Of a stretch of DNA of 64,000 bases, positions 1 to 64,000 are shown piece by piece (the first letter of the stretch is position 1; every line of letters begins with the position of its first letter). The stretch is from Burkholderiales bacterium (GTDB lineage: Bacteria; Pseudomonadota; Gammaproteobacteria; Burkholderiales; SG8-39). Under the pieces are notes generated by a model that did no database searches, had not been told where the DNA came from, and saw nothing but the letters and a program-made list of their open reading frames with translations. The position numbers and the translations under genes were made by a program. The stretch lies in assembly GCA_049582365.1 (NCBI GenBank), contig JBAUTW010000122.1:26183-90182 (forward strand). Reading direction: 5' to 3'.

Positions 1-811
1 GCGACGCAGTGCCGCTGGCCACCAGGGCGACGTCGGCCGCGGCCAAAGCCTCGTGAGAATGACCGAACAAGAGCGTGAGCGGCAGCTCCCCCCCGGCGTG
101 GTAACGAACTGCCGTCTCGAACAGATCCCGTGTTTCGCGCGTTGCCATGGGGCAGACGAAGTGAATTTCCTTGAATTCCTCGTACAGGCGACGGGCGGTC
201 TTGACGAACGTTTCGGCCATGTAGTGCAGCTCCGATTTTCGGCTTCCCGGCAGCAAAGCGATGATCGGATGCCGCTTCGGCAGCCTGAGCTGCGCCCGCG
301 CCTCGTCCTTGTTTACCTCCAGCGGAATCAAGTCCGCCAGCGGATGGCCGACGTAGGTAACCGGCACGCCGGCCTTTTCATAGAGTGGCGCCTCGAAGGG
401 AAACAGCGTGAGCATATGGGATACGGCCGCCGAGATCTTCCCCATGCGACCGGCGCGCCAAGCCCAGATCGAAGGGCTGACGTAGTGCACGGTAGGGATG
501 CCTGCACCTTTGAGACTACGCTCGAGGTCCAGGTTGAAGTCCGGGGCGTCGACTCCGATGAAGATCGCCGGACGATCTTCGAGCAGGCGCGAAGCGAAGT
601 GCCTTCGGATTCCGGCAATCTCGCGGTAGTGGCGCAGCACCTCTGCATAGCCGCGCACCGACAATTTCTCCATCGGATAAAGCGATTCGAACCCCTCCGC
701 TTGCATCTTCGGGCCGCCGATCCCGGCAAAGCGCAATTCCGGCCGGCGCGCGGAGAGCGCGGCAATGAGGTGCGCGCCCAGCAGGTCGCCCGAGGCCTCG
801 CCGGCAACCAT
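1..811 (-). CDS. lpxB: lipid-A-disaccharide synthase LpxB, N-terminal ~270 aa only (gene runs off the left edge, so it is absent from the ORF track)
   Basis: My own translation of the minus strand from ATG 811-809 gives MVAGEASGDLLGAHLIAALSARRPELRFAGIGGPKMQAEGFESLYPMEKLSVRGYAEVL...VHYVSPSIWAWRAGRMGKI...YVGHPLAD, a canonical LpxB N-terminus. It lies directly downstream of lpxA, as in lpxD-fabZ-lpxA-lpxB clusters. An in-frame GTG at 835-833 is an alternative start. The plus-strand ORF 53..823 is its shadow. Confidence 0.85.
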   Translation of the reverse strand, partial: MVAGEASGDLLGAHLIAALSARRPELRFAGIGGPKMQAEGFESLYPMEKLSVRGYAEVLRHYREIAGIRRHFASRLLEDRPAIFIGVDAPDFNLDLERSLKGAGIPTVHYVSPSIWAWRAGRMGKISAAVSHMLTLFPFEAPLYEKAGVPVTYVGHPLADLIPLEVNKDEARAQLRLPKRHPIIALLPGSRKSELHYMAETFVKTARRLYEEFKEIHFVCPMATRETRDLFETAVRYHAGGELPLTLLFGHSHEALAAADVALVASGTAS

Positions 812-838
812 CGCGACCCCTAGCCGGTCGGCCACGGC

Positions 839-1609
839 TTAGCGGATAATGCCGCGCGCCGAGCGCGCGAGGAATTCGAGGATCGGCCGCACGGCACTGC
901 ACCCCTCGGCAAGCTTCTCCAGCTCGCGCCGCGCCTCCTCCAGGCCGAGCCCTGACCGGTACAGCGCGCGATAGGCGCGCTTCAGCATGGCGATGGTGTC
1001 CGCATCGAACCCGCGCCGCCGCAAGCCTTCGCTGTTGATGCCGTATGGCTTCGCCATATTGCCCGCCGCCATGACATACGGTGGAAGATCCTGCGGCAGG
1101 TAGGTACCCATGCTGGTGAAGCTATGGGCACCGACGCGCACGAATTGGTGCACGAGAGTCATGCCGCCGAGAATTGCCCAGTCCTCGACATGAACGTGGC
1201 CCGCTAGGCCGCAGTAGTTGGCGAATATGGTGTGGCTGCCGATCTGGCAGTCGTGCGCGAAATGCACGTACGCCATGATCCAGTTGTCGTTTCCGATCCT
1301 GGTCACGCCTGCATCCTGGACCGTACCACGGTTGATTGTGACGTATTCCCGAATCGTGTTGTCGTCGCCGATTTCGACCGCCGTATCCTCGCCGGCGTAC
1401 TTCTTGTCCTGAGGCGCGGCACCGATCGAGGCGAACGGGAATATGCGATTGTTTCGTCCGATGCGAGTCCGGCCCTCGATCAAGACGTTTGATTCAACGC
1501 ACGTTCCCGCGCCAATCTCGACCTGGGGGCCGATGATCGCAAAAGGGCCCACCGACACGTCAGATGCCAGCTTCGCATCCGGATGAATTATCGCCGACGG
1601 ATGGATCAT
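839..1609 (-). CDS. lpxA: acyl-ACP--UDP-N-acetylglucosamine O-acyltransferase
   Basis: 256 aa with left-handed beta-helix hexapeptide repeats ([27 protein letters not shown]...) and the LpxA-type C-terminal helical domain. 4-nt start/stop overlap with fabZ. Cluster context supports the call. Confidence 0.95.
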   Translation of the reverse strand: MIHPSAIIHPDAKLASDVSVGPFAIIGPQVEIGAGTCVESNVLIEGRTRIGRNNRIFPFASIGAAPQDKKYAGEDTAVEIGDDNTIREYVTINRGTVQDAGVTRIGNDNWIMAYVHFAHDCQIGSHTIFANYCGLAGHVHVEDWAILGGMTLVHQFVRVGAHSFTSMGTYLPQDLPPYVMAAGNMAKPYGINSEGLRRRGFDADTIAMLKRAYRALYRSGLGLEEARRELEKLAEGCSAVRPILEFLARSARGIIR

Positions 1610-2064
1610 GTGCCCCCGGCGGCGAGCGTGCGGCTAGTACAGAGAATCTCGGCCTCTGCTACGACCCCGCCCGCGACCCGGGCCGCGCATGAGAACTTCC
1701 AGATGCCGCGCTTGCTGCCGATAATCAGGACCTCGATTTCGAGCTGATCCCCTGGAACTACGGGTTTCCTGAAGCGGGCCTTATCGATGCCCGCGTAGTA
1801 ATACAACCCATCCTCCCCCGGCTGCTCTCCCACGGTGCGGAACACCAGAATTGCAGCTGCCTGCGCCATCGCCTCCAGGATCAGCACTCCGGGCATGATC
1901 GGGCGGCCCGGGAAATGGCCCGGGAAATAGGGCTCGTTAACGGAAACGTTCTTCAACGCGACGATCCGCTTGCCTGGTTCGCATTCAGCGACCCGGTCGA
2001 CCATCAGCAACGGAAAGCGCTGCGGCAGGTGCTTGAGCACGTCGTAAACGTCCATCTCAGCCAT
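1606..2064 (-). CDS. fabZ: 3-hydroxyacyl-ACP dehydratase
   Basis: 152 aa with the hot-dog fold motif [23 protein letters not shown]. Sits between lpxD and lpxA. Confidence 0.95.
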
Positions 2065-3094
2065 TTTCTTCCTTTGTCCGGAGAAGCTCTTCTAGTGCAC
2101 GAACACGGTCTGCGAGCTCGGAAAGGTGGCGCAGCAAGACGGCATTGCGCACCCAGGAGGCATTGCGGTCGAACGGGAAGACGCCGGTATAAGTACCGGG
2201 CTGGCTGATCGAACGCGAGATGAGCGTACCCGCCGAAACATTGACCCGGTCAGCGAGCTTGAGGTGCCCCAGGATCACGGCCGCACCTCCGATCGTGCAG
2301 TGCCGGCCGATGCTGGCGCTGCCGGCTATACCGACGCATCCTGCAATTGCGGTGTGGGCACCGATTCGGACGTTGTGCCCGATCTGAACCTGATTGTCGA
2401 GCTTTACCCCATCCTCGACGATGGTATCGTCGATCGCGCCGCGGTCGATGGTCGTATTGGCGCCGATCTCGACGTCGTCGCCGATGATGACTCCCCCTAT
2501 CTGGGGAATCTTGATCCATTGCCCGGCATCTTCGGCGACGCCGAATCCGTCCGCCCCGATCACCGCGCCGGAGTGGACGATCGCACGCCGTCCAAGACGA
2601 CATTCATGGTAAACAACGGCGCCGGGGTATAACCTGCTGTCCTCGCCGATCGAACTGCCATGCCCGACGTGGCAGCCAGCCCCGATCCAAACCCGTTCGT
2701 CGATATGTGCCTCGTCCTCCACGATTGCGCCTGCGTCGATCCGCGCAGAGGCGGCGACGCGCGCTGCGGGCGAGACCTGCGCCGTCGGATGCCGACCCGG
2801 CTCCGGCGCCAGGACCGGGTTGAACAGCTGGGACACGCGCGCAAAATACGCGTAAGGGTTCTCGCAGATGATTCGCGGAATGTCGGTAAGGCTTTGCGCG
2901 CCCACGCCAAGAACGACGGCGCCCGCGCGTGTGGCCGCGAGCTTCCCTTTGTGCCGGAGATGCGAGAGGAAGGTGATCTGGTCCGCCCCCGCGTGCTCCA
3001 GGGAGCCGACCTGCCGGATCAGAGTATCCGCGTTGCCGACCACGCGGCCGCCGAGGCGCGAGGCGATCTCCGCGAGCGTGTAGGGCACCGGCAT
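2057..3094 (-). CDS. lpxD: UDP-3-O-(3-hydroxyacyl)glucosamine N-acyltransferase
   Basis: 345 aa. N-terminal LpxD domain (TLAEIASRLGG...) followed by long hexapeptide repeats. 8-nt overlap with fabZ. Confidence 0.95.
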   Translation of the reverse strand: MPVPYTLAEIASRLGGRVVGNADTLIRQVGSLEHAGADQITFLSHLRHKGKLAATRAGAVVLGVGAQSLTDIPRIICENPYAYFARVSQLFNPVLAPEPGRHPTAQVSPAARVAASARIDAGAIVEDEAHIDERVWIGAGCHVGHGSSIGEDSRLYPGAVVYHECRLGRRAIVHSGAVIGADGFGVAEDAGQWIKIPQIGGVIIGDDVEIGANTTIDRGAIDDTIVEDGVKLDNQVQIGHNVRIGAHTAIAGCVGIAGSASIGRHCTIGGAAVILGHLKLADRVNVSAGTLISRSISQPGTYTGVFPFDRNASWVRNAVLLRHLSELADRVRALEELLRTKEENG

Positions 3095-3095
3095 G

Positions 3096-3617
3096 TCATT
3101 TCGCGGGCGGCTTGCCCTCCAGCGCCTTGATCACCTTGTCGGTTATGTCGATGCGCGGATTGACATAAACCCCATCCTGAAGGATGGCATCGTAATTTTC
3201 GCGTTCCGCAATTTGCCGGATCACCCGATTCGCCTTGTCGAGCAGCTGCGCCATCTCCTCGTTGCGGCGTTGATTCACCTCGTCTCGGAAGTCCCGGTCC
3301 CTGCGCTGCAGCTCCCGGTTGAGCTCGTTGAATTCGCGCTCCTTGGTGCGGCGCTGCGTGTCCGACATTGTCACGGCATTCTTCTCGAGATCGCTCTGCA
3401 TCTTCTTGAGCTGATCGGCGAGCTTCTGCAAATCCTGCTGCTTCTTGGCAAACTCGCTCTCCAGCCTCTTCGACGCCTGCGCCGCCGGCGCCGAATCACG
3501 CAGGATGCGCTCCGTGTTGACAAAGCCGATCTTCGTCTGGGCAAATGCGGCCGTCGGCACGATGGTCGCCAGCGCAATGGCGACAACGAAAATTCTTGGA
3601 AACCGCATGGTGGTCAT
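3096..3617 (-). CDS. skp: periplasmic chaperone Skp/OmpH
   Basis: I moved the start to the internal ATG at 3617. This gives the signal peptide MTTMRFPRIFVVAIALATIVPTAAFAQ followed by a charged coiled-coil body. The ORF-track start at 3815 would overlap bamA. Position between bamA and lpxD is conserved. Confidence 0.85.
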   Translation of the reverse strand: MTTMRFPRIFVVAIALATIVPTAAFAQTKIGFVNTERILRDSAPAAQASKRLESEFAKKQQDLQKLADQLKKMQSDLEKNAVTMSDTQRRTKEREFNELNRELQRRDRDFRDEVNQRRNEEMAQLLDKANRVIRQIAERENYDAILQDGVYVNPRIDITDKVIKALEGKPPAK

Positions 3618-3630
3618 ATCCGCGTCCAAC

Positions 3631-5913
3631 TCAGAAACCTGTGCCAAAGGTGAATTGTAACCTCTGCACGTTGTCGCCCGGCTTCTTGTTGATCGGAATG
3701 CCCAGCGACAGCCGCAGGGGACCGAATGGAGAGCTCCAGTTGAGCCCCAGGCCGACCGAATAGCGCATTTCGCTGAGCGACACCTTCTCGCCTTCGCCGT
3801 AGACTTGTCCGCCATCCACGAATGCGCTCAGCCGAAGCGATTTGTCGTTTGCGGCGCCCGGCATGGGAAACAGGATTTCGGCGGTACCTACCACTTCGCG
3901 GCTGCCCCCGAGTGCGTTGTTGAGGGGGTCCCTAGGTCCGAGCGAGTACGTTGCGTAGCCTCTTACCGTATCCGGCCCGCCAGCATAGTAGTTCTTGAAG
4001 AACGGCAACGGCTTGTTGCCGATGCCTCCCGCGTAGCCGAGGGTCCCCACCAGACGGAGGGTGTACAGGCGGCTGAGCGGCTTCAGCCACTGCTGCCCGA
4101 AGTTGAGCTTGTAGTATTCCAGGTCCCCTGCGCCCACTTCAAGGCTCACGCGCGAGAGCACCCCGGAGGTGGGGATGATCACGCTGTCCCGCGTGTCGTG
4201 CGCCCATCCCAAGGTCGTCGCACCATAGGTGTATTTGTCGCCGAACTTGTCGGCAAAATCGGTGTAGACGAACGGGCTGTTCGAGTATGTGGTCAGCTTC
4301 ACGTCCTCCGCGTTGAAGCCCACGCTGACTGAATCCGCCTCGCTTAGCGGATATCCGAATTTGATTCCCGCGCCGATTGTCTTGGTCTGGTAGGCGCCGA
4401 CAAGGAGCGTGGAAGCGTCCACGTCGCGCCTGTAGATATCGAACCCTTGACTGATGCCATCGACCGTGTAGTACGGATTGACGTATGACAACGAATACGT
4501 CTTGTTCACGCTGCCGCTGTTTAGCTGCAAGGACAGGTACTTGCCGCTGCCGAAAACGTTGGGCTGCGTGATCGAAGCGGAAATTATGACCTTGTCGACG
4601 CTCGAAAAGCCTGCACCGAGCAGCAGCGCTCCGGTCGGTTTCTCCTGCACCGTGAAATCGACGTCCACCTGGTCGGACCTCCCCTCCACCGGCTGGGTGT
4701 TTACCGTGACATCCGAGAAGTATCCCGTCCGGTCGATGCGTTGGCGCGAAAGCTGGATCTTGGCCGCATCGTAGTAGGCTCCCTCGAGCTGCCGCATTTC
4801 GCGCCGCACCACTTCATCGCGCGTCCGCGTGTTGCCGCTCACCAGAATCCTGCGCACGTAGACTCGCCTGCCGGGATCGATCAAAATCGTAAATGCGACG
4901 GTGCGTTTTGTCTTGTCAATCTGGGGCACGGCATTCGCGTTCGCGAATGCGTATCCATCGTTGCCTAGCCGTTCGGTGATCGCTTTCGTAGTCTCGTTCA
5001 GCTGCGCGCGCGAAAAGACGTCACCTGGCTTGATCTTGATGAGCTTCCTCAATTCAGCCTCTGGCACGAGCATCTGCCCGGCCAGCTTCACGTCGGAGAC
5101 CGTGTACCTTTCTCCCTCCGTGACATTCACTGTGATGTAGATGTCCCGTTTATCGGGGGTAATCGATACTTGGGTGGAATCAATGTTGAAATCCAGATAG
5201 CCGCGATCCAAATAGAAAGAGCGTAGCGTTTCCAGGTCGCCCGCCAGACGCTGGCGGGAATATTGGTCGTTCTTGGTGTACCAAGTGAGCCATCCCGGAG
5301 TCCGAAGGACGAATAGCCCGAGCAGATCCTTCTCCGGAAAGGCATGCGCGCCGACGATATTGATCGACCGGATCTTCGCGACGTCGCCTTCGGTAACCGC
5401 GATATTTATCCCAACGCGATTACGCTCCAAAGGCGTTACCGTGGTCTGGACCTCTGCCGCGTAGCGCCCCTTCGACAGGTACTGGCGCTTGAGTTCCTGT
5501 TCTGCCTTGTCAAGCACCGCACGATCGAAGATGCGTCCTTCGGCGAGCCCCTGCTCGCGCAGCACTTTCTTCAATGCTTCAGCGCTGAATTCCTTGACAC
5601 CGGAGAAGTCGATCTGCGCGATCGCGGGACGCTCCTCGACGACCACCACCAGGACGTCCTTATCGACCTCCAGCCGCACGTCCTTGAAGAATCCGGTGGC
5701 GAACAGTGCGCGCACTGCCTGCTGCGCCTTCGCCTCAGTCATCGTCTCGCCCACTTTGACGGGGAGGTAGCTGAACACCGTCCCGGGTTCAGTCCGCTGC
5801 AATCCCTCGAGACGGATATCCTTGATTACGAACGGGCTGAACGTCTGCGCCGCAACGCTCATCGCGAACGCAAACAGGCCGCAGCCGAGCGCGCGGAGTA
5901 GTCCTTTGCGCAT
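3631..5913 (-). CDS. bamA: outer membrane protein assembly factor BamA
   Basis: 760 aa. Signal peptide, POTRA repeats ([19 protein letters not shown]...), and a C-terminal beta-barrel ending ...[10 protein letters not shown] with a terminal aromatic residue. Confidence 0.95.
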
Positions 5914-5916
5914 CGA

Positions 5917-7281
5917 TCAGCCGGAGAGCAGGCGATTCAGGTCGTTGTAAAACGCAAAGGCCATCATGACCAGCAGTAGCGTCAGCCCAACGCGCTGACC
6001 GAGTTCCATCGCACGATCTGAAACCGGGCTGCCCTTTATTATCTCCACCGTATAGTACATCAAGTGTCCGCCATCGAGCAGCGGGATCGGCAACAGGTTG
6101 AGAACGCCGAGGCTAATGCTGATCAATGCGAGAAAATTGACGTACGGGATCCATCCCATTTGCGCAGATTGCCCGGCGAAATCGGCAATCGTCACGGGGC
6201 CCGAAAGATTCCGCCAGGACACTTCGCCGACCAACATCTTGCCGATCATTCTCAAGCTGAAGACGGCGATGTCATAGGTCTTTCCCGCCGCCTTGATCAA
6301 GCTTTCCAACGGGCCATAGTGAACCTGCACCAGCATGCGATCGGCGTGAGATGGAGGGACATACGGCGCCGCGCCGATGCGGCCGAACTTTTCCCCGTTG
6401 GACTCGACTGCCTCCGGCCGCACTTCGAGCCGAAGGGTTGCGCCACCGCGGGAGACATCGAGCATGAGCGCCTTATCCGGACTTGCGCGGATCACATGCA
6501 CCAAGCCTTCCCAGGTCTCGACCGAAACACCGTCCACACGGATGATGCGATCCCCGGGCGCGAGCCCGGCATGCTCCGCAGGGCTGCCAGCAACCAGTCT
6601 TCCGAGTACTGGTTCCAGCGTCGGGCGGAAGAGCTGCAGGCCCAAGCGCGCGAGGAGGTCACCCTCGACCTCGTTGTCGGTCACGGCGCGCAGATCGAGT
6701 GTCAGCATCGATATATGCTGATGCTCATCGATGGCCTCGACCGATAGCACCTCGTGCTGCAGGGCTGCTTCGAGCACGCGCCACCTGACCTCTCCCCACG
6801 TTCTTACGGGCTTGCCGTCAATCGCCCGCAGCGTCTCCCCCGCGCGAAAGCCTGCTTGCGCCGCAAGCGTGCCTGCCGGGGGCTGCGCGATGACCGGGCG
6901 CACTTCGGGCAAGCCATGCATGAACAGGACCGCGTAGACGACCACCGCGAAGATGAAATTGAATACCGGCCCCGCCACAACCACCAGAAAGCGCTTCCAC
7001 ACAGTCTGCCGGTTGAACGCCCGTGGCAGGTCCTGCGCCGCGACGAAACCTTCACGCTCATCCAGCATCTTGACGTAGCCGCCGAAAGGCACCGCGGCGA
7101 GCGTCCATTCCGTTCCGTCTCGTGCATGACGCCAGGTCGCAATCGGCTTGCCGAAACCGACCGAGAATCGCAGCACTTTTATGTTGCAAAGTCGCGCCGC
7201 AAGGTAATGCCCGTACTCGTGTACAACGATGAGAATACCGAGTGCCACGGCGAACGCGACCACGGTGTGCAGGAAGCTCAT
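5917..7281 (-). CDS. rseP: RIP metalloprotease RseP (site-2 protease, M50)
   Basis: 454 aa with HEYGHY zinc motif, PDZ region, and [11 protein letters not shown] motif. Conserved position between dxr/cdsA and bamA. Confidence 0.9.
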
Positions 7282-8507
7282 GCGGCCCGCCCCATCATTC
7301 GCGCGACGGTCGAAACCGCCGCCGCGCGCCCGCGCGCGTCGGCGGCGAGAACGCTAGCCAGGTCGCCGGTGGCGCCCGCCGGCACCGAATCGAGCGCAGC
7401 CTCGATGACCTCCGGAATGCGGGTAAAGCGCAGTCGGCCCGCCAGGAATGACTCGACAGCAATTTCGTTCGCCGCGTTCAATATCGCTGCGGCGGCGCCG
7501 CCCTCGCGCAGCGCCGCATAGGCGAGCGCCAGGCAGGGAAATCTGCCGAAATCAGGTCGCTCGAACGACAATTGCCCGATCGCACTCAGGTCTAGCGGAC
7601 TTGCACCTGAATCGATCCGGTCCGGGAATCCGAGTGCGTGCGCGATCGGCACCCGCATATCCGGATTCGAAAGCTGAGCGATCATCGAGCCATCCACGTA
7701 TTCGACCAGCGAATGAATGATGCTTTGGGGATGGATGACAACTTCGATCTGTTCAGGTTCCACGTCGAACAGCCAATGTGCCTCGATGACCTCCAGCCCC
7801 TTGTTCATCATGGTCGCCGAATCTACTGAAATCTTCCGCCCCATTACCCAGTTGGGATGAGCACAGGCTTGGTCCGGCGTTACCCCCGCGAGCCTGTCGA
7901 GCGGAACCGAGCGGAATGGACCGCCCGAAGCCGTGAGCAGGATTCTCCGCACTGCCTCCAGCATGGGCCTCGCATGCGCTCCGTGAGGCAGGCACTGGAA
8001 CACTGCATTGTGCTCGCTGTCGATCGGAAGCAATTCCGCGCCGGCGTCGCGTGCCGCATTCATGAAAAGGGCACCAGCCATGACCAGCGCTTCCTTGTTT
8101 GCGAGCAATACGCGTTTTCCTGCGCCTGCGGCCGCAAGCGTCGGCGCCAAACCCGCCGCGCCGACAATAGCCGCCATCACGACATCCGAGTCCACGCTGG
8201 CCGCAACCTGCTCGAGGGCCTTGCTACCGAATAGCAGCTCGCAACGGCAGCCTGCCTCGGCAAAGCGCTTCCTGACAACGGAACTCTCGTCGAAGCCGGA
8301 TAGAACTGCGTAGCGCGGCTGGTGCCGGACGCACAGCTCGCGCAGCGCGTCTGCGGACCGGTGAGCGGTCAAAGCGAATATCGAATATCTGTCGCCATGG
8401 CGCGCGACGACATCGAGCGTGCTCGCGCCGACAGATCCCGTCGCGCCCAGGACAGTAAGCCCGAGGGTGCGCCGGCTGCGCTTCGTTCGTGGTTCAGTCG
8501 CGCTCAC
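7278..8507 (-). CDS. dxr: 1-deoxy-D-xylulose-5-phosphate reductoisomerase
   Basis: 409 aa with the [16 protein letters not shown]-binding motif and good Dxr-like sequence throughout. The GTG start forms a GTGA overlap with the cdsA stop. Confidence 0.93.
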
Positions 8508-9322
8508 GTCCCTGTCATCCAGTGCAATAGCAACGCAGCAATCGGAAGCACGGCTGTCGCACTATCTATCCGATCCAGCACGCCCCCATGACCCGGAAGC
8601 AGTGCGCCGCTGTCCTTGACCGATGCTTGCCGTTTAAGCGCCGATTCAAACAGGTCGCCGAGAACGCTTGCAAGCAACAGCACTTCAGCGCCCACCAGAT
8701 ACCCTATCCAGACTGTACCCTTTACGCGTTCAGCAAGCTGCGGGACCAGTATCGCGCAAATGATAGCGTAGGCCGCGGTCGCCAAGGCAGCGCCGGCCAC
8801 GCCCTCCCAGGTCTTTCCGGGGCTGATGCCGGGCGCGAGTTTGTGCCGACCGAGCTTCCGTCCCGTGAAATAGGCGGCCGTGTCCGATACCCATACCAGG
8901 CCCAGCGCCAGCAGGAGATTCATTCGCAGCATGACCACCATAGCCAGCCCCGCGGGTAGCAGGACGCAGAACCCGGCTACTCGCAACAACCACTTTGGAC
9001 GATCGCGCACGCCGGCGCGCAACCAGGCCGGCACGCTACCCAGCCACAGCAGCGTTGCACCGCCGAATATGGTTTGTTGCGCGACCCAGCCTTGTTCGAC
9101 TAGATGAAGCATCCACAACGAGGCCGCAAGAGCCAGGGTCATCGTGACCGAATACAATGCTGCCTGGCCCGGCGCGAAATGGGAAAGTTTTCCCCACTCG
9201 AATGCGCCCAGGCAGACCAGCACCGCCACCAGCACGGCGAACTGGTTTCGGCCCAGCAGGATGAGGGCCGCGCCGAAGGCAACCAGGAGTACGACCGATG
9301 TCAGGATTCTAGTCGAAAGCAA
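8504..9322 (-). CDS. cdsA: phosphatidate cytidylyltransferase
   Basis: 272 aa polytopic membrane protein with the C-terminal signature [14 protein letters not shown] start 5 nt after the uppS stop. Confidence 0.9.
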
Positions 9323-9327
9323 ACCGC

Positions 9328-10125
9328 TCAGGCCGCTGCTCCGGCGGCTGGCTCCGAACCGGACACGGCACCTCCCTCGCCAAGCTGCTCACTGGTGCGA
9401 CCGTAGCGACGCTCACGCCGCCGATACGATTCGATCGCGGCCTGCAACGCGTTCGCATCGAAGTCCGGCCACAGGGTATCGGTGAAATACAGCTCCGTGT
9501 AGGCCAGCTGCCACAGGAGAAAGTTACTCACTCTCTGTTCTCCGCCCGTACGAATGAACAGGTCGGGCTCTGGCGCATAGCTCATTGTCAGATACGGTGC
9601 GACTGCCTCTTCCTCTATCGGGCCCAACGCGACTGCCGGTTGCTCGCGCAGTAGCTTCGACAGGGCCTGGAGAATATCCCATCGGCCGCCGTAATTCGCT
9701 GCGATGGTCAGCGTCAAGCCCGTATTGTTCGCCGTCAGTGCCTCGCCACGTTCGATCAGAGCCCGGATCTTTGGATCGAATCGCTGCGTATCGCCGACCA
9801 ATTTCAAGCGGATGCCATTGCGGTGCAGCTTCTCGACTTCGTTGCTCAAAGCACCATGGAACAGCTGTATTAGCAGCGCCACCTCGTCCGGGGGGCGGCG
9901 CCAATTCTCGGAGCTGAAGGCGAACAGGGTAAGGTACTCCACGCCAAGCTGGGCGCAAGCCTTGACCACTGCCCGCACGGATTCGACGCCGCGCTTGTGT
10001 CCCGCGAATCGCGGCAGATGGCGTTGCCTGGCCCAGCGACCGTTTCCGTCCATGATGATGGCGATGTGCCGCGGCAGATCGCCGTGGACCGGAATTTCCC
10101 GGGTCGAACTCGCGTGTTTGCTCAT
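9328..10125 (-). CDS. uppS: ditrans,polycis-undecaprenyl-diphosphate synthase
   Basis: 265 aa with [13 protein letters not shown] and the ...[23 protein letters not shown] motifs. Confidence 0.95.
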
Positions 10126-10132
10126 CGCAGCC

Positions 10133-10690
10133 TCATACCGCCATCAGTTCACTTTCCTTCTGTTGCAGGAGGGCATCGATCTCCGCCACATGACGGTCAG
10201 TAAGCTTCTGCACTTCGTCCTGGGCGCGGCGCTCGTCGTTTTCCGACACTTCCTTCTTCTTGAGCGCTTCCTTGAGTGCGTGATTCGCGTCGCGCCGCAA
10301 GTTGCGGACCGCGACCCTGGCATTCTCCGCCTCATGACGCACCACCTTGATGAGCTCCTTGCGCCGCTCCTCGGTAAGCGCAGGCATGGGAACCCGTATG
10401 GTCTCGCCCATGGCGGCGGGGTTGAGTCCCAGATCAGATTCTCGAATCGCTTTTTCCACAGCTTGCACCATCTTCTTCTCGAACGGCGAGACCCCGATAG
10501 TGCGTGCATCGAGCAGAGTGACCTTTGCCACCTGGTTCAAAGGTGTTGGCGTGCCGTAATAATCGATCGTGACGTGATCTAGGATACCGGTATGCGCGCG
10601 TCCGGTTCGCACCTTTGAAAGATCCGACTTAAACGCGTCGATGCTCTTCCCCATCCTCTGCTCGGTGCTCTTCTTGAGTTCCGGAATCAT
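10133..10690 (-). CDS. frr: ribosome recycling factor
   Basis: Start re-set to ATG 10690 ([21 protein letters not shown]...), preceded by AAGGAGG 6 nt upstream. 185 aa, the typical RRF length. Confidence 0.95.
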
Positions 10691-10709
10691 ATCGGCCTCC
10701 TTTGCAGCC

Positions 10710-11423
10710 TCACACGTGCACGAGCGTGCCCTCGTCATCGCCGAGAACCACTCGCTTCAATGCGCCCTTCTTGAAGATGCTGAAAACGTTGATCGGAAGC
10801 TTCTGGTCGCGACAAAGTGTAAGTGCAGTCGCATCCATTACCCTGAGGTTTCGGGCGATCGCTTCGTCGAAGCTGATCCGGCCGTATCGCTTCGCCCCCG
10901 CATCCTTCTTCGGATCGGCGGTGTACACGCCGTCGACCTTGGTCGCCTTGATTACGATCTCGGCACCCATTTCGCTTCCTCGCAGGGCCGCAGCAGTGTC
11001 AGTGGTGAAGAACGGGTTCCCCGTGCCCGCCGCGAAGATCACGATTTTGCCCTCTTCCAGGTAGCGAATCGCCTTGCCGCGGATGTAGGGCTCAACAATT
11101 TGCTCAACGTTCAGTGCCGACTGAACCCGGCTCGCCAGTCCGGCGTGGCGCATGGCGTCCTGCAACGCCAGCGCGTTCATGACAGTAGCAAGCATTCCCA
11201 TGTAATCCGCCGTGGCGCGATCCATGCCTGAGGCACCGGGCGCTACGCCGCGGAAGATATTGCCGCCGCCGATCACGACGCCGATTTCAACGCCCATGCC
11301 CGCGACCTGCGCGATCTCTGCGACGATGTCTTGAATCGTCTGGCGATTGATCCCGTAGGGATCGCTCCCCATCAGGGCTTCGCCGGAAAGCTTCAGCAGT
11401 ATGCGCTTGTACTTGGGTTCCAA
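10710..11423 (-). CDS. pyrH: UMP kinase
   Basis: [17 protein letters not shown]-terminal motif. I place the start at TTG 11423, with GGAGA 9 nt upstream, giving 237 aa. The ORF-track start at 11498 would overlap tsf and add an Arg-rich non-homologous extension. Confidence 0.88.
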
Positions 11424-11457
11424 GGCTTTGAATCTCCGGCGCGGTGGCTGTACTCGG

Positions 11458-12336
11458 CTAGCGCGCCAATCCCGCCTGCGCCTCGACTTCCGCCGCAAAA
11501 TTGTTCGACTTCTTTTCGATTCCCTCGCCGACGACGATATATCTGTACCCGTGCACTTTGGCTTTGTTAGCGGCCAGCATCTTCTCGACGGTTTGCTTGT
11601 CGTCCTTCACGAACGGCTGCCCGAGCAAGGCGATCTCACCGAGGAACTTGTTCACCCCGCCTTCGACCATCCTGGTCACGATTTCATCCGGTTTGCCCGA
11701 TTCCTTAGCCCGCGCCGCAAGGATGTCGCGCTCGCGTGCCAACACGTTCGCGGGCACATCAGCCTTGGCAAGATACGCAGGCCTGGTGAACGCAATGTGC
11801 ATCGCGAGGTCCTTGCCGACCTGTTCCGGACCCTCGTAATCCACGATTACACCGATCTTGGCACCGTGCAGATATAGCGCGAGACGCGACGCGGTCCGCA
11901 GGCGTTCGAATCGGCGAATGGAGATGTTCTCGCCGATCTTTTGCACCAGGCCTTGCCTGTGCTCCTCCACTTTGGCGCCATCGAGATCCAGAGAAGACAG
12001 CGCAGCGACGTTCGCCGGATCGGCATTCGCAATCAACTCTGCCACGCGGTTGGCGAAGGACAAAAAATCCTCGTTTTTCGCCACAAAGTCCGTTTCGCAG
12101 TTGACCTCGACCAGCGCACCCAGACGGGCGTCCGGCGAAAGAAAAGTACCCACGATGCCTTCCGCCGCTATTCGCCCAGCCGCCTTGCTCGCCTTGGCGC
12201 CGCTCTTGATCCGCAAAAGCTCTTCCGCTTTCTCCAGGTCGCCTGCAGTCTCGCTAAGTGCCTTCTTGCATTCCATCATGCCGAGCCCGGTGATTTCCCG
12301 AAGTTGTTTCACCAGGCCAGCTGAAATCTCTGCCAT
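11458..12336 (-). CDS. tsf: translation elongation factor Ts
   Basis: Start re-set to ATG 12336 ([30 protein letters not shown]-like N-terminus), with AGGAG upstream. 292 aa. Confidence 0.95.
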
Positions 12337-12396
12337 TGCCGACTGCTCCTTGCCAGGGGCTGCGTAGCCCAGATTGGTCAAATTCAAGTTCCAGGT

Positions 12397-12425
12397 TGAA
12401 AAAAGGGGCCATCGGCCCCCTTTTT
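12397..12425 (-). terminator. intercistronic hairpin plus U-tract between rpsB and tsf (attenuator or partial terminator)
   Basis: The minus-strand RNA reads AAAAA-GGGGGCC-GAT-GGCCCC-UUUUUU. It is a GC stem with a 3-4 nt loop, followed by a U run. An internal terminator between rpsB and tsf is known in E. coli. Confidence 0.5.
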
Positions 12426-12446
12426 AGACCCCGGGCCGCACCCGCA

Positions 12447-13196
12447 TCAATCCTCGCCCGCCTCGTCGTTCACCTCGACAAATTCATCGCGGGACGCCTC
12501 GACGATCTCTTCCACAGATTGAGAACGTCCTTCGAGGACGGCGTCGGCCACTCCACGTGCATACAGCCTGATCGCACGGCTCGAGTCGTCATTGCCCGGA
12601 ATGACGTAGTCGATGCCCTCCGGCGAATGGTTGGTGTCGACCACGCCCACGACCGGGATGCCAAGCTTCACAGCCTCCGCGATCGCGCCTTTCTGATAGC
12701 CCACGTCGATCACGAACATCGCGTCGGGCAGGCTCGCCAAGTCCTTAATGCCGCCCAACGAGCGGTTCAGCTTTTCCAGTTCTCGCTGTAGTCCCAGAGC
12801 TTCCTTCTTGGACATCCGCTCGAAGGTGCCGTCTTGCGCCATTTGCTCCATTTCCCTCAGGCGCTTGATGGACTGCTTGACGGTCTTGAAATTTGTCAGC
12901 ATTCCGCCCAGCCAGCGGTGATCGACGAACGGCATGCCGCAGCGAACAGCTTCTTCGCGGATGATTTCGCGTGCCTGCCGTTTGGTGCCGACGAACAGCA
13001 GGTTGCCTTTATTCGCTGCAAGACGCCGGATGTACTTGAGTGCGTCCTGGTACATTGCCAGGGTCGTCTCAAGATTGATAATGTGGATCTTATTGCGATG
13101 ACCGAAGATGAACGGCGCCATCTTCGGGTTCCAGTATCGAGTCTGGTGCCCGAAATGGACGCCCGCCTCGAGCATTTGACGCATGGTAACTGACAC
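12447..13196 (-). CDS. rpsB: 30S ribosomal protein S2
   Basis: 249 aa, [29 protein letters not shown] start with AAGGAG 5 nt upstream. Confidence 0.95.
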
Positions 13197-13327
13197 TATT
13201 GCTCCTTTAGGGTTAAGTCTGCCGCGCGGCCGAACCGTCGACCCGGCAAAAAACCGGGCACCCTAACCGGCCGGGCAGGAAATTTAGCCGGGACAAGCTC
13301 TGTAGACGCGACCCCGACCAGCCTAAA

Positions 13328-13357
13328 ATTCTAGCATAATCAGGTCTCAACACTCAA
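13328..13357 (-). promoter_or_regulatory. candidate sigma70 promoter of rpsB-tsf
   Basis: On the minus strand: TTGAGT (13357-13352), an 18-nt spacer, then TAGAAT (13333-13328). This would give a ~125-nt leader. Motif match only. Confidence 0.45.
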
Positions 13358-13410
13358 TAGAATTGCTTCTCGAGAGCGATTCTCGTATCCTCGTCGCCTT
13401 TTCCAAGCCC

Positions 13411-14211
13411 ATGGCCGTCACGCGCAAAACAGCCGAAGAGATCGCAAAGATGCGGGTCGCCGGACGTCTGGCGTCCGAAGTGCTGGATTTCATCGCGCCT
13501 CACGCGCGCCCCGGGGTGTCGACGGGCAAACTCGATGCGCTATGCCATGAATACATGGTCAAAGTGCAGGATACCGTCCCTGCGCCGCTGAATTACGCGC
13601 CTCCCGGTTACAAGCCCTACCCTAAGTCGATCTGCACCTCTGTAAACCATCAGGTCTGCCACGGCATTCCGGGTGATCGCGTGCTGAAGAGCGGGGATAT
13701 TCTGAACATCGACGTGACGGTCATAAAGGAGGGCTTCCACGGCGACTCCAGCCGCATGTACTGCGTCGGCGAGCCGGGCGTCCAGGCGCGCCGCCTGGTT
13801 GAAGTCACCTACGAATGCATGTGGCTCGGCATCGTGCAGGTACGCCCGGGCGGACACCTCGGTGACGTCGGCGCGGCAATCCAAGCAAATGCGGAAAAGC
13901 ATGGCTTCTCCGTCGTGCGGGAGTTCTGCGGGCACGGCATCGGGCGCAATTTTCACGAAGAGCCCCAGGTCCTGCACTACGGCAAAGCGGGCACCGGATT
14001 GGTTCTTGAGCCGGGAATGACGTTTACCGTCGAACCGATGATCAATGCCGGAAAAGCGGCAATCCGCGAACTGGCCGACGGCTGGACGATCGTCACCAAG
14101 GATCACAGCCTTTCCGCTCAGTGGGAACACACCGTGCTCGTCACCGAGTCGGGCTACCAGGTGCTGACGGTGTCATCGAGCTCGCCGCCGCCACCTGCCT
14201 TCGCTGCGTAG
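13411..14211 (+). CDS. map: type I methionine aminopeptidase
   Basis: Start re-set to ATG 13411 (MAVTRKTAEEIAKMRVAG...). 266 aa with good MetAP-I-like sequence. Divergent from rpsB, as in E. coli. Confidence 0.9.
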   Translation: MAVTRKTAEEIAKMRVAGRLASEVLDFIAPHARPGVSTGKLDALCHEYMVKVQDTVPAPLNYAPPGYKPYPKSICTSVNHQVCHGIPGDRVLKSGDILNIDVTVIKEGFHGDSSRMYCVGEPGVQARRLVEVTYECMWLGIVQVRPGGHLGDVGAAIQANAEKHGFSVVREFCGHGIGRNFHEEPQVLHYGKAGTGLVLEPGMTFTVEPMINAGKAAIRELADGWTIVTKDHSLSAQWEHTVLVTESGYQVLTVSSSSPPPPAFAA

Positions 14212-14214
14212 ACG

Positions 14215-16791
14215 ATGGCTGCGGTGCAGCCCGTACCTGGCACGGCCGTTGCGCAGGTTCGCACCGAGCTGCAAGCTGCGCGCGGCGCTCTGCGCGATGC
14301 CTATCTTCGGCGACCGCTACCACGCGCTCTACTGCGCAGCCACTCGAACCTGATCGATCGGACCATTAAGGCGCTGTGGCGCGAATTGCAGCCCGCAGCG
14401 GGCGCTGCACTGCTGGCCACCGGCGGGTATGGCCGTGCAGAGCTGTTCCCGTTCTCCGACATCGATGTTCTGATCCTGCTGGCAAGAGAACCATCTGCCG
14501 AAGAACGTACCCGCCTCGAATTGCTCGTGGGGCAGCTGTGGGACGTCGGACTCGAAGCCGGTCACAGCGTACGCACAATCGAGACCTGCCTCGAGGCGGC
14601 CGATGCCGACATTACCGTCCGCACGACGCTGCTGGAGGCGCGCTTTCTCGCCGGTAGCCGCGCGCTGTACCGAAAGCTCGAAACGGCGCTTCACCAGGCA
14701 TTCGACCCGGCGTCGTTCTACAAGGCGAAGAAGCTGGAGCAGGAACAGCGTCATGCCAAGCACCAGGACACGCCATATTCTCTTGAACCGAACTTGAAAG
14801 AGGCGCCGGGCGGTCTACGCGATCTGCATGTGATTCAGTGGATCGCACGGGCAGCGGGAATCGGGCACGACTGGCGCGATCTCGAGACCCACGGCCTGAT
14901 CCAGCACGACGAAATGCGACAACTCTCGCGCTGCGAGTCCGTGTTGCAGAACTTGCGAATTCGCCTGCATTACCTCGCGGGGCGGAGGGAAGACAGGCTC
15001 GTTTTCGATCTCCAGAATGCGCTCGCGGAGCAACTCGGCGATTCCGCAACGCCGACGCGCCGTGCCAGCGAAGTGATGATGCAGCGCTATTACCGCACGG
15101 CGAAGACGATTACCCAGCTCAACACGATCCTGCTCCAGAATCTGGGCGCCCGCCTGTTTCCCAAGTCCGAAGCGGAATTGCAGCCGCTGAACGAGCGCTT
15201 CCGTGCCCGCGGCGAATTGCTCGAGGCCTGCGACGAAGGATTATTCGAACGCGATCCACTTGCCGTGCTGGAAGGCTTTCTTCTGATGCAGCAGCATCAC
15301 GAGCTTCAGGGTATGACCGCGCCAACGCTGCGCGCATTGTGGCGCGGTCGACGTCGAATCGACGCCCGGTTCCGGCGCGATCCGGTCGCTCGGCTGATGT
15401 TCCTGCAGATCTTGCAGCAGCCACGCGGCATCGTGCACGAGTTCCGGCGGATGAATCAGTACGGCATTTTGGGGCGCTACCTGCCCGAATTTGGTCATGT
15501 GGTAGGGCAGATGCAGCACGACCTGTTTCACGTATACACCGTCGATCAGCACATTCTGATGGTGCTGCGAAACCTGCGCCGCTTCACAATGCCCGAGCTG
15601 GGGCACGAGTTCCCCTTGTGCAGCCAGCTGATGAGCGGCTTCGCCCGCAGCTGGCTGCTATATGTCGCCGCGCTGTATCACGACGTGGCGAAAGGTAGGG
15701 GCGGAGACCATTCCGAACTTGGCGCGCACGACGCGCGGATCTTTTGCCGTCGACACGGACTCGCGACCGAGGACCAGGATCTCGTCGTCTTTCTGGTCGC
15801 GAACCATCTGGCGATGTCGATGGTGGCACAAAAGCAGGACGTCCTCGACCCGGAGGTCATTCGCGCCTTCGCAAAACGGGTTGGGAGCGAGCGCCGCTTG
15901 ATCGCGCTGTATCTGCTGACGGTTGCGGACATTCGTGGCACCAGTCCGAAGGTATGGAACGCCTGGAAGGCCAAGCTGCTCGAGGACCTGTTTCGCGCCG
16001 CTCGACGCGTTCTCACCGGCGAAACGCTTCAGCTGGATGCCGCTCTCACCGAGAAACAGGCAGAAGCGACGCGCCTGCTCAGGCTCTATGCGCTCTCGGA
16101 CAGCGTCAAAGATCGTTTGTGGGCTCAGCTGGACACAACCTACTTCCTGCGCCACGATGCGCAAGAAATCGCGTGGCAGACCCGCAATCTGCACTACCGG
16201 GTAAACGCGGAAAGACCCGTGGTGAAGGCGCGGCTCGCACCGTTCGACGACGGCCTGCAGGTGATGATCTACACGCGCGACCGTCCGGCCCTGTTCGCTC
16301 GGATCTGCGGCTGTTTCGATAAGGTCAACTTCAACATCGTCGAGGCCAAGATCCACACGACCAGGAACGGATACGCGCTCGACACCTTTCTCGTGATGGG
16401 CGAGGGAAACGGCGTGCATTATCGGGACATGATCAATCTCGTCGAAACCGAGCTCGCGCAGGAGCTGGACTCGCAGGCGCCGCTTGGCGCGCCGCGGGGC
16501 GGTCGTCTCTCGCGCCGCGTGCGACATTTCCCTGTGTCTCCCGTGGTCGATATTCGTCCGGACGAGCGCGGGACTTACCAGGTGCTGTCAATCGTCGCCA
16601 GTGATCGTCCCGGGCTGCTCTATGGCGTGGCGCGCACTCTGGCCCGCTACCGCGTCGACCTGCATACGGCGAAGATAAATACGCTTGGTGACCGCGCCGA
16701 AGACGTCTTCCTGATATCTGGTGAAGCGCTTGCCGACCCCAAGACAGTCCTGCGCCTAGAGCAGGAACTGGCGAAGGAGCTGCAGGTCTGA
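14215..16791 (+). CDS. glnD: bifunctional [protein-PII] uridylyltransferase/uridylyl-removing enzyme
   Basis: 858 aa. Nucleotidyltransferase motif GGYGRAELFPFSDIDVLIL, an HD domain region (LYHDVAKG), and two C-terminal ACT-like segments. The map-glnD order matches enterics. Confidence 0.95.
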   Translation: MAAVQPVPGTAVAQVRTELQAARGALRDAYLRRPLPRALLRSHSNLIDRTIKALWRELQPAAGAALLATGGYGRAELFPFSDIDVLILLAREPSAEERTRLELLVGQLWDVGLEAGHSVRTIETCLEAADADITVRTTLLEARFLAGSRALYRKLETALHQAFDPASFYKAKKLEQEQRHAKHQDTPYSLEPNLKEAPGGLRDLHVIQWIARAAGIGHDWRDLETHGLIQHDEMRQLSRCESVLQNLRIRLHYLAGRREDRLVFDLQNALAEQLGDSATPTRRASEVMMQRYYRTAKTITQLNTILLQNLGARLFPKSEAELQPLNERFRARGELLEACDEGLFERDPLAVLEGFLLMQQHHELQGMTAPTLRALWRGRRRIDARFRRDPVARLMFLQILQQPRGIVHEFRRMNQYGILGRYLPEFGHVVGQMQHDLFHVYTVDQHILMVLRNLRRFTMPELGHEFPLCSQLMSGFARSWLLYVAALYHDVAKGRGGDHSELGAHDARIFCRRHGLATEDQDLVVFLVANHLAMSMVAQKQDVLDPEVIRAFAKRVGSERRLIALYLLTVADIRGTSPKVWNAWKAKLLEDLFRAARRVLTGETLQLDAALTEKQAEATRLLRLYALSDSVKDRLWAQLDTTYFLRHDAQEIAWQTRNLHYRVNAERPVVKARLAPFDDGLQVMIYTRDRPALFARICGCFDKVNFNIVEAKIHTTRNGYALDTFLVMGEGNGVHYRDMINLVETELAQELDSQAPLGAPRGGRLSRRVRHFPVSPVVDIRPDERGTYQVLSIVASDRPGLLYGVARTLARYRVDLHTAKINTLGDRAEDVFLISGEALADPKTVLRLEQELAKELQV

Positions 16792-16798
16792 ACTAGGC

Positions 16799-17332
16799 CT
16801 ACTCCGCGAGGGGTGCCTGTTCGCCGGGAAACAAGGCGTCGATGTACCCGAACTTTCTCAGATCGTGAATCCGCATCGGGTAGAGAATCCCGTCCAGGTG
16901 GTCGCACTCATGCTGCACCACGCGCGCGTGGAACCCTTCTGCCACGCGCTCAAATGGCCTGCCTCGCTCGTCGCGACCCGAGTATCGAAGCTTGGTGTAA
17001 CGCGGCACCAGACCGCGCATGCCCGGTACCGAAAGGCATCCCTCCCAGCCCTCCTCCATCTCGGACGAAATGGGCTCAATGAGCGGGTTGATCAGGACGG
17101 TGTCGGGTACCTCCTCCACTCCGGGATAGCGTGGGTTACGCTTGACGCCGAAGATCACGACGCGAAGGCCTACGCCGATCTGTGGCGCCGCCAGTCCGGC
17201 ACCGTCTAGGTGAGCCATCGTGTCCCGCATATCGTCCAGCAACGCATCGAGCTCCGGCGTGGAAAAGCGCTCCACGGGCGCCGCGACCGCCAGCAACGAC
17301 GCATTTCCCATCTTGAGGACATCCCGGATCAT
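16799..17332 (-). CDS. def: peptide deformylase
   Basis: 177 aa with all three PDF motifs: [27 protein letters not shown]. Confidence 0.9.
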
Positions 17333-18066
17333 CCGCCCGCCAAGCGCTCGATGATTCTGCGCACGCGGCCCATCGCCTCTTCCAGCACCGCGCTGATCCG
17401 CTCCAGGGATATTCCCCGCGCACTGTCTCCGCGTCCTGCCGCGTAGTTGGCGACCACCGCAATGGCCGCATACTCCAGGCCTAGCTCACGCGCCAGCACG
17501 GCTTCGGGCATGCCCGTCATGCCCACCACATCCGCCCCGTCACGTTCCATGCGATTTATCTCCGCCGCCGTTTCCAGGCGCGGACCCTGCGTCGCGCCGT
17601 AGACACCGCCCTCGGTCAGGTGCTCCTCGCAATGTCGAGCGGCCTCGCGGATCCGTTGCCTTAGGGCAGGCGAATACGGTTCCGTGAAATCGATGTGCGT
17701 CACGGGCGCATCAGCGCCCTCGAAAAAAGTCGACCCGCGCCCCCAGGTGTAGTCGATTATCTGATCCGGAAGCATCAACGTGCCCGGCTCCAGATCCTTG
17801 CGGATGCCGCCCACGGATGCCACCGACACGACGCCAGCGACTCCCTCCTCTTTCAATGCCCACAGGTTTGCGCGGTAATTGACTTCATGCGGAGCGACCG
17901 TGTGGCCGTAGCCGTGCCGCGCGAGAAAGACAACGTCACGACCGCCCACGCGACCGAAAGTCAGCGGACCGGATGGTTCGCCGTAAGGCGTGCGCGCCAC
18001 CTTGCGCAACTCTATCTTGAGGTTGCCCAACTGAGACAGTCCGCTGCCACCGATGATCGCCAGCAT
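17329..18066 (-). CDS. S-methyl-5'-thioadenosine/thioinosine phosphorylase family (PNP/MTAP)
   Basis: 245 aa, [10 protein letters not shown]...[26 protein letters not shown]...[31 protein letters not shown], typical of MTAP/MtiP. The exact substrate is not decidable from sequence alone. Confidence 0.85.
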
Positions 18067-18614
18067 CAGGCGCTCTTCATGGCGCGGATTTCCGGAATAT
18101 TGCGCCAGTATCCCTTTGCATCCATGCCGCAGCCGAATACGAAGCGGTCCGGAATTCTAAGACCAACGAAATCCGCGGCGATCGGCTTGCCACGAGCCAG
18201 CATTTTCTCCACAAGGACCGCGCTGAGCACCCTTGTTGCGCCCTGTTCGCGCAGTCGATCGCGAATCGCGAGCAGCGTCGTTCCGCCATCGAGAATGTCG
18301 TCAAGCAGCAGCACGGTGCGACCCTGAACGCCCGCAGGGGGCTCCACGCGCCACTCGAGCGGGCCGCCGGCGGTCTCGTTGCCGTAGCGCGAGGCGTGCA
18401 CGTAATCCAGATCGAGCGGAAAATGCAGCAGCGGAAGCAGCTGTCCGCCGAAGACAACGGCCCCCGCCATCACCAGCAGCACCAGCGGATAGGCCTCGGA
18501 GAGCCTGCCGTTGATTTCTCCGGCGACGCGACGAACCGCCGCCTGTACTTCATCAGCGCTCGATATCCGGTCGGAATTCTCGAGAAAGGCCCAGGCCTGC
18601 GCAGGATCGCGCAT
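18066..18614 (-). CDS. hpt: hypoxanthine-guanine phosphoribosyltransferase family protein
   Basis: 182 aa with PRPP-binding motif VLLLDDILDGGTTL and the C-terminal ...DFVGLRIPDRFVFGCGMD typical of 6-oxopurine PRTs. Confidence 0.8.
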   Translation of the reverse strand: MRDPAQAWAFLENSDRISSADEVQAAVRRVAGEINGRLSEAYPLVLLVMAGAVVFGGQLLPLLHFPLDLDYVHASRYGNETAGGPLEWRVEPPAGVQGRTVLLLDDILDGGTTLLAIRDRLREQGATRVLSAVLVEKMLARGKPIAADFVGLRIPDRFVFGCGMDAKGYWRNIPEIRAMKSA

Positions 18615-18616
18615 CT

Positions 18617-18985
18617 TCAGTAGGTGAATGTCACCACATCGTCATCCATTGCTTGCGAGATCACGTATGCGCCGCCGACCGTTTCTTCGATCTCGGGAAT
18701 CAGGTCCTCGCCCCACAACTCCAGTGTCGGCGTGCAGACTTTGAACTTTACGCCAGCTTCGTGCGCGTCTTTCATGAAATCGTAAACGCTCTTGGGCGAG
18801 CCTTCCTTGACGTGTAATTTTTCCGCCACGCCCTTGATCGCAAGTTCGCCGGCGCGGCCCGTGAGCACGACCTCGACCTCGTACTCCATGGCGGCAGCCA
18901 CGGTCGCCTGAAAGAACGGTGCGCCGAGTTCGGCAGGATCTCGCGGGTCGGTGTTTACCATCACGATCATAAGCTTGTCGGCCAT
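18617..18985 (-). CDS. DsrE/DsrF-like family small protein (function unknown)
   Basis: 122 aa from ATG 18985, with GAGGAGG 5 nt upstream. MADKLMIVMVNTDPRDP...VVLTGRAGELAIKG...GVKFKVCTPTLELWG resembles the DsrE/TusD alpha-beta fold family. This is recognition by eye only. Confidence 0.55.
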   Translation of the reverse strand: MADKLMIVMVNTDPRDPAELGAPFFQATVAAAMEYEVEVVLTGRAGELAIKGVAEKLHVKEGSPKSVYDFMKDAHEAGVKFKVCTPTLELWGEDLIPEIEETVGGAYVISQAMDDDVVTFTY

Positions 18986-19052
18986 ATTTCCCTCCTCACG
19001 CATGAATATTAGCGAATGCTAAAGCTGATGAGTATAGCCGAAGCACCTGCCG

Positions 19053-22974
<3,922 letters not shown>

Positions 22975-23013
22975 GTGATCAGGCCGCTGGACGCGGACGG
23001 GCGCCGAAAGCCG

Positions 23014-26000
23014 TCAGGCCGCGAGCTCCTCTCTCATACGCAGCGCCTCGTCAATGTCGACCGCGACGACACGCGACACGCCGGATTCCGGCATGGTGAC
23101 GCCGACCAGCTGCGCGGCAAGCTCCATCGTCAGCTTGTTGTGGCTGATGAACAGGAACTGGGTCTGGCTCGACATCTTGCGCACCAGGTCGCAGAAACGC
23201 ACTGTATTGGCGTCGTCGAGCGGAGCGTCGACCTCGTCGAGCAGGCAAAACGGCGCCGGATTGAGTTGGAACATCGCGAACACGAGCGCGATTGCCGTGA
23301 GCGCCTTTTCGCCGCCGGAAAGCAGATGGATGCTGCTGTTACGTTTGCCCGGGGGCTGAGCCATGACCTGGACCCCCGCATCGAGGATTTCCTCGCCGGT
23401 CATGTTCAGCTTCGCCTCGCCGCCGCCAAACAAGGCGGGAAACAGCGAACCAAAATGGCGATTCACGCTGTCGAACGTTTCACGCAGCAATTCGCGTGTC
23501 TCCCGGTCAATTCGGCGGATCGCGTCCTCGAGCGTGTTGACGGCCTCGTCCAGGTCGGCGGCCTGCGAATCGAGATAACTCTTGCGCTCGCGGCTGCTGT
23601 GCAGTTCCTCCAGCGCCGCCAGATTGACCGCCCCCAGTTCGTTGATCGACTGGGTCAACCGTGTCAGCTCGGCCTGCAACGCCGACGGGCGCGGCGCGCG
23701 CTCGGCTTCGCCTTCGAGTCTCGCTTCGTCGGCGTCAGCCTCGCGCAACTGCTGCTCGAACTGATCGTGGTTGATCTGCGCGGCTTGTTCTTTAAGGCGC
23801 AATTCGCCCACCCGGTCGCGCAGCGGTGCGAGTCGCCCTTCGATCTGCAGGCGCTCCTCTTCGAATCCGCGCAACACGCCAGCCGCGGTCTCCACCGCAT
23901 TGCGAGCTTCGGCAAGCGTCCTTTCGCATGCGATACGCGACTCGACCGCTGCCTCCAGCGCTATGCGCACGGCCGGAACCGGGTCTTGCGCCAGCTCTTC
24001 GGTCAGCTTCGCGATTTCGGTCTCGGCGCTTCCGATCTGTTGGTCGATGACGCGAACCGAGTTGTCAATCTCGCTGATTTTGGAGGCGCATTCGCGCTCG
24101 TCGAACACCGCATCCTGCGATGCGCGCTCTGCTTGATGAATCTGGCCGCGCTGATCGGTCAGCCGTACTTCGGCCGCGAGGTGATCGGCCTTGATCGCTT
24201 CCAGATCGTCGCGCGAAGCGCGGATCTCCTCGCCCAGGCGCCCTACCGCGGCCTGGGATTGAACCAATCGCTCCCCGCTTTGGTCAACGTCGCGCGCGAT
24301 CTCGGCCAGCTCTGCGCCGACCTGCGCGCTGCGTTCGCTGTAGCGCTCTTGCGCCTGGCTCAGCTTCAAAAGCTCGATTTGCCGGTCGTGACGGTCCGTC
24401 TGACGCGCCGAAAGGGCGTCTCGCGCACGCTCCAGCGCGCTCTGTTTTTGCGCCAGTTCAGCCTCGACGCCAGCCAGCGCGCGTCGTTCCTCTCCGAGGC
24501 GAGACTCGAACCCGCGGAAGCGCGCCTCCAGCGCCTCGATCTCCCCCTGCCGGGCCAGCAGCCCCGCGTCCGACGGATCCGGCGCGTGGAAGCTCAGCGT
24601 GTGCCGCGTGAACTGGTGCCCTGCCCGGGTTACCAGAACCGCTCCCCTTGGCAGCTGCTCTCGTGCCTGCGCATCCGGGGCACTCTCGACCGCATAGATG
24701 CCCGACAACCAGTCCGCCAGGGCGCCCGATACAGCCGGGTCGCCTGCGTGCACCTTTGACGCGAGCGAGGTGTGGCCTGGAAGCTGCTGCTCCGCACCGC
24801 CGATTCCATGCGTGAAAATGCTCGCCTTCACCGGAGGCTGATCCGACGCGAGCGCCCCGAGCCGCGCCGGGTCGCCGAGCTCGAGAGCATGCAAGCGCTC
24901 GCGCAGCACTGCCTCGACCGCGGTCTCCCAGCCGGGCTCAATGCGCAGCTTCTGCCACAAGCGCGGCAACGCCGAGAGCCCGTGCGTCTCGAGCCAGTCG
25001 TGCAGCGGCGCGTTGTCTTCGGCCGCAGTCTGTATCTGCCGTAGCGTTGCGAGTTGCGCTTCCGCTGCGGTCGCCTCGCGTGAAGCCTGCGCCACTCGCT
25101 CCAAGGCAGACGATTGCCGCTCCTCCAAACGCGCACAATCGGCCTGGAATGTCTCGATTCCCTGCTCCGCCTCTGCGATCGACGCGTCGATCTCGCGGAC
25201 AAGGTCGTCGAGCGCCAGCAGTGCGGTCGGGTCGGGCTTGAGCAAGGTCTCCAGCTCTCCCTGCAGTCGCTCGCGACGCTGGCCGAGCGACTGGATGTTG
25301 CGCGCCAGATGGGCAAGGTTCGATTGCTCGATCTGCAAGCCACTCTCCGCCTGCATCAGGCGGCCACGGGCTTCGCTCAGACGCTCCTGTGAAGAGCGGA
25401 ACGCCTGCTCGGCCTGCGGCAGCTTTGCGTTCTCCTGCGACAGCCGCGACTGGACTTCCGCGACGCGCTGCTTCGCGCTCTCGGAGCGCGCCGCCCACAT
25501 ATGAAGCGCCTGGGTAAGCTGAGAGCGCTGCTCTCGCCATGATCCGAGCTGAATGCGCCGCTCGGTGTGCTGGTTCTCGAGCCGTTGTCGCGTTTCCTCC
25601 ACGTGGCGCAGCTCGGACTCGTGGCGCGCGACTTCCGCGTTGGCGCCATACAGAGCCGCCTGGGCGGCATTCATCGCGTCGCCCGTCTTGTAATGCGTCG
25701 CGCGAGCAGCCTCCAGCCGCGATTCGATCTCGCGCAGCTTCGCGGTCTCTGCTTCCAACTCGTTGCCGGTCTTGGCAATATCTCTTGTGTGACGCTCACG
25801 CTCGCCCGCAGCATCGCGACGTCGCACGAACCACAGAAGCTGCTGCTTGAACTGCAGCTCGGCGTGGAGGTCCTTGTAGCGGCTAGCTACCTCTGCCTGC
25901 GCTTCCAGCTTTTCGATCTGCAAACCGAGTTCGATCCGGATGTCGGTTACTCGTGCGAGATTCTCTTTCGTATCCGAGAGCCGATTCTCGGTTTCGCGCC

Positions 26001-26529
26001 GACGCTCCTTGTACTTCGAAATTCCCGCCGCTTCTTCTAGGAAAACACGCAGTTCCTCGGGCTTGGCCTCGATCACGCGCGAAATCATTCCTTGTTCTAT
26101 GATCGCGTAGGCCCGCGGCCCCAAACCGGTGCCGAGGAACATGTCCGTGATGTCGCGCCGCCGCACGTGCGTATTGTTGATGTGGTACGACGATTCCCCG
26201 TCTCGCTGCAGCACGCGCTTGACCGAGATCTCGGCATACTGGGACCACTGCCCGGCGGCACGCCCCTGCGAATTGTCGAACAGCAACTCGACGCTCGCTC
26301 TCGCCAGCGGCTTGCGGTTCACCGAACCGTTGAAGATGACGTCCTGCATCGAATCGCCGCGCAATGCCGAAGCGCGTGACTCGCCGAGTACCCAACGCAC
26401 GGCGTCTATCACGTTGGATTTGCCGCAGCCGTTCGGCCCCACGATGCCGACCAGCTGTCCCGGCACGTGAATGGATGTGGGATCGACAAACGACTTGAAA
26501 CCGGAAAGCTTGATCTGCGTAAGGCGCAC
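23014..26529 (-). CDS. smc: chromosome segregation protein SMC
   Basis: 1171 aa. Walker [10 protein letters not shown], long coiled coils, a hinge, the signature [13 protein letters not shown], and Walker [16 protein letters not shown] start. Confidence 0.95.
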
Positions 26530-26647
26530 GGGTCGCTATCGAATTCGCGAAGAATTAAGTTGCGGCGCGAGGGAAACACCGCCAGAAAAAACGTCCGGCA
26601 TGATACCATTTTTGCATAGTCCTTCGCTCATTCCCCGCTGGCAGAAA

Positions 26648-27067
26648 ATGGCATCGCGCCCCTCTGGCAAGGCTCTTCAGACTTTCCCCAATCCGAATCC
26701 CGGGCGTGACTTTCGCATCCACGTGGAAATACCGGAATTCACCTGTCTCTGCCCGATCACCGGACAGCCCGACTTCGCCGTGTTGGCGCTCGACTATGTT
26801 CCGGAGCGCACGTGCCTGGAGCTCAAATCGCTCAAGCTCTATATCTGGTCGTTCCGCGATCAGGGCGCTTTCCATGAGGCGGTGACCAACCGGATCTTGG
26901 ACGACCTCGTGGGCTCCGTCCGTCCGCGCTACATGCGCCTGACTGCGCGCTTCAACGTGCGCGGCGGCCTCTTTACCACGATCGTCGCCGAGCACCGAAA
27001 GCGTGGCTGGCGCCCGCCGCCACCCGTTCAGCTTGACGCTTTGCCCAGCGCTGAACCGCGGCGATGA
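26648..27067 (+). CDS. queF: NADPH-dependent 7-cyano-7-deazaguanine reductase (unimodular type)
   Basis: Start re-set to ATG 26648, giving 139 aa. Catalytic Cys context [14 protein letters not shown] and QueF motif [13 protein letters not shown]. Confidence 0.9.
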
Positions 27068-28257
27068 ATCCCCGCCTCGCTGCGCTGCAGCCATATGCCT
27101 TCGAGAAACTGCGCGCGCTGCTCGACGGCATCGAGCCCAACCCCGATCTTCGGCCGATCAACTTGTCGATCGGCGAGCCGAAGCACCCGACGCCCGCTCT
27201 GATCCGCGATGCGCTGACCGGCGCGCTCGACGGGCTTGCCGCTTACCCGGCGACAGTAGGCACGCCGGCGCTGCGCGCAGCGATTGCCGAATGGCTCGCG
27301 CGCCGCTATGCGCTGCCGCCCCTCGACGCAGCGACCGAGGTATTGCCAGTGAACGGCTCGCGCGAAGCCTTGTTCGCATTCGCGCAGTCCGTGGTCGACC
27401 CGCTGAGCGGCCAGGCCAAGGTCGTTTGCCCCAATCCGTTCTACCAGATATACGAAGGTGCGGCGATTCTGGCGGGTGCCACCCCTTTGTATCTCAACGC
27501 GGACGAGCGATCCGGCTTCCGCGTGCGCTACGACACGTTGCAGGCTGCGGAATGGCGCAACGTCCAGCTGGTTTACGCCTGCTCGCCGGCCAACCCCAGC
27601 GGAAGCGTCATGCGGCTGGAAGATTGGAAGCTGCTGTTCGAACTGTCGGAGCGCCACGGTTTCGCGATCGCGTCGGACGAATGCTATTCCGAGATCTACT
27701 TCGACGAAGGCAAGCCGCCCCTCGGCGCGCTCGAAGCCTCGCATCGTCTCGGCCTAAAGGGCTACGCCAGGCTGGTCGTTTTCTCGAGCCTTTCAAAGCG
27801 CTCCAATGCCCCGGGCATGCGCTCGGGCTTCGTTGCTGGCGACGCAAGGCTGCTGCGGGACTTTCTCCTCTACCGCACCTACCACGGCTCCGCGATGAGC
27901 CTGACCATTCAGCAGGCCTCGATCGCCGCATGGCGTGACGAAGAGCACGTGCGCGAGAACCGGCGCCAGTACGTCGAAAAATTCCGCGCCGTGCTGCCAC
28001 TGATCGCCGCCCCACTCGCGGCCACTATGCCGGAGGGCGGCTTCTACCTCTGGATCCGCACGCCGATCGACGACTGCGAATTCGCGCGACGCCTGCTGCA
28101 CGAATATAATGTGCTTGTTCTTCCAGGGAGTTACCTTGCGCGCGATGCGCAGGGCGGAAATCCCGGACGTTGTCGAGTGCGCGTGGCGCTTGTCGCACCA
28201 CTTGCCGAATGTGTCGAGGCCGCGGAGCGTATTAACCGATTTGCCCGTACACTCTGA
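27064..28257 (+). CDS. dapC: succinyldiaminopimelate transaminase (class I aminotransferase)
   Basis: 397 aa with [21 protein letters not shown]-terminus and PLP-lysine region [14 protein letters not shown]. Immediately upstream of dapD, as in betaproteobacterial dapC-dapD. Confidence 0.8.
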
Positions 28258-28263
28258 GAAATC

Positions 28264-29085
28264 ATGGAATCCGCACGAAAGACGATCGACGAAGCCTGGG
28301 AAAATCGCGCAGCGATCAATCCCTCGTCCGCGCCGAGGGCGCTGCGCGAAGCCGTCGAGCTCGTGTTGGCGGCGCTCGATGCTGGGCGGCTGAGAGTGTG
28401 CGAAAAGAACGCCGGCAGCTGGGTCACCCACCAATGGATCAAGAAGGCGGTACTGCTATCGTTCCGAATTGAAGAAAATCACCTGCTTGAAGGCGGGGCG
28501 AGCCGCTACTTCGACAAGGTTCCATCCAAGTTCGCCGGCTACGACGCGGCCCAGTTCAACGCAGGCGGGTTTCGCGTCGTCCCGCCGGCCATGGTGCGTC
28601 GCGGGTCGTTTATCGCGCGCAATGTCGTGCTGATGCCGTCCTATGTAAACATAGGCGCTTACGTCGACGAAGGCTCCATGGTAGACACTTGGGCGACCGT
28701 GGGGTCATGTGCCCAGATCGGAAAGAACGTGCATCTCTCGGGAGGCGTTGGCATCGGGGGGGTATTGGAGCCCCTGCAGGCCAACCCGGTCATCATCGAA
28801 GACAATTGCTTCATCGGGGCGCGCTCGGAAGTGGTCGAAGGCGTGATCGTCGAGGAAAACAGCGTGATCTCGATGGGCGTGTTCATTGGACAGAGCACCA
28901 GGATCTTCGACCGGGAAAGCGGCGAGATCATTTACGGGCGCGTGCCTTCTGGCTCCGTGGTCGTACCGGGCACGTTGCCGTCGAGTGATCGCAGTTGCGC
29001 GCTGTATTGCGCTGTTATCGTCAAGAAGGTAGACGCGAAGACTCGGGCGAAAACGAGCCTGAATGAGCTATTGCGGGGCGATTAG
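28264..29085 (+). CDS. dapD: 2,3,4,5-tetrahydropyridine-2,6-dicarboxylate N-succinyltransferase
   Basis: 273 aa with typical DapD N-terminal domain and hexapeptide repeats (...[40 protein letters not shown]...). Confidence 0.95.
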
Positions 29086-29116
29086 ACTGTTGCCGTAAGA
29101 TTGCAGGGGGGTAGTC

Positions 29117-31458
<2,342 letters not shown>

Positions 31459-31465
31459 CGCCGAG

Positions 31466-32398
31466 ATGGCGAAGCCTGCGCCTGCCACGGTAGGCCGGCT
31501 GTTCAACGAAATCGTCAGCCGCCTCGAGCGCGCGTCGTTGCATTACGGACACGGCACGCACAACGCCAGCGACGATGCCGCCTACCTTATCCTGCACACG
31601 CTGCGGCTGCCGCTGGATGACTTGGGTCCCCACCGGCAGCGAATCGTGACGCCGGGCGAGCAACGCCGCATCCTGACGCTCGTCGCGCGACGGGTGCGCG
31701 AGAAGATCCCGGTCGCGTACCTCACGCACGAGGCCTGGCTCGGCGAGTACCGCTTCTACGTCGATGAACGGACCATCATCCCGCGCTCGTTTATCGCGGA
31801 GCTCGCGCGCGAGCGCTTCGAACCCTGGCTGCGGCGCCCCGTCCGCAGCGTGCTCGACCTGTGCACCGGTTCGGGTTGCCTCGCTGTTGTGCTTGCCAAG
31901 ACCTTCCCCCAGGCTCAGGTGGACGCCACCGACGTGTCGCCCGCAGCGCTCGCGGTAGCGCGCCGCAACGTGGCGCGCTACCGTCTTGGGCGCCGCATCC
32001 GCGTCCTGCGGTCGGATCTCTTCTCTGGCCTGAAGGGCAGGCGCTATGACCTGATCATTTCCAACCCTCCCTACGTGAACGCAGCGTCCATGCGTTCGCT
32101 TCCGCCCGAGTACCGCCACGAGCCCGCACTCGCGCTAGCGGGCGGCCGCGACGGACTTGTCCTGGTGAGGCAGATCCTCGCGCAGGCCGCCCGACACCTG
32201 CACCCCGGGGGCTCGCTGGTGTGCGAGATCGGCCGCAACCGGCGCGTGCTCGAGCGGGCCTATCCTGCCGTCCCGTTCGCCTGGCCGGAGACCAGCATCG
32301 GACCGGGCCACGTCTTCATCCTCGAGCGCGAAGCACTTGTGCCGCTCGAGGCGGCGACGCCTGAATCAGGCGCTTCTACGAGGACACGAAGGGCGTAA
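31466..32398 (+). CDS. prmB: 50S ribosomal protein L3 N5-glutamine methyltransferase
   Basis: 310 aa with SAM-binding motif VLDLCTGSGCLA and catalytic NPPY (LIISNPPYV). PrmB-like N-terminal domain. Confidence 0.85.
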   Translation: MAKPAPATVGRLFNEIVSRLERASLHYGHGTHNASDDAAYLILHTLRLPLDDLGPHRQRIVTPGEQRRILTLVARRVREKIPVAYLTHEAWLGEYRFYVDERTIIPRSFIAELARERFEPWLRRPVRSVLDLCTGSGCLAVVLAKTFPQAQVDATDVSPAALAVARRNVARYRLGRRIRVLRSDLFSGLKGRRYDLIISNPPYVNAASMRSLPPEYRHEPALALAGGRDGLVLVRQILAQAARHLHPGGSLVCEIGRNRRVLERAYPAVPFAWPETSIGPGHVFILEREALVPLEAATPESGASTRTRRA

Positions 32399-32403
32399 GT
32401 AAC

Positions 32404-32479
32404 TGGGGTGGCCGATGGGACTCGAACCCACAACAACTGGAATCACAATCCAGGACTCTACCGTTGAGCTACGGCCACC
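32404..32479 (-). tRNA. tRNA-His (anticodon GTG)
   Basis: Cloverleaf folded by hand: G-1 plus acceptor GTGGCCG/CGGCCAC, anticodon stem CTGGA/TCCAG with loop TTGTGAT, T-loop TTCGAGT, and an encoded CCA. Confidence 0.9.
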
Positions 32480-32548
32480 GTCGAACTGCAACTGGCTAAA
32501 TCTGCCCCAAACCGTTTCCGCCGTTCGGCGCCGTCGCGCATGCGATTC

Positions 32549-32625
32549 TGGCCTGCCCGGCGGGACTCGAACCCACAACCCCCAGCTTAGAAGGCTGGTG
32601 CTCTATCCGGTTGAGCTACGGGCAG
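32549..32625 (-). tRNA. tRNA-Arg (anticodon TCT)
   Basis: Cloverleaf folded by hand: acceptor CTGCCCG/CGGGCAG, D-arm GCTC..GAGC, anticodon stem CCAGC/GCTGG with loop CTTCTAA, T-loop TTCGAGT, and an encoded CCA. Confidence 0.88.
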
Positions 32626-32639
32626 CCCGCCTGCAAAGC

Positions 32640-32716
32640 TGGTCGGGGTGGAGAGATTCGAACTCCCGACATCTTGCTCCCAAAGCAAGCGCGCTACCAG
32701 GCTGCGCCACACCCCG
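32640..32716 (-). tRNA. tRNA-Pro (anticodon TGG)
   Basis: Cloverleaf folded by hand: acceptor CGGGGTG/CACCCCG, anticodon stem CTTGC/GCAAG with loop TTTGGGA, T-loop TTCGAAT, and an encoded CCA. Confidence 0.9.
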
Positions 32717-32730
32717 AAAAACGGTCGCAC

Positions 32731-32759
32731 ATGATACTCCGGGAGCGCTTCTGGAGCAA
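32731..32759 (-). promoter_or_regulatory. candidate sigma70 promoter of the tRNA-Pro/Arg/His operon
   Basis: On the minus strand: TTGCTC (32759-32754), a 17-nt spacer, then TATCAT (32736-32731). This lies about 14 nt upstream of the tRNA-Pro 5' end. Motif match only. Confidence 0.45.
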
Positions 32760-32865
32760 CGCAACCCCGTGAAAGAACTGGAATATAAGCACGATCCGAG
32801 TTTGCTTGCGGCAGGGGTCTATTTCTGCTAAAAAGCGCCTTTCCTTTTTTCAGGCAACTGCATCA

Positions 32866-33291
32866 ATGGCCGTCGAACTGACCCGGAAGAGCTTCACGCC
32901 GTACGCACCGAAGAAGGGCGAAGAATACATGAACGCGCGTCAACGCACGCACTTCCGGAAGATCCTCGAGCAACTGAAGGGCGAGCTTTCGGAAGAGATC
33001 GATCGCACCGTTCATACGATGCAGGACGAAGCCACCGTGTTCGCCGATCCCAACGACCGCGCCAGCCAGGAATCGGACATGGCGCTGGAACTGCGTAACC
33101 GCGACCGGGAACGAAAGTTGATCAAGAAGATCGACGAAACGATCGGCCGCATCGATGCGAACGAGTACGGCTACTGCGACAGCTGCGGCGTGGAGATCGG
33201 CCTCAAGCGCCTCGAGGCGCGCCCGACCGCCACCTTGTGCATCGACTGCAAGACGCTCGACGAGTTACGCGAGAAGCAGGTTGCCAAGTAG
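32866..33291 (+). CDS. dksA: RNA polymerase-binding transcription factor DksA
   Basis: Start re-set to ATG 32866, giving 141 aa. Coiled-coil tip DPNDRASQESD and C4 zinc finger CDSCGVEIGLKRLEARPTATLCIDC. Confidence 0.9.
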   Translation: MAVELTRKSFTPYAPKKGEEYMNARQRTHFRKILEQLKGELSEEIDRTVHTMQDEATVFADPNDRASQESDMALELRNRDRERKLIKKIDETIGRIDANEYGYCDSCGVEIGLKRLEARPTATLCIDCKTLDELREKQVAK

Positions 33292-33312
33292 TGCCGTTCC
33301 GACGTAAGCAAT

Positions 33313-33340
33313 AAAAAAAGGGCGCCTAGGCGCCCTTTTT
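33313..33340. terminator. bidirectional rho-independent terminator between convergent dksA and pnp
   Basis: AAAAAAAGGGCGCC-TA-GGCGCCCTTTTT is a perfect GC-rich palindrome flanked by an A-run and a T-run, so it gives a hairpin plus U-tract on both strands. Confidence 0.75.
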
Positions 33341-33358
33341 CAGTTCTGTCTTGCAGTT

Positions 33359-35473
33359 TCAGGTCTGTTTTGCCGTCTCGGGCGGGTTGATCGCCTTCAT
33401 CGAGAGTCGCACGCGGCCCTTGTCGTCGGCCTCCAGCACCTTCACCTTCACGATCTGCCCTTCCTTGAGGTAGTCGGACACCGCGTTTACCCGCTCGTTG
33501 CTGATCTGCGAGATGTGCAGCAGGCCGTCCCGCCCGGGCAGCAGCTGAATGATCGCGCCGAAGTCGAGCAACCTCAGTACCGGGCCTTCGTAGATCTTAC
33601 CCACCTCGACATCCGCGGTAAGCTCGAGGATCTTTTGCTTCGCCGCCTCGCCACCCTCGGCGCTAGTCGAGGCGATGGACACGGTGCCGTCATCCTCGAT
33701 CTCGATGGTTGCGCCGGTCGCCTCCTGCAAGCCGCGGATGACGACGCCACCCTTTCCGATCACGTCACGGATCTTTTCGGGATTGATCTTGATCTTGATG
33801 ATGCGCGGCGCGAAGGTGGATACTTCCTGGCGAGAGTGTTCGATCGTCTGCTGCATGAGGCCCAGGATGTGAAGTCTGCCTTCACGTGCCTGGTCAAGCG
33901 CGACGCGCATGATTTCCCTGGTGATCGACTCGATCTTGAGGTCCATTTGGAGCGCAGTGACGCCTCGGTCCGTGCCTGCCACCTTGAAGTCCATGTCGCC
34001 TAGATGGTCCTCGTCGCCCAGAATATCGGTAAGCACCGCGAAACGGTTACCGTCCTTGATCAGGCCCATCGCGATGCCCGCGACGTGCGCCTTCACCGGG
34101 ACCCCTGCGTCCATCAGCGCCAGACTGCCGCCGCAAACCGACGCCATCGAAGAAGACCCGTTCGACTCCGTGATCTCGGACACAATCCGCATCGAATAGC
34201 CGAACTCTTCCGCCGTGGGCAACACAGCAGCCAGCGCGCGCTTGGCGAGTCGGCCATGGCCAACCTCGCGGCGTTTCGGCGTGCCCATACGCCCCGTTTC
34301 GCCCGTCGCGTACGGCGGCATGTTGTAGTGAAGCATGAAGCGCTCGCGGTATTCCCCCATCAACGCGTCGATAATCTGCTCATCGCGTCCAGTGCCGAGC
34401 GTAACGGTGACCAGGGCCTGGGTTTCGCCTCGCGTAAACAATGCCGACCCGTGAGTGCGTGGCAGCACCCCGGGGCGAATCGTGATCGGTCGCACAGTTC
34501 TCGTGTCTCGTCCGTCGATGCGGGGCTCGCCGTCGAGGATCTGGCTGCGCACGATCTTCGATTCGAGGTCGAAAAAAATGTCCTTCACCTCGCTAGGGCT
34601 GATTTCGGTCCCGGAGCCCTTCGCCTCTTCCTGCAGCTTCGCAACAGCAGCCTTACGAATTTCTCCCAGCCTCACGTTGCGCGTCTGCTTCTGGCGCATC
34701 TCGAACGCCTCGCGCAGATCTCTTTCCGCCAGTTCCGCCACGCGCGCGACCAATGCTGCGTTCTTCTGCGGCAGTTCCACTTCCCAGGCCGGCTTGCCCG
34801 CGACCTCCGCCAGCTCATCGATTGCGCGAATGGCGGCCTGCATCTGTTCATGACCGAACATGACCGCGCCGAGCATCACGTCTTCCGGAAGTTCCAGTGC
34901 TTCAGACTCCACCATCAACACGCCCTGCTCTGTGCCCGCGACCACCAGATTGAGCTTGGAACTCTTCAGCTGCGTGGCGGTCGGGTTTAGTACGTACTGT
35001 CCATCGATATAAGCGACACGGCAACCGCCGATAGGTCCGCTAAACGGTATGCCGGAAAGGGCGAGCGCCGCCGAAACTCCGAGCATTGCGGGAATATCGG
35101 GATCGACCTCTGGGTTGCACGACATGACGGTCGCGACGACCTGGACTTCGTTGTAAAACCCGTCGGGAAACAACGGCCGAATCGGCCGGTCGATCAGTCT
35201 GCAGGTAAGCGTCTCCTTCTCCGACGGGCGCCCCTCGCGCTTGAAGAACCCCCCAGGAATCTTGCCCGCGGCATACGTCTTTTCGACATAGTCGACCGTC
35301 AGCGGGAAGAATTCCTGGCCCGGTCGTGCTTCCTTCGCGGCCACGACAGTGGCCAGGACAACCGTGTCGTCGATCGTACACAGGACGGCGCCATGCGCCT
35401 GACGAGCAATTTCGCCGGTCTCGAACGTGACCTGCTGGGTACCGTACGTAAACGTCTTCTTGATTGGATTCAA
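33359..35473 (-). CDS. pnp: polyribonucleotide nucleotidyltransferase (PNPase)
   Basis: About 704 aa with two RNase PH-like domains, KH (...[10 protein letters not shown]...) and S1 (...[20 protein letters not shown]...). I prefer TTG 35473 ([11 protein letters not shown]), because GAGGA lies 8 nt upstream. The TTG 35479 of the ORF track sits only 2 nt after that SD. Confidence 0.95.
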
Positions 35474-35552
35474 AGCCAAGTTCCTCTAAATACAAGCTGC
35501 GCCGCCGTGGCGACGCGAGGGTGCGGCGCTCAGCGCACGCGGCGGACGCGAC

Positions 35553-35583
35553 AAACGAAAACGCTCATCCGATGAATGAGCGT
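35553..35583 (-). terminator. rpsO terminator/attenuator hairpin in the rpsO-pnp intercistronic region
   Basis: The minus-strand RNA reads ACGCUCAU-UCAUCGG-AUGAGCGU followed by UUUCGUUU, an 8-bp stem plus a U-rich tail. It starts about 27 nt after the rpsO stop. Confidence 0.6.
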
Positions 35584-35609
35584 CTTCCGTCGATGCATCG
35601 AGAAAGAAG

Positions 35610-35879
35610 CTACTTGCGTAGGCCGAGCCGCTCGATTAGCGCCCGGTACTTGTCTGCATCGGTGCGCTTCAAATAGTCGAGCAACTTGCGCCGTTGGCTA
35701 ACCATCTTCAGCAGCCCGCGACGTGAATGAAAATCCTTGACGTGGCTCTTGAAGTGCTCCGAAAGGCCATTGATTCGCTCCGTAAGTAGAGCGACCTGCA
35801 CCTCCGGCGAGCCAGTGTCCTTGCCGGAGCGTTGAAACTGTTGAACGACTTGCGCCTTTTGCGCGACCTGCAATCCCAT
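35610..35879 (-). CDS. rpsO: 30S ribosomal protein S15
   Basis: Start re-set to ATG 35879, with GAGGAGAG upstream. 89 aa, [46 protein letters not shown].... The ORF-track extension to 36137 overlaps truB. Confidence 0.95.
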
Positions 35880-35902
35880 ATTCTCTCCTCGTGCGAAGCG
35901 GG

Positions 35903-35932
35903 ATTTTAACTCAAGCGGCGATCTATTCACAA
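35903..35932 (-). promoter_or_regulatory. candidate sigma70 promoter of rpsO
   Basis: On the minus strand: TTGTGA (35932-35927), an 18-nt spacer, then TAAAAT (35908-35903), between truB and rpsO. E. coli rpsO also has its own promoter at this position. Motif match only. Confidence 0.45.
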
Positions 35933-35947
35933 GTTTTTTTATGTATT

Positions 35948-36853
35948 TCAGCCGGTTGCGCCAGCCTGGTCCTCTCGCAGCGCGGTCAGCCTTACCGGTC
36001 GCAGCATTCCCGCCCCGTCTGCCAGGCCAACCCCGATCAACCCGCCCGGGCCGTGCAGTGCGCACTGCCCGACGAGACCCTGACCGACCTGGATTGCCTG
36101 CCCCTTGCGCAAGCGCACCTCCTGTTCGGCCCCGCAATCCAGGCGCGGCAGGTTGCCCAGTAATGCATCGAGCGGCAATAGCCTGCGATTCCGCTCCTCT
36201 TCGGTCATCTCCGCCAACGCATCAAGCGTCGTCGCGCCATCCAGCGACAGGCCGCCCGCTGAGGTGCGACGCAGCGCCGCCAGATGTGCGCCCGTGCCTA
36301 GCACTCTTCCGATATCCTCCGCCAAACTGCGCACGTAGGTCCCCTTACTGCAGCGAACACGCAGTGTCAGGAAGTCTTCCCGAAGCGACACCTGCTCCAG
36401 TTCGTGGATCGAAATCGCGCGCGGTCGGCGCTCCACGGTCTTTCCCTCCCGCGCCAGCAGGTAAAGAGGTTTTCCCTCGAGCTTCAGGGCCGAATACATG
36501 GGCGGAACTTGCCAGATCGGGCCGCGGAATTTCTCCAATGTCGTCTCGACTTGCGCCGTCGACGCGCTCACGCTGCGGCGTTCGATCACCTCGCCCTCCG
36601 CGTCACCGGTTGTCGTCGTGACGCCAAGGCGAACGGTGGCGAGGTAGGACTTGTCCGCGTCCAGCTGCGGACCGGCAAACTTGGTCGCATCGCCGAACAG
36701 CAGCAGCAGGAGCCCCGATGCAAGGGGATCCAGGGTGCCGGCATGTCCCGCCTTTTCGGCCCGAAATAAGCGCTTTGCGGCCTGCAGCGCGACGTTGGAG
36801 CTGAGGCCGACCGGTTTGTCCAACAGGAGGGCCGCGTCAAGTCGGCGACGCAT
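35948..36853 (-). CDS. truB: tRNA pseudouridine(55) synthase
   Basis: 301 aa with [12 protein letters not shown] and catalytic Asp motif [12 protein letters not shown]. Confidence 0.95.
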
Positions 36854-36870
36854 GGTGGCGCTTGTGTGGG

Positions 36871-37227
36871 TCAGCGCTTCCGTCCGCCCGTGACACTGTC
36901 GATCAGCTGCGACAGGTGGGCTCCGCGCTCGATCGATTCATCGTAGACGAAGCGCAGTTCCGGTGCAGTATAGAGCTTGACCCGCTTTGCCAGCTGCGTA
37001 CGTAGAAATCCGGCAGCGCGGCGCAGGCCCTGAGTCGCCTCCGGAACGTGGGTGACGTCGAGACAGGTGAAGTACACGGTCGCGTGAGTGCAGTCGGGGG
37101 AGACCTCCACCCCGGTCAACGTGATCATCCCCACTCTCGGGTCGCGCAGCTCGCGGTGCAGGATCGAGGAAAGCTCGCGCTGAACCTGGTCTCCGACCTT
37201 CTGCGCACGTCCGCTCTGTCGCGCCAT
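36871..37227 (-). CDS. rbfA: 30S ribosome-binding factor RbfA
   Basis: 118 aa with RAQKVGDQVQRELSSIL...DPRVGMITLTGVEVSPDCTHATVYF. Confidence 0.95.
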   Translation of the reverse strand: MARQSGRAQKVGDQVQRELSSILHRELRDPRVGMITLTGVEVSPDCTHATVYFTCLDVTHVPEATQGLRRAAGFLRTQLAKRVKLYTAPELRFVYDESIERGAHLSQLIDSVTGGRKR

Positions 37228-37236
37228 ACCCGATCG

Positions 37237-39810
37237 CTAGAGCGTGCGGGCGACTTCCATCACTTCAAAAACTTCGAGCTGATCGCCTTCCTTCAGTTCG
37301 TTGAAGTTCTTCAGTGATATGCCGCATTCGAAACCGGCCTTAACCTCACGGACGTCGTCCTTGAAGCGCTTGAGCGAATCTATGTCACCGGCATGGATCA
37401 CGACGTTGTCGCGCAGCACGCGCACCTGTGCGCCTCGCTTGACGTTGCCCTCGAGCACATAGCAGCCTGCGACTGCGCCGACCTTCGAGATGCGGAATAC
37501 CTGGCGTACGTCGACCAACCCGATCACCTGTTCCTTCCTCTCGGGCGCCAGCATGCCGGAGAGCGCTGCTTTTATTTCCTCCACCGCCTCGTAGATGATG
37601 TTGTAGTAGCGCACGTCTACGCCGGCGCTCTCGATCAGCTTGCGCGCCGTCGCGTCGGCGCGGGTATTGAAACCGATAATTACCGCACTGGAGGCCATTG
37701 CAAGATTGACGTCCGATTCGGTGATACCGCCTACGCCGGCGTGCACCACATTCACCTTGACTTCGTCCGTAGAGAGCCGCATGAGCGCATGCGCCAGGGC
37801 TTCCTGAGATCCCTGCACGTCCGCCTTGAGCACGATCGCGAGAGTCTTCTTTTCGTCCTCGCCCATTTGCTCGAACACATTTTCGAGCTTCGCAGCCTGC
37901 CGCTTCGCGAGCTTGACGTCCCTAAATTTGCCTTGGCGAAACAGCGCGATCTCGCGCGCCTTGCGCTCATCGGCCATCACGACCATTTCTTCGCCCGCCT
38001 GGGGCACTTCCGAAAGTCCCTGAATCTCGACTGGTATCGACGGGCCCGCCGTTTGCACCGGCTTGCCGTTTTCGTCGAGCATCGCCCGGACGCGGCCAAA
38101 TACCGCACCGGTGAGCACTATGTCGCCGCGCTTAAGCGTTCCGGACTGCACGAGCAGCGTCGCGACGGGGCCGCGCCCCCTGTCCAGCCGTGCCTCGATC
38201 ACAACTCCCTTGGCCGGCGCGTCCACCGGAGCCTTGAGTTCCAGCACCTCGGCCTGCAGCAGCACGCGTTCCAGCAGATCGTCAATGCCTTGTCCAGTCT
38301 TCGCCGAGACAGGCACGAATGGCGCATCGCCGCCGTATTCTTCCGGGACGACGCCGTGGCTCAGCAGTTCCTGCTTGACCTTTTCCGGATTGGCGTCCGG
38401 CTTGTCTATCTTGTTGATCGCCACCACGAGCGGCACTTCGGCTGCTTTCGCGTGGTTGATCGCCTCGATCGTCTGAGGCATGACGCCGTCGTCCGCCGCG
38501 ACGACGAGAATGACCAAATCGGTCACCTTGGCGCCGCGCGCACGCATGGCCGTAAAGGCCTCGTGACCCGGCGTGTCCAGGAACGTCACGACACCGCGCG
38601 GCGTCTCCACGTGATAGGCGCCGATATGCTGCGTGATGCCTCCTGCCTCGCCCGCCGCCACCTTTGCGCGGCGAATGTAGTCGAGTAGGGAAGTTTTGCC
38701 GTGATCGACGTGCCCCATGACTGTCACTACCGGCGGGCGCGTAACGGCGTCTGCCGCGATTTCTTCGCCGGCATCGCTCAGGTAGGCCTCGGGGTCCTCG
38801 AATTTCGCAGGTTTGCCCTTATGGCCCATCTCCTCGACCACGATCATCGCAGTCTCTTGGTCCAGGACCTGATTGATCGTTGCCATGCTGCCGAGCTTCA
38901 TCAGCGTCTTGATGACCTCTGCGGCCTTGACCGACATTTTGTGGGCAAGTTCGCCTACCGTGATGGTTTCCGGCACAGCAACTTCGCGCACGACCGGCTC
39001 CGCCGGCTGTGAAAATCCGGGTTGCTCCGCTGCAGTTGCAGAAGGGCGATGTCGGGTGCCGCCGCGCGCGTGCCAGCCGCCCACCCCGCCACCCGCGTCG
39101 CCGCGAGTCTTGATCATGCGCCGGCGCACGGAATCGTCGCGCAGGACGGTTGTCGTTTTTACCTTCTTCGCCTTCCTCTCACCCTTGCCTTCGTCGCCCT
39201 TGGGTTTGGGCGCATGTAGCGTGCCCTCCGAGGCCGCGGCCGCTGCGCCCGGCACAGCAGCTTTCTCCAGTGCCGCCTGTGCCTCGCGCTCCGCCTGCTT
39301 TTGCTCCGCCTCGCGCTTCTCTCGTTCCTGCTTGTCTCGCAGCTCCTGCGCCTGGATCTCGGCCAGCTGCCGCTGACGGCGTGCTTCGTCCTCACGCAGC
39401 TCGATCTCCTTGGCGTCCAGCGTAGCAGCGGGCGGAATTGCTGGAGCCGAAGCCTGAGCCGGCGCAGGCGTCGTCGCCCCCTCCTCCCCGCTCTCGGCGG
39501 CCGCCTCGGAAGGATCGCGCTTCACGAACACCCGCTTCTTGCGCACCTCGACCTGGATGGTGCGTGCCTTGCCCGAGGAGTCCGATTTCTTGATCTCGCT
39601 CGTTTGCTTGCGCGTAAGGGTAATCTTGTTCTTCGCCTCCGCGGATCCGTGCGATTTGCGCAGATATTCCAAAAGCCGGGACTTGTCCTGCTCCGTCAAT
39701 GAGTCCTCGGGGACGCGCTTTTCCACGCCCGCGGCGCGCAGCTGCTCGAGCAGAACCGATGGCGGTACTTTTAGCTCGCTGGCGAATTGTGCGACGCTGG
39801 TCTGGGCCAC
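37237..39810 (-). CDS. infB: translation initiation factor IF-2
   Basis: G-domain motifs [20 protein letters not shown], and a C-terminal IF2 fold. I place the start at GTG 39810 ([24 protein letters not shown]), with AGGAGG 8 nt upstream. It lies 1 nt after the nusA stop. The ORF-track start 39873 would overlap nusA. Confidence 0.93.
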
Positions 39811-39811
39811 G

Positions 39812-41326
39812 TTATTGGACCTCCTTGTGCTCTGCCTGAGGCGTGGCAGCGTCGTCCGCGAACCAGTGCGCACGTGCTGCCATGATCAGGTTCTTCGCGC
39901 GCTCCTCGTCGATCCCGCTCAGCTCCGCGAGCTCGTCGACCGCCAGATCGCCGAGGTCGTCACGCGTCTTGACGCCGCCCTCCGCGAGCTTGGCGGCGAG
40001 TTGGGTATCCATTCCCTCCAGTTGGAGCAGGTCCGCTGCGACCCCCTCTACCTTCTCCTCGTTTGCGATCGCCGCGACCAGGAGCGCATTGCGGGCGCGA
40101 TTGCGAAGCTCGTTGACCGTATCCTCGTCGAAGGCTTCGATCTCGAGCAATTCGTTGATCGGCACGTACGCGATTTCCTCCAGGGTCGAAAAACCTTCCT
40201 GGATCAGGATGTCGGCAACCTCCTCATCGACATCCAGACGCTCGATGAACAGATTGCGCGTGCGACCGCTTTCTTCAGCCTGCTTGGTCGCGGACTCTTC
40301 CTCGGTCATCAGATTGATCTGCCATCCGGTGAGCTCCGAGGCGAGCCGCACGTTCTGTCCGCTGCGGCCAATGGCGATGGCGAGATTCTCCTCGTCGACC
40401 ACCACGTCCATCGCGTGCTTCTCTTCGTCGACCACGATCGAGGACACTTCCGCGGGCGCGAGCGCGCCGATCACGAATTGCGCCGGATCAGCCGACCAAA
40501 GCACGATATCAACGCGCTCTCCCGCCAGTTCCTGAGTAACGGCCTGCACGCGCGAGCCACGCATGCCCACGCAGGTGCCGATCGGATCGATGCGCTTGTC
40601 ATTGGAATGCACGCCGATCTTTGCCCGGATTCCAGGGTCGCGAGCGGCAGACTTGATTTCCAGCAACCCCTCTTCGATTTCCGGCACTTCGAGCTCGAAC
40701 AGTTTCATGATGAACTGTGGCGCGGTCCGCGAAAGTATGAGTTGCGGGCCCCGCGCACCACGGTCGATCTTCATTACCCAGGCCCGTACTCGGTCGCCGA
40801 TGCGCAGGTTTTCCTTCGGGATCATCTGGTCGCGCGGCAATAGTGCCTCGAGCCGCCCGGACTCGACGATAGCGCTGCCGCGCTCCATCCGTTTCACGGT
40901 GCCCGTGACCAGCTCGTCGCCTCGCGACAGAAAGTCGTTGAGAATTTGTTCGCGCTCCGCATCGCGAATGCGCTGCAGGATCACCTGCTTCGCTGTCTGC
41001 GCCCCTATGCGTCCGAACTCGATGGGCTCAAGCGGCTCCTCCAGGTAGTCCTCGAGCTTGAGCTCGGGGTTGCGTCGTTGCGCATCCGATAGCGCAATCT
41101 GCGCCGCCGGTATCTCCAGCGCGTCGTCCGGGACCACTTTCCAGCGTCGGAATGAATCGTGGCCGCCGGTGTTGCGATCGATCGCGACGCGCACGTCGAC
41201 GTCGTCGCTGAAGCGCTTCTTCGTGGCCGAGGCGAGCGCCATTTCCAGCGCCGCAAAAACAACGTCACGATTGACGTTCTTCTCCCGCGCCAGAGCGTCC
41301 ACAAGGAGCAGAATTTCACGACTCAT
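39812..41326 (-). CDS. nusA: transcription termination/antitermination factor NusA
   Basis: 504 aa. N-terminal domain [18 protein letters not shown], then S1, two KH domains, and C-terminal acidic repeat (AR) HhH domains. Confidence 0.95.
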
Positions 41327-41345
41327 TGAATACTCTCCAAAATAC

Positions 41346-41780
41346 TCACAGGTCAGGAACCAGCCGCGCCCGCTCCATGCCTGCGAGACTCAATTCAACC
41401 GTCCGGCCGTCGACGATCACCGTCGCGACCTCACCTGCAATTCCTTGCAGCGTTCCGACAAATCGGCGTCTGCCGCTCGCGTCCGCTGCGCGCATACGCA
41501 CGTCCACCTTCTGACCTGCGAACCGCGCAAAGTCCGCCGCCTTGCGCAGCGGCCGATCGAGGCCCGGCGACGAAACCTCGAGGCGGTCGAAATCGATCCC
41601 CTCGACCGCGAAAATGCGCGTCAGGTGCTGGCTGACGTCGGCGCAATCGTCAACCGACACGCCACCTGGCTTGTCGATGTAGACGCGCACCATCCGGCCT
41701 CTGCTCGACACCTGGGCGTCGACCAGCTCAAAACCCAGCCCCGCCACGGCGGGCTCCACTACGCCGGCGATCGCCCCCAT
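41346..41780 (-). CDS. rimP: ribosome maturation factor RimP
   Basis: Start re-set to ATG 41780 ([25 protein letters not shown]...), giving 144 aa. The TTG at 41804 lies inside the upstream terminator U-tract. Confidence 0.88.
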
Positions 41781-41801
41781 ATACCTGTTCAGCTGCGCAA
41801 A

Positions 41802-41823
41802 CAAAAAATGGGCCGAAGCCCAT
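41802..41823 (-). terminator. rho-independent terminator after rluB, upstream of rimP-nusA-infB
   Basis: The minus-strand RNA reads AUGGGC-UUCG-GCCCAU-UUUUUUG, a 6-bp stem with a UUCG tetraloop and a U6 run. Confidence 0.55.
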
Positions 41824-41875
41824 CGCGCCTTCGCGGACCCGGATCAATGCCTACGGGCCCTAAAGCTTTTGAAGT

Positions 41876-42760
41876 TTAACAGCTTTTCGTGCGGCAGACA
41901 ATCCCGCTGGACGAATTTCGGCGCGACTTCACAGCCATGGTGGCGGACAGCAATTCACGCACCCGGCGCGGTTCGAGCTCGCGCCATTGCCCCGGCTCGA
42001 GATCTCGCGGCAGATTGACAGGCCCGTAGGCCGTCCGCACCAGTCGGCTGACGCGCAGCCCAACGGCTTCGAAGAGCCGACGCACCTCGCGATTGCGCCC
42101 CTCGCGCAACGCGACGCGGTACCAGCGATTGGCGCCCACATCGCTGCCTTGCGCGTCGATCCGCTCGAACGCCGCCCTCCCGTCCTCTAGCTCAACCCCA
42201 TTGAGCAACCGGTGCCGCTCTGCCGGACCGAGGCGCCCAAGCGCCCGAACCGCGTACTCGCGCAGCATCTCGAACCGCGGATGCATCAGCCGGTTAGCGA
42301 GTTCACCGGAGTCGGTGAGAAGCAAAAGCCCCGAAGTATTTATGTCCAGGCGACCTACGGCCGCCCACTTTCCACGGCTTACCGGCGGCAGCCGCGCAAA
42401 CACCGTCGGGCGTCCGCCGGGATCGCTTCGGGTAACCAGTTCTCCGACCGGCTTGTGATAGAGGAGAACGCGTGCCAGCTCAGTCGTCTCGCGCAAGGCG
42501 ACGGGCCGCCCGTCGATGCATACCCGATCGGCGGCTCTCGCCCGGTCTCCCAGCTGCGCGACGCGACCATCGACCGACACGCGCCCAGCGCTGATCCAGC
42601 CCTCGATTTCGCGTCGCGAACCCAGCCCGGCCCCCGCGAGGAGCTTTTGCAGTCGCTCCGCCCCGCCCGGCTCAGGCGCCGGTCGGAGACTCGGCGTGCT
42701 CTGGGGCGGTGGCTGGTGTCCGCGTGTCGCTCGTGTCCGTCTGGGCCGTGGCTGATTCAA
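41876..42760 (-). CDS. rluB: 23S rRNA pseudouridine synthase RluB family (start uncertain)
   Basis: S4 domain [31 protein letters not shown] and RsuA/RluB catalytic motif [14 protein letters not shown]. There is no ATG/GTG/TTG just before the S4 domain. The nearest plausible start is TTG 42760, with AAGGA 9 nt upstream, which overlaps the scpB 3' end by 89 nt. The ORF-track start is 42886. Confidence 0.8.
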
Positions 42761-43289
42761 CTTGCAGCGTCCTTGCAATTTCTTCGAGCGGCGGCAGTTC
42801 TTCGAGCGAGCGCAAACCCAGATCGTCAAGAAATGCCTTGGTGGTCGCGTATAGCGCGGGCCGCCCCGGGGTCTCCCGCTGGCCAACCGTGTCGATCCAG
42901 CCCCGGCTTTCCAATGCCTGGATGATCTGCGCCGAGACGGTCACGCCGCGAATGTCCTCGATGTCGCCACGCGTGACCGGCTGGCGATACGCGATGATCG
43001 CGAGCGTTTCCATCACGGCACGTGAATAACGCGGTGGTCGTTCCGGATTCAGACGATCGACGTAGCTCTGGAACTCCGGCTTGGTCTGGAATCGCCATCC
43101 GCTCGCAAGGTTCACCAACTCGACGGCACGGTCGCGCCATTCCTCGCGCAACTCGCCAAGCAGGCGCCGCAGCGTGTCCGGTCCGATTTCTTCGTCGAAC
43201 AAGCGCCTCAGGTCGACGAGCGAGAGCGGCTCGCGCGAAGCGAGCAATGCTGCTTCGATAACGCGTTTGGCTTCAGTGGGGCTCAGCAT
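42672..43289 (-). CDS. scpB: SMC-Scp complex subunit ScpB
   Basis: 205 aa with [19 protein letters not shown]... and winged-helix repeats (...[20 protein letters not shown]...). Follows scpA. Confidence 0.9.
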
Positions 43290-44079
43290 TCGTCAATTTA
43301 ACGTAGATAGGCGCGAAACACTCGGACTGAGTGATTTCGATCAGAAGTTCGCGAGCCAACTCCAGCAACGCGAGAAAGTTAACCACCAGGACCGCGACAC
43401 CGCGCCTCGGATCGAATAGCTCAGAAAACTCGAGCACCCGATGTTCGCGCAGCCGCCGCAGTATCGTGCTCATATGCGCCCGAACCGACAGCTCTTCGCG
43501 CGAAACGCGATGGTGCGCGGCAAGCCGCGCACGCGTGAGCAGGCCGCGCCAGGCTTCCGCCAAGTCCCGCGCGTCTACCTCCGGCAGGCGCTCCTCGACC
43601 GTTTTCTCGATCCAGACTGAAATTGCGACGACATCGCGCCCGACCTGGGGCAGCGTGTCGAGCTTGTGCGCCGCCTGCTTGATCTGCTCATATTCGAGCA
43701 AGCGCCTGACCAGTTCGGCGCGCGGATCTTCTTCTTCCTCCGCCAGCGACGGCGGCCGGGGAAGTAGCATGCGCGACTTGATGGCCATGAGCATGGCTGC
43801 CATGACCAGATACTCGGCGGCGAGTTCCAGGTTCTTCGAACGCATCACCTCAACGTACTCGAGATACTGGCGCGTGAGCGGAGCCATCGGGATGTCCAGC
43901 ACGTCCAGGTTCTGCTTGCGGATGAGGTACAGCAACAGGTCAAGTGGTCCTTCGAACGCCTCAAGGATCACCTCGAGCGCGTCGGGCGGGATATAGAGGT
44001 CGTGCGGAAACTCGGCCAGAGGCTCGCCATAGAGGCGCGCGATCGGCGTGGCGATGGTCTGCTGGACGGGCTCTGACAT
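43273..44079 (-). CDS. scpA: segregation and condensation protein A (kleisin ScpA)
   Basis: 268 aa with [34 protein letters not shown], a canonical ScpA N-terminus. Confidence 0.9.
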
Positions 44080-45281
44080 CAGCTGTAGCTCAGACCCATG
44101 GCCTCGCGCACGTCGCGCATGGTCTCGCCCGCCAATTTACTCGCCCGGTCGCAACCATCGGCAATTATGTTCTTAACCAACGTAGGGTCATCGAGGTAGG
44201 TTTGGGCGCGCTCGCGCATCGGGGCGAGCTCGGCCTGGACCGCGTCGATCACCGGCTGCTTGCATTCTAGGCACCCGATTCCCGCCGTAGTGCAACCCTG
44301 ACGCACCCAGTCCTTCCTCTGCTGATCGGAGTAGACCAGATGCAGCTGCCAGACCGGGCAAACATCGGGATTGCCCGGGTCGCTGCGCTTCACGCGCGCG
44401 GGGTCCGTGGGCATCGTGCGGATCTTCCTCGCAACCGTTTCCGGCTCGTCGCGCAGCTCGATTGCATTGCCGTAAGACTTCGACATCTTCTGGCCGTCGA
44501 GGCCCGGCAGGCGCGATGACTCGGTCAGCAGCACGTCCGGCTCGACCAGGATCTTCTTGCCGCTCCCCTCGAGCCAGCCGAACAGGCGCTCGCGATCTCC
44601 GCGCGGCAAGTTCTGCTGCTCCTCGAGCAGCGCCTGCGCGCGCTGCAGTGCCTCAACGTCCCCTTGCTCGAGGAATTTCGTCCGCAAGTCGTTGAACACT
44701 CTGGCTTTCTTGGAACCCATCTTCTTTACCGCCGTCTTCGCCTTGTCCTCGAACCCGGCCTCGCGCCCGTAAAGGTGGTTGAAGCGCCGCGCCACCTCGC
44801 GCGTGAACTCGACGTGGGGAACCTGGTCCTCCCCTACCGGGACGTACTTGGCCCGATAGATGAGGATATCCGCCGATTGCAGCAGCGGATAGCCCAGAAA
44901 GCCATAGGTCGAGAGGTCGCGATCGGACAGCTTCTCCTGCTGGTCCTTGTAGGTCGGCACCCGTTCCAGCCATCCAAGCGGCGTCATCATCGACAGCAGC
45001 AAATGCAGCTCGGAATGCTCCGGCACCAGGGACTGGACGAACAAGGTCGCCTGATTTGGGTCGACGCCGGCGGCAAGCCAGTCGACGACCATGTCCCAGG
45101 AATTCTTCTGTATCTGGCCTGGCGTCTCGTAGTCGGTGGTAAGCGCGTGCCAGTCCGCGACGAAGTAAAGGCACGGATACTCGGCCTGCAGTCGAACCCA
45201 GTTCTTCAAGACGCCGTGATAGTGCCCGAGGTGCAGCGCGCCGGTGGGACGCATACCCGAGAGAACTCGTGTTTCGTACAT
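44079..45281 (-). CDS. trpS: tryptophan--tRNA ligase (long form with Cys4 insertion)
   Basis: 400 aa with HIGH-type motif TGALHLGHYHG and KMSKS (GQKMSKS). It carries a C-x21-C-x6-C-x2-C cluster (VCPVW...QGCTTAGIGCLECK). Confidence 0.95.
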   Translation of the reverse strand: MYETRVLSGMRPTGALHLGHYHGVLKNWVRLQAEYPCLYFVADWHALTTDYETPGQIQKNSWDMVVDWLAAGVDPNQATLFVQSLVPEHSELHLLLSMMTPLGWLERVPTYKDQQEKLSDRDLSTYGFLGYPLLQSADILIYRAKYVPVGEDQVPHVEFTREVARRFNHLYGREAGFEDKAKTAVKKMGSKKARVFNDLRTKFLEQGDVEALQRAQALLEEQQNLPRGDRERLFGWLEGSGKKILVEPDVLLTESSRLPGLDGQKMSKSYGNAIELRDEPETVARKIRTMPTDPARVKRSDPGNPDVCPVWQLHLVYSDQQRKDWVRQGCTTAGIGCLECKQPVIDAVQAELAPMRERAQTYLDDPTLVKNIIADGCDRASKLAGETMRDVREAMGLSYS

Positions 45282-45294
45282 GGCGAGTCGTGTC

Positions 45295-45948
45295 CTAGAG
45301 CATCACGACGGCGTGTATGAGCGAGACTCCCACGTTCACCAGTGGTCCGAGAACGAAATCGAGCACGTGGGTAACGAGCATGAGCAGCAGCAGCGGCAGC
45401 CCCCAGGGTTCGAGCTTTGCGTATTGCCACGATGCGCGCCCCGGCAACAGGCTCGCGACAATCCGTCCGCCGTCGAGCGGCAGGATCGGAAGCAAGTTTA
45501 GAAACATGAACACCAGGTTGATCAGAATACCTGCGCGTGCCATGGCCCCCATCGGCACCGTGAAGAAATTGGGAGGCAGGACCAGTGCCAGCTTGAGCAG
45601 CATGGCCCACGCGAGCGACATGGCGAGGTTGGCGGCAGGCCCGGCCGCAGCAACCCACGCCATATGCTGTTTCGGATTGCGCAGGGCGGAATAGTTAACG
45701 GGAACCGGTTTGGCCCAACCGAACAGAAACACGCCGCGCGAAACGAGCAGCATCAGAAGAGGAACCACGACAGTACCCACCAGATCGATGTGCCGCAGCG
45801 GATTGAGGCTCACGCGCCCCTGTGCGTAGGCCGTCATGTCCCCGAAGTACCGGGCGACGTAGCCATGAGCTGCCTCGTGCAGGGTAATCGCCAGAATCAC
45901 GGGAAGCGCGAATATGGCGATCGTCTGTACGAGCTGGTTGACGTCCAT
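45295..45948 (-). CDS. site-2 protease family (M50) membrane metalloprotease, short form
   Basis: 217 aa polytopic protein with HEAAHGYVA zinc motif and NLLPILPLDGG. Confidence 0.8.
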   Translation of the reverse strand: MDVNQLVQTIAIFALPVILAITLHEAAHGYVARYFGDMTAYAQGRVSLNPLRHIDLVGTVVVPLLMLLVSRGVFLFGWAKPVPVNYSALRNPKQHMAWVAAAGPAANLAMSLAWAMLLKLALVLPPNFFTVPMGAMARAGILINLVFMFLNLLPILPLDGGRIVASLLPGRASWQYAKLEPWGLPLLLLMLVTHVLDFVLGPLVNVGVSLIHAVVML

Positions 45949-46007
45949 CGATGAGATTCTAAAACGTTGAATTCTAGCAGATTAGCTGTGACGATCCGCG
46001 TCGCGTG

Positions 46008-46637
46008 CTAAGCGACCACCCCGAGCGTTTCGAGTGCGCCACGTCCCTTGCGCACCACCAGAGGCTCCTCCCCGGTGAGGTCGATCACCGTCGTCGGCAC
46101 GACGCCGCACGAGCCCGCATCGATCACCAGGTCAAGCTCGTGCTCGAGGCGCGCCCGGATTTCCGCTGCGTTGGAAAGCGGTTGAGCATCTCCAGGAAGC
46201 AACAGGGTGGCCGACAGCATCGGTTCGTTAAGCTCCGCCAGCAAGGCGTGGGCCACGGCGTGCGAGGGCACGCGCACACCTATGGTCTTGCGTTTGGCAT
46301 GCAACAGCCGCCGCGGCAGCTCCCGGGTCGCGCGCAGGATGAACGTATAGCTGCCGGGAGTGGCGGCCTTAAGCAGCCGGTACTGCGCGTTGCCAACAAT
46401 CGCGTAGGTAGAAATTTCGGACAGGTCGCGGCACATCAGTGTGAGGTGGTGCCGCTCGTCCACCAGTCGCACCCGGCGCAGGCGCCCGAGCGCTTTGGCG
46501 TCTCCAATGTGGCAACCGAGGGCATAGCAGGAATCCGTCGGATACGCGATCAATCCTCCGCGGCGAAGAATCTCCGCCGCTTGGCGCATGAGACGCATTT
46601 GCGGATGGGTGGCGTGGACCTGAAAGTACTGCGCCAC
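46008..46637 (-). CDS. yciO: YrdC/Sua5-fold protein, YciO subfamily
   Basis: Start re-set to GTG 46637 (GGGAGG upstream, 4 nt after the yciV stop). This gives MAQYFQVHATHPQMRLMRQAAEILRRGGLIAYPTDSCYALGC...LMCRDLSE...KRKTIGVRVP..., which aligns along its length with E. coli YciO as I recall it ([42 protein letters not shown]...). Confidence 0.85.
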   Translation of the reverse strand: MAQYFQVHATHPQMRLMRQAAEILRRGGLIAYPTDSCYALGCHIGDAKALGRLRRVRLVDERHHLTLMCRDLSEISTYAIVGNAQYRLLKAATPGSYTFILRATRELPRRLLHAKRKTIGVRVPSHAVAHALLAELNEPMLSATLLLPGDAQPLSNAAEIRARLEHELDLVIDAGSCGVVPTTVIDLTGEEPLVVRKGRGALETLGVVA

Positions 46638-46641
46638 GACC

Positions 46642-47472
46642 TCAGACCTCCCAACCTTCCCAGACCGGGCGCAGGCGAGGATCCAATGCAGGCAGGCTCC
46701 CCAGTTCCACGCCCTCGTCCGGCCCATGAAAATCCGAACCGCGCGATGCCGCTAATCCATGTCGTATGGCGAGCGCGCCGAAAAGCGCGTACTGGTCCGG
46801 TGAATGGCTGCCCGTTACGACCTCGATCGCGCGGCCGCCTGCCGCCCGGAACTCCGCCAACAGGCTTTCCATTGCGCTCGCGGAAAGCGCATAACGCCCG
46901 GGGTGCGCAAGCACCGCATGGCCTCCGGCGTCGCCGATCCAGCGCAGCGCATCTGCAAGCTGTGCCCAGTTGTGCCGAACGTACCCTGGCTTGCCCGGAA
47001 CCAGGTAGTGTCGAAAAGCTTCCCTGGTGCCGGCCACGTGCCCGCACTGTACCAAGTAGCGTGCGAAGTGGGTCCGGCTGACCATGGCCGCATTGGCAGC
47101 CAGTGCGAGCGCGCCCTCGAAGCTGCCCGAAATTCCCGACCGCTCAAGGCTCCGCCCCATCTCCTGCGCGCGCTCGACGCGGCCGGAGCGCACGCGCTCC
47201 AGGCCCGCATTCAGTGCGGGATTGCCAAGGTCTACGCCAAGTCCGACTACATGTAGCGTCACTCCCCGCCAAGTGACCGATATTTCGACGCCGTCGATCA
47301 GGACGGTCCCGGTTTCTCGTGCCGCCTGACGCGCCTCCTGCAGTCCGTCCAACTGATCGTGGTCCGTGAGCGCGAGCATCTCGACACCCTGCGCGGCGGC
47401 GCGTCGCACCACGTCGCCGGGGGCCAGCGCGCCGTCGGAAGCGGTGGAATGGGAATGCAGATCTGCGTTCAT
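46642..47472 (-). CDS. yciV: PHP-domain phosphoesterase, YciV/TrpH (RNase AM) family
   Basis: 276 aa with the MNADLHSHSTASDGAL...LALTDHD PHP metal-binding motifs. Adjacent to yciO, as in E. coli. Confidence 0.85.
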   Translation of the reverse strand: MNADLHSHSTASDGALAPGDVVRRAAAQGVEMLALTDHDQLDGLQEARQAARETGTVLIDGVEISVTWRGVTLHVVGLGVDLGNPALNAGLERVRSGRVERAQEMGRSLERSGISGSFEGALALAANAAMVSRTHFARYLVQCGHVAGTREAFRHYLVPGKPGYVRHNWAQLADALRWIGDAGGHAVLAHPGRYALSASAMESLLAEFRAAGGRAIEVVTGSHSPDQYALFGALAIRHGLAASRGSDFHGPDEGVELGSLPALDPRLRPVWEGWEV

Positions 47473-48341
47473 GCGCTCGACAGCAGAAACTCTTCGATCC
47501 GCGCTGCCAGCGCCTCGGGCTGGTCATGGTGAAGCATATGTCCCGCGTCAGAAATCGTGACATGACGCAGGTTCCCGATCGCGGCGCGACGCTCTGCATA
47601 CTGCTCGGCGCCGATCCCGATCCGCTTCAGCGCCTCGGATTCGCTCGCATCGACCCACAGCACGGGCGCACTGACCTGCTGCCAGATGGCGCGCGCTTCC
47701 TCGTAACGGTACAGGATCGGATTGACGATCTTGTGCGCCGGGTCTCCGCGCAGCTGCACCTGGCCGTCGACCTCGCGGCCCCAGTGCCGGGCTAGGAACT
47801 CCGCGCGCGCGCGCGTAAGGCGTGCATTGCCCTTTTGCAAACGGTCCGCGAGCGCGCCGAAATCCGGGTAGCTGCGCAGCCGCGGCGGGCTACGCAGCTC
47901 TTCCAGCCAGCGCGCGTAGCGCTTCGGGGCCTGCTCGGGGCGCGTAGCCGACATGCCGAAGCCCTCCAGATTTACAAGCTTTGCCACGCGCGCGGGACGC
48001 ACCCCCGCGTAGAGCGCCGCGACGTTGCCCCCGAGGCTGTGCCCCACGAGGTTGAGCGGCATTTCGGGCTGGATACCCTCAAGTAACGCGTCCAGGTCGC
48101 CGAGGTAGTCGGGGAACCAGTAGCTGTCCGATCCACTCCAGTCGGTCTGCCCGTAGCCGCGCCAATCAGGCGCGTAGACGTCCCACTGCGTCGACATGGC
48201 GTCGACCAGGAACTGGAACGAAGCGGAGACGTCCATCCATCCGTGCAACAGCACGATGCGTCGTTGCGCGTTACCAGGCCAATGGCGAACGTGGTAGCGC
48301 AGGCGACGGACATCGAAGTACAAGGACTCGCTGTGACGCAT
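47469..48341 (-). CDS. alpha/beta-fold hydrolase (unknown substrate)
   Basis: Start re-set to ATG 48341 (MRHSESLYFDVRRLRYHV...), giving 290 aa. It has the HGW oxyanion region (VLLHGWMD), a nucleophile elbow GHSLGG, and a C-terminal His (DAGHMLHHDQP). The first 123 aa of ORF 47469..48710 are Arg-rich junk that overlaps the dadA-like gene. Confidence 0.75.
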   Translation of the reverse strand: MRHSESLYFDVRRLRYHVRHWPGNAQRRIVLLHGWMDVSASFQFLVDAMSTQWDVYAPDWRGYGQTDWSGSDSYWFPDYLGDLDALLEGIQPEMPLNLVGHSLGGNVAALYAGVRPARVAKLVNLEGFGMSATRPEQAPKRYARWLEELRSPPRLRSYPDFGALADRLQKGNARLTRARAEFLARHWGREVDGQVQLRGDPAHKIVNPILYRYEEARAIWQQVSAPVLWVDASESEALKRIGIGAEQYAERRAAIGNLRHVTISDAGHMLHHDQPEALAARIEEFLLSSA

Positions 48342-48364
48342 GAACGGCCGCGAAAGCAGCGATC

Positions 48365-49615
48365 TTACTGGAAGTTGAAACCGACCTCGGGGTGGCGCCC
48401 GGAAACGAGGTCCGCAAGCGCACGCCCTGAGCCGCAGGCGAGCGTCCAGCCGAGGGTCCCGTGGCCGGTATTGAGATATAGATTGCGCAACCGCGTACCG
48501 CCGATCAACGGTACGTTGTTCGGAGTGGCGGGCCGCAGACCCGCCCAGGGCGTGATTTCGCCGAACGGCGCGAGCCGCGGAAACAGCTGCCGCACGCGCT
48601 CGAGAATTGCCTCGCAGCGAACCGGATTGACTTCCGTGTCGTACCCGCCCAGCTCGGCGGTGCCTGCACTGCGTAGGCGGTCGCCCAGACGCGAGATGAC
48701 GATCTTGCATGCCTCGTCGGTCAGGCTGACGTTCGGCGCGACGGCCGCCTGCTCCGGTGTCAGAGGGATCGTGATCGAGTACCCCTTAAGCGGGTAGACC
48801 AGCATGCGCACCCCGAGCCGCGCGCATAGCAGGGGGCTGTAGCTGCCGAGTGCCACGACGTAAGCGTCACCCTCGATCCGCTCGACCCCGACACTGCGCG
48901 CGGTTACGCCGATAACCCGGTCTGCGGCAGTCTCGATCGCCTGCACGGTCGTTCCGTAACGGAAGCTCACCCCGCGCGCCTGCGCCAGGCGGGCCAGTCC
49001 CTGCGTGAATTCGAAGGCGTCGCCCGACTCGTCCTGCGGCGTGTGCACACCGCCCACGATGTCGACGGTGCTGCTCGCCAGCGCGGGCTCGAGCGCGATG
49101 CACTCGGCGCGCGACTTCACCTCCCGCTCAACGCCGAGCCGTCGCATCGACTCCGCGTGCCGCGCGAGCGCCGCGAATTCCTGCTCGTCGGTGCAGAAGT
49201 GCAGGATGCCGCGCCGCGAGCTCTGGTATTCGATGCCGGTGCGCTCCCGCAGCGTGGCCAGGCAGTCACGGCTGTAGAGCGCAAGCCCAGCCAACTCGCG
49301 CGTGTTGCGCGCGAACCTTCCGGGAAGGCATTCGAAGAGAAAGCGCAGGCCCCATTCCCATTGCGCGAGGCTGGCACGGGGCCGGAACAGCATCGGCGCA
49401 TCCTCGCGCCCGAGCCACTTTATCATCTTGGGCAGGACGTCCGGACGCGCCCATGGTTCGGCGTGTCCGGCTGAAATCTGACCGCCATTGGCAAACGACG
49501 TCTCTCTCCCCGCGTCGGACTGACGTTCGACGACGGTGACGTCGTGGCCCGCCTCGGCGAGATACCACGCCGAGGCGACGCCCACTACGCCCGCGCCAAG
49601 CACGACGACTTTCAA
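48365..49615 (-). CDS. dadA: FAD-dependent D-amino-acid dehydrogenase-like oxidoreductase
   Basis: N-terminal Rossmann motif KVVVLGAGVVGVASAWYLAEAGHDVTVVERQ and DadA-like sequence throughout. I prefer TTG 49615 (MKVVVLGAG), with GGGGAGAA 6 nt upstream, over GTG 49642. Confidence 0.78.
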   Translation of the reverse strand: MKVVVLGAGVVGVASAWYLAEAGHDVTVVERQSDAGRETSFANGGQISAGHAEPWARPDVLPKMIKWLGREDAPMLFRPRASLAQWEWGLRFLFECLPGRFARNTRELAGLALYSRDCLATLRERTGIEYQSSRRGILHFCTDEQEFAALARHAESMRRLGVEREVKSRAECIALEPALASSTVDIVGGVHTPQDESGDAFEFTQGLARLAQARGVSFRYGTTVQAIETAADRVIGVTARSVGVERIEGDAYVVALGSYSPLLCARLGVRMLVYPLKGYSITIPLTPEQAAVAPNVSLTDEACKIVISRLGDRLRSAGTAELGGYDTEVNPVRCEAILERVRQLFPRLAPFGEITPWAGLRPATPNNVPLIGGTRLRNLYLNTGHGTLGWTLACGSGRALADLVSGRHPEVGFNFQ

Positions 49616-49684
49616 TCGAAGTTCTCCCCGCTGGTCACCCACGCTATGATAGCCACTGCTCCCACCTTAGCCAGAAACGCCGTA

Positions 49685-50230
49685 ATGCCAATCTTCTCGA
49701 TCGGTGACCGTCACCCCGAATTCCGCGGCGAGCACCACTACATCGCCCACGACGCGACGCTGGTCGGCGCTATCACCATCGAGAACGAGGCGAGCGTCTG
49801 GTTCCAAGTTGTCATCCGCGCCGAGAACGACCGCATTCATGTCGGTGAAGGCTGCAACGTGCAGGACGGATCGGTGCTGCACGTCGATCCCGGTTTTACG
49901 CTCACCTTGGGAAGGATGGTAACGATCGGACACAAGGTGATGCTGCACGGCTGCACCGTCGGCGAGGGCTCCCTGGTCGGAATCAACAGCGTTGTCATGA
50001 ACGGCGCACGCATCGGCAAGGGGTCCCTGATCGGCGCCAACACGCTGATTCCCGAAGGCAAGGAAATCCCGGATGGCGTGCTGGTGCTCGGATCTCCCGG
50101 CAAGGTCGTGCGCGAATTGCGCCAGGAAGAGCGCGACAATCTGGTAAAGATCGCGCAAGGCTACATCGACCGCTCCAAGTGGTACCGGAGGGAGCTTCGC
50201 GCCCTGGCGCTGCCGCCCTCCGCCGCCTAA
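49685..50230 (+). CDS. gamma-carbonic-anhydrase-like hexapeptide-repeat protein (YrdA/PaaY family)
   Basis: Start re-set to ATG 49685 (MPIFSIGDRHPEF...), giving 181 aa. Left-handed beta-helix with His ligand context VQDGSVLHVD...IGHKVMLHGC. Confidence 0.8.
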   Translation: MPIFSIGDRHPEFRGEHHYIAHDATLVGAITIENEASVWFQVVIRAENDRIHVGEGCNVQDGSVLHVDPGFTLTLGRMVTIGHKVMLHGCTVGEGSLVGINSVVMNGARIGKGSLIGANTLIPEGKEIPDGVLVLGSPGKVVRELRQEERDNLVKIAQGYIDRSKWYRRELRALALPPSAA

Positions 50231-50234
50231 ACGG

Positions 50235-51002
50235 TCATTTCGGCGCCATGCGGATCGCGCCGTCGAGGCGGATCACTTCTCCATTCAGCATTTCGTTCTC
50301 GACAATGCTTCTCACCAGCTGCGCGTACTCCGCGGGTCGCCCGAGGCGGGGCGGGAACGGAACCATCTTGCCGAGCGAGTCCTGTGCCTCCTTCGGCAGC
50401 CCCATCAACATCGGCGTTTCGAATATGCCTGGCGCGATGGTACAAACGCGAATTCCGCTGCGCGCGAGGTCGCGGGCAATCGGCAGCGTCATGCCGACGA
50501 CCCCGCCCTTCGAGGCAGAGTACGCCGCCTGACCGATTTGCCCGTCGAACGCGGCGACCGATGCCGTGTTGACGATCACGCCGCGTTCGCCTGCTGCGTT
50601 GGGCCCGGCTTTGGCCATCGCATCCGCAGTCATACGGATCATGTTGAACGTTCCGATCAAGTTCACGCCGACAACGCGTGCGAAGCTCGCGAGCCGATGC
50701 GGCCCGTCTTTGCCAATCGTCTTTTCGGCGATGGCGATGCCGGCGCAGTTCACCAGGACATGTACGCCCCCGAATGCGCTCAGCGCCAGCTGCACAACTG
50801 CCGCCGCATCGGCTTCTGCGGTAACGTCGGTGCGCACGAAGCGCGCGGCGGCACCGAGCGACTTCGCAAGCTCGTTTCCTGCCTCCGCCTGCATATCGGC
50901 GAGCACCACTTTGCCTCCACCCTCGACCGCCATCCGGGCGGTCGCTGCGCCAAGGCCGGATGCGCCGCCAGTGATGAGAAACACGCTGTTCTTGATCTGC
51001 AT
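50235..51002 (-). CDS. short-chain dehydrogenase, 3-hydroxyacyl-CoA dehydrogenase type-2-like
   Basis: Start re-set to ATG 51002 (GGAG 5 nt upstream), giving 255 aa. TGGASGLG cofactor motif and catalytic YSASKGGV. It resembles the HSD17B10/FadB2-type SDR. Confidence 0.85.
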
Positions 51003-51096
51003 GGGGACTCCGTTGTGAACGGCCGGAACAGTGACCAATTTGAAGCATATAACGGAATATTCTTGAGGCCACGGCCCCAATCGTGGACAATTCCAG

Positions 51097-51118
51097 TTTT
51101 TGAACGGCTGTTCAAAAA
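51097..51118. promoter_or_regulatory. perfect 9-4-9 inverted repeat (candidate operator) in the divergent SDR/flavoprotein control region
   Basis: TTTTTGAAC-GGCT-GTTCAAAAA. It is flanked by a 9-nt direct repeat, AATCGTGGA, at 51079-51087 and 51117-51125. Confidence 0.35.
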
Positions 51119-51168
51119 TCGTGGATGCGCTTTCCCGGAACTCTGCTCAATTGCACCTAGGCTTCGGC

Positions 51169-54100
51169 ATGAACTTCGGCGATCTGTACGATCGCCAGGC
51201 GCTGCGCTCGCTGGACGGCGCCTTTCTCGACTTCCTGGGCGAAGCGGACGCCGGGCTTCGCAACCGCCTTGCGGCTGCGCGCGAAGCGCCGGACCAGCTC
51301 GCGCCCAAAGACGAGTCGGAACTATTGATCGCGCTCGCGCCGCACCTGGACGATTTCATCGCACGCCTATTCGGAATCGAGACCGAGGTCCAGGCCCTCG
51401 CCACGCGCCACCACGAGCTGGCGCCGCTGTATTCGGTCAAACGGCTTTTCGTGCAGCGCCGCGCCCTGCACAAGATCAGTGCCGAGGAGGCCCAGCGCGT
51501 GGACGGCGCGATCGCCGAGCAGCAGCTGGTCGCCAAGTTCGGCGAACCGTTCAGCGAGCTTGCCTTCGCGCGCCATGTCACCGAATGGCAGAAGGACGAA
51601 GCAGCGAACGCGGAGGCGCTCGAGCTCGCCGCGCGCTACGCGGCGTGGGCGACGGTGACGCCGGAGGGCAAAGCACGACATCGGGCCGGTGTTTTGTTCA
51701 AGGCGCCCAGGAAGCTCGACTTCATGCGCCTGGTCCCGGTCCATACCGATGCCTCGCAGGGCTACCCGCGACATACGCTTGCCTCCGAACACCTGCGGCG
51801 CCGGGAAGGCTTCGGGCTGACCGACGCGGGGACCGACCTGGTCGGCGCGCTCGACCAGGCGAACTATTGCATCTGGTGCCATGAGCAAGGCAAGGATTCG
51901 TGCTCGAAGGGGCTGAAGGAGAAAGCTCCCACGCACGGCTTCAAGAAGACAGTGTTCGGCGTCACCCTCGCCGGCTGCCCGCTGGAGGAAAAGATATCGG
52001 AGTTCCACATGGTCAAGACGCGCGGCCAGCTGCTGGCGGCGCTCGCCATCATCACGGTAGACAACGCGATGGTCGCCGGCACGGGGCACCGCATCTGCAA
52101 CGACTGCATGAAATCCTGCATCTACCAGAAGCAGGAGCCGGTCGACATTCCGCAGGCTGAAACACGCACCCTCAAGGACGTGCTCGGGTTGCCGTGGGGT
52201 TTCGAGATCTACTCGCTCTTGACGCGCTGGAATCCGCTCGATTTGCGGCGACCGTATCCCCGCCCAGCGAGCGGCAAGCGCGTGCTGGTGGTCGGTCTCG
52301 GGCCGGCCGGATTCACGGTGGCGCACCATCTGATGAACGACGGCCACACTGTAGTCGGCATCGATGGCCTGAAGATCGAACCGCTCGACCCGGGTTTGAG
52401 CGGCGTCGACCCATTGGGCGTACGCAAGCCCTTCCGGCCCATCCGCAGCCTCGATGAGCTGTACGAGCCGCTCGACGAACGCCTCATGGCCGGCTTCGGC
52501 GGCGTCGCCGAGTACGGAATCACGGTGCGCTGGGACAAGAACTTCCTGAAAATCATACGTCTGTTGCTCGAGCGCCGAACCGAGTTCGCCATGTTCGGTG
52601 GAGTGCGGTTCGGCGGCACACTGGGCGCCGAGGATGCCTTCGCGCTCGGCTTCGATCACATAGTGCTCGCCGCGGGCGCCGGCCGCCCGACGCTGCTGGA
52701 CGTGCCCAATGGCCTCGCCCGAGGCGTACGCGCGGCGTCGGACTTCTTGATGGCGCTGCAGCTGACCGGTGCCGCGCGGCGCGACTCGATCGCCAACTTG
52801 CAGATCCGCCTGCCTGTGGTGGTCATCGGCGGCGGCTTGACTGCGATAGATACCGCGACCGAGTCGCTTGCCTACTATGTCGTGCAGGTGGAGAAATTCC
52901 TGTCGCGCTACGAGGCTCTCAGCTCGGAACGTGGCGAAGCTACGGTGCGCGAGGCATGGAACGCAGAAGAGACGGACATCGCCGACGAGTTCGTGGCGCA
53001 CGCGCGCTCGATTCGCGCGGAGCGCGCCGCGGCGCGGGCCGAGGGGCGCGAGCCGAAGCTGCTCGAGCTGCTGCAGTCCTGGGGCGGCGTCACGATCGCC
53101 TACCGCAGGCGGCTGGTCGACGCGCCTTCCTACACGCTGAACCACGAGGAGGTCGAAAAGGCTCTGGAGGAAGGGATCAGCTTCGCCGAAGGCCTGTCGC
53201 CGACGAGGATCGAAATCGACCAGTTCGGACATGCCAGCGCGGTGCGTTTCGCCCAGCAGGGCGGCAGCGAGGTCGAGCTTCAGGCGCGCTCGGTGCTGGT
53301 CGCGGCCGGCACGCAGCCCAACACTGTACTGGGGCGCGAAGATCCCACGCACTTCAAGCTCGACGGCAAGTACTTCGAGGCCTGCGACCCGGCGGGCAAT
53401 CCGGTCAAGCCCGAGCGAGCCATCTCCAAGCCTTTGCTGCCGAGCGTCTTGATGTGGCGCACCCGCGATGGCAGGTTCGTAAGCTATTTCGGCGACCTGC
53501 ATCCGTCCTATTTCGGCAACGTGGTGAAGGCGATGGGGGGCGCCAAGCAAGGCTACCCCACGGTCAGCGCAATGCTGGCAAAAGTCAGCCCGGCATCGGC
53601 GCTTGACGATGCTGCGTTCCTCGCGCTGCTGAATCGCGAATTGCGCCCAGTCGTTCACGAGGTCAAGCGCCTGACGCCGACCATCGTCGAAGTCGTGGTC
53701 CGCGCCCCAGCCGCCGCACGACGCTTCCGACCCGGGCAGTTTTACCGCCTGCAGAATTTCGAATCTCTCGCGCCTCGCGTCGGCGACACCACACTGGCAA
53801 TGGAGGGGCTAGCGCTGACCGGAGCCTGGGTGGACAAGGCGCGCGGCGTCCTTTCGACCATTATCCTCGAGATGGGCGGCTCGTCGGATCTGTGCGCCCA
53901 TCTGACGCCCGGCGAACCGGTCGTTCTCATGGGCCCGACCGGCACGCCGACCGAGATTCCGCCTGACGAAACGGTTGTCCTGGCGGGCGGCGGGCTGGGC
54001 AATGCAGTTCTGTTTTCGATCGGCCAGGCACTGCGCGCCGCTGGCTCCAAGGTGCTCTACTTCGCCGGCTACAAGAAGGACGCAGACCGCTACAAGGTCG

Positions 54101-54633
54101 AGGAGATCGAGAAGGCGGCTGACGTCGTCGTCTGGTGCTGCGACCGCCCCCCCGGTTTTCAGGCCCGCCGGGCGCAGGATCGAAGTTTTGTCGGCAATAT
54201 CGTCGATGCGATGCTCGCCTACGCCCGGGGCCAGCTCGGAGAGCACTCGATCTCCTTTCACGACTGCGACCGACTGCTGGCGATCGGATCGGACCGCATG
54301 ATGGCCGCTGTGGCTCGGGCCCGGCACAACGAGCTCAAGGACTATCTCAAGGCGTCCCATCTGGCCATCGGCTCGATCAATTCGCCCATGCAGTGCATGA
54401 TGAAGGAAGTGTGCGCGCAGTGCCTGCAGCCCCACGTCGACCCGGTCACCGGCGATCGAAGCTACGTCTTCTCCTGCTTCAACCAGGACCAACCGCTCGA
54501 TCTGGTGGATTTTCCGGCCCTTGACCAGCGGTTGCGCCAGAACGGAGTGCAGGAGAAACTGACGGCACAGTGGATCGACCGCTGTCTGCGCGAACTCCAA
54601 TTGCGGACTCGGAGCGCAGCCGTCTTGAGCTAA
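51169..54633 (+). CDS. large fused iron-sulfur flavoprotein: unassigned N-domain + GltD/NfnB-like + PyrK/NfnA-like modules
   Basis: About 1154 aa from ATG 51169. The start is uncertain: the ORF track uses TTG 51100, which lies inside the palindrome. Cys clusters CIWCHEQGKDSC...GCPLEEKISE...ICNDCMKSC resemble the two [4Fe-4S] sites of glutamate synthase small-subunit-type proteins. There are two dinucleotide-binding motifs (VLVVGLGPAG, VVVIGGGLTAIDTA). The C-terminal ~290 aa look like an FNR/PyrK module (RPGQFYRL...VLMGPTG...VLAGGGLG) ending in a 2Fe-2S-type motif CMMKEVCAQC...C. Confidence 0.78.
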   Translation: MNFGDLYDRQALRSLDGAFLDFLGEADAGLRNRLAAAREAPDQLAPKDESELLIALAPHLDDFIARLFGIETEVQALATRHHELAPLYSVKRLFVQRRALHKISAEEAQRVDGAIAEQQLVAKFGEPFSELAFARHVTEWQKDEAANAEALELAARYAAWATVTPEGKARHRAGVLFKAPRKLDFMRLVPVHTDASQGYPRHTLASEHLRRREGFGLTDAGTDLVGALDQANYCIWCHEQGKDSCSKGLKEKAPTHGFKKTVFGVTLAGCPLEEKISEFHMVKTRGQLLAALAIITVDNAMVAGTGHRICNDCMKSCIYQKQEPVDIPQAETRTLKDVLGLPWGFEIYSLLTRWNPLDLRRPYPRPASGKRVLVVGLGPAGFTVAHHLMNDGHTVVGIDGLKIEPLDPGLSGVDPLGVRKPFRPIRSLDELYEPLDERLMAGFGGVAEYGITVRWDKNFLKIIRLLLERRTEFAMFGGVRFGGTLGAEDAFALGFDHIVLAAGAGRPTLLDVPNGLARGVRAASDFLMALQLTGAARRDSIANLQIRLPVVVIGGGLTAIDTATESLAYYVVQVEKFLSRYEALSSERGEATVREAWNAEETDIADEFVAHARSIRAERAAARAEGREPKLLELLQSWGGVTIAYRRRLVDAPSYTLNHEEVEKALEEGISFAEGLSPTRIEIDQFGHASAVRFAQQGGSEVELQARSVLVAAGTQPNTVLGREDPTHFKLDGKYFEACDPAGNPVKPERAISKPLLPSVLMWRTRDGRFVSYFGDLHPSYFGNVVKAMGGAKQGYPTVSAMLAKVSPASALDDAAFLALLNRELRPVVHEVKRLTPTIVEVVVRAPAAARRFRPGQFYRLQNFESLAPRVGDTTLAMEGLALTGAWVDKARGVLSTIILEMGGSSDLCAHLTPGEPVVLMGPTGTPTEIPPDETVVLAGGGLGNAVLFSIGQALRAAGSKVLYFAGYKKDADRYKVEEIEKAADVVVWCCDRPPGFQARRAQDRSFVGNIVDAMLAYARGQLGEHSISFHDCDRLLAIGSDRMMAAVARARHNELKDYLKASHLAIGSINSPMQCMMKEVCAQCLQPHVDPVTGDRSYVFSCFNQDQPLDLVDFPALDQRLRQNGVQEKLTAQWIDRCLRELQLRTRSAAVLS

Positions 54634-54670
54634 GATTTCCTCCGTCGTGGACCGGTACTCGGAGATGCGC

Positions 54671-55867
54671 ATGAATATCAAGCACGGGTTGCTCGCACTT
54701 ACGCTGCTCGCCGCCACGGCCGCCGGTGGCAACGCCGTTGCTCAACCCATCAAGGTCGGTGAACTGAACAGCTACAAGCTGTTTCCGGCATTTCTGGAGC
54801 CGTACAAGAAGGGCTGGCAGCTCGCGATGGAGGAGATCAACGCCGGCGGCGGCATCAATGGGCGCAAGCTCGAGGTCGTATCGCGCGACGACGGCGGCAA
54901 CCCCGGCGCCGCGGTCCGGGTTGCAGAGGAACTGATTACGCGCGACAAAGTCAGTATATTGATGGGCGAGTTCGCTTCGCACATCGGTCTTGCGGTTTCG
55001 AACCTCGCCAATCGGCGCAAGGTGGTGTTTGTCGCTGCGGAGCCACTGACCGACAAGCTCGTATGGGAAGACGGCAACCGCTACACCTTCCGCCTGCGCC
55101 CGTCGACCTACATGCAAGTCGCGATGCTGGTGCCTGAGGCCGTGAAGCTGCATAAGAAGCGATGGGCCATCGTGTATCCGAACTACGAATACGGTCAATC
55201 CGCGACTGAATCGTTCAAGAAACTGATGGCAGCGGCGCAGCCAGGAATCGAGATCGTCGCCGAACAAGCCCCGCCGCTGGGCAAGATCGACGCCGGCGCG
55301 GTGGTCCAGGCTCTGTCGGACGCCAAGCCGGACGCCATCTTCAGCTCGCTGTTTGCGGCCGACCTGCAAAAATTCGTGCGCGACGGCAACATCCGAGGAC
55401 TGTTCAAGGGTCGCGCGGTGTTCAACCTGCTGGGCGGCGAGCCGGAGTATCTCGAACCGCTCAAGGACGAAACGCCCGAGGGCTGGTGGGTGACAGGCTA
55501 TCCGTGGCGTGAAATCAAGACGCCTGAACACGAGAAATTTCTTGCCGCCTACGAAAAGCGCTGGCGTGATCACCCTCGCCTCGGCTCCGTCGTCGGCTAT
55601 GCCGCGATGTACTCGGTGGCCAACGCTCTGAAGAAGGCAGGCTCGACCGACAGCGACGCCCTGATCGCGGCGCTTGAAGGCCTCGAAATGCAAACTCCGT
55701 TTGGGCCCATCGTCTACCGTGCGGTCGACCATCAGTCGACGATGGGGGCGTATGTCGGGCAACTCGCGAAAAAGGACGGTGAGGGGGTAATGGTCGACTG
55801 GCACTTCGCCGACGGGGCCGCGTATCTGCCATCGCCGGCCGAGGCCAAGTTGCTTCGTCGGCCGTAA
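54671..55867 (+). CDS. ABC transporter substrate-binding protein, branched-chain amino acid (LivK/type I PBP) family
   Basis: Start at ATG 54671 (GGAGA 5 nt upstream). Signal peptide MNIKHGLLALTLLAATAAGGNAVAQ, then PIKVGELNSY...EEINAGGGINGRKLEVVSRDD, typical of Leu/Ile/Val-type binding proteins. Confidence 0.85.
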   Translation: MNIKHGLLALTLLAATAAGGNAVAQPIKVGELNSYKLFPAFLEPYKKGWQLAMEEINAGGGINGRKLEVVSRDDGGNPGAAVRVAEELITRDKVSILMGEFASHIGLAVSNLANRRKVVFVAAEPLTDKLVWEDGNRYTFRLRPSTYMQVAMLVPEAVKLHKKRWAIVYPNYEYGQSATESFKKLMAAAQPGIEIVAEQAPPLGKIDAGAVVQALSDAKPDAIFSSLFAADLQKFVRDGNIRGLFKGRAVFNLLGGEPEYLEPLKDETPEGWWVTGYPWREIKTPEHEKFLAAYEKRWRDHPRLGSVVGYAAMYSVANALKKAGSTDSDALIAALEGLEMQTPFGPIVYRAVDHQSTMGAYVGQLAKKDGEGVMVDWHFADGAAYLPSPAEAKLLRRP

Positions 55868-55892
55868 TGCCATCGAGGTATCGGATCGCATT

Positions 55893-55920
55893 CGCCGGGC
55901 ATGTCCCGGCGATTTTGTCT
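55893..55920 (+). terminator. hairpin plus T-rich tract between binding-protein and permease genes (attenuator)
   Basis: CGCCGGG-CATGT-CCCGGCG followed by ATTTTGTCT. This is the typical arrangement that gives excess binding-protein transcript in ABC operons. Confidence 0.45.
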
Positions 55921-55922
55921 TG

Positions 55923-57806
55923 ATGACCACGTCGGCGATCCTGATCCAGTTCCTGAACGGCCTGGCCGGCGCCAGTTCGCTCTTTCTGGTGGCTGCGGGC
56001 CTGTCGATCATCTTCGGCGTCACGCGGATCGTCAATTTTGCCCACGGCTCATTCTTCATGCTGGGCCTGTACGTGGCCTACAGCCTGATCGACAAGTTCG
56101 GCCACGGGACGGTTGGATTCTGGGGTGGCGTGGCACTCGCCGCAGTTGCCGTCGCGCTGCTCGGCGCGCTAGTCGAAATGCTGCTGCTGCGTCGTATCTA
56201 CGCGGCGCCCGAGCTGCTGCAACTGCTTGCCACGTTCGCGCTGGTGCTGGTGATTCAGGACTTCACGCTCTGGGCGTGGGGTCCGGAGGACTTGCTCGGC
56301 CCGCGCGCGCCGGGCCTGAGCGGCGCGGTGAACATCGCCGGGCATCAATTTCCGCAGTACGACCTGTTCCTGATCGTTCTCGGTCCGACAGTGCTGCTGA
56401 TGCTCAACTTCCTGTTGAATCGCACTCGATGGGGCACGCTCGTGCGCGCAGCAACCGAGGACCGCGAGATGGCAGGCGCGCTCGGAGTCAATCAGAAGTG
56501 GATGTTCACGACTGTGTTTGCTCTCGGCGCCTTGCTCGCCGGCGCGGGAGGAGCATTGCAGATTCCGCGCGAGCCTGCGAGTCTCTACCTCGATCTGTCG
56601 GTCATCGCCGACGCCTTCGTCGTGGTGGTAGTGGGCGGACTGGGCTCCATTCCCGGCGCGTTTCTCGCCGCACTGCTGATTGCCGAGATCAAGGCGTTCT
56701 GCATCGGCATCGGCGACGTCACGATTGCAGATAGCGTGATTTCGCTTTCCAAGCTAACGCTGGTGGTCGAGTTTGTGGTCATGGCGGTAGTGCTGGTGCT
56801 GCGGCCCTGGGGCCTGCTCGGCCGGCGCCCGACCCCGCCGCGCAGCGCGAGTGCCGTTGAACGCCCGCCTGTGCTGCCGTCGCGCCGCGCCCTTTACGCG
56901 CTCGCGGCCTGTGGCGCCGCGCTCGCCCTGCTTCCGGCGCTGACGACCGGGTATCTGCTCATTCTCCTGACCGACATATTCGTATTCGCTTTGTTCGCGG
57001 TCAGCCTGCACTTCATCATGGGACCCGGCGGAATGCCGTCCTTCGGTCATGCGGCCTACTTCGGCCTTGGGGCCTACGGGGCAGGGCTGCTCCTGCAACG
57101 CGCCGGATTGCCGATGGAACTCGCCCTGCTGCTGGGGCCCCTCGTGGCTGGCGTGGGGGCACTGGCGTTCGGCTGGTTCTGTGTCCGGCTGTCCGGCGTG
57201 TATCTCGCGATGTTGACGCTCGCGTTCGCCCAGATCAGCTGGTCAATCGTCTTCCAGTGGGATTCGATGACCGGCGGCTCCAACGGCCTGATCGGCGTGT
57301 GGCCTGCAGGCTGGCTCGCGTCCAGAACGTCATACTATTTTCTCGCGCTCGTCACCGGCGCCGGCGGCATCGTCATGCTATGGCGCATGCTTCATTCACC
57401 ATTCGGATACGCCTTGCGCGCCGGACGCGACTCGCCCCTGCGCGCCGACGCCATTGGCATCGACGTACGGAGCCAACAGTGGGCCGCTTTTGTCATTGCG
57501 GGTCTGTTTGCCGGCGTTGGCGGCGCCGTCTATGTCTTCTCCAAGGGCTCAATATCGCCCGACTCGCTCGCCGTGCCGCGTTCGATCAACGGCCTGGTCA
57601 TGGTCTTGCTCGGCGGCGTCCAGACGCTCACCGGACCGGTATGGGGCGCGGCGCTGTTCACCTGGCTGCAGGACGCGGCAGCGCGCAATGTCGAGTATTG
57701 GCGCGCCGTCATCGGCCTGATCATCATTGCGCTTGTACTCGCCTTTCCGCAGGGCCTTGCCGGCTTCCTGCGAGACCGCTTCGCAGGTGAACGGGACGCG
57801 TCGTGA
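55923..57806 (+). CDS. fused branched-chain amino acid ABC permease (LivH-like + LivM-like halves)
   Basis: About 627 aa polytopic protein. The N-terminal half (ILIQFLNGLAGASSLFLVAAGLSIIFGVTRIVNFAHG) is LivH-like. The C-terminal half (LLILLTDIFVFALFAVSLHFIMGPGGMPSFGHAAYFGLGAY) is LivM-like. Confidence 0.85.
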   Translation: MTTSAILIQFLNGLAGASSLFLVAAGLSIIFGVTRIVNFAHGSFFMLGLYVAYSLIDKFGHGTVGFWGGVALAAVAVALLGALVEMLLLRRIYAAPELLQLLATFALVLVIQDFTLWAWGPEDLLGPRAPGLSGAVNIAGHQFPQYDLFLIVLGPTVLLMLNFLLNRTRWGTLVRAATEDREMAGALGVNQKWMFTTVFALGALLAGAGGALQIPREPASLYLDLSVIADAFVVVVVGGLGSIPGAFLAALLIAEIKAFCIGIGDVTIADSVISLSKLTLVVEFVVMAVVLVLRPWGLLGRRPTPPRSASAVERPPVLPSRRALYALAACGAALALLPALTTGYLLILLTDIFVFALFAVSLHFIMGPGGMPSFGHAAYFGLGAYGAGLLLQRAGLPMELALLLGPLVAGVGALAFGWFCVRLSGVYLAMLTLAFAQISWSIVFQWDSMTGGSNGLIGVWPAGWLASRTSYYFLALVTGAGGIVMLWRMLHSPFGYALRAGRDSPLRADAIGIDVRSQQWAAFVIAGLFAGVGGAVYVFSKGSISPDSLAVPRSINGLVMVLLGGVQTLTGPVWGAALFTWLQDAAARNVEYWRAVIGLIIIALVLAFPQGLAGFLRDRFAGERDAS

Positions 57807-58561
57807 ATACTCCCATTTTGAAAGTCGCGCACTTGTCGAAATCCTACGGTGGAGTGCGCGCAGTGGCGCATGTCAGTTTTGAGGTTGCGCCGGGCGAAAG
57901 ACTGGCGATGATCGGCCCCAACGGCGCCGGGAAAACGACCTGCTTCAACATGCTGAATGGTCAACTGGCTCCCGACAAGGGCAAGATCGAATTCGAGGGA
58001 CGCGACCTTGCCGGACTGAAGCCGCGGCAGGTTTGGCGACTGGGTGTAGGGCGCACCTTCCAGATTACCGAGACTTTCGGTTCGATGACGGTACGCGAAA
58101 ATGTCCAGACGGCGCTGTTGTCCCACCATCGGCGGCTGCGCTCATTGCTGACGCTTGCCGCCCGGGCGTACGCGGACGAGGCGGATGCGCTGTTGGAGCG
58201 TGTTGGCGTTCTGGATCAGGCGCCGCGCGCCTGCGCAGTGCTCTCTTACGGCGACCTGAAGCGGGTCGAGCTGGCAATCGCGCTCGCCAACCGCCCTCGC
58301 CTGCTGTTGATGGACGAACCGACCGCAGGCATGTCACCTCACGAGCGAGGAGAACTGATGCGCCTCACGAGCGAACTCACCCGGCGCGATGGTACCGCCA
58401 TGCTCTTTACCGAGCACGACATGGATGTGGTATTCAATTACGCCCAGCGTATCCTGGTGCTGAATCAGGGCGAATTGATCGCCGATGGCCGCCCCGCGGA
58501 GGTGCGAGTCAACCCGCGAGTGCGCGAGGTCTACCTCGGTAACCGCTTCGCCGATGCTTGA
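57803..58561 (+). CDS. ABC transporter ATP-binding protein (LivG-like)
   Basis: 252 aa with Walker A GPNGAGKTT, signature LSYGDLKRVELA, and Walker B LLLMDEPTAG. GTGA overlap with the permease stop. Confidence 0.9.
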   Translation: MNTPILKVAHLSKSYGGVRAVAHVSFEVAPGERLAMIGPNGAGKTTCFNMLNGQLAPDKGKIEFEGRDLAGLKPRQVWRLGVGRTFQITETFGSMTVRENVQTALLSHHRRLRSLLTLAARAYADEADALLERVGVLDQAPRACAVLSYGDLKRVELAIALANRPRLLLMDEPTAGMSPHERGELMRLTSELTRRDGTAMLFTEHDMDVVFNYAQRILVLNQGELIADGRPAEVRVNPRVREVYLGNRFADA

Positions 58562-59255
58562 GATAGAACGACTGAACTCAGCCTACGGCCTGGCGCAAGT
58601 GCTGTTCGACCTGACGCTGGACGTGCGCGCCGGTGAAGTCGCCGTGCTGCTAGGCCGCAATGGTGCTGGCAAGTCCACCTGTCTGAAATCGATCATCGGG
58701 CTGCTGCGCCCGAAGAGCGGCGCGATCCGCTTCGCCGGTCGCCGTATCGACGGGTTGGAGCCGTTCCAGATCGCCCGCCTTGGACTCGGCTACGTCCCCG
58801 AGGATCGCCGCATATTTTCCGATTTGACGGTCACGCAGAATCTCGAGGTCGGGCGACAGGCTGCACGCGGCAGGCCCTCGGAGTGGACACTCCGGCGCCT
58901 GTTCGAGCTGTTTCCGAGCCTCGGCCGGATGCAGCACCGGCTCGGCGCCCGGATGTCCGGCGGTGAACAGCAGATGCTCACCATTGCCCGCACCTTGATG
59001 GGCAACCCGAAAGCCATCCTGCTGGACGAGCCGTCCGAAGGCTTGGCGCCGCTCGTCGTCGAACAGCTGGCCAACACCGTGCTCGAGCTGAAGCGCGAAG
59101 GGTTGAGCGTGCTTCTGTGCGAGCAAAACCTGTACTTCGCGCAAACTGTCGCAGACCGGGCGTTCGTCATCGAAGGGGGCCATGTGCGCTACGCCGGCAC
59201 GATGCAGGCGCTCGCCGCCGACGTCGAGGTTCGCGACGAGTATCTATCGGTTTGA
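58554..59255 (+). CDS. ABC transporter ATP-binding protein (LivF-like)
   Basis: Start re-set to ATG 58554, an 8-nt overlap with the LivG-like gene. 233 aa with Walker A GRNGAGKST, signature MSGGEQQML, and Walker B ILLDEPSEG. Confidence 0.9.
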   Translation: MLEIERLNSAYGLAQVLFDLTLDVRAGEVAVLLGRNGAGKSTCLKSIIGLLRPKSGAIRFAGRRIDGLEPFQIARLGLGYVPEDRRIFSDLTVTQNLEVGRQAARGRPSEWTLRRLFELFPSLGRMQHRLGARMSGGEQQMLTIARTLMGNPKAILLDEPSEGLAPLVVEQLANTVLELKREGLSVLLCEQNLYFAQTVADRAFVIEGGHVRYAGTMQALAADVEVRDEYLSV

Positions 59256-59433
59256 TTTGCATCGGTCCCTGGCAGATATCGGTCGACACCTCGTTGCCGG
59301 CGGCGGCGACTAGGCTGCGGGTATCCAGTTCCATTCTGCGATAATGCGGGCCCCCGGCTTGGCACGACAATCGTCGCCGCAACGTCGATGCTGCGGAGCA
59401 CAACTTGCCGTTGACCACGGATCGCGCTTCCTC

Positions 59434-60348
59434 ATGACCCCGGCCGCAAACGACGGCAGCCTCACTCGCTACGCATGGCTCTCGGTCAGTGCGGCGCTGA
59501 CTACCATCGTGCTCAAGACCGTCGCCTGGCTTCTGACAGGGTCGGTCGGAATGCTTTCCGACGCACTCGAATCAGTGGTCAATCTGGTGGCAGCGTTGCT
59601 CGCGCTGTGGATGCTGCGCATCGCCGCCGCGCCGCCGGACAGCGACCATCCGTTCGGGCGCTCAAAGGCCGAGTATTTCGCGAGCGGTTTCGAGGGCGCG
59701 ATGATCGTTCTCGCGGCGGCAGGCATCATCTACACCGCCCTGCCGCGGCTGCTGGAGCCCCGCCAGCTAGACACGCCCGCGCTGGGCATCGCGATCTCCG
59801 TGATTGCGTCGGCAATCAACTTCTGGACCGCACGCGTGCTGCTCAAGGCAGGTGCTCGATATCACAGCATCACACTCGAAGCGGATGCGCGGCACCTCCT
59901 GACAGATGTCTGGACGTCCGCCGGAGTCCTGGGCGCGGTGGCCCTAGTGGCATTGACCGGATGGTTGCGCCTCGACCCGCTGATCGCGTTCGCGGTGGCG
60001 ATAAACATCCTGTGGACGGGAACGCGGCTGATGCGGCGTTCCGTCGCGGGATTGCTCGACGCCGCGATACCAGTGTCCGAACGCGAGGACGTCTCCAAGA
60101 TCCTGCATGAGTACACCAAGCGCTACGGCGTGGCGTTTCACGCCGTTCGCACGCGCCGCGCCGGAACGCGGCGGTTCATATCGTTTCACCTTCTGGTGCC
60201 CGACGAGTGGACGGTTAAGCACGCACATCAGATCGCGGAAGAGGTCGAAGCGCGCATCGGCGCCCTGGTGCCGAACGCCTCCGTATTCAGCCATATCGAG
60301 CCGATTTCGGATCCACGCTCCTACGACGACATGGGTCTTGATCGCTAG
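59434..60348 (+). CDS. cation diffusion facilitator (CDF) family divalent-metal efflux transporter
   Basis: Start re-set to ATG 59434, giving 304 aa. Six transmembrane segments with CDF signature regions (GSVGMLSDALESVVNL; ARHLLTDVWTS) and a C-terminal cytoplasmic domain. Confidence 0.85.
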   Translation: MTPAANDGSLTRYAWLSVSAALTTIVLKTVAWLLTGSVGMLSDALESVVNLVAALLALWMLRIAAAPPDSDHPFGRSKAEYFASGFEGAMIVLAAAGIIYTALPRLLEPRQLDTPALGIAISVIASAINFWTARVLLKAGARYHSITLEADARHLLTDVWTSAGVLGAVALVALTGWLRLDPLIAFAVAINILWTGTRLMRRSVAGLLDAAIPVSEREDVSKILHEYTKRYGVAFHAVRTRRAGTRRFISFHLLVPDEWTVKHAHQIAEEVEARIGALVPNASVFSHIEPISDPRSYDDMGLDR

Positions 60349-61481
60349 GCCGGAACTGCTTGCCGCAACGCGACGGTTTCGTAGTCCACTAGCGATGGCA
60401 CGCCCGGGGCGACGTGCATCCGTCCCGCCGCCAGCTCCATGACCACTGAGGCGACAGACTCGATGCGCGCCTCAATGGGCAGTGACGAATCCGGGCGGCG
60501 GCAAATCGATAGCAGCCCGTCAGTCTCGTCGCGCAGGATATGCTTCAAGTCCGAGACGCCGATCCTGACCCGGTTCTCAACCAGCGCCCGTGCGCGCGTC
60601 AGGCGCGGAACCGACGACAGGCTCGGTGCGAGGGCCGTCTGTCCGCGCTCGCCCTCAGGGGACAGAAAATGGTTCGTATGGCAAAGCGCTCTGCCCTCGC
60701 CCCGCACGACCTGCAGGCCTGCCGGCGAGAACTCGAGGTTCGCGGCGTCGCCCGACTCGTCGGCGCACAGAACGTTGGACGACGCGCCGAAGCCGAGAGC
60801 ACGCGCCGTCCCGATCGCCTCGGCGACGTTGCGACAACCGAGCAATGCTCTGAGCAGCGGATGCACTGGCGTGCCGGCGCGTGCGCCGTCCGCGCTCGAG
60901 CGCAGAATGTTCAGGCACACCCCGAAGCCGTGCTCGTTGAGGCCGATCTTGGCCAGCATCCCCGCCTCGGTCAGGGTGAGGCACGCGGGTGTGCCCGGAC
61001 CCCGCACCCGCAGCACCACCAGCGCGCCGCGTTGCACACCAAGCCAGTCCCAGTTCTGGGCCAGAAGCGTTTCGCCCGTCGCGCTCGCGGAGCACGGAAC
61101 CGCGATCGCCGTGCATTCCCCCAAATCCGGCACGCCGCTGGCGCGGTTGGCGGCATCGAGCTCGCGCCAGTTCGGATGCGGGTCGCCGGGAAACGTCGGC
61201 GGCAGAATCTCGGTACGCGCATTCAGCGCCAGGATCTCGTCCACCTGTCGCCCGGAGCCTTCCGCAATGCCTTCGATTTCTTCGATCAGCTGACCACCGA
61301 GGGCGTCGATTGCATCGCGATAATCTGCGCCGCGGCGCTGCGCTGCGTGCCAATTCATGCCGCAGAACGCGAACAGCCTGGCGTAAGTGGCCACCGAACG
61401 CGCCACGCGTTGCCTGGCGGCGGCGCCGTGAATGCGACCGCGCTCACGCGCGTCGCCATGCGCATCGATCACAGGGAACAT
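60345..61481 (-). CDS. peptidase C45 / acyl-CoA:6-aminopenicillanic acid acyltransferase-like Ntn hydrolase
   Basis: Start re-set to ATG 61481 (MFPVIDAHGDARERGRIHG...), about 378 aa. Candidate autoprocessing/nucleophile site LGE-CTAIAV followed by LLAQNWDW, as in C45/Ntn family members. Recognition by eye only. Confidence 0.7.
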   Translation of the reverse strand: MFPVIDAHGDARERGRIHGAAARQRVARSVATYARLFAFCGMNWHAAQRRGADYRDAIDALGGQLIEEIEGIAEGSGRQVDEILALNARTEILPPTFPGDPHPNWRELDAANRASGVPDLGECTAIAVPCSASATGETLLAQNWDWLGVQRGALVVLRVRGPGTPACLTLTEAGMLAKIGLNEHGFGVCLNILRSSADGARAGTPVHPLLRALLGCRNVAEAIGTARALGFGASSNVLCADESGDAANLEFSPAGLQVVRGEGRALCHTNHFLSPEGERGQTALAPSLSSVPRLTRARALVENRVRIGVSDLKHILRDETDGLLSICRRPDSSLPIEARIESVASVVMELAAGRMHVAPGVPSLVDYETVALRQAVPA

Positions 61482-61491
61482 GCGAATTCTC

Positions 61492-62082
61492 CTAGACGAT
61501 CCTGCATGCTTCGTCGAACTCAAAGCGAGGGTTGCGCGCGAAAACCTTCGACGGATCGCCGTATCCCAGATTCACCAGAAAATTCGACTTGAATCGTCCA
61601 TCGGGAAAGAAGGCCGCGTCTACTTTGCCGTTGTCGAAACCCGACATCGGACCGCAATCCAGCCCCAGTGCGCGCGCAGCTAGGATGAAGTACGCCCCCT
61701 GCAGCGAACTGTTGCGGAGCGCGGTCCGTTCCACCACGGCCTTCTTTTCGTCGCCTTCATAATTTTTCCTTGCTGCAGGATTGTTGGGGAAATTGCGCGG
61801 CAAATGCTCATAGAAGAGCGAGTCGTAGGCAATGATTGCGGTGACAGGAGCCTTCATTGTCTTATCGAGATTGCCGGGACTGAGCGCTGGCGCGAGCACG
61901 TCCTTGGCCGCCTTGCTCCGGACAAAGACGATCCGCATGGGCTGGCTGTTCTGCGTCGTCGGGCCCCACTTCGCCAGGTCGTAGACCTCGCGCAGCTGCT
62001 CATCGGACACCGCCTTGTCCGTAAATCCGTTCTGCGTGCGGGCGGTGCGAAACAGAACGTCGAGAGCTTTTGCGTCGATCAT
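61492..62082 (-). CDS. nitroreductase-family protein, malonic semialdehyde reductase RutE/YdjA-like
   Basis: 196 aa, [54 protein letters not shown]..., which resembles RutE-type nitroreductase-fold proteins. Confidence 0.75.
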
Positions 62083-62125
62083 TTCTTGCTCCGTTGCCTC
62101 GGTGCGCCAATGTTAGCATCGCCGC

Positions 62126-63397
62126 ATGGGTCGCATTGTTTCGTCGAGTGATATCGAGCTTGCCGGCTGGATTCGCCCCGGCGATGGCGTGATCTGGGGA
62201 CAGGCCGCAGCGGAACCGCAGACGCTTGTCGAAGCACTGGTCGCACAGCGCGCTGAATTCAGCGGTGCCCGCCCATTCATGGGAATCAGCTACTCGGGCA
62301 TCGTCCGTCCCGAGCATGCCGACCATCTCAGACTCTCGTCGTATTGCGGCGCAGGACACAATCGCGCTTTGGCGGATGCCGGCGTGCTCGACATCTGCCC
62401 CTACCCCTACTCCCAGCTTGCCGGCCTGATCCGCGAAGGACGCATCCGAGCCGATGTGGTCCTGGTCCAGGTCAGTCCGCCGAACGCGCGCGGAGAATTT
62501 AGCCTTGGACTGGCGGCCGAATATCTGGTACCCGCGCTGCAGACTGCGCGCACCGTGCTGGCGGAGATCAACGATCAGGTTCCCTGGACGTGCTGTGATC
62601 ACGTCCTGCGCGCCGAGGATATTTCCCTCGAAGTGCACACATCGCGCCTTCCGGCGTGCGGTCTGCGCGCGGAGCCGCGAGAGACGGAGCGCAGCATCGC
62701 AGCGCACGCCGCACAATACGTGGCAGACGGGTCGACGCTCGAATTCGGGCTGGGCGCACTGCCCGAAGCGGTACTCGATGCACTTGGAGACCGACGCGAC
62801 CTAGGAGTGCATTCGGGCGCCCTGGGAGACTCGATAGTCGAGCTAATGCGCAGAGGCGTGATAAACAACGCCCGCAAACCAATCGACACCGGCCGGACCG
62901 TCGGAGGGCTGCTGCTCGGGTCGCGCCGCCTGTTCGAGTTTGCGCATGAAAATTCCGCGCTCTGGCTACGCTCCGTTGAGCATACGCACGACCCGAGAAT
63001 CTTGGCTCAACTTCCCAATTTCGTCGCTATCAATTCGGCGATCGAGGTCGATCTTACTGGGCAAGTCAACGCAGAAGTGGCTAACGGAAGTTACGTGGGT
63101 GCGGTGGGCGGTGCCCTCGATTTCGTCCGCGCGGCAAACCATTCGCCGGGTGGAGTCTCTCTAGTCGTTCTGCCGTCGAGCGTCGGCAGCAGGCATTCGC
63201 GCGTGGTGTCGCAGCTATCCGGTCCTGTCGCCACGCCGCGTAGCGAAGCGGGAGTATTCGTCACCGAGTACGGGGCCGCGGACCTGCGCGGAAGAACGCT
63301 CGCGGAGCGCGCCGTGCGCATGATCGCCATCGCCCACCCGGCGTTTCGCGACGCTCTGGCCCACGCGGCGCGCGACTCGGGACTACTGCGCGGCTAA
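62126..63397 (+). CDS. acetyl-CoA hydrolase/transferase family protein (CoA-transferase)
   Basis: 423 aa. ...GDGVIWGQAAAEPQTLVEAL...ADVVLVQVSPPNARGEFSLG...INSAIEVDLTGQVNAE...GGALDF... matches the 4-hydroxybutyrate/acetate CoA-transferase family architecture. Confidence 0.78.
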   Translation: MGRIVSSSDIELAGWIRPGDGVIWGQAAAEPQTLVEALVAQRAEFSGARPFMGISYSGIVRPEHADHLRLSSYCGAGHNRALADAGVLDICPYPYSQLAGLIREGRIRADVVLVQVSPPNARGEFSLGLAAEYLVPALQTARTVLAEINDQVPWTCCDHVLRAEDISLEVHTSRLPACGLRAEPRETERSIAAHAAQYVADGSTLEFGLGALPEAVLDALGDRRDLGVHSGALGDSIVELMRRGVINNARKPIDTGRTVGGLLLGSRRLFEFAHENSALWLRSVEHTHDPRILAQLPNFVAINSAIEVDLTGQVNAEVANGSYVGAVGGALDFVRAANHSPGGVSLVVLPSSVGSRHSRVVSQLSGPVATPRSEAGVFVTEYGAADLRGRTLAERAVRMIAIAHPAFRDALAHAARDSGLLRG

Positions 63398-64000
63398 CGG
63401 AAATCACGCAGCGCCGGGACGGTCCAGAACGGTGCCGCGGCGAGGGCGATAAAGCACAGCGCAAAAGTGAATCCGACGCGATAGCCGCCAGTAAGGTCAT
63501 GCAGCACGCCGCCCATAAGCGAGCCGAATGCGGCGCCAAGCGAGTTGGTGGCGAATATGGTGCCGTAGATGGTGGCGACCCTAGGGCCGGCGAAATATTT
63601 CGTGCACACCGACGAGATGATCGGACCACGCACGCCTTGGCACAGGCCGAACACGATCACGTACGCGATCAGCAGTGCGGGAAACGCGCCGCCGGCAAGT
63701 GCCATCAGGATCACGATTCCAGTCGCCGTTCCGGCGAAACTCGCCGATATGGTCTGGCGCATGCCGAACCGGTCGGACAGCAAGCCGCTTCCCGTTACGC
63801 TGATCACCGACAGCATTCCAACGAAGCCGAACGCCGTCGCCGCAGTGAGTGGCGAAAATCCGATGTCGATAAGAAATGCCACAGTCTGCACGATAATCGT
63901 GAACATTCCCGCAGCAGTGCAGAAAAACGCCTGTGCCATCGCCCAATAAATGCGCGTGCCCACGGCAGCGCGCAAGGTCCAGCCGCCCGTTGACGCCTCC
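63394..64000 (-). CDS. MFS transporter, C-terminal ~200 aa (5' part lies beyond the right edge)
   Basis: Hydrophobic helices (...MFTIIVQTVAFLIDIGFSPLTAATAFGFVGMLSVISVTGSGLLSDRFGMR...). The frame stays open upstream of the listed TTG 63975 to the window end, so the gene is truncated by the window. Confidence 0.7.
   Translation of the reverse strand, partial: EASTGGWTLRAAVGTRIYWAMAQAFFCTAAGMFTIIVQTVAFLIDIGFSPLTAATAFGFVGMLSVISVTGSGLLSDRFGMRQTISASFAGTATGIVILMALAGGAFPALLIAYVIVFGLCQGVRGPIISSVCTKYFAGPRVATIYGTIFATNSLGAAFGSLMGGVLHDLTGGYRVGFTFALCFIALAAAPFWTVPALRDFR

Follow-up and report, generated by a model that had tools for sequence, protein, structure and literature searches.

What is the function of a single protein in which both Nfn-type halves follow an additional N-terminal domain, and does it represent a new kind of enzyme? 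The question is raised by one gene in the window, the 64,000-nucleotide stretch of DNA analysed here, which comes from a Burkholderiales MAG carrying dsrAB. The original prediction had described three modules fused in one chain of about 1150 aa. All three are present and the open frame is real and intact, while the covalent fusion of an NfnB/GltD-like with an NfnA/PyrK-like part behind the extra domain is borne out by motifs and by profile and chain matches. This copy belongs to a very common, already catalogued bacterial family, and it is not a new kind of enzyme.

Gene and module organization

The gene occupies an open frame on the + strand (51100-54633) that is intact in the ORF list and in translation. 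Translation from the ATG at 51169 yields the originally quoted protein of 1154 aa. To judge from the sequence, the true start is probably the GTG at 51121, giving 1170 aa: the stretch LHLGFG directly upstream of the ATG matches the conserved N-terminus of the RP005 family, and the congeners L006 and L007 have Ile at the position of the Met encoded by this ATG. The TTG at 51100 is possibly an alternative start. The gene can be taken as real because full-length relatives share 70-95% identity. Its features are:

51121..54633, + strand: RP005-family fused Fe-S flavoprotein gene, from the probable GTG (ORF list, translation, upstream LHLGFG match, Ile in L006 and L007)
51169..51783, + strand: RP005_N-type N-domain, residues 1-205 in ATG numbering (AF2 model, PF27156 of homologues)
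51790..52203, + strand: two-[4Fe-4S] NfnB/GltD-type domain, residues 208-345 (invariant Cys columns, partial Fer4_20 match, alignment with 7mfm_I and 5jca_L)
52252..53568, + strand: FAD and NADPH dinucleotide-binding domains, about residues 362-800 (Pyr_redox_2, HMMER alignments, Foldseek)
52870..53082, + strand: family-specific 71-residue two-helix insertion inside the NADPH domain, residues 568-638 (gap in the alignment with 5vj7_A and 5jca_L)
53644..54498, + strand: NfnA/PyrK-like FNR module, about residues 826-1110 (phmmer, Foldseek, motif positions)

The N-terminal domain

An N-domain of about 270 aa had been proposed. The extra domain exists, but its length is about 205 aa, because the canonical NfnB/GltD Fe-S domain starts near residue 208 with the motif R-x-x-G-F-x-L-T-D ... 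A-x-Y-C-x-x-C, in which the family alignment shows no variation at R212 and F215 and a conservation of 90% or more at G214, T218 and D219. Nor is the domain without a family, as was first thought: homologues carry Pfam PF27156 (RP005_N), and NCBIfam NF005128/PRK06567 covers the N-domain. The assignment was made through the precomputed PF27156 matches of homologues ranging from 95% down to 36% identity, with which the domain aligns end to end. In its AF2 model (pLDDT 87.7), a beta-hairpin comes after nine or ten helices, and the fold search that had been suggested for this segment, run with the predicted model, found no fold relative in the PDB.

The domain is widespread, with 1257 cluster representatives matching at E<=0.001. 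The long ones measure 1044-1195 aa and match near their N-terminus, and one representative of 505 aa matches at its residues 269-495. In genomes of GTDB relatives, the N-domain always begins a long open frame; if not truncated by a contig end, this frame is 1166-1329 aa long.

Family placement

The placement of the window protein in the RP005/PRK06567 family, as a soluble single-chain Fe-S flavoprotein with both Nfn halves, is firm. NF005128 matches residues 8-964 (positions 13-923 of the 1031-position profile) with 775.3 bits and an E value of 9.3e-233. This score lies below the equivalog cut-off of 1072 bits, which is consistent with a divergent branch of the same family; none of the 43 NF005128 matches in 201 genomes of the same class exceeds that cut-off. 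The architecture of N-domain, NfnB/GltD-like and PyrK/NfnA-like modules in one chain of about 1000-1300 aa is present here. More than 8000 full-length homologues from Proteobacteria and Acidobacteriota were scored, and the best 120 of them carry PF27156 and PF07992. Among the closest 80 loci, identity within the family is 64-77% across classes and phyla, and the protein is 35-55% identical across classes and phyla. In 14 well-known control genomes, no member of the family was found. The AF2 model of the whole protein has a pTM of 0.84.

Rickettsiales genomes are reduced. The only paper found to cite PRK06567 described an RP005-type chimera for this group in 2013, most members of which keep it (PMC3641634). 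The fusion is not unusual, since the whole architecture is that of NF005128/PRK06567 and fused Nfn homologues with the NfnB-type part first have already been reviewed (PMC6405883). No characterised enzyme matched either the fusion or the N-domain, and no functional study of an RP005-family member was found in the literature searched.

The two Nfn-type halves

Seven Cys residues are invariant in alignment A1 (234, 237, 245, 270, 310, 313 and 317). They make up both predicted clusters, C234-x2-C237-x7-C245 ... G-C270-P and C310-x2-C313-x3-C317, with a 24-residue insertion between C245 and C270. The two Rossmann motifs are likewise in place (GLGPAG at 376-381, GGGLTA at 554-559). In the profile search that had been proposed, Pyr_redox_2 matched residues 371-722 (1.3e-13) and Fer4_20 matched residues 268-331 in part (9.7e-05), its 22.6 bits falling below the Pfam gathering cut-off of 25.8 bits. 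Sequence searches returned the NfnB/GltD chains 5vj7_A, 5jca_L and 7mfm_I, Foldseek aligned the module with NfnL at a TMt of 0.72-0.74 and E 1e-16 (5jfc_L: E 1.3e-16, TMt 0.72), and the stretch Y645-R-R-R aligns with the YRR of NfnL. By Foldseek, Cys positions, GxGxxG and YRR, this half therefore has an NfnB-type fold with two [4Fe-4S] sites and sites for FAD and NADPH. Where the 71-residue insertion sits, NfnL has only about 3 residues, in the gap between ...DTATESL and GGVTIAYRR; the whole-protein model places helices at 557-588 and 599-625 in this region.

The C-terminal half matches the NfnA/PyrK chains 4ylf_A (8e-10), 5jca_S and 1ep3_B in phmmer, and its Foldseek alignment with 5jca_S (TMt 0.89, rmsd 2.7) identifies an NfnA-type FNR fold with a [2Fe-2S] site. 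It contains GPTG at 922-925, GGGLGNA at 940-946 and the predicted terminal 2Fe-2S-like motif, C1076-x5-C1082-x2-C1085-x17-C1103 (54394-54477), whose four Cys are kept in 13 of 13 full-length rows of alignment A1. The canonical flavin motif R-x-(Y/P)-(S/T) is absent from the module: the position reads E-G-L-A-L-T, the counterparts being ERIPLT in 4ylf_A and RRPISI in 1ep3_B, and the family consensus MEGxALTGAW. Moreover, the GGGxGxA NAD motif is degenerate in the distant members P0168, P0179, P0218 and P0246. The altered flavin motif and the degenerate NAD motif make a second flavin, NADH binding and bifurcation uncertain.

Comparison with characterised systems

Both subunits of Pyrococcus furiosus NfnI are the best PDB matches of the window protein (Foldseek, AF2 model), the large subunit (5jfc_L/5jca_L) with a TMt of 0.72-0.73; Xfn (5vj7_A) reaches 0.74. 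The window protein shares with NfnI the Cys pattern for two [4Fe-4S] clusters, motifs for FAD and NADPH, and a C-terminal [2Fe-2S] motif. It differs in being one chain in B-then-A order, in its extra 205-aa N-domain and its insertions of 24 and 71 aa, in a four-Cys [2Fe-2S] motif as in PyrK, in EGLALT instead of R-x-P-L-T, in an identity of only 18-21%, and in its aerobic hosts. In NfnA the [2Fe-2S] ligands are one Asp and three Cys.

Among the fused Nfn homologues, those of 'pattern C' are single chains that, like the window protein, place the NfnB-type part ahead of the NfnA-type part, and they exceed the Clostridium-type fusions by only about 200 residues (PMC6405883). Pattern C probably corresponds to NCBIfam NF009415/PRK12779, given the B-then-A order and a model length of 944 positions. 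Since NF009415 scores only 86 bits against a cut-off of 1519 and matches residues 831-1090 only, the window protein belongs to a different family.

DsrL is also NfnB-like; it ends in a ferredoxin domain where the window protein has the FNR module, and it has no RP005_N domain. A Pfam scan of the window protein found no Fer4-type C-terminal domain. DsrL is reported to be an Fe-S flavoprotein linking NAD(P)H to the sulfite reductase DsrAB (PMC7596348), and it offers a functional precedent for the linkage of RP005 genes to sir-cysHDN described below. The window gene appears to lie outside the dsr cluster, as dsrAB is on contig C214, a piece of only 4.4 kb.

GltD, PreT, the N-terminal half of DPD, and PyrK/AsrB are homologous to the window protein in module folds and cofactor motifs; the scores of all curated models for them fall well short of the cut-offs. 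The gene is neither fused to nor flanked by gltB, pyrD or an FMN/DHODH-like domain. Two candidates were rejected on these grounds: GltD (TIGR01317, 50.5 against 447.7 bits; TIGR01318, 44.2 against 483; no gltB nearby) and PyrK (NF000799, 31.4 against 314; no adjacent DHO_dh gene).

Gene context

Conservation of the gene neighbourhood, a check that had been proposed, was examined in 118 loci (80 close loci and 38 loci, one per GTDB family). There is no family-wide neighbour, the best neighbour cluster reaching 8 of 80 and 6 of 38 loci. Three links nevertheless recur in separate lineages: fdxA, encoding a 7Fe ferredoxin (14 of 118), sir-cysHDN operons for sulfate assimilation (9 loci) and pntAB (5 loci). 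The flanks contain fdxA in 7 of the 80 close loci, 5 of which have it immediately upstream in the same orientation, and in 7 of the 38 one-per-family loci, 6 of which are arranged fdxA / glutaredoxin-X. The RP005 gene terminates sir-(DUF934)-cysH-cysD-cysN operons in Nitrosomonadaceae, two alphaproteobacterial MAGs and one Rickettsiales MAG; in the last of these, it overlaps the stop codon of cysNC. Fpr2, encoded with cysI in Corynebacterium, is a further precedent. The pntAB genes lie 3' of the RP005 gene in 4 + 1 loci. Mapped onto the protein tree, the sir link takes a minimum of 3 changes to explain, and the link to fdxA turns up in several distinct positions. Across 201 genomes, RP005 presence does not track that of the DUF934-type sulfite reductase (overlap 10, about 7 expected by chance). 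The window's own clade has none of the fdxA, sir or pnt links; what this copy adds to the family is only its lineage-specific neighbours and a likely local operator.

50235..51080, - strand: divergent SDR (FabG/HSD-like; adh_short 4.9e-46)
51097..51118, no strand: perfect 9+9 palindrome TTTTTGAAC-GGCT-GTTCAAAAA (sequence)

The original prediction placed the gene beside an SDR and an ABC importer. The adjacency stands in the window's betaproteobacterial clade and fails elsewhere. All NCBIfam matches of the SDR are below their cut-offs. An SDR adjoins the flavoprotein gene in 22 of 93 loci, 12 of them from the window's genus (2 of these being the window's own DNA), and all 22 come from relatives with at least 75% SDR identity; an ABC binding protein is nearby in 11 of 93. 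Because these neighbours are confined to one clade and none is conserved family-wide, they are no evidence for a dedicated reaction.

The palindrome ends 2 nt before the GTG, within the 40-nt gap that separates this codon from the divergent SDR gene; counted from the ATG, the gap is 88 nt. Its core, TGAAC-N4-GTTCA, occurs once in the 2.84-Mb assembly, and the palindrome is found at the same place in six congeners (L003-L008) and is absent from more distant relatives. From its sequence and position, it is likely a local operator.

Proposed function and alternatives

We give a probability of about 0.5 to the reading that the RP005 protein uses NADPH to supply ferredoxin with low-potential electrons, possibly by bifurcation. 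The gene, its modules and cofactor motifs, its family membership and the statistics of its gene context are observed; which acceptor is used, which way electrons flow, whether they bifurcate and what the N-domain does are inferred. NADPH would reduce the FAD of the NfnB-like module, and electrons would pass on via the two [4Fe-4S] clusters to an acceptor protein of low potential, most likely the 7Fe ferredoxin FdxA and in some lineages a ferredoxin-dependent enzyme such as a NirA-type sulfite reductase. The NfnA-like module, with its [2Fe-2S] cluster and NAD(H) site, would form a second, high-potential branch, and the reaction of Nfn in the bifurcating direction may be possible (2 NADPH + NAD+ + 2 Fd(ox) -> 2 NADP+ + NADH + 2 Fd(red)). 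The family-specific helical N-domain, next in sequence to the cluster domain, could be the part on which the acceptor docks or which determines its choice.

In this organism, genome searches found no assimilatory sulfate-reduction (sir/cys) genes, so a dedicated sulfite-reductase role is inapplicable and the protein would rather serve as a general supply of low-potential electrons. The genome also encodes an Fpr-type ferredoxin-NADP reductase, and the RP005 protein is thus not the sole possible ferredoxin reductase here. Further points against the favoured reading are that RP005 hosts are aerobes, whereas the characterised Nfn enzymes come from anaerobes (PMC6405883), that no neighbour is shared by the whole family, that RP005 presence does not track the DUF934-type sulfite reductase, and that the window's clade has none of the three recurrent links. 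If the NADPH-driven reading is true, it would explain how low-potential electrons arise in many aerobes lacking Rnf, Fix or CysJ, and it would correct a misleading 'glutamate synthase beta / 2-polyprenylphenol hydroxylase' label on which metabolic reconstructions have already drawn (PMC4251998). The family combines great size with strong conservation. Its protein is a sound target for biochemistry.

It is tempting to speculate further that RP005 proteins are the aerobes' counterpart of Nfn, a proposal that we regard as tentative and rather doubtful. Here, a single-chain enzyme with flavin-based bifurcation would use NADPH to reduce low-potential 7Fe ferredoxin and form NADH, PntAB (adjacent in Nitrosomonadaceae) would keep the NADPH pool reduced, and RP005_N would be a new ferredoxin-docking fold. 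If true, this would identify the missing origin of the reduced ferredoxin that feeds ferredoxin-dependent sulfite reductase and further Fe-S enzymes in many aerobic Proteobacteria, Acidobacteriota and Rickettsiales.

A plain, non-bifurcating NADPH:acceptor oxidoreductase like DsrL or GltD is somewhat unlikely. The NfnB-like core would then deliver NADPH electrons directly to a specific partner enzyme bound by RP005_N, and the C-terminal module would be a [2Fe-2S] relay or a vestige. Conservation concentrated in residues 1-800, with almost no invariant columns in the C-terminal module, agrees with this, as do the altered FNR flavin motif and the NAD motif degenerate in distant members, the translational coupling to cysNC in L084, the position directly after sir in L045 and the precedent of DsrL (PMC7596348). 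However, a vestige would decay, and every full-length member keeps the four [2Fe-2S] Cys on an NfnS-like fold (TMt 0.89); in addition, no single partner gene is conserved, and this genome lacks the sir/cys genes searched for.

It is improbable that the protein reduces a small molecule, with the N-domain as a substrate pocket by the distal cluster and the SDR, the gamma-carbonic-anhydrase-like protein, the D-amino-acid dehydrogenase and the Liv-type ABC importer hinting at the pathway. In the window's clade, the SDR, gamma-carbonic-anhydrase-like and DadA genes are syntenic with the flavoprotein gene, a single unique palindrome, the likely operator, is common to the SDR and flavoprotein genes, and the N-domain has no fold match. 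Yet the synteny ends at the clade boundary while the protein still shows 35-55% identity between classes and phyla, Rickettsiales have retained the family (PMC3641634), and an all-helical bundle whose sole invariants, R212 and F215, lie at the Fe-S domain start is unlike a catalytic pocket.

The database name taken literally, a glutamate synthase small subunit and/or a 2-polyprenylphenol hydroxylase of ubiquinone synthesis, can hardly be right: it draws on names inherited from NF005128 and JGI annotations and on one paper in which an Ehrlichia homologue was taken as converting glutamine to glutamate (PMC4251998), against which stand the TIGR01317 score far below its cut-off and a Pfam scan that found no amidotransferase, synthase or monooxygenase domain in the protein. 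The canonical GltD of this genome is encoded elsewhere, on contig C446 (719.9 bits, above the cut-off). The 'hydroxylase' label derives from an old COG name for FNR-like reductases.

Two Nfn-like modules in a single chain

The flavoprotein of the window is a further member of the RP005 family, which is catalogued but uncharacterised. Its gene was read as follows, and residues are numbered from ATG 51169:

51100-54633, plus strand: open frame from TTG 51100 to the stop; translation from ATG 51169 gives 1154 residues

The gene is real and intact, since full-length relatives at 70-95% identity are plentiful: every one of the 8000 candidates that were scored passed, and the 120 best are 957-1215 aa long. 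The G+C content is uniform throughout the gene region. NF005128 (PRK06567) matches residues 8-964 (E 9.3e-233), N-terminal domain included, with 775 bits against an equivalog cut-off of 1072, and all other curated models (GltD, the NfnAB fusions PRK12778/12779/12775, PyrK, AegA and YgfK) are far under their own cut-offs. Homologues of the protein carry PF27156 (RP005_N). With a catalogued family for the protein and a Pfam domain in its homologues, the earlier view that the N-terminal part could not be assigned to any family falls. The accompanying view, that the reaction is unknown, stands, as our literature search found no published characterisation of any RP005-family member. In the Rickettsiales, the chimera was reported in 2013 in nearly every genome (PMC3641634), and fused Nfn homologues in the order B-then-A have been reviewed as uncharacterised ‘pattern C’ (PMC6405883).

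The AF2 model of the whole protein, compact and confident (pTM 0.84), shows a single, confidently folded chain that holds two Nfn-like modules and the cofactor motifs of each, in agreement with the NfnB/GltD-like plus NfnA/PyrK-like fusion originally proposed. Its top PDB matches are both NfnI subunits and Xfn (5jfc_L, TMt 0.72; 5vj7_A, TMt 0.74; 5jca_S, TMt 0.89, rmsd 2.7 Å). From residue 208 onward the sequence reads as NfnB/GltD Fe-S domains canonically begin, R-x-x-G-F-x-L-T-D … A-x-Y-C-x-x-C; in it, R212 and F215 do not vary, and G214, T218 and D219 are conserved at 90% or more. The cluster domain has seven invariant cysteines (234, 237, 245, 270, 310, 313 and 317), and a 24-residue insertion precedes its G-C-P element. 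The FAD and NADPH domains, with GLGPAG and GGGLTA, align to P. furiosus NfnL, including the YRR stretch of the latter. In contrast to NfnL, however, the window protein has 71 extra residues (568-638) between the NADPH Rossmann motif and the YRR-aligned stretch, predicted by AF2 to form two long helices.

The first 800 residues are strongly conserved. The C-terminal module (residues ~826-1110) aligns with NfnA/NfnS and PyrK and contains GPTG, GGGLGNA and C1076-x5-C1082-x2-C1085-x17-C1103, the [2Fe-2S] cysteines being kept in every full-length member aligned. The canonical FNR flavin motif R-x-(Y/P)-(S/T), in contrast, is replaced by E-G-L-A-L-T in the window protein and family-wide, and the NAD motif of this module is degenerate in distant family members.

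Distribution of the family

The closest 80 loci, at 63-77% identity, come from Burkholderiales and other betaproteobacterial MAGs, Nitrosomonadaceae, Gallionellaceae, Nevskia, Acidobacteriota and Alphaproteobacteria, the last represented by Stellaceae, Reyranella, Rhodospirillaceae and one Rickettsiales MAG. Of 201 genomes sampled evenly across the GTDB class, 43 gave a strong family match, the count taking in two unpublished genomes (G079 and G181) that served no other part of the analysis; the 14 well-known control genomes gave none. Within the window’s order, 20 of the 24 genomes from the window’s own family have the N-terminal domain, as do 7 of the 16 other families.

The N-terminal domain

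The part that had been left unassigned is ~205 aa long, not the ~270 aa first estimated, because the canonical NfnB/GltD Fe-S opening follows from residue 208. In the AF2 model (mean pLDDT 87.7), residues 1 to ~205 make up a domain of helices only, after which comes a beta-hairpin. The structure search suggested in the original prediction assigned no fold to this model. Foldseek found no PDB relative at E ≤ 0.001 (best E 4.3), and the best VIA-align hit among 48,161 chains, on sigma-factor helices, had a Z of 5.7 over 66 residues, which is the background level for helical bundles.

Used as the sole query, residues 1-232 matched 1257 clusters at E ≤ 0.001 among 1.8 billion representatives. The long matches are proteins of 1044-1195 aa that align near their N-terminus, and most of the short ones look like fragments, the exception being one 505-aa sequence matched at 269-495. 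Likewise, in the GTDB-relative genomes the domain always opens a long frame, of 1166-1329 aa where the contig is uncut. Its alignment contains no conserved 7-10-mer; the locus search used the full-length alignment. One homologue, P0172 (1079 aa), which is without the C-terminal module, has a ~150-residue insertion within its RP005_N domain (…GGFRFRRQSPIGSYIADFVC…VIELDGEQHG…LRFWNNEV…; columns ~150-330 of family alignment A1). We take this insertion to resemble a DUF559/Vsr-type endonuclease fold; it could be mobile, or an artefact of the assembly.

Recurrent gene neighbours

Neighbour ORFs were clustered in two sets, the 80 closest loci (set A) and 38 published loci, one per GTDB family (set B). 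This check of neighbourhood conservation, also suggested originally, revealed no family-wide neighbour, the best cluster covering 8 of 80 loci in set A and 6 of 38 in set B. The SDR and ABC importer, first offered as a clue to function, reflect synteny limited to relatives, the SDR being found in 22 loci.

Links to fdxA, sir and pntAB are recurrent, each in a minority of loci. The gene for the proteobacterial 7Fe ferredoxin FdxA (NF045490, 165 bits) lies in the flanks of 7 of the 80 set A loci, immediately upstream in the same orientation in five of them, and of 7 of the 38 set B loci, in six of which fdxA diverges from a glutaredoxin-X pair. In six loci of the Nitrosomonadaceae the flavoprotein gene closes a sir-(DUF934)-cysH-cysD-cysN operon. 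Among alphaproteobacterial MAGs it stands after sir-cysH-cysD-cysN at locus L069 and directly after sir at L045, and in a Rickettsiales MAG it follows sir-cysH-cysD-cysNC, its start overlapping the cysNC stop. Five loci have pntAB after the flavoprotein gene: three Nitrosomonadaceae and one Nitrotoga among the Betaproteobacteria, plus a single locus from another genome. On a protein tree of 110 family members (a quick IQ-TREE search with only truncated ORFs left out, midpoint-rooted for drawing only), no fewer than three changes are needed to account for the sir link, and the fdxA link is spread over several separate positions; the window protein falls in a well-supported nine-row clade without any fdxA, sir or pntAB link.

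In six gammaproteobacterial families (loci L111, L112, L114, L115, L127 and L148), a ~100-aa glutaredoxin gene precedes the flavoprotein gene with fdxA beside it, and some of these loci have NadA, a rhodanese and a sucrase/ferredoxin-like protein downstream. Together these genes give an Fe-S/thiol redox theme.

A possible electron path

We infer that in the window flavoprotein NADPH would reduce the FAD of the NfnB-like module. The electrons would then travel by way of two [4Fe-4S] clusters to an acceptor protein of low potential, for which FdxA is the most probable candidate. The N-terminal domain, which comes immediately before the cluster domain in sequence, could be a docking or specificity element, and the C-terminal module could provide a second branch to NAD+, allowing Nfn-type bifurcation. 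The pntAB adjacency fits a reduced NADPH pool driving ferredoxin reduction, and the sir operons agree with a reduction of sulfite that depends on ferredoxin. A complex prediction of residues 1-830 with the genome’s own FdxA scored 0.20 against a mark of 0.32, which speaks neither for nor against binding. The main rival is a plain DsrL-like NADPH:acceptor reductase; the E-G-L-A-L-T substitution and the NAD motif degenerate in distant members favour it, and the same two features count against bifurcation.

Sulfur and ferredoxin genes in the window’s genome

The assembly (2.84 Mb, 566 contigs) is estimated complete. Searched with tblastn, it yielded no Sir, DUF934, CysH, CysD or CysN; no PAPS_reduct family gene was found in it and no CysJ, only a flavodoxin-like fragment. 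Its only NIR_SIR genes are dsrA and dsrB on contig C214 (L102:7-3348; 503.8 and 512 bits, both over their cut-offs); the gene after them has a dsrH/tusB-family part (dsrEFH region), an arrangement typical of sulfur oxidisers. Since the Sir/DUF934/CysHDN and PAPS_reduct genes were not found, we rejected a dedicated role here as CysJ substitute or donor for an assimilatory sulfite reductase. Nor does a CysJ substitute work as a family-wide rule, as family and DUF934 presence overlap in 10 of 201 genomes versus ~7 expected by chance.

The genome also holds a canonical GltD, two FdxA genes, pntAB and an Fpr-like reductase. The flavoprotein is therefore neither this genome’s glutamate synthase subunit nor its sole candidate ferredoxin reductase, and complementarity with Fpr was rejected because of the Fpr-like gene. 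Two more GltD/NfnB-like frames, of 641 and 622 aa, lie on contigs C236 and C132 (L152 and L153; TIGR01317, 203 and 156 bits) and could be DsrL-type proteins.

Start codon, upstream palindrome and adjacent genes

Judged from the alignment, the true start is probably upstream of ATG 51169. The in-frame residues 5' of this codon match the conserved family N-terminus L-x-L-x-F-G-x-x-F-x-D-L-Y, and in two congeners Ile replaces the start Met, both keeping a GTG 16 codons upstream. On these grounds the start is probably GTG 51121, 48 nt upstream of the ATG, giving 1170 aa, with TTG 51100 as a possible alternative. Gene callers picked the ATG in 94-95%-identical homologues (1154 aa), and no clear Shine-Dalgarno precedes any of the three candidates (TTG 51100, GTG 51121, ATG 51169). 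The gap from the SDR gene is 40 nt to the GTG and 88 nt to the ATG, and it contains:

51097-51118 (region 51097-51125): perfect 9+9 palindrome TTTTTGAAC-GGCT-GTTCAAAAA, ending 2 nt 5' of the probable GTG start

The palindrome is kept in the same position in six congeners (L003-L008) but not in ~70%-identity relatives. It is the single TGAAC-N4-GTTCA site in the whole assembly and so gives no regulon clue; no regulator gene adjoins it. With GTG 51121 as the start, it would fill the position expected of the ribosome-binding site.

The flavoprotein gene is neighboured by the divergent SDR, a gamma-carbonic-anhydrase-like hexapeptide protein, a D-amino-acid dehydrogenase, an alpha/beta hydrolase and a Liv-type ABC importer, a synteny confined to relatives. 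Three of these genes were listed as follows:

48365-49642, minus strand: dadA (ORF list)
from 49544 (region 48365-50230), plus strand: gamma-carbonic-anhydrase-like gene, NCBIfam match from residue 55
55920-57806: ABC importer permease, a single 628-aa ORF with two BPD_transp_2 stretches

The first two overlap by ~100 nt in the ORF lists. Because the NCBIfam match begins at residue 55, the gamma-carbonic-anhydrase-like gene probably starts further downstream, which would make the overlap only apparent. The two stretches in the permease ORF point to a fused LivH-LivM.
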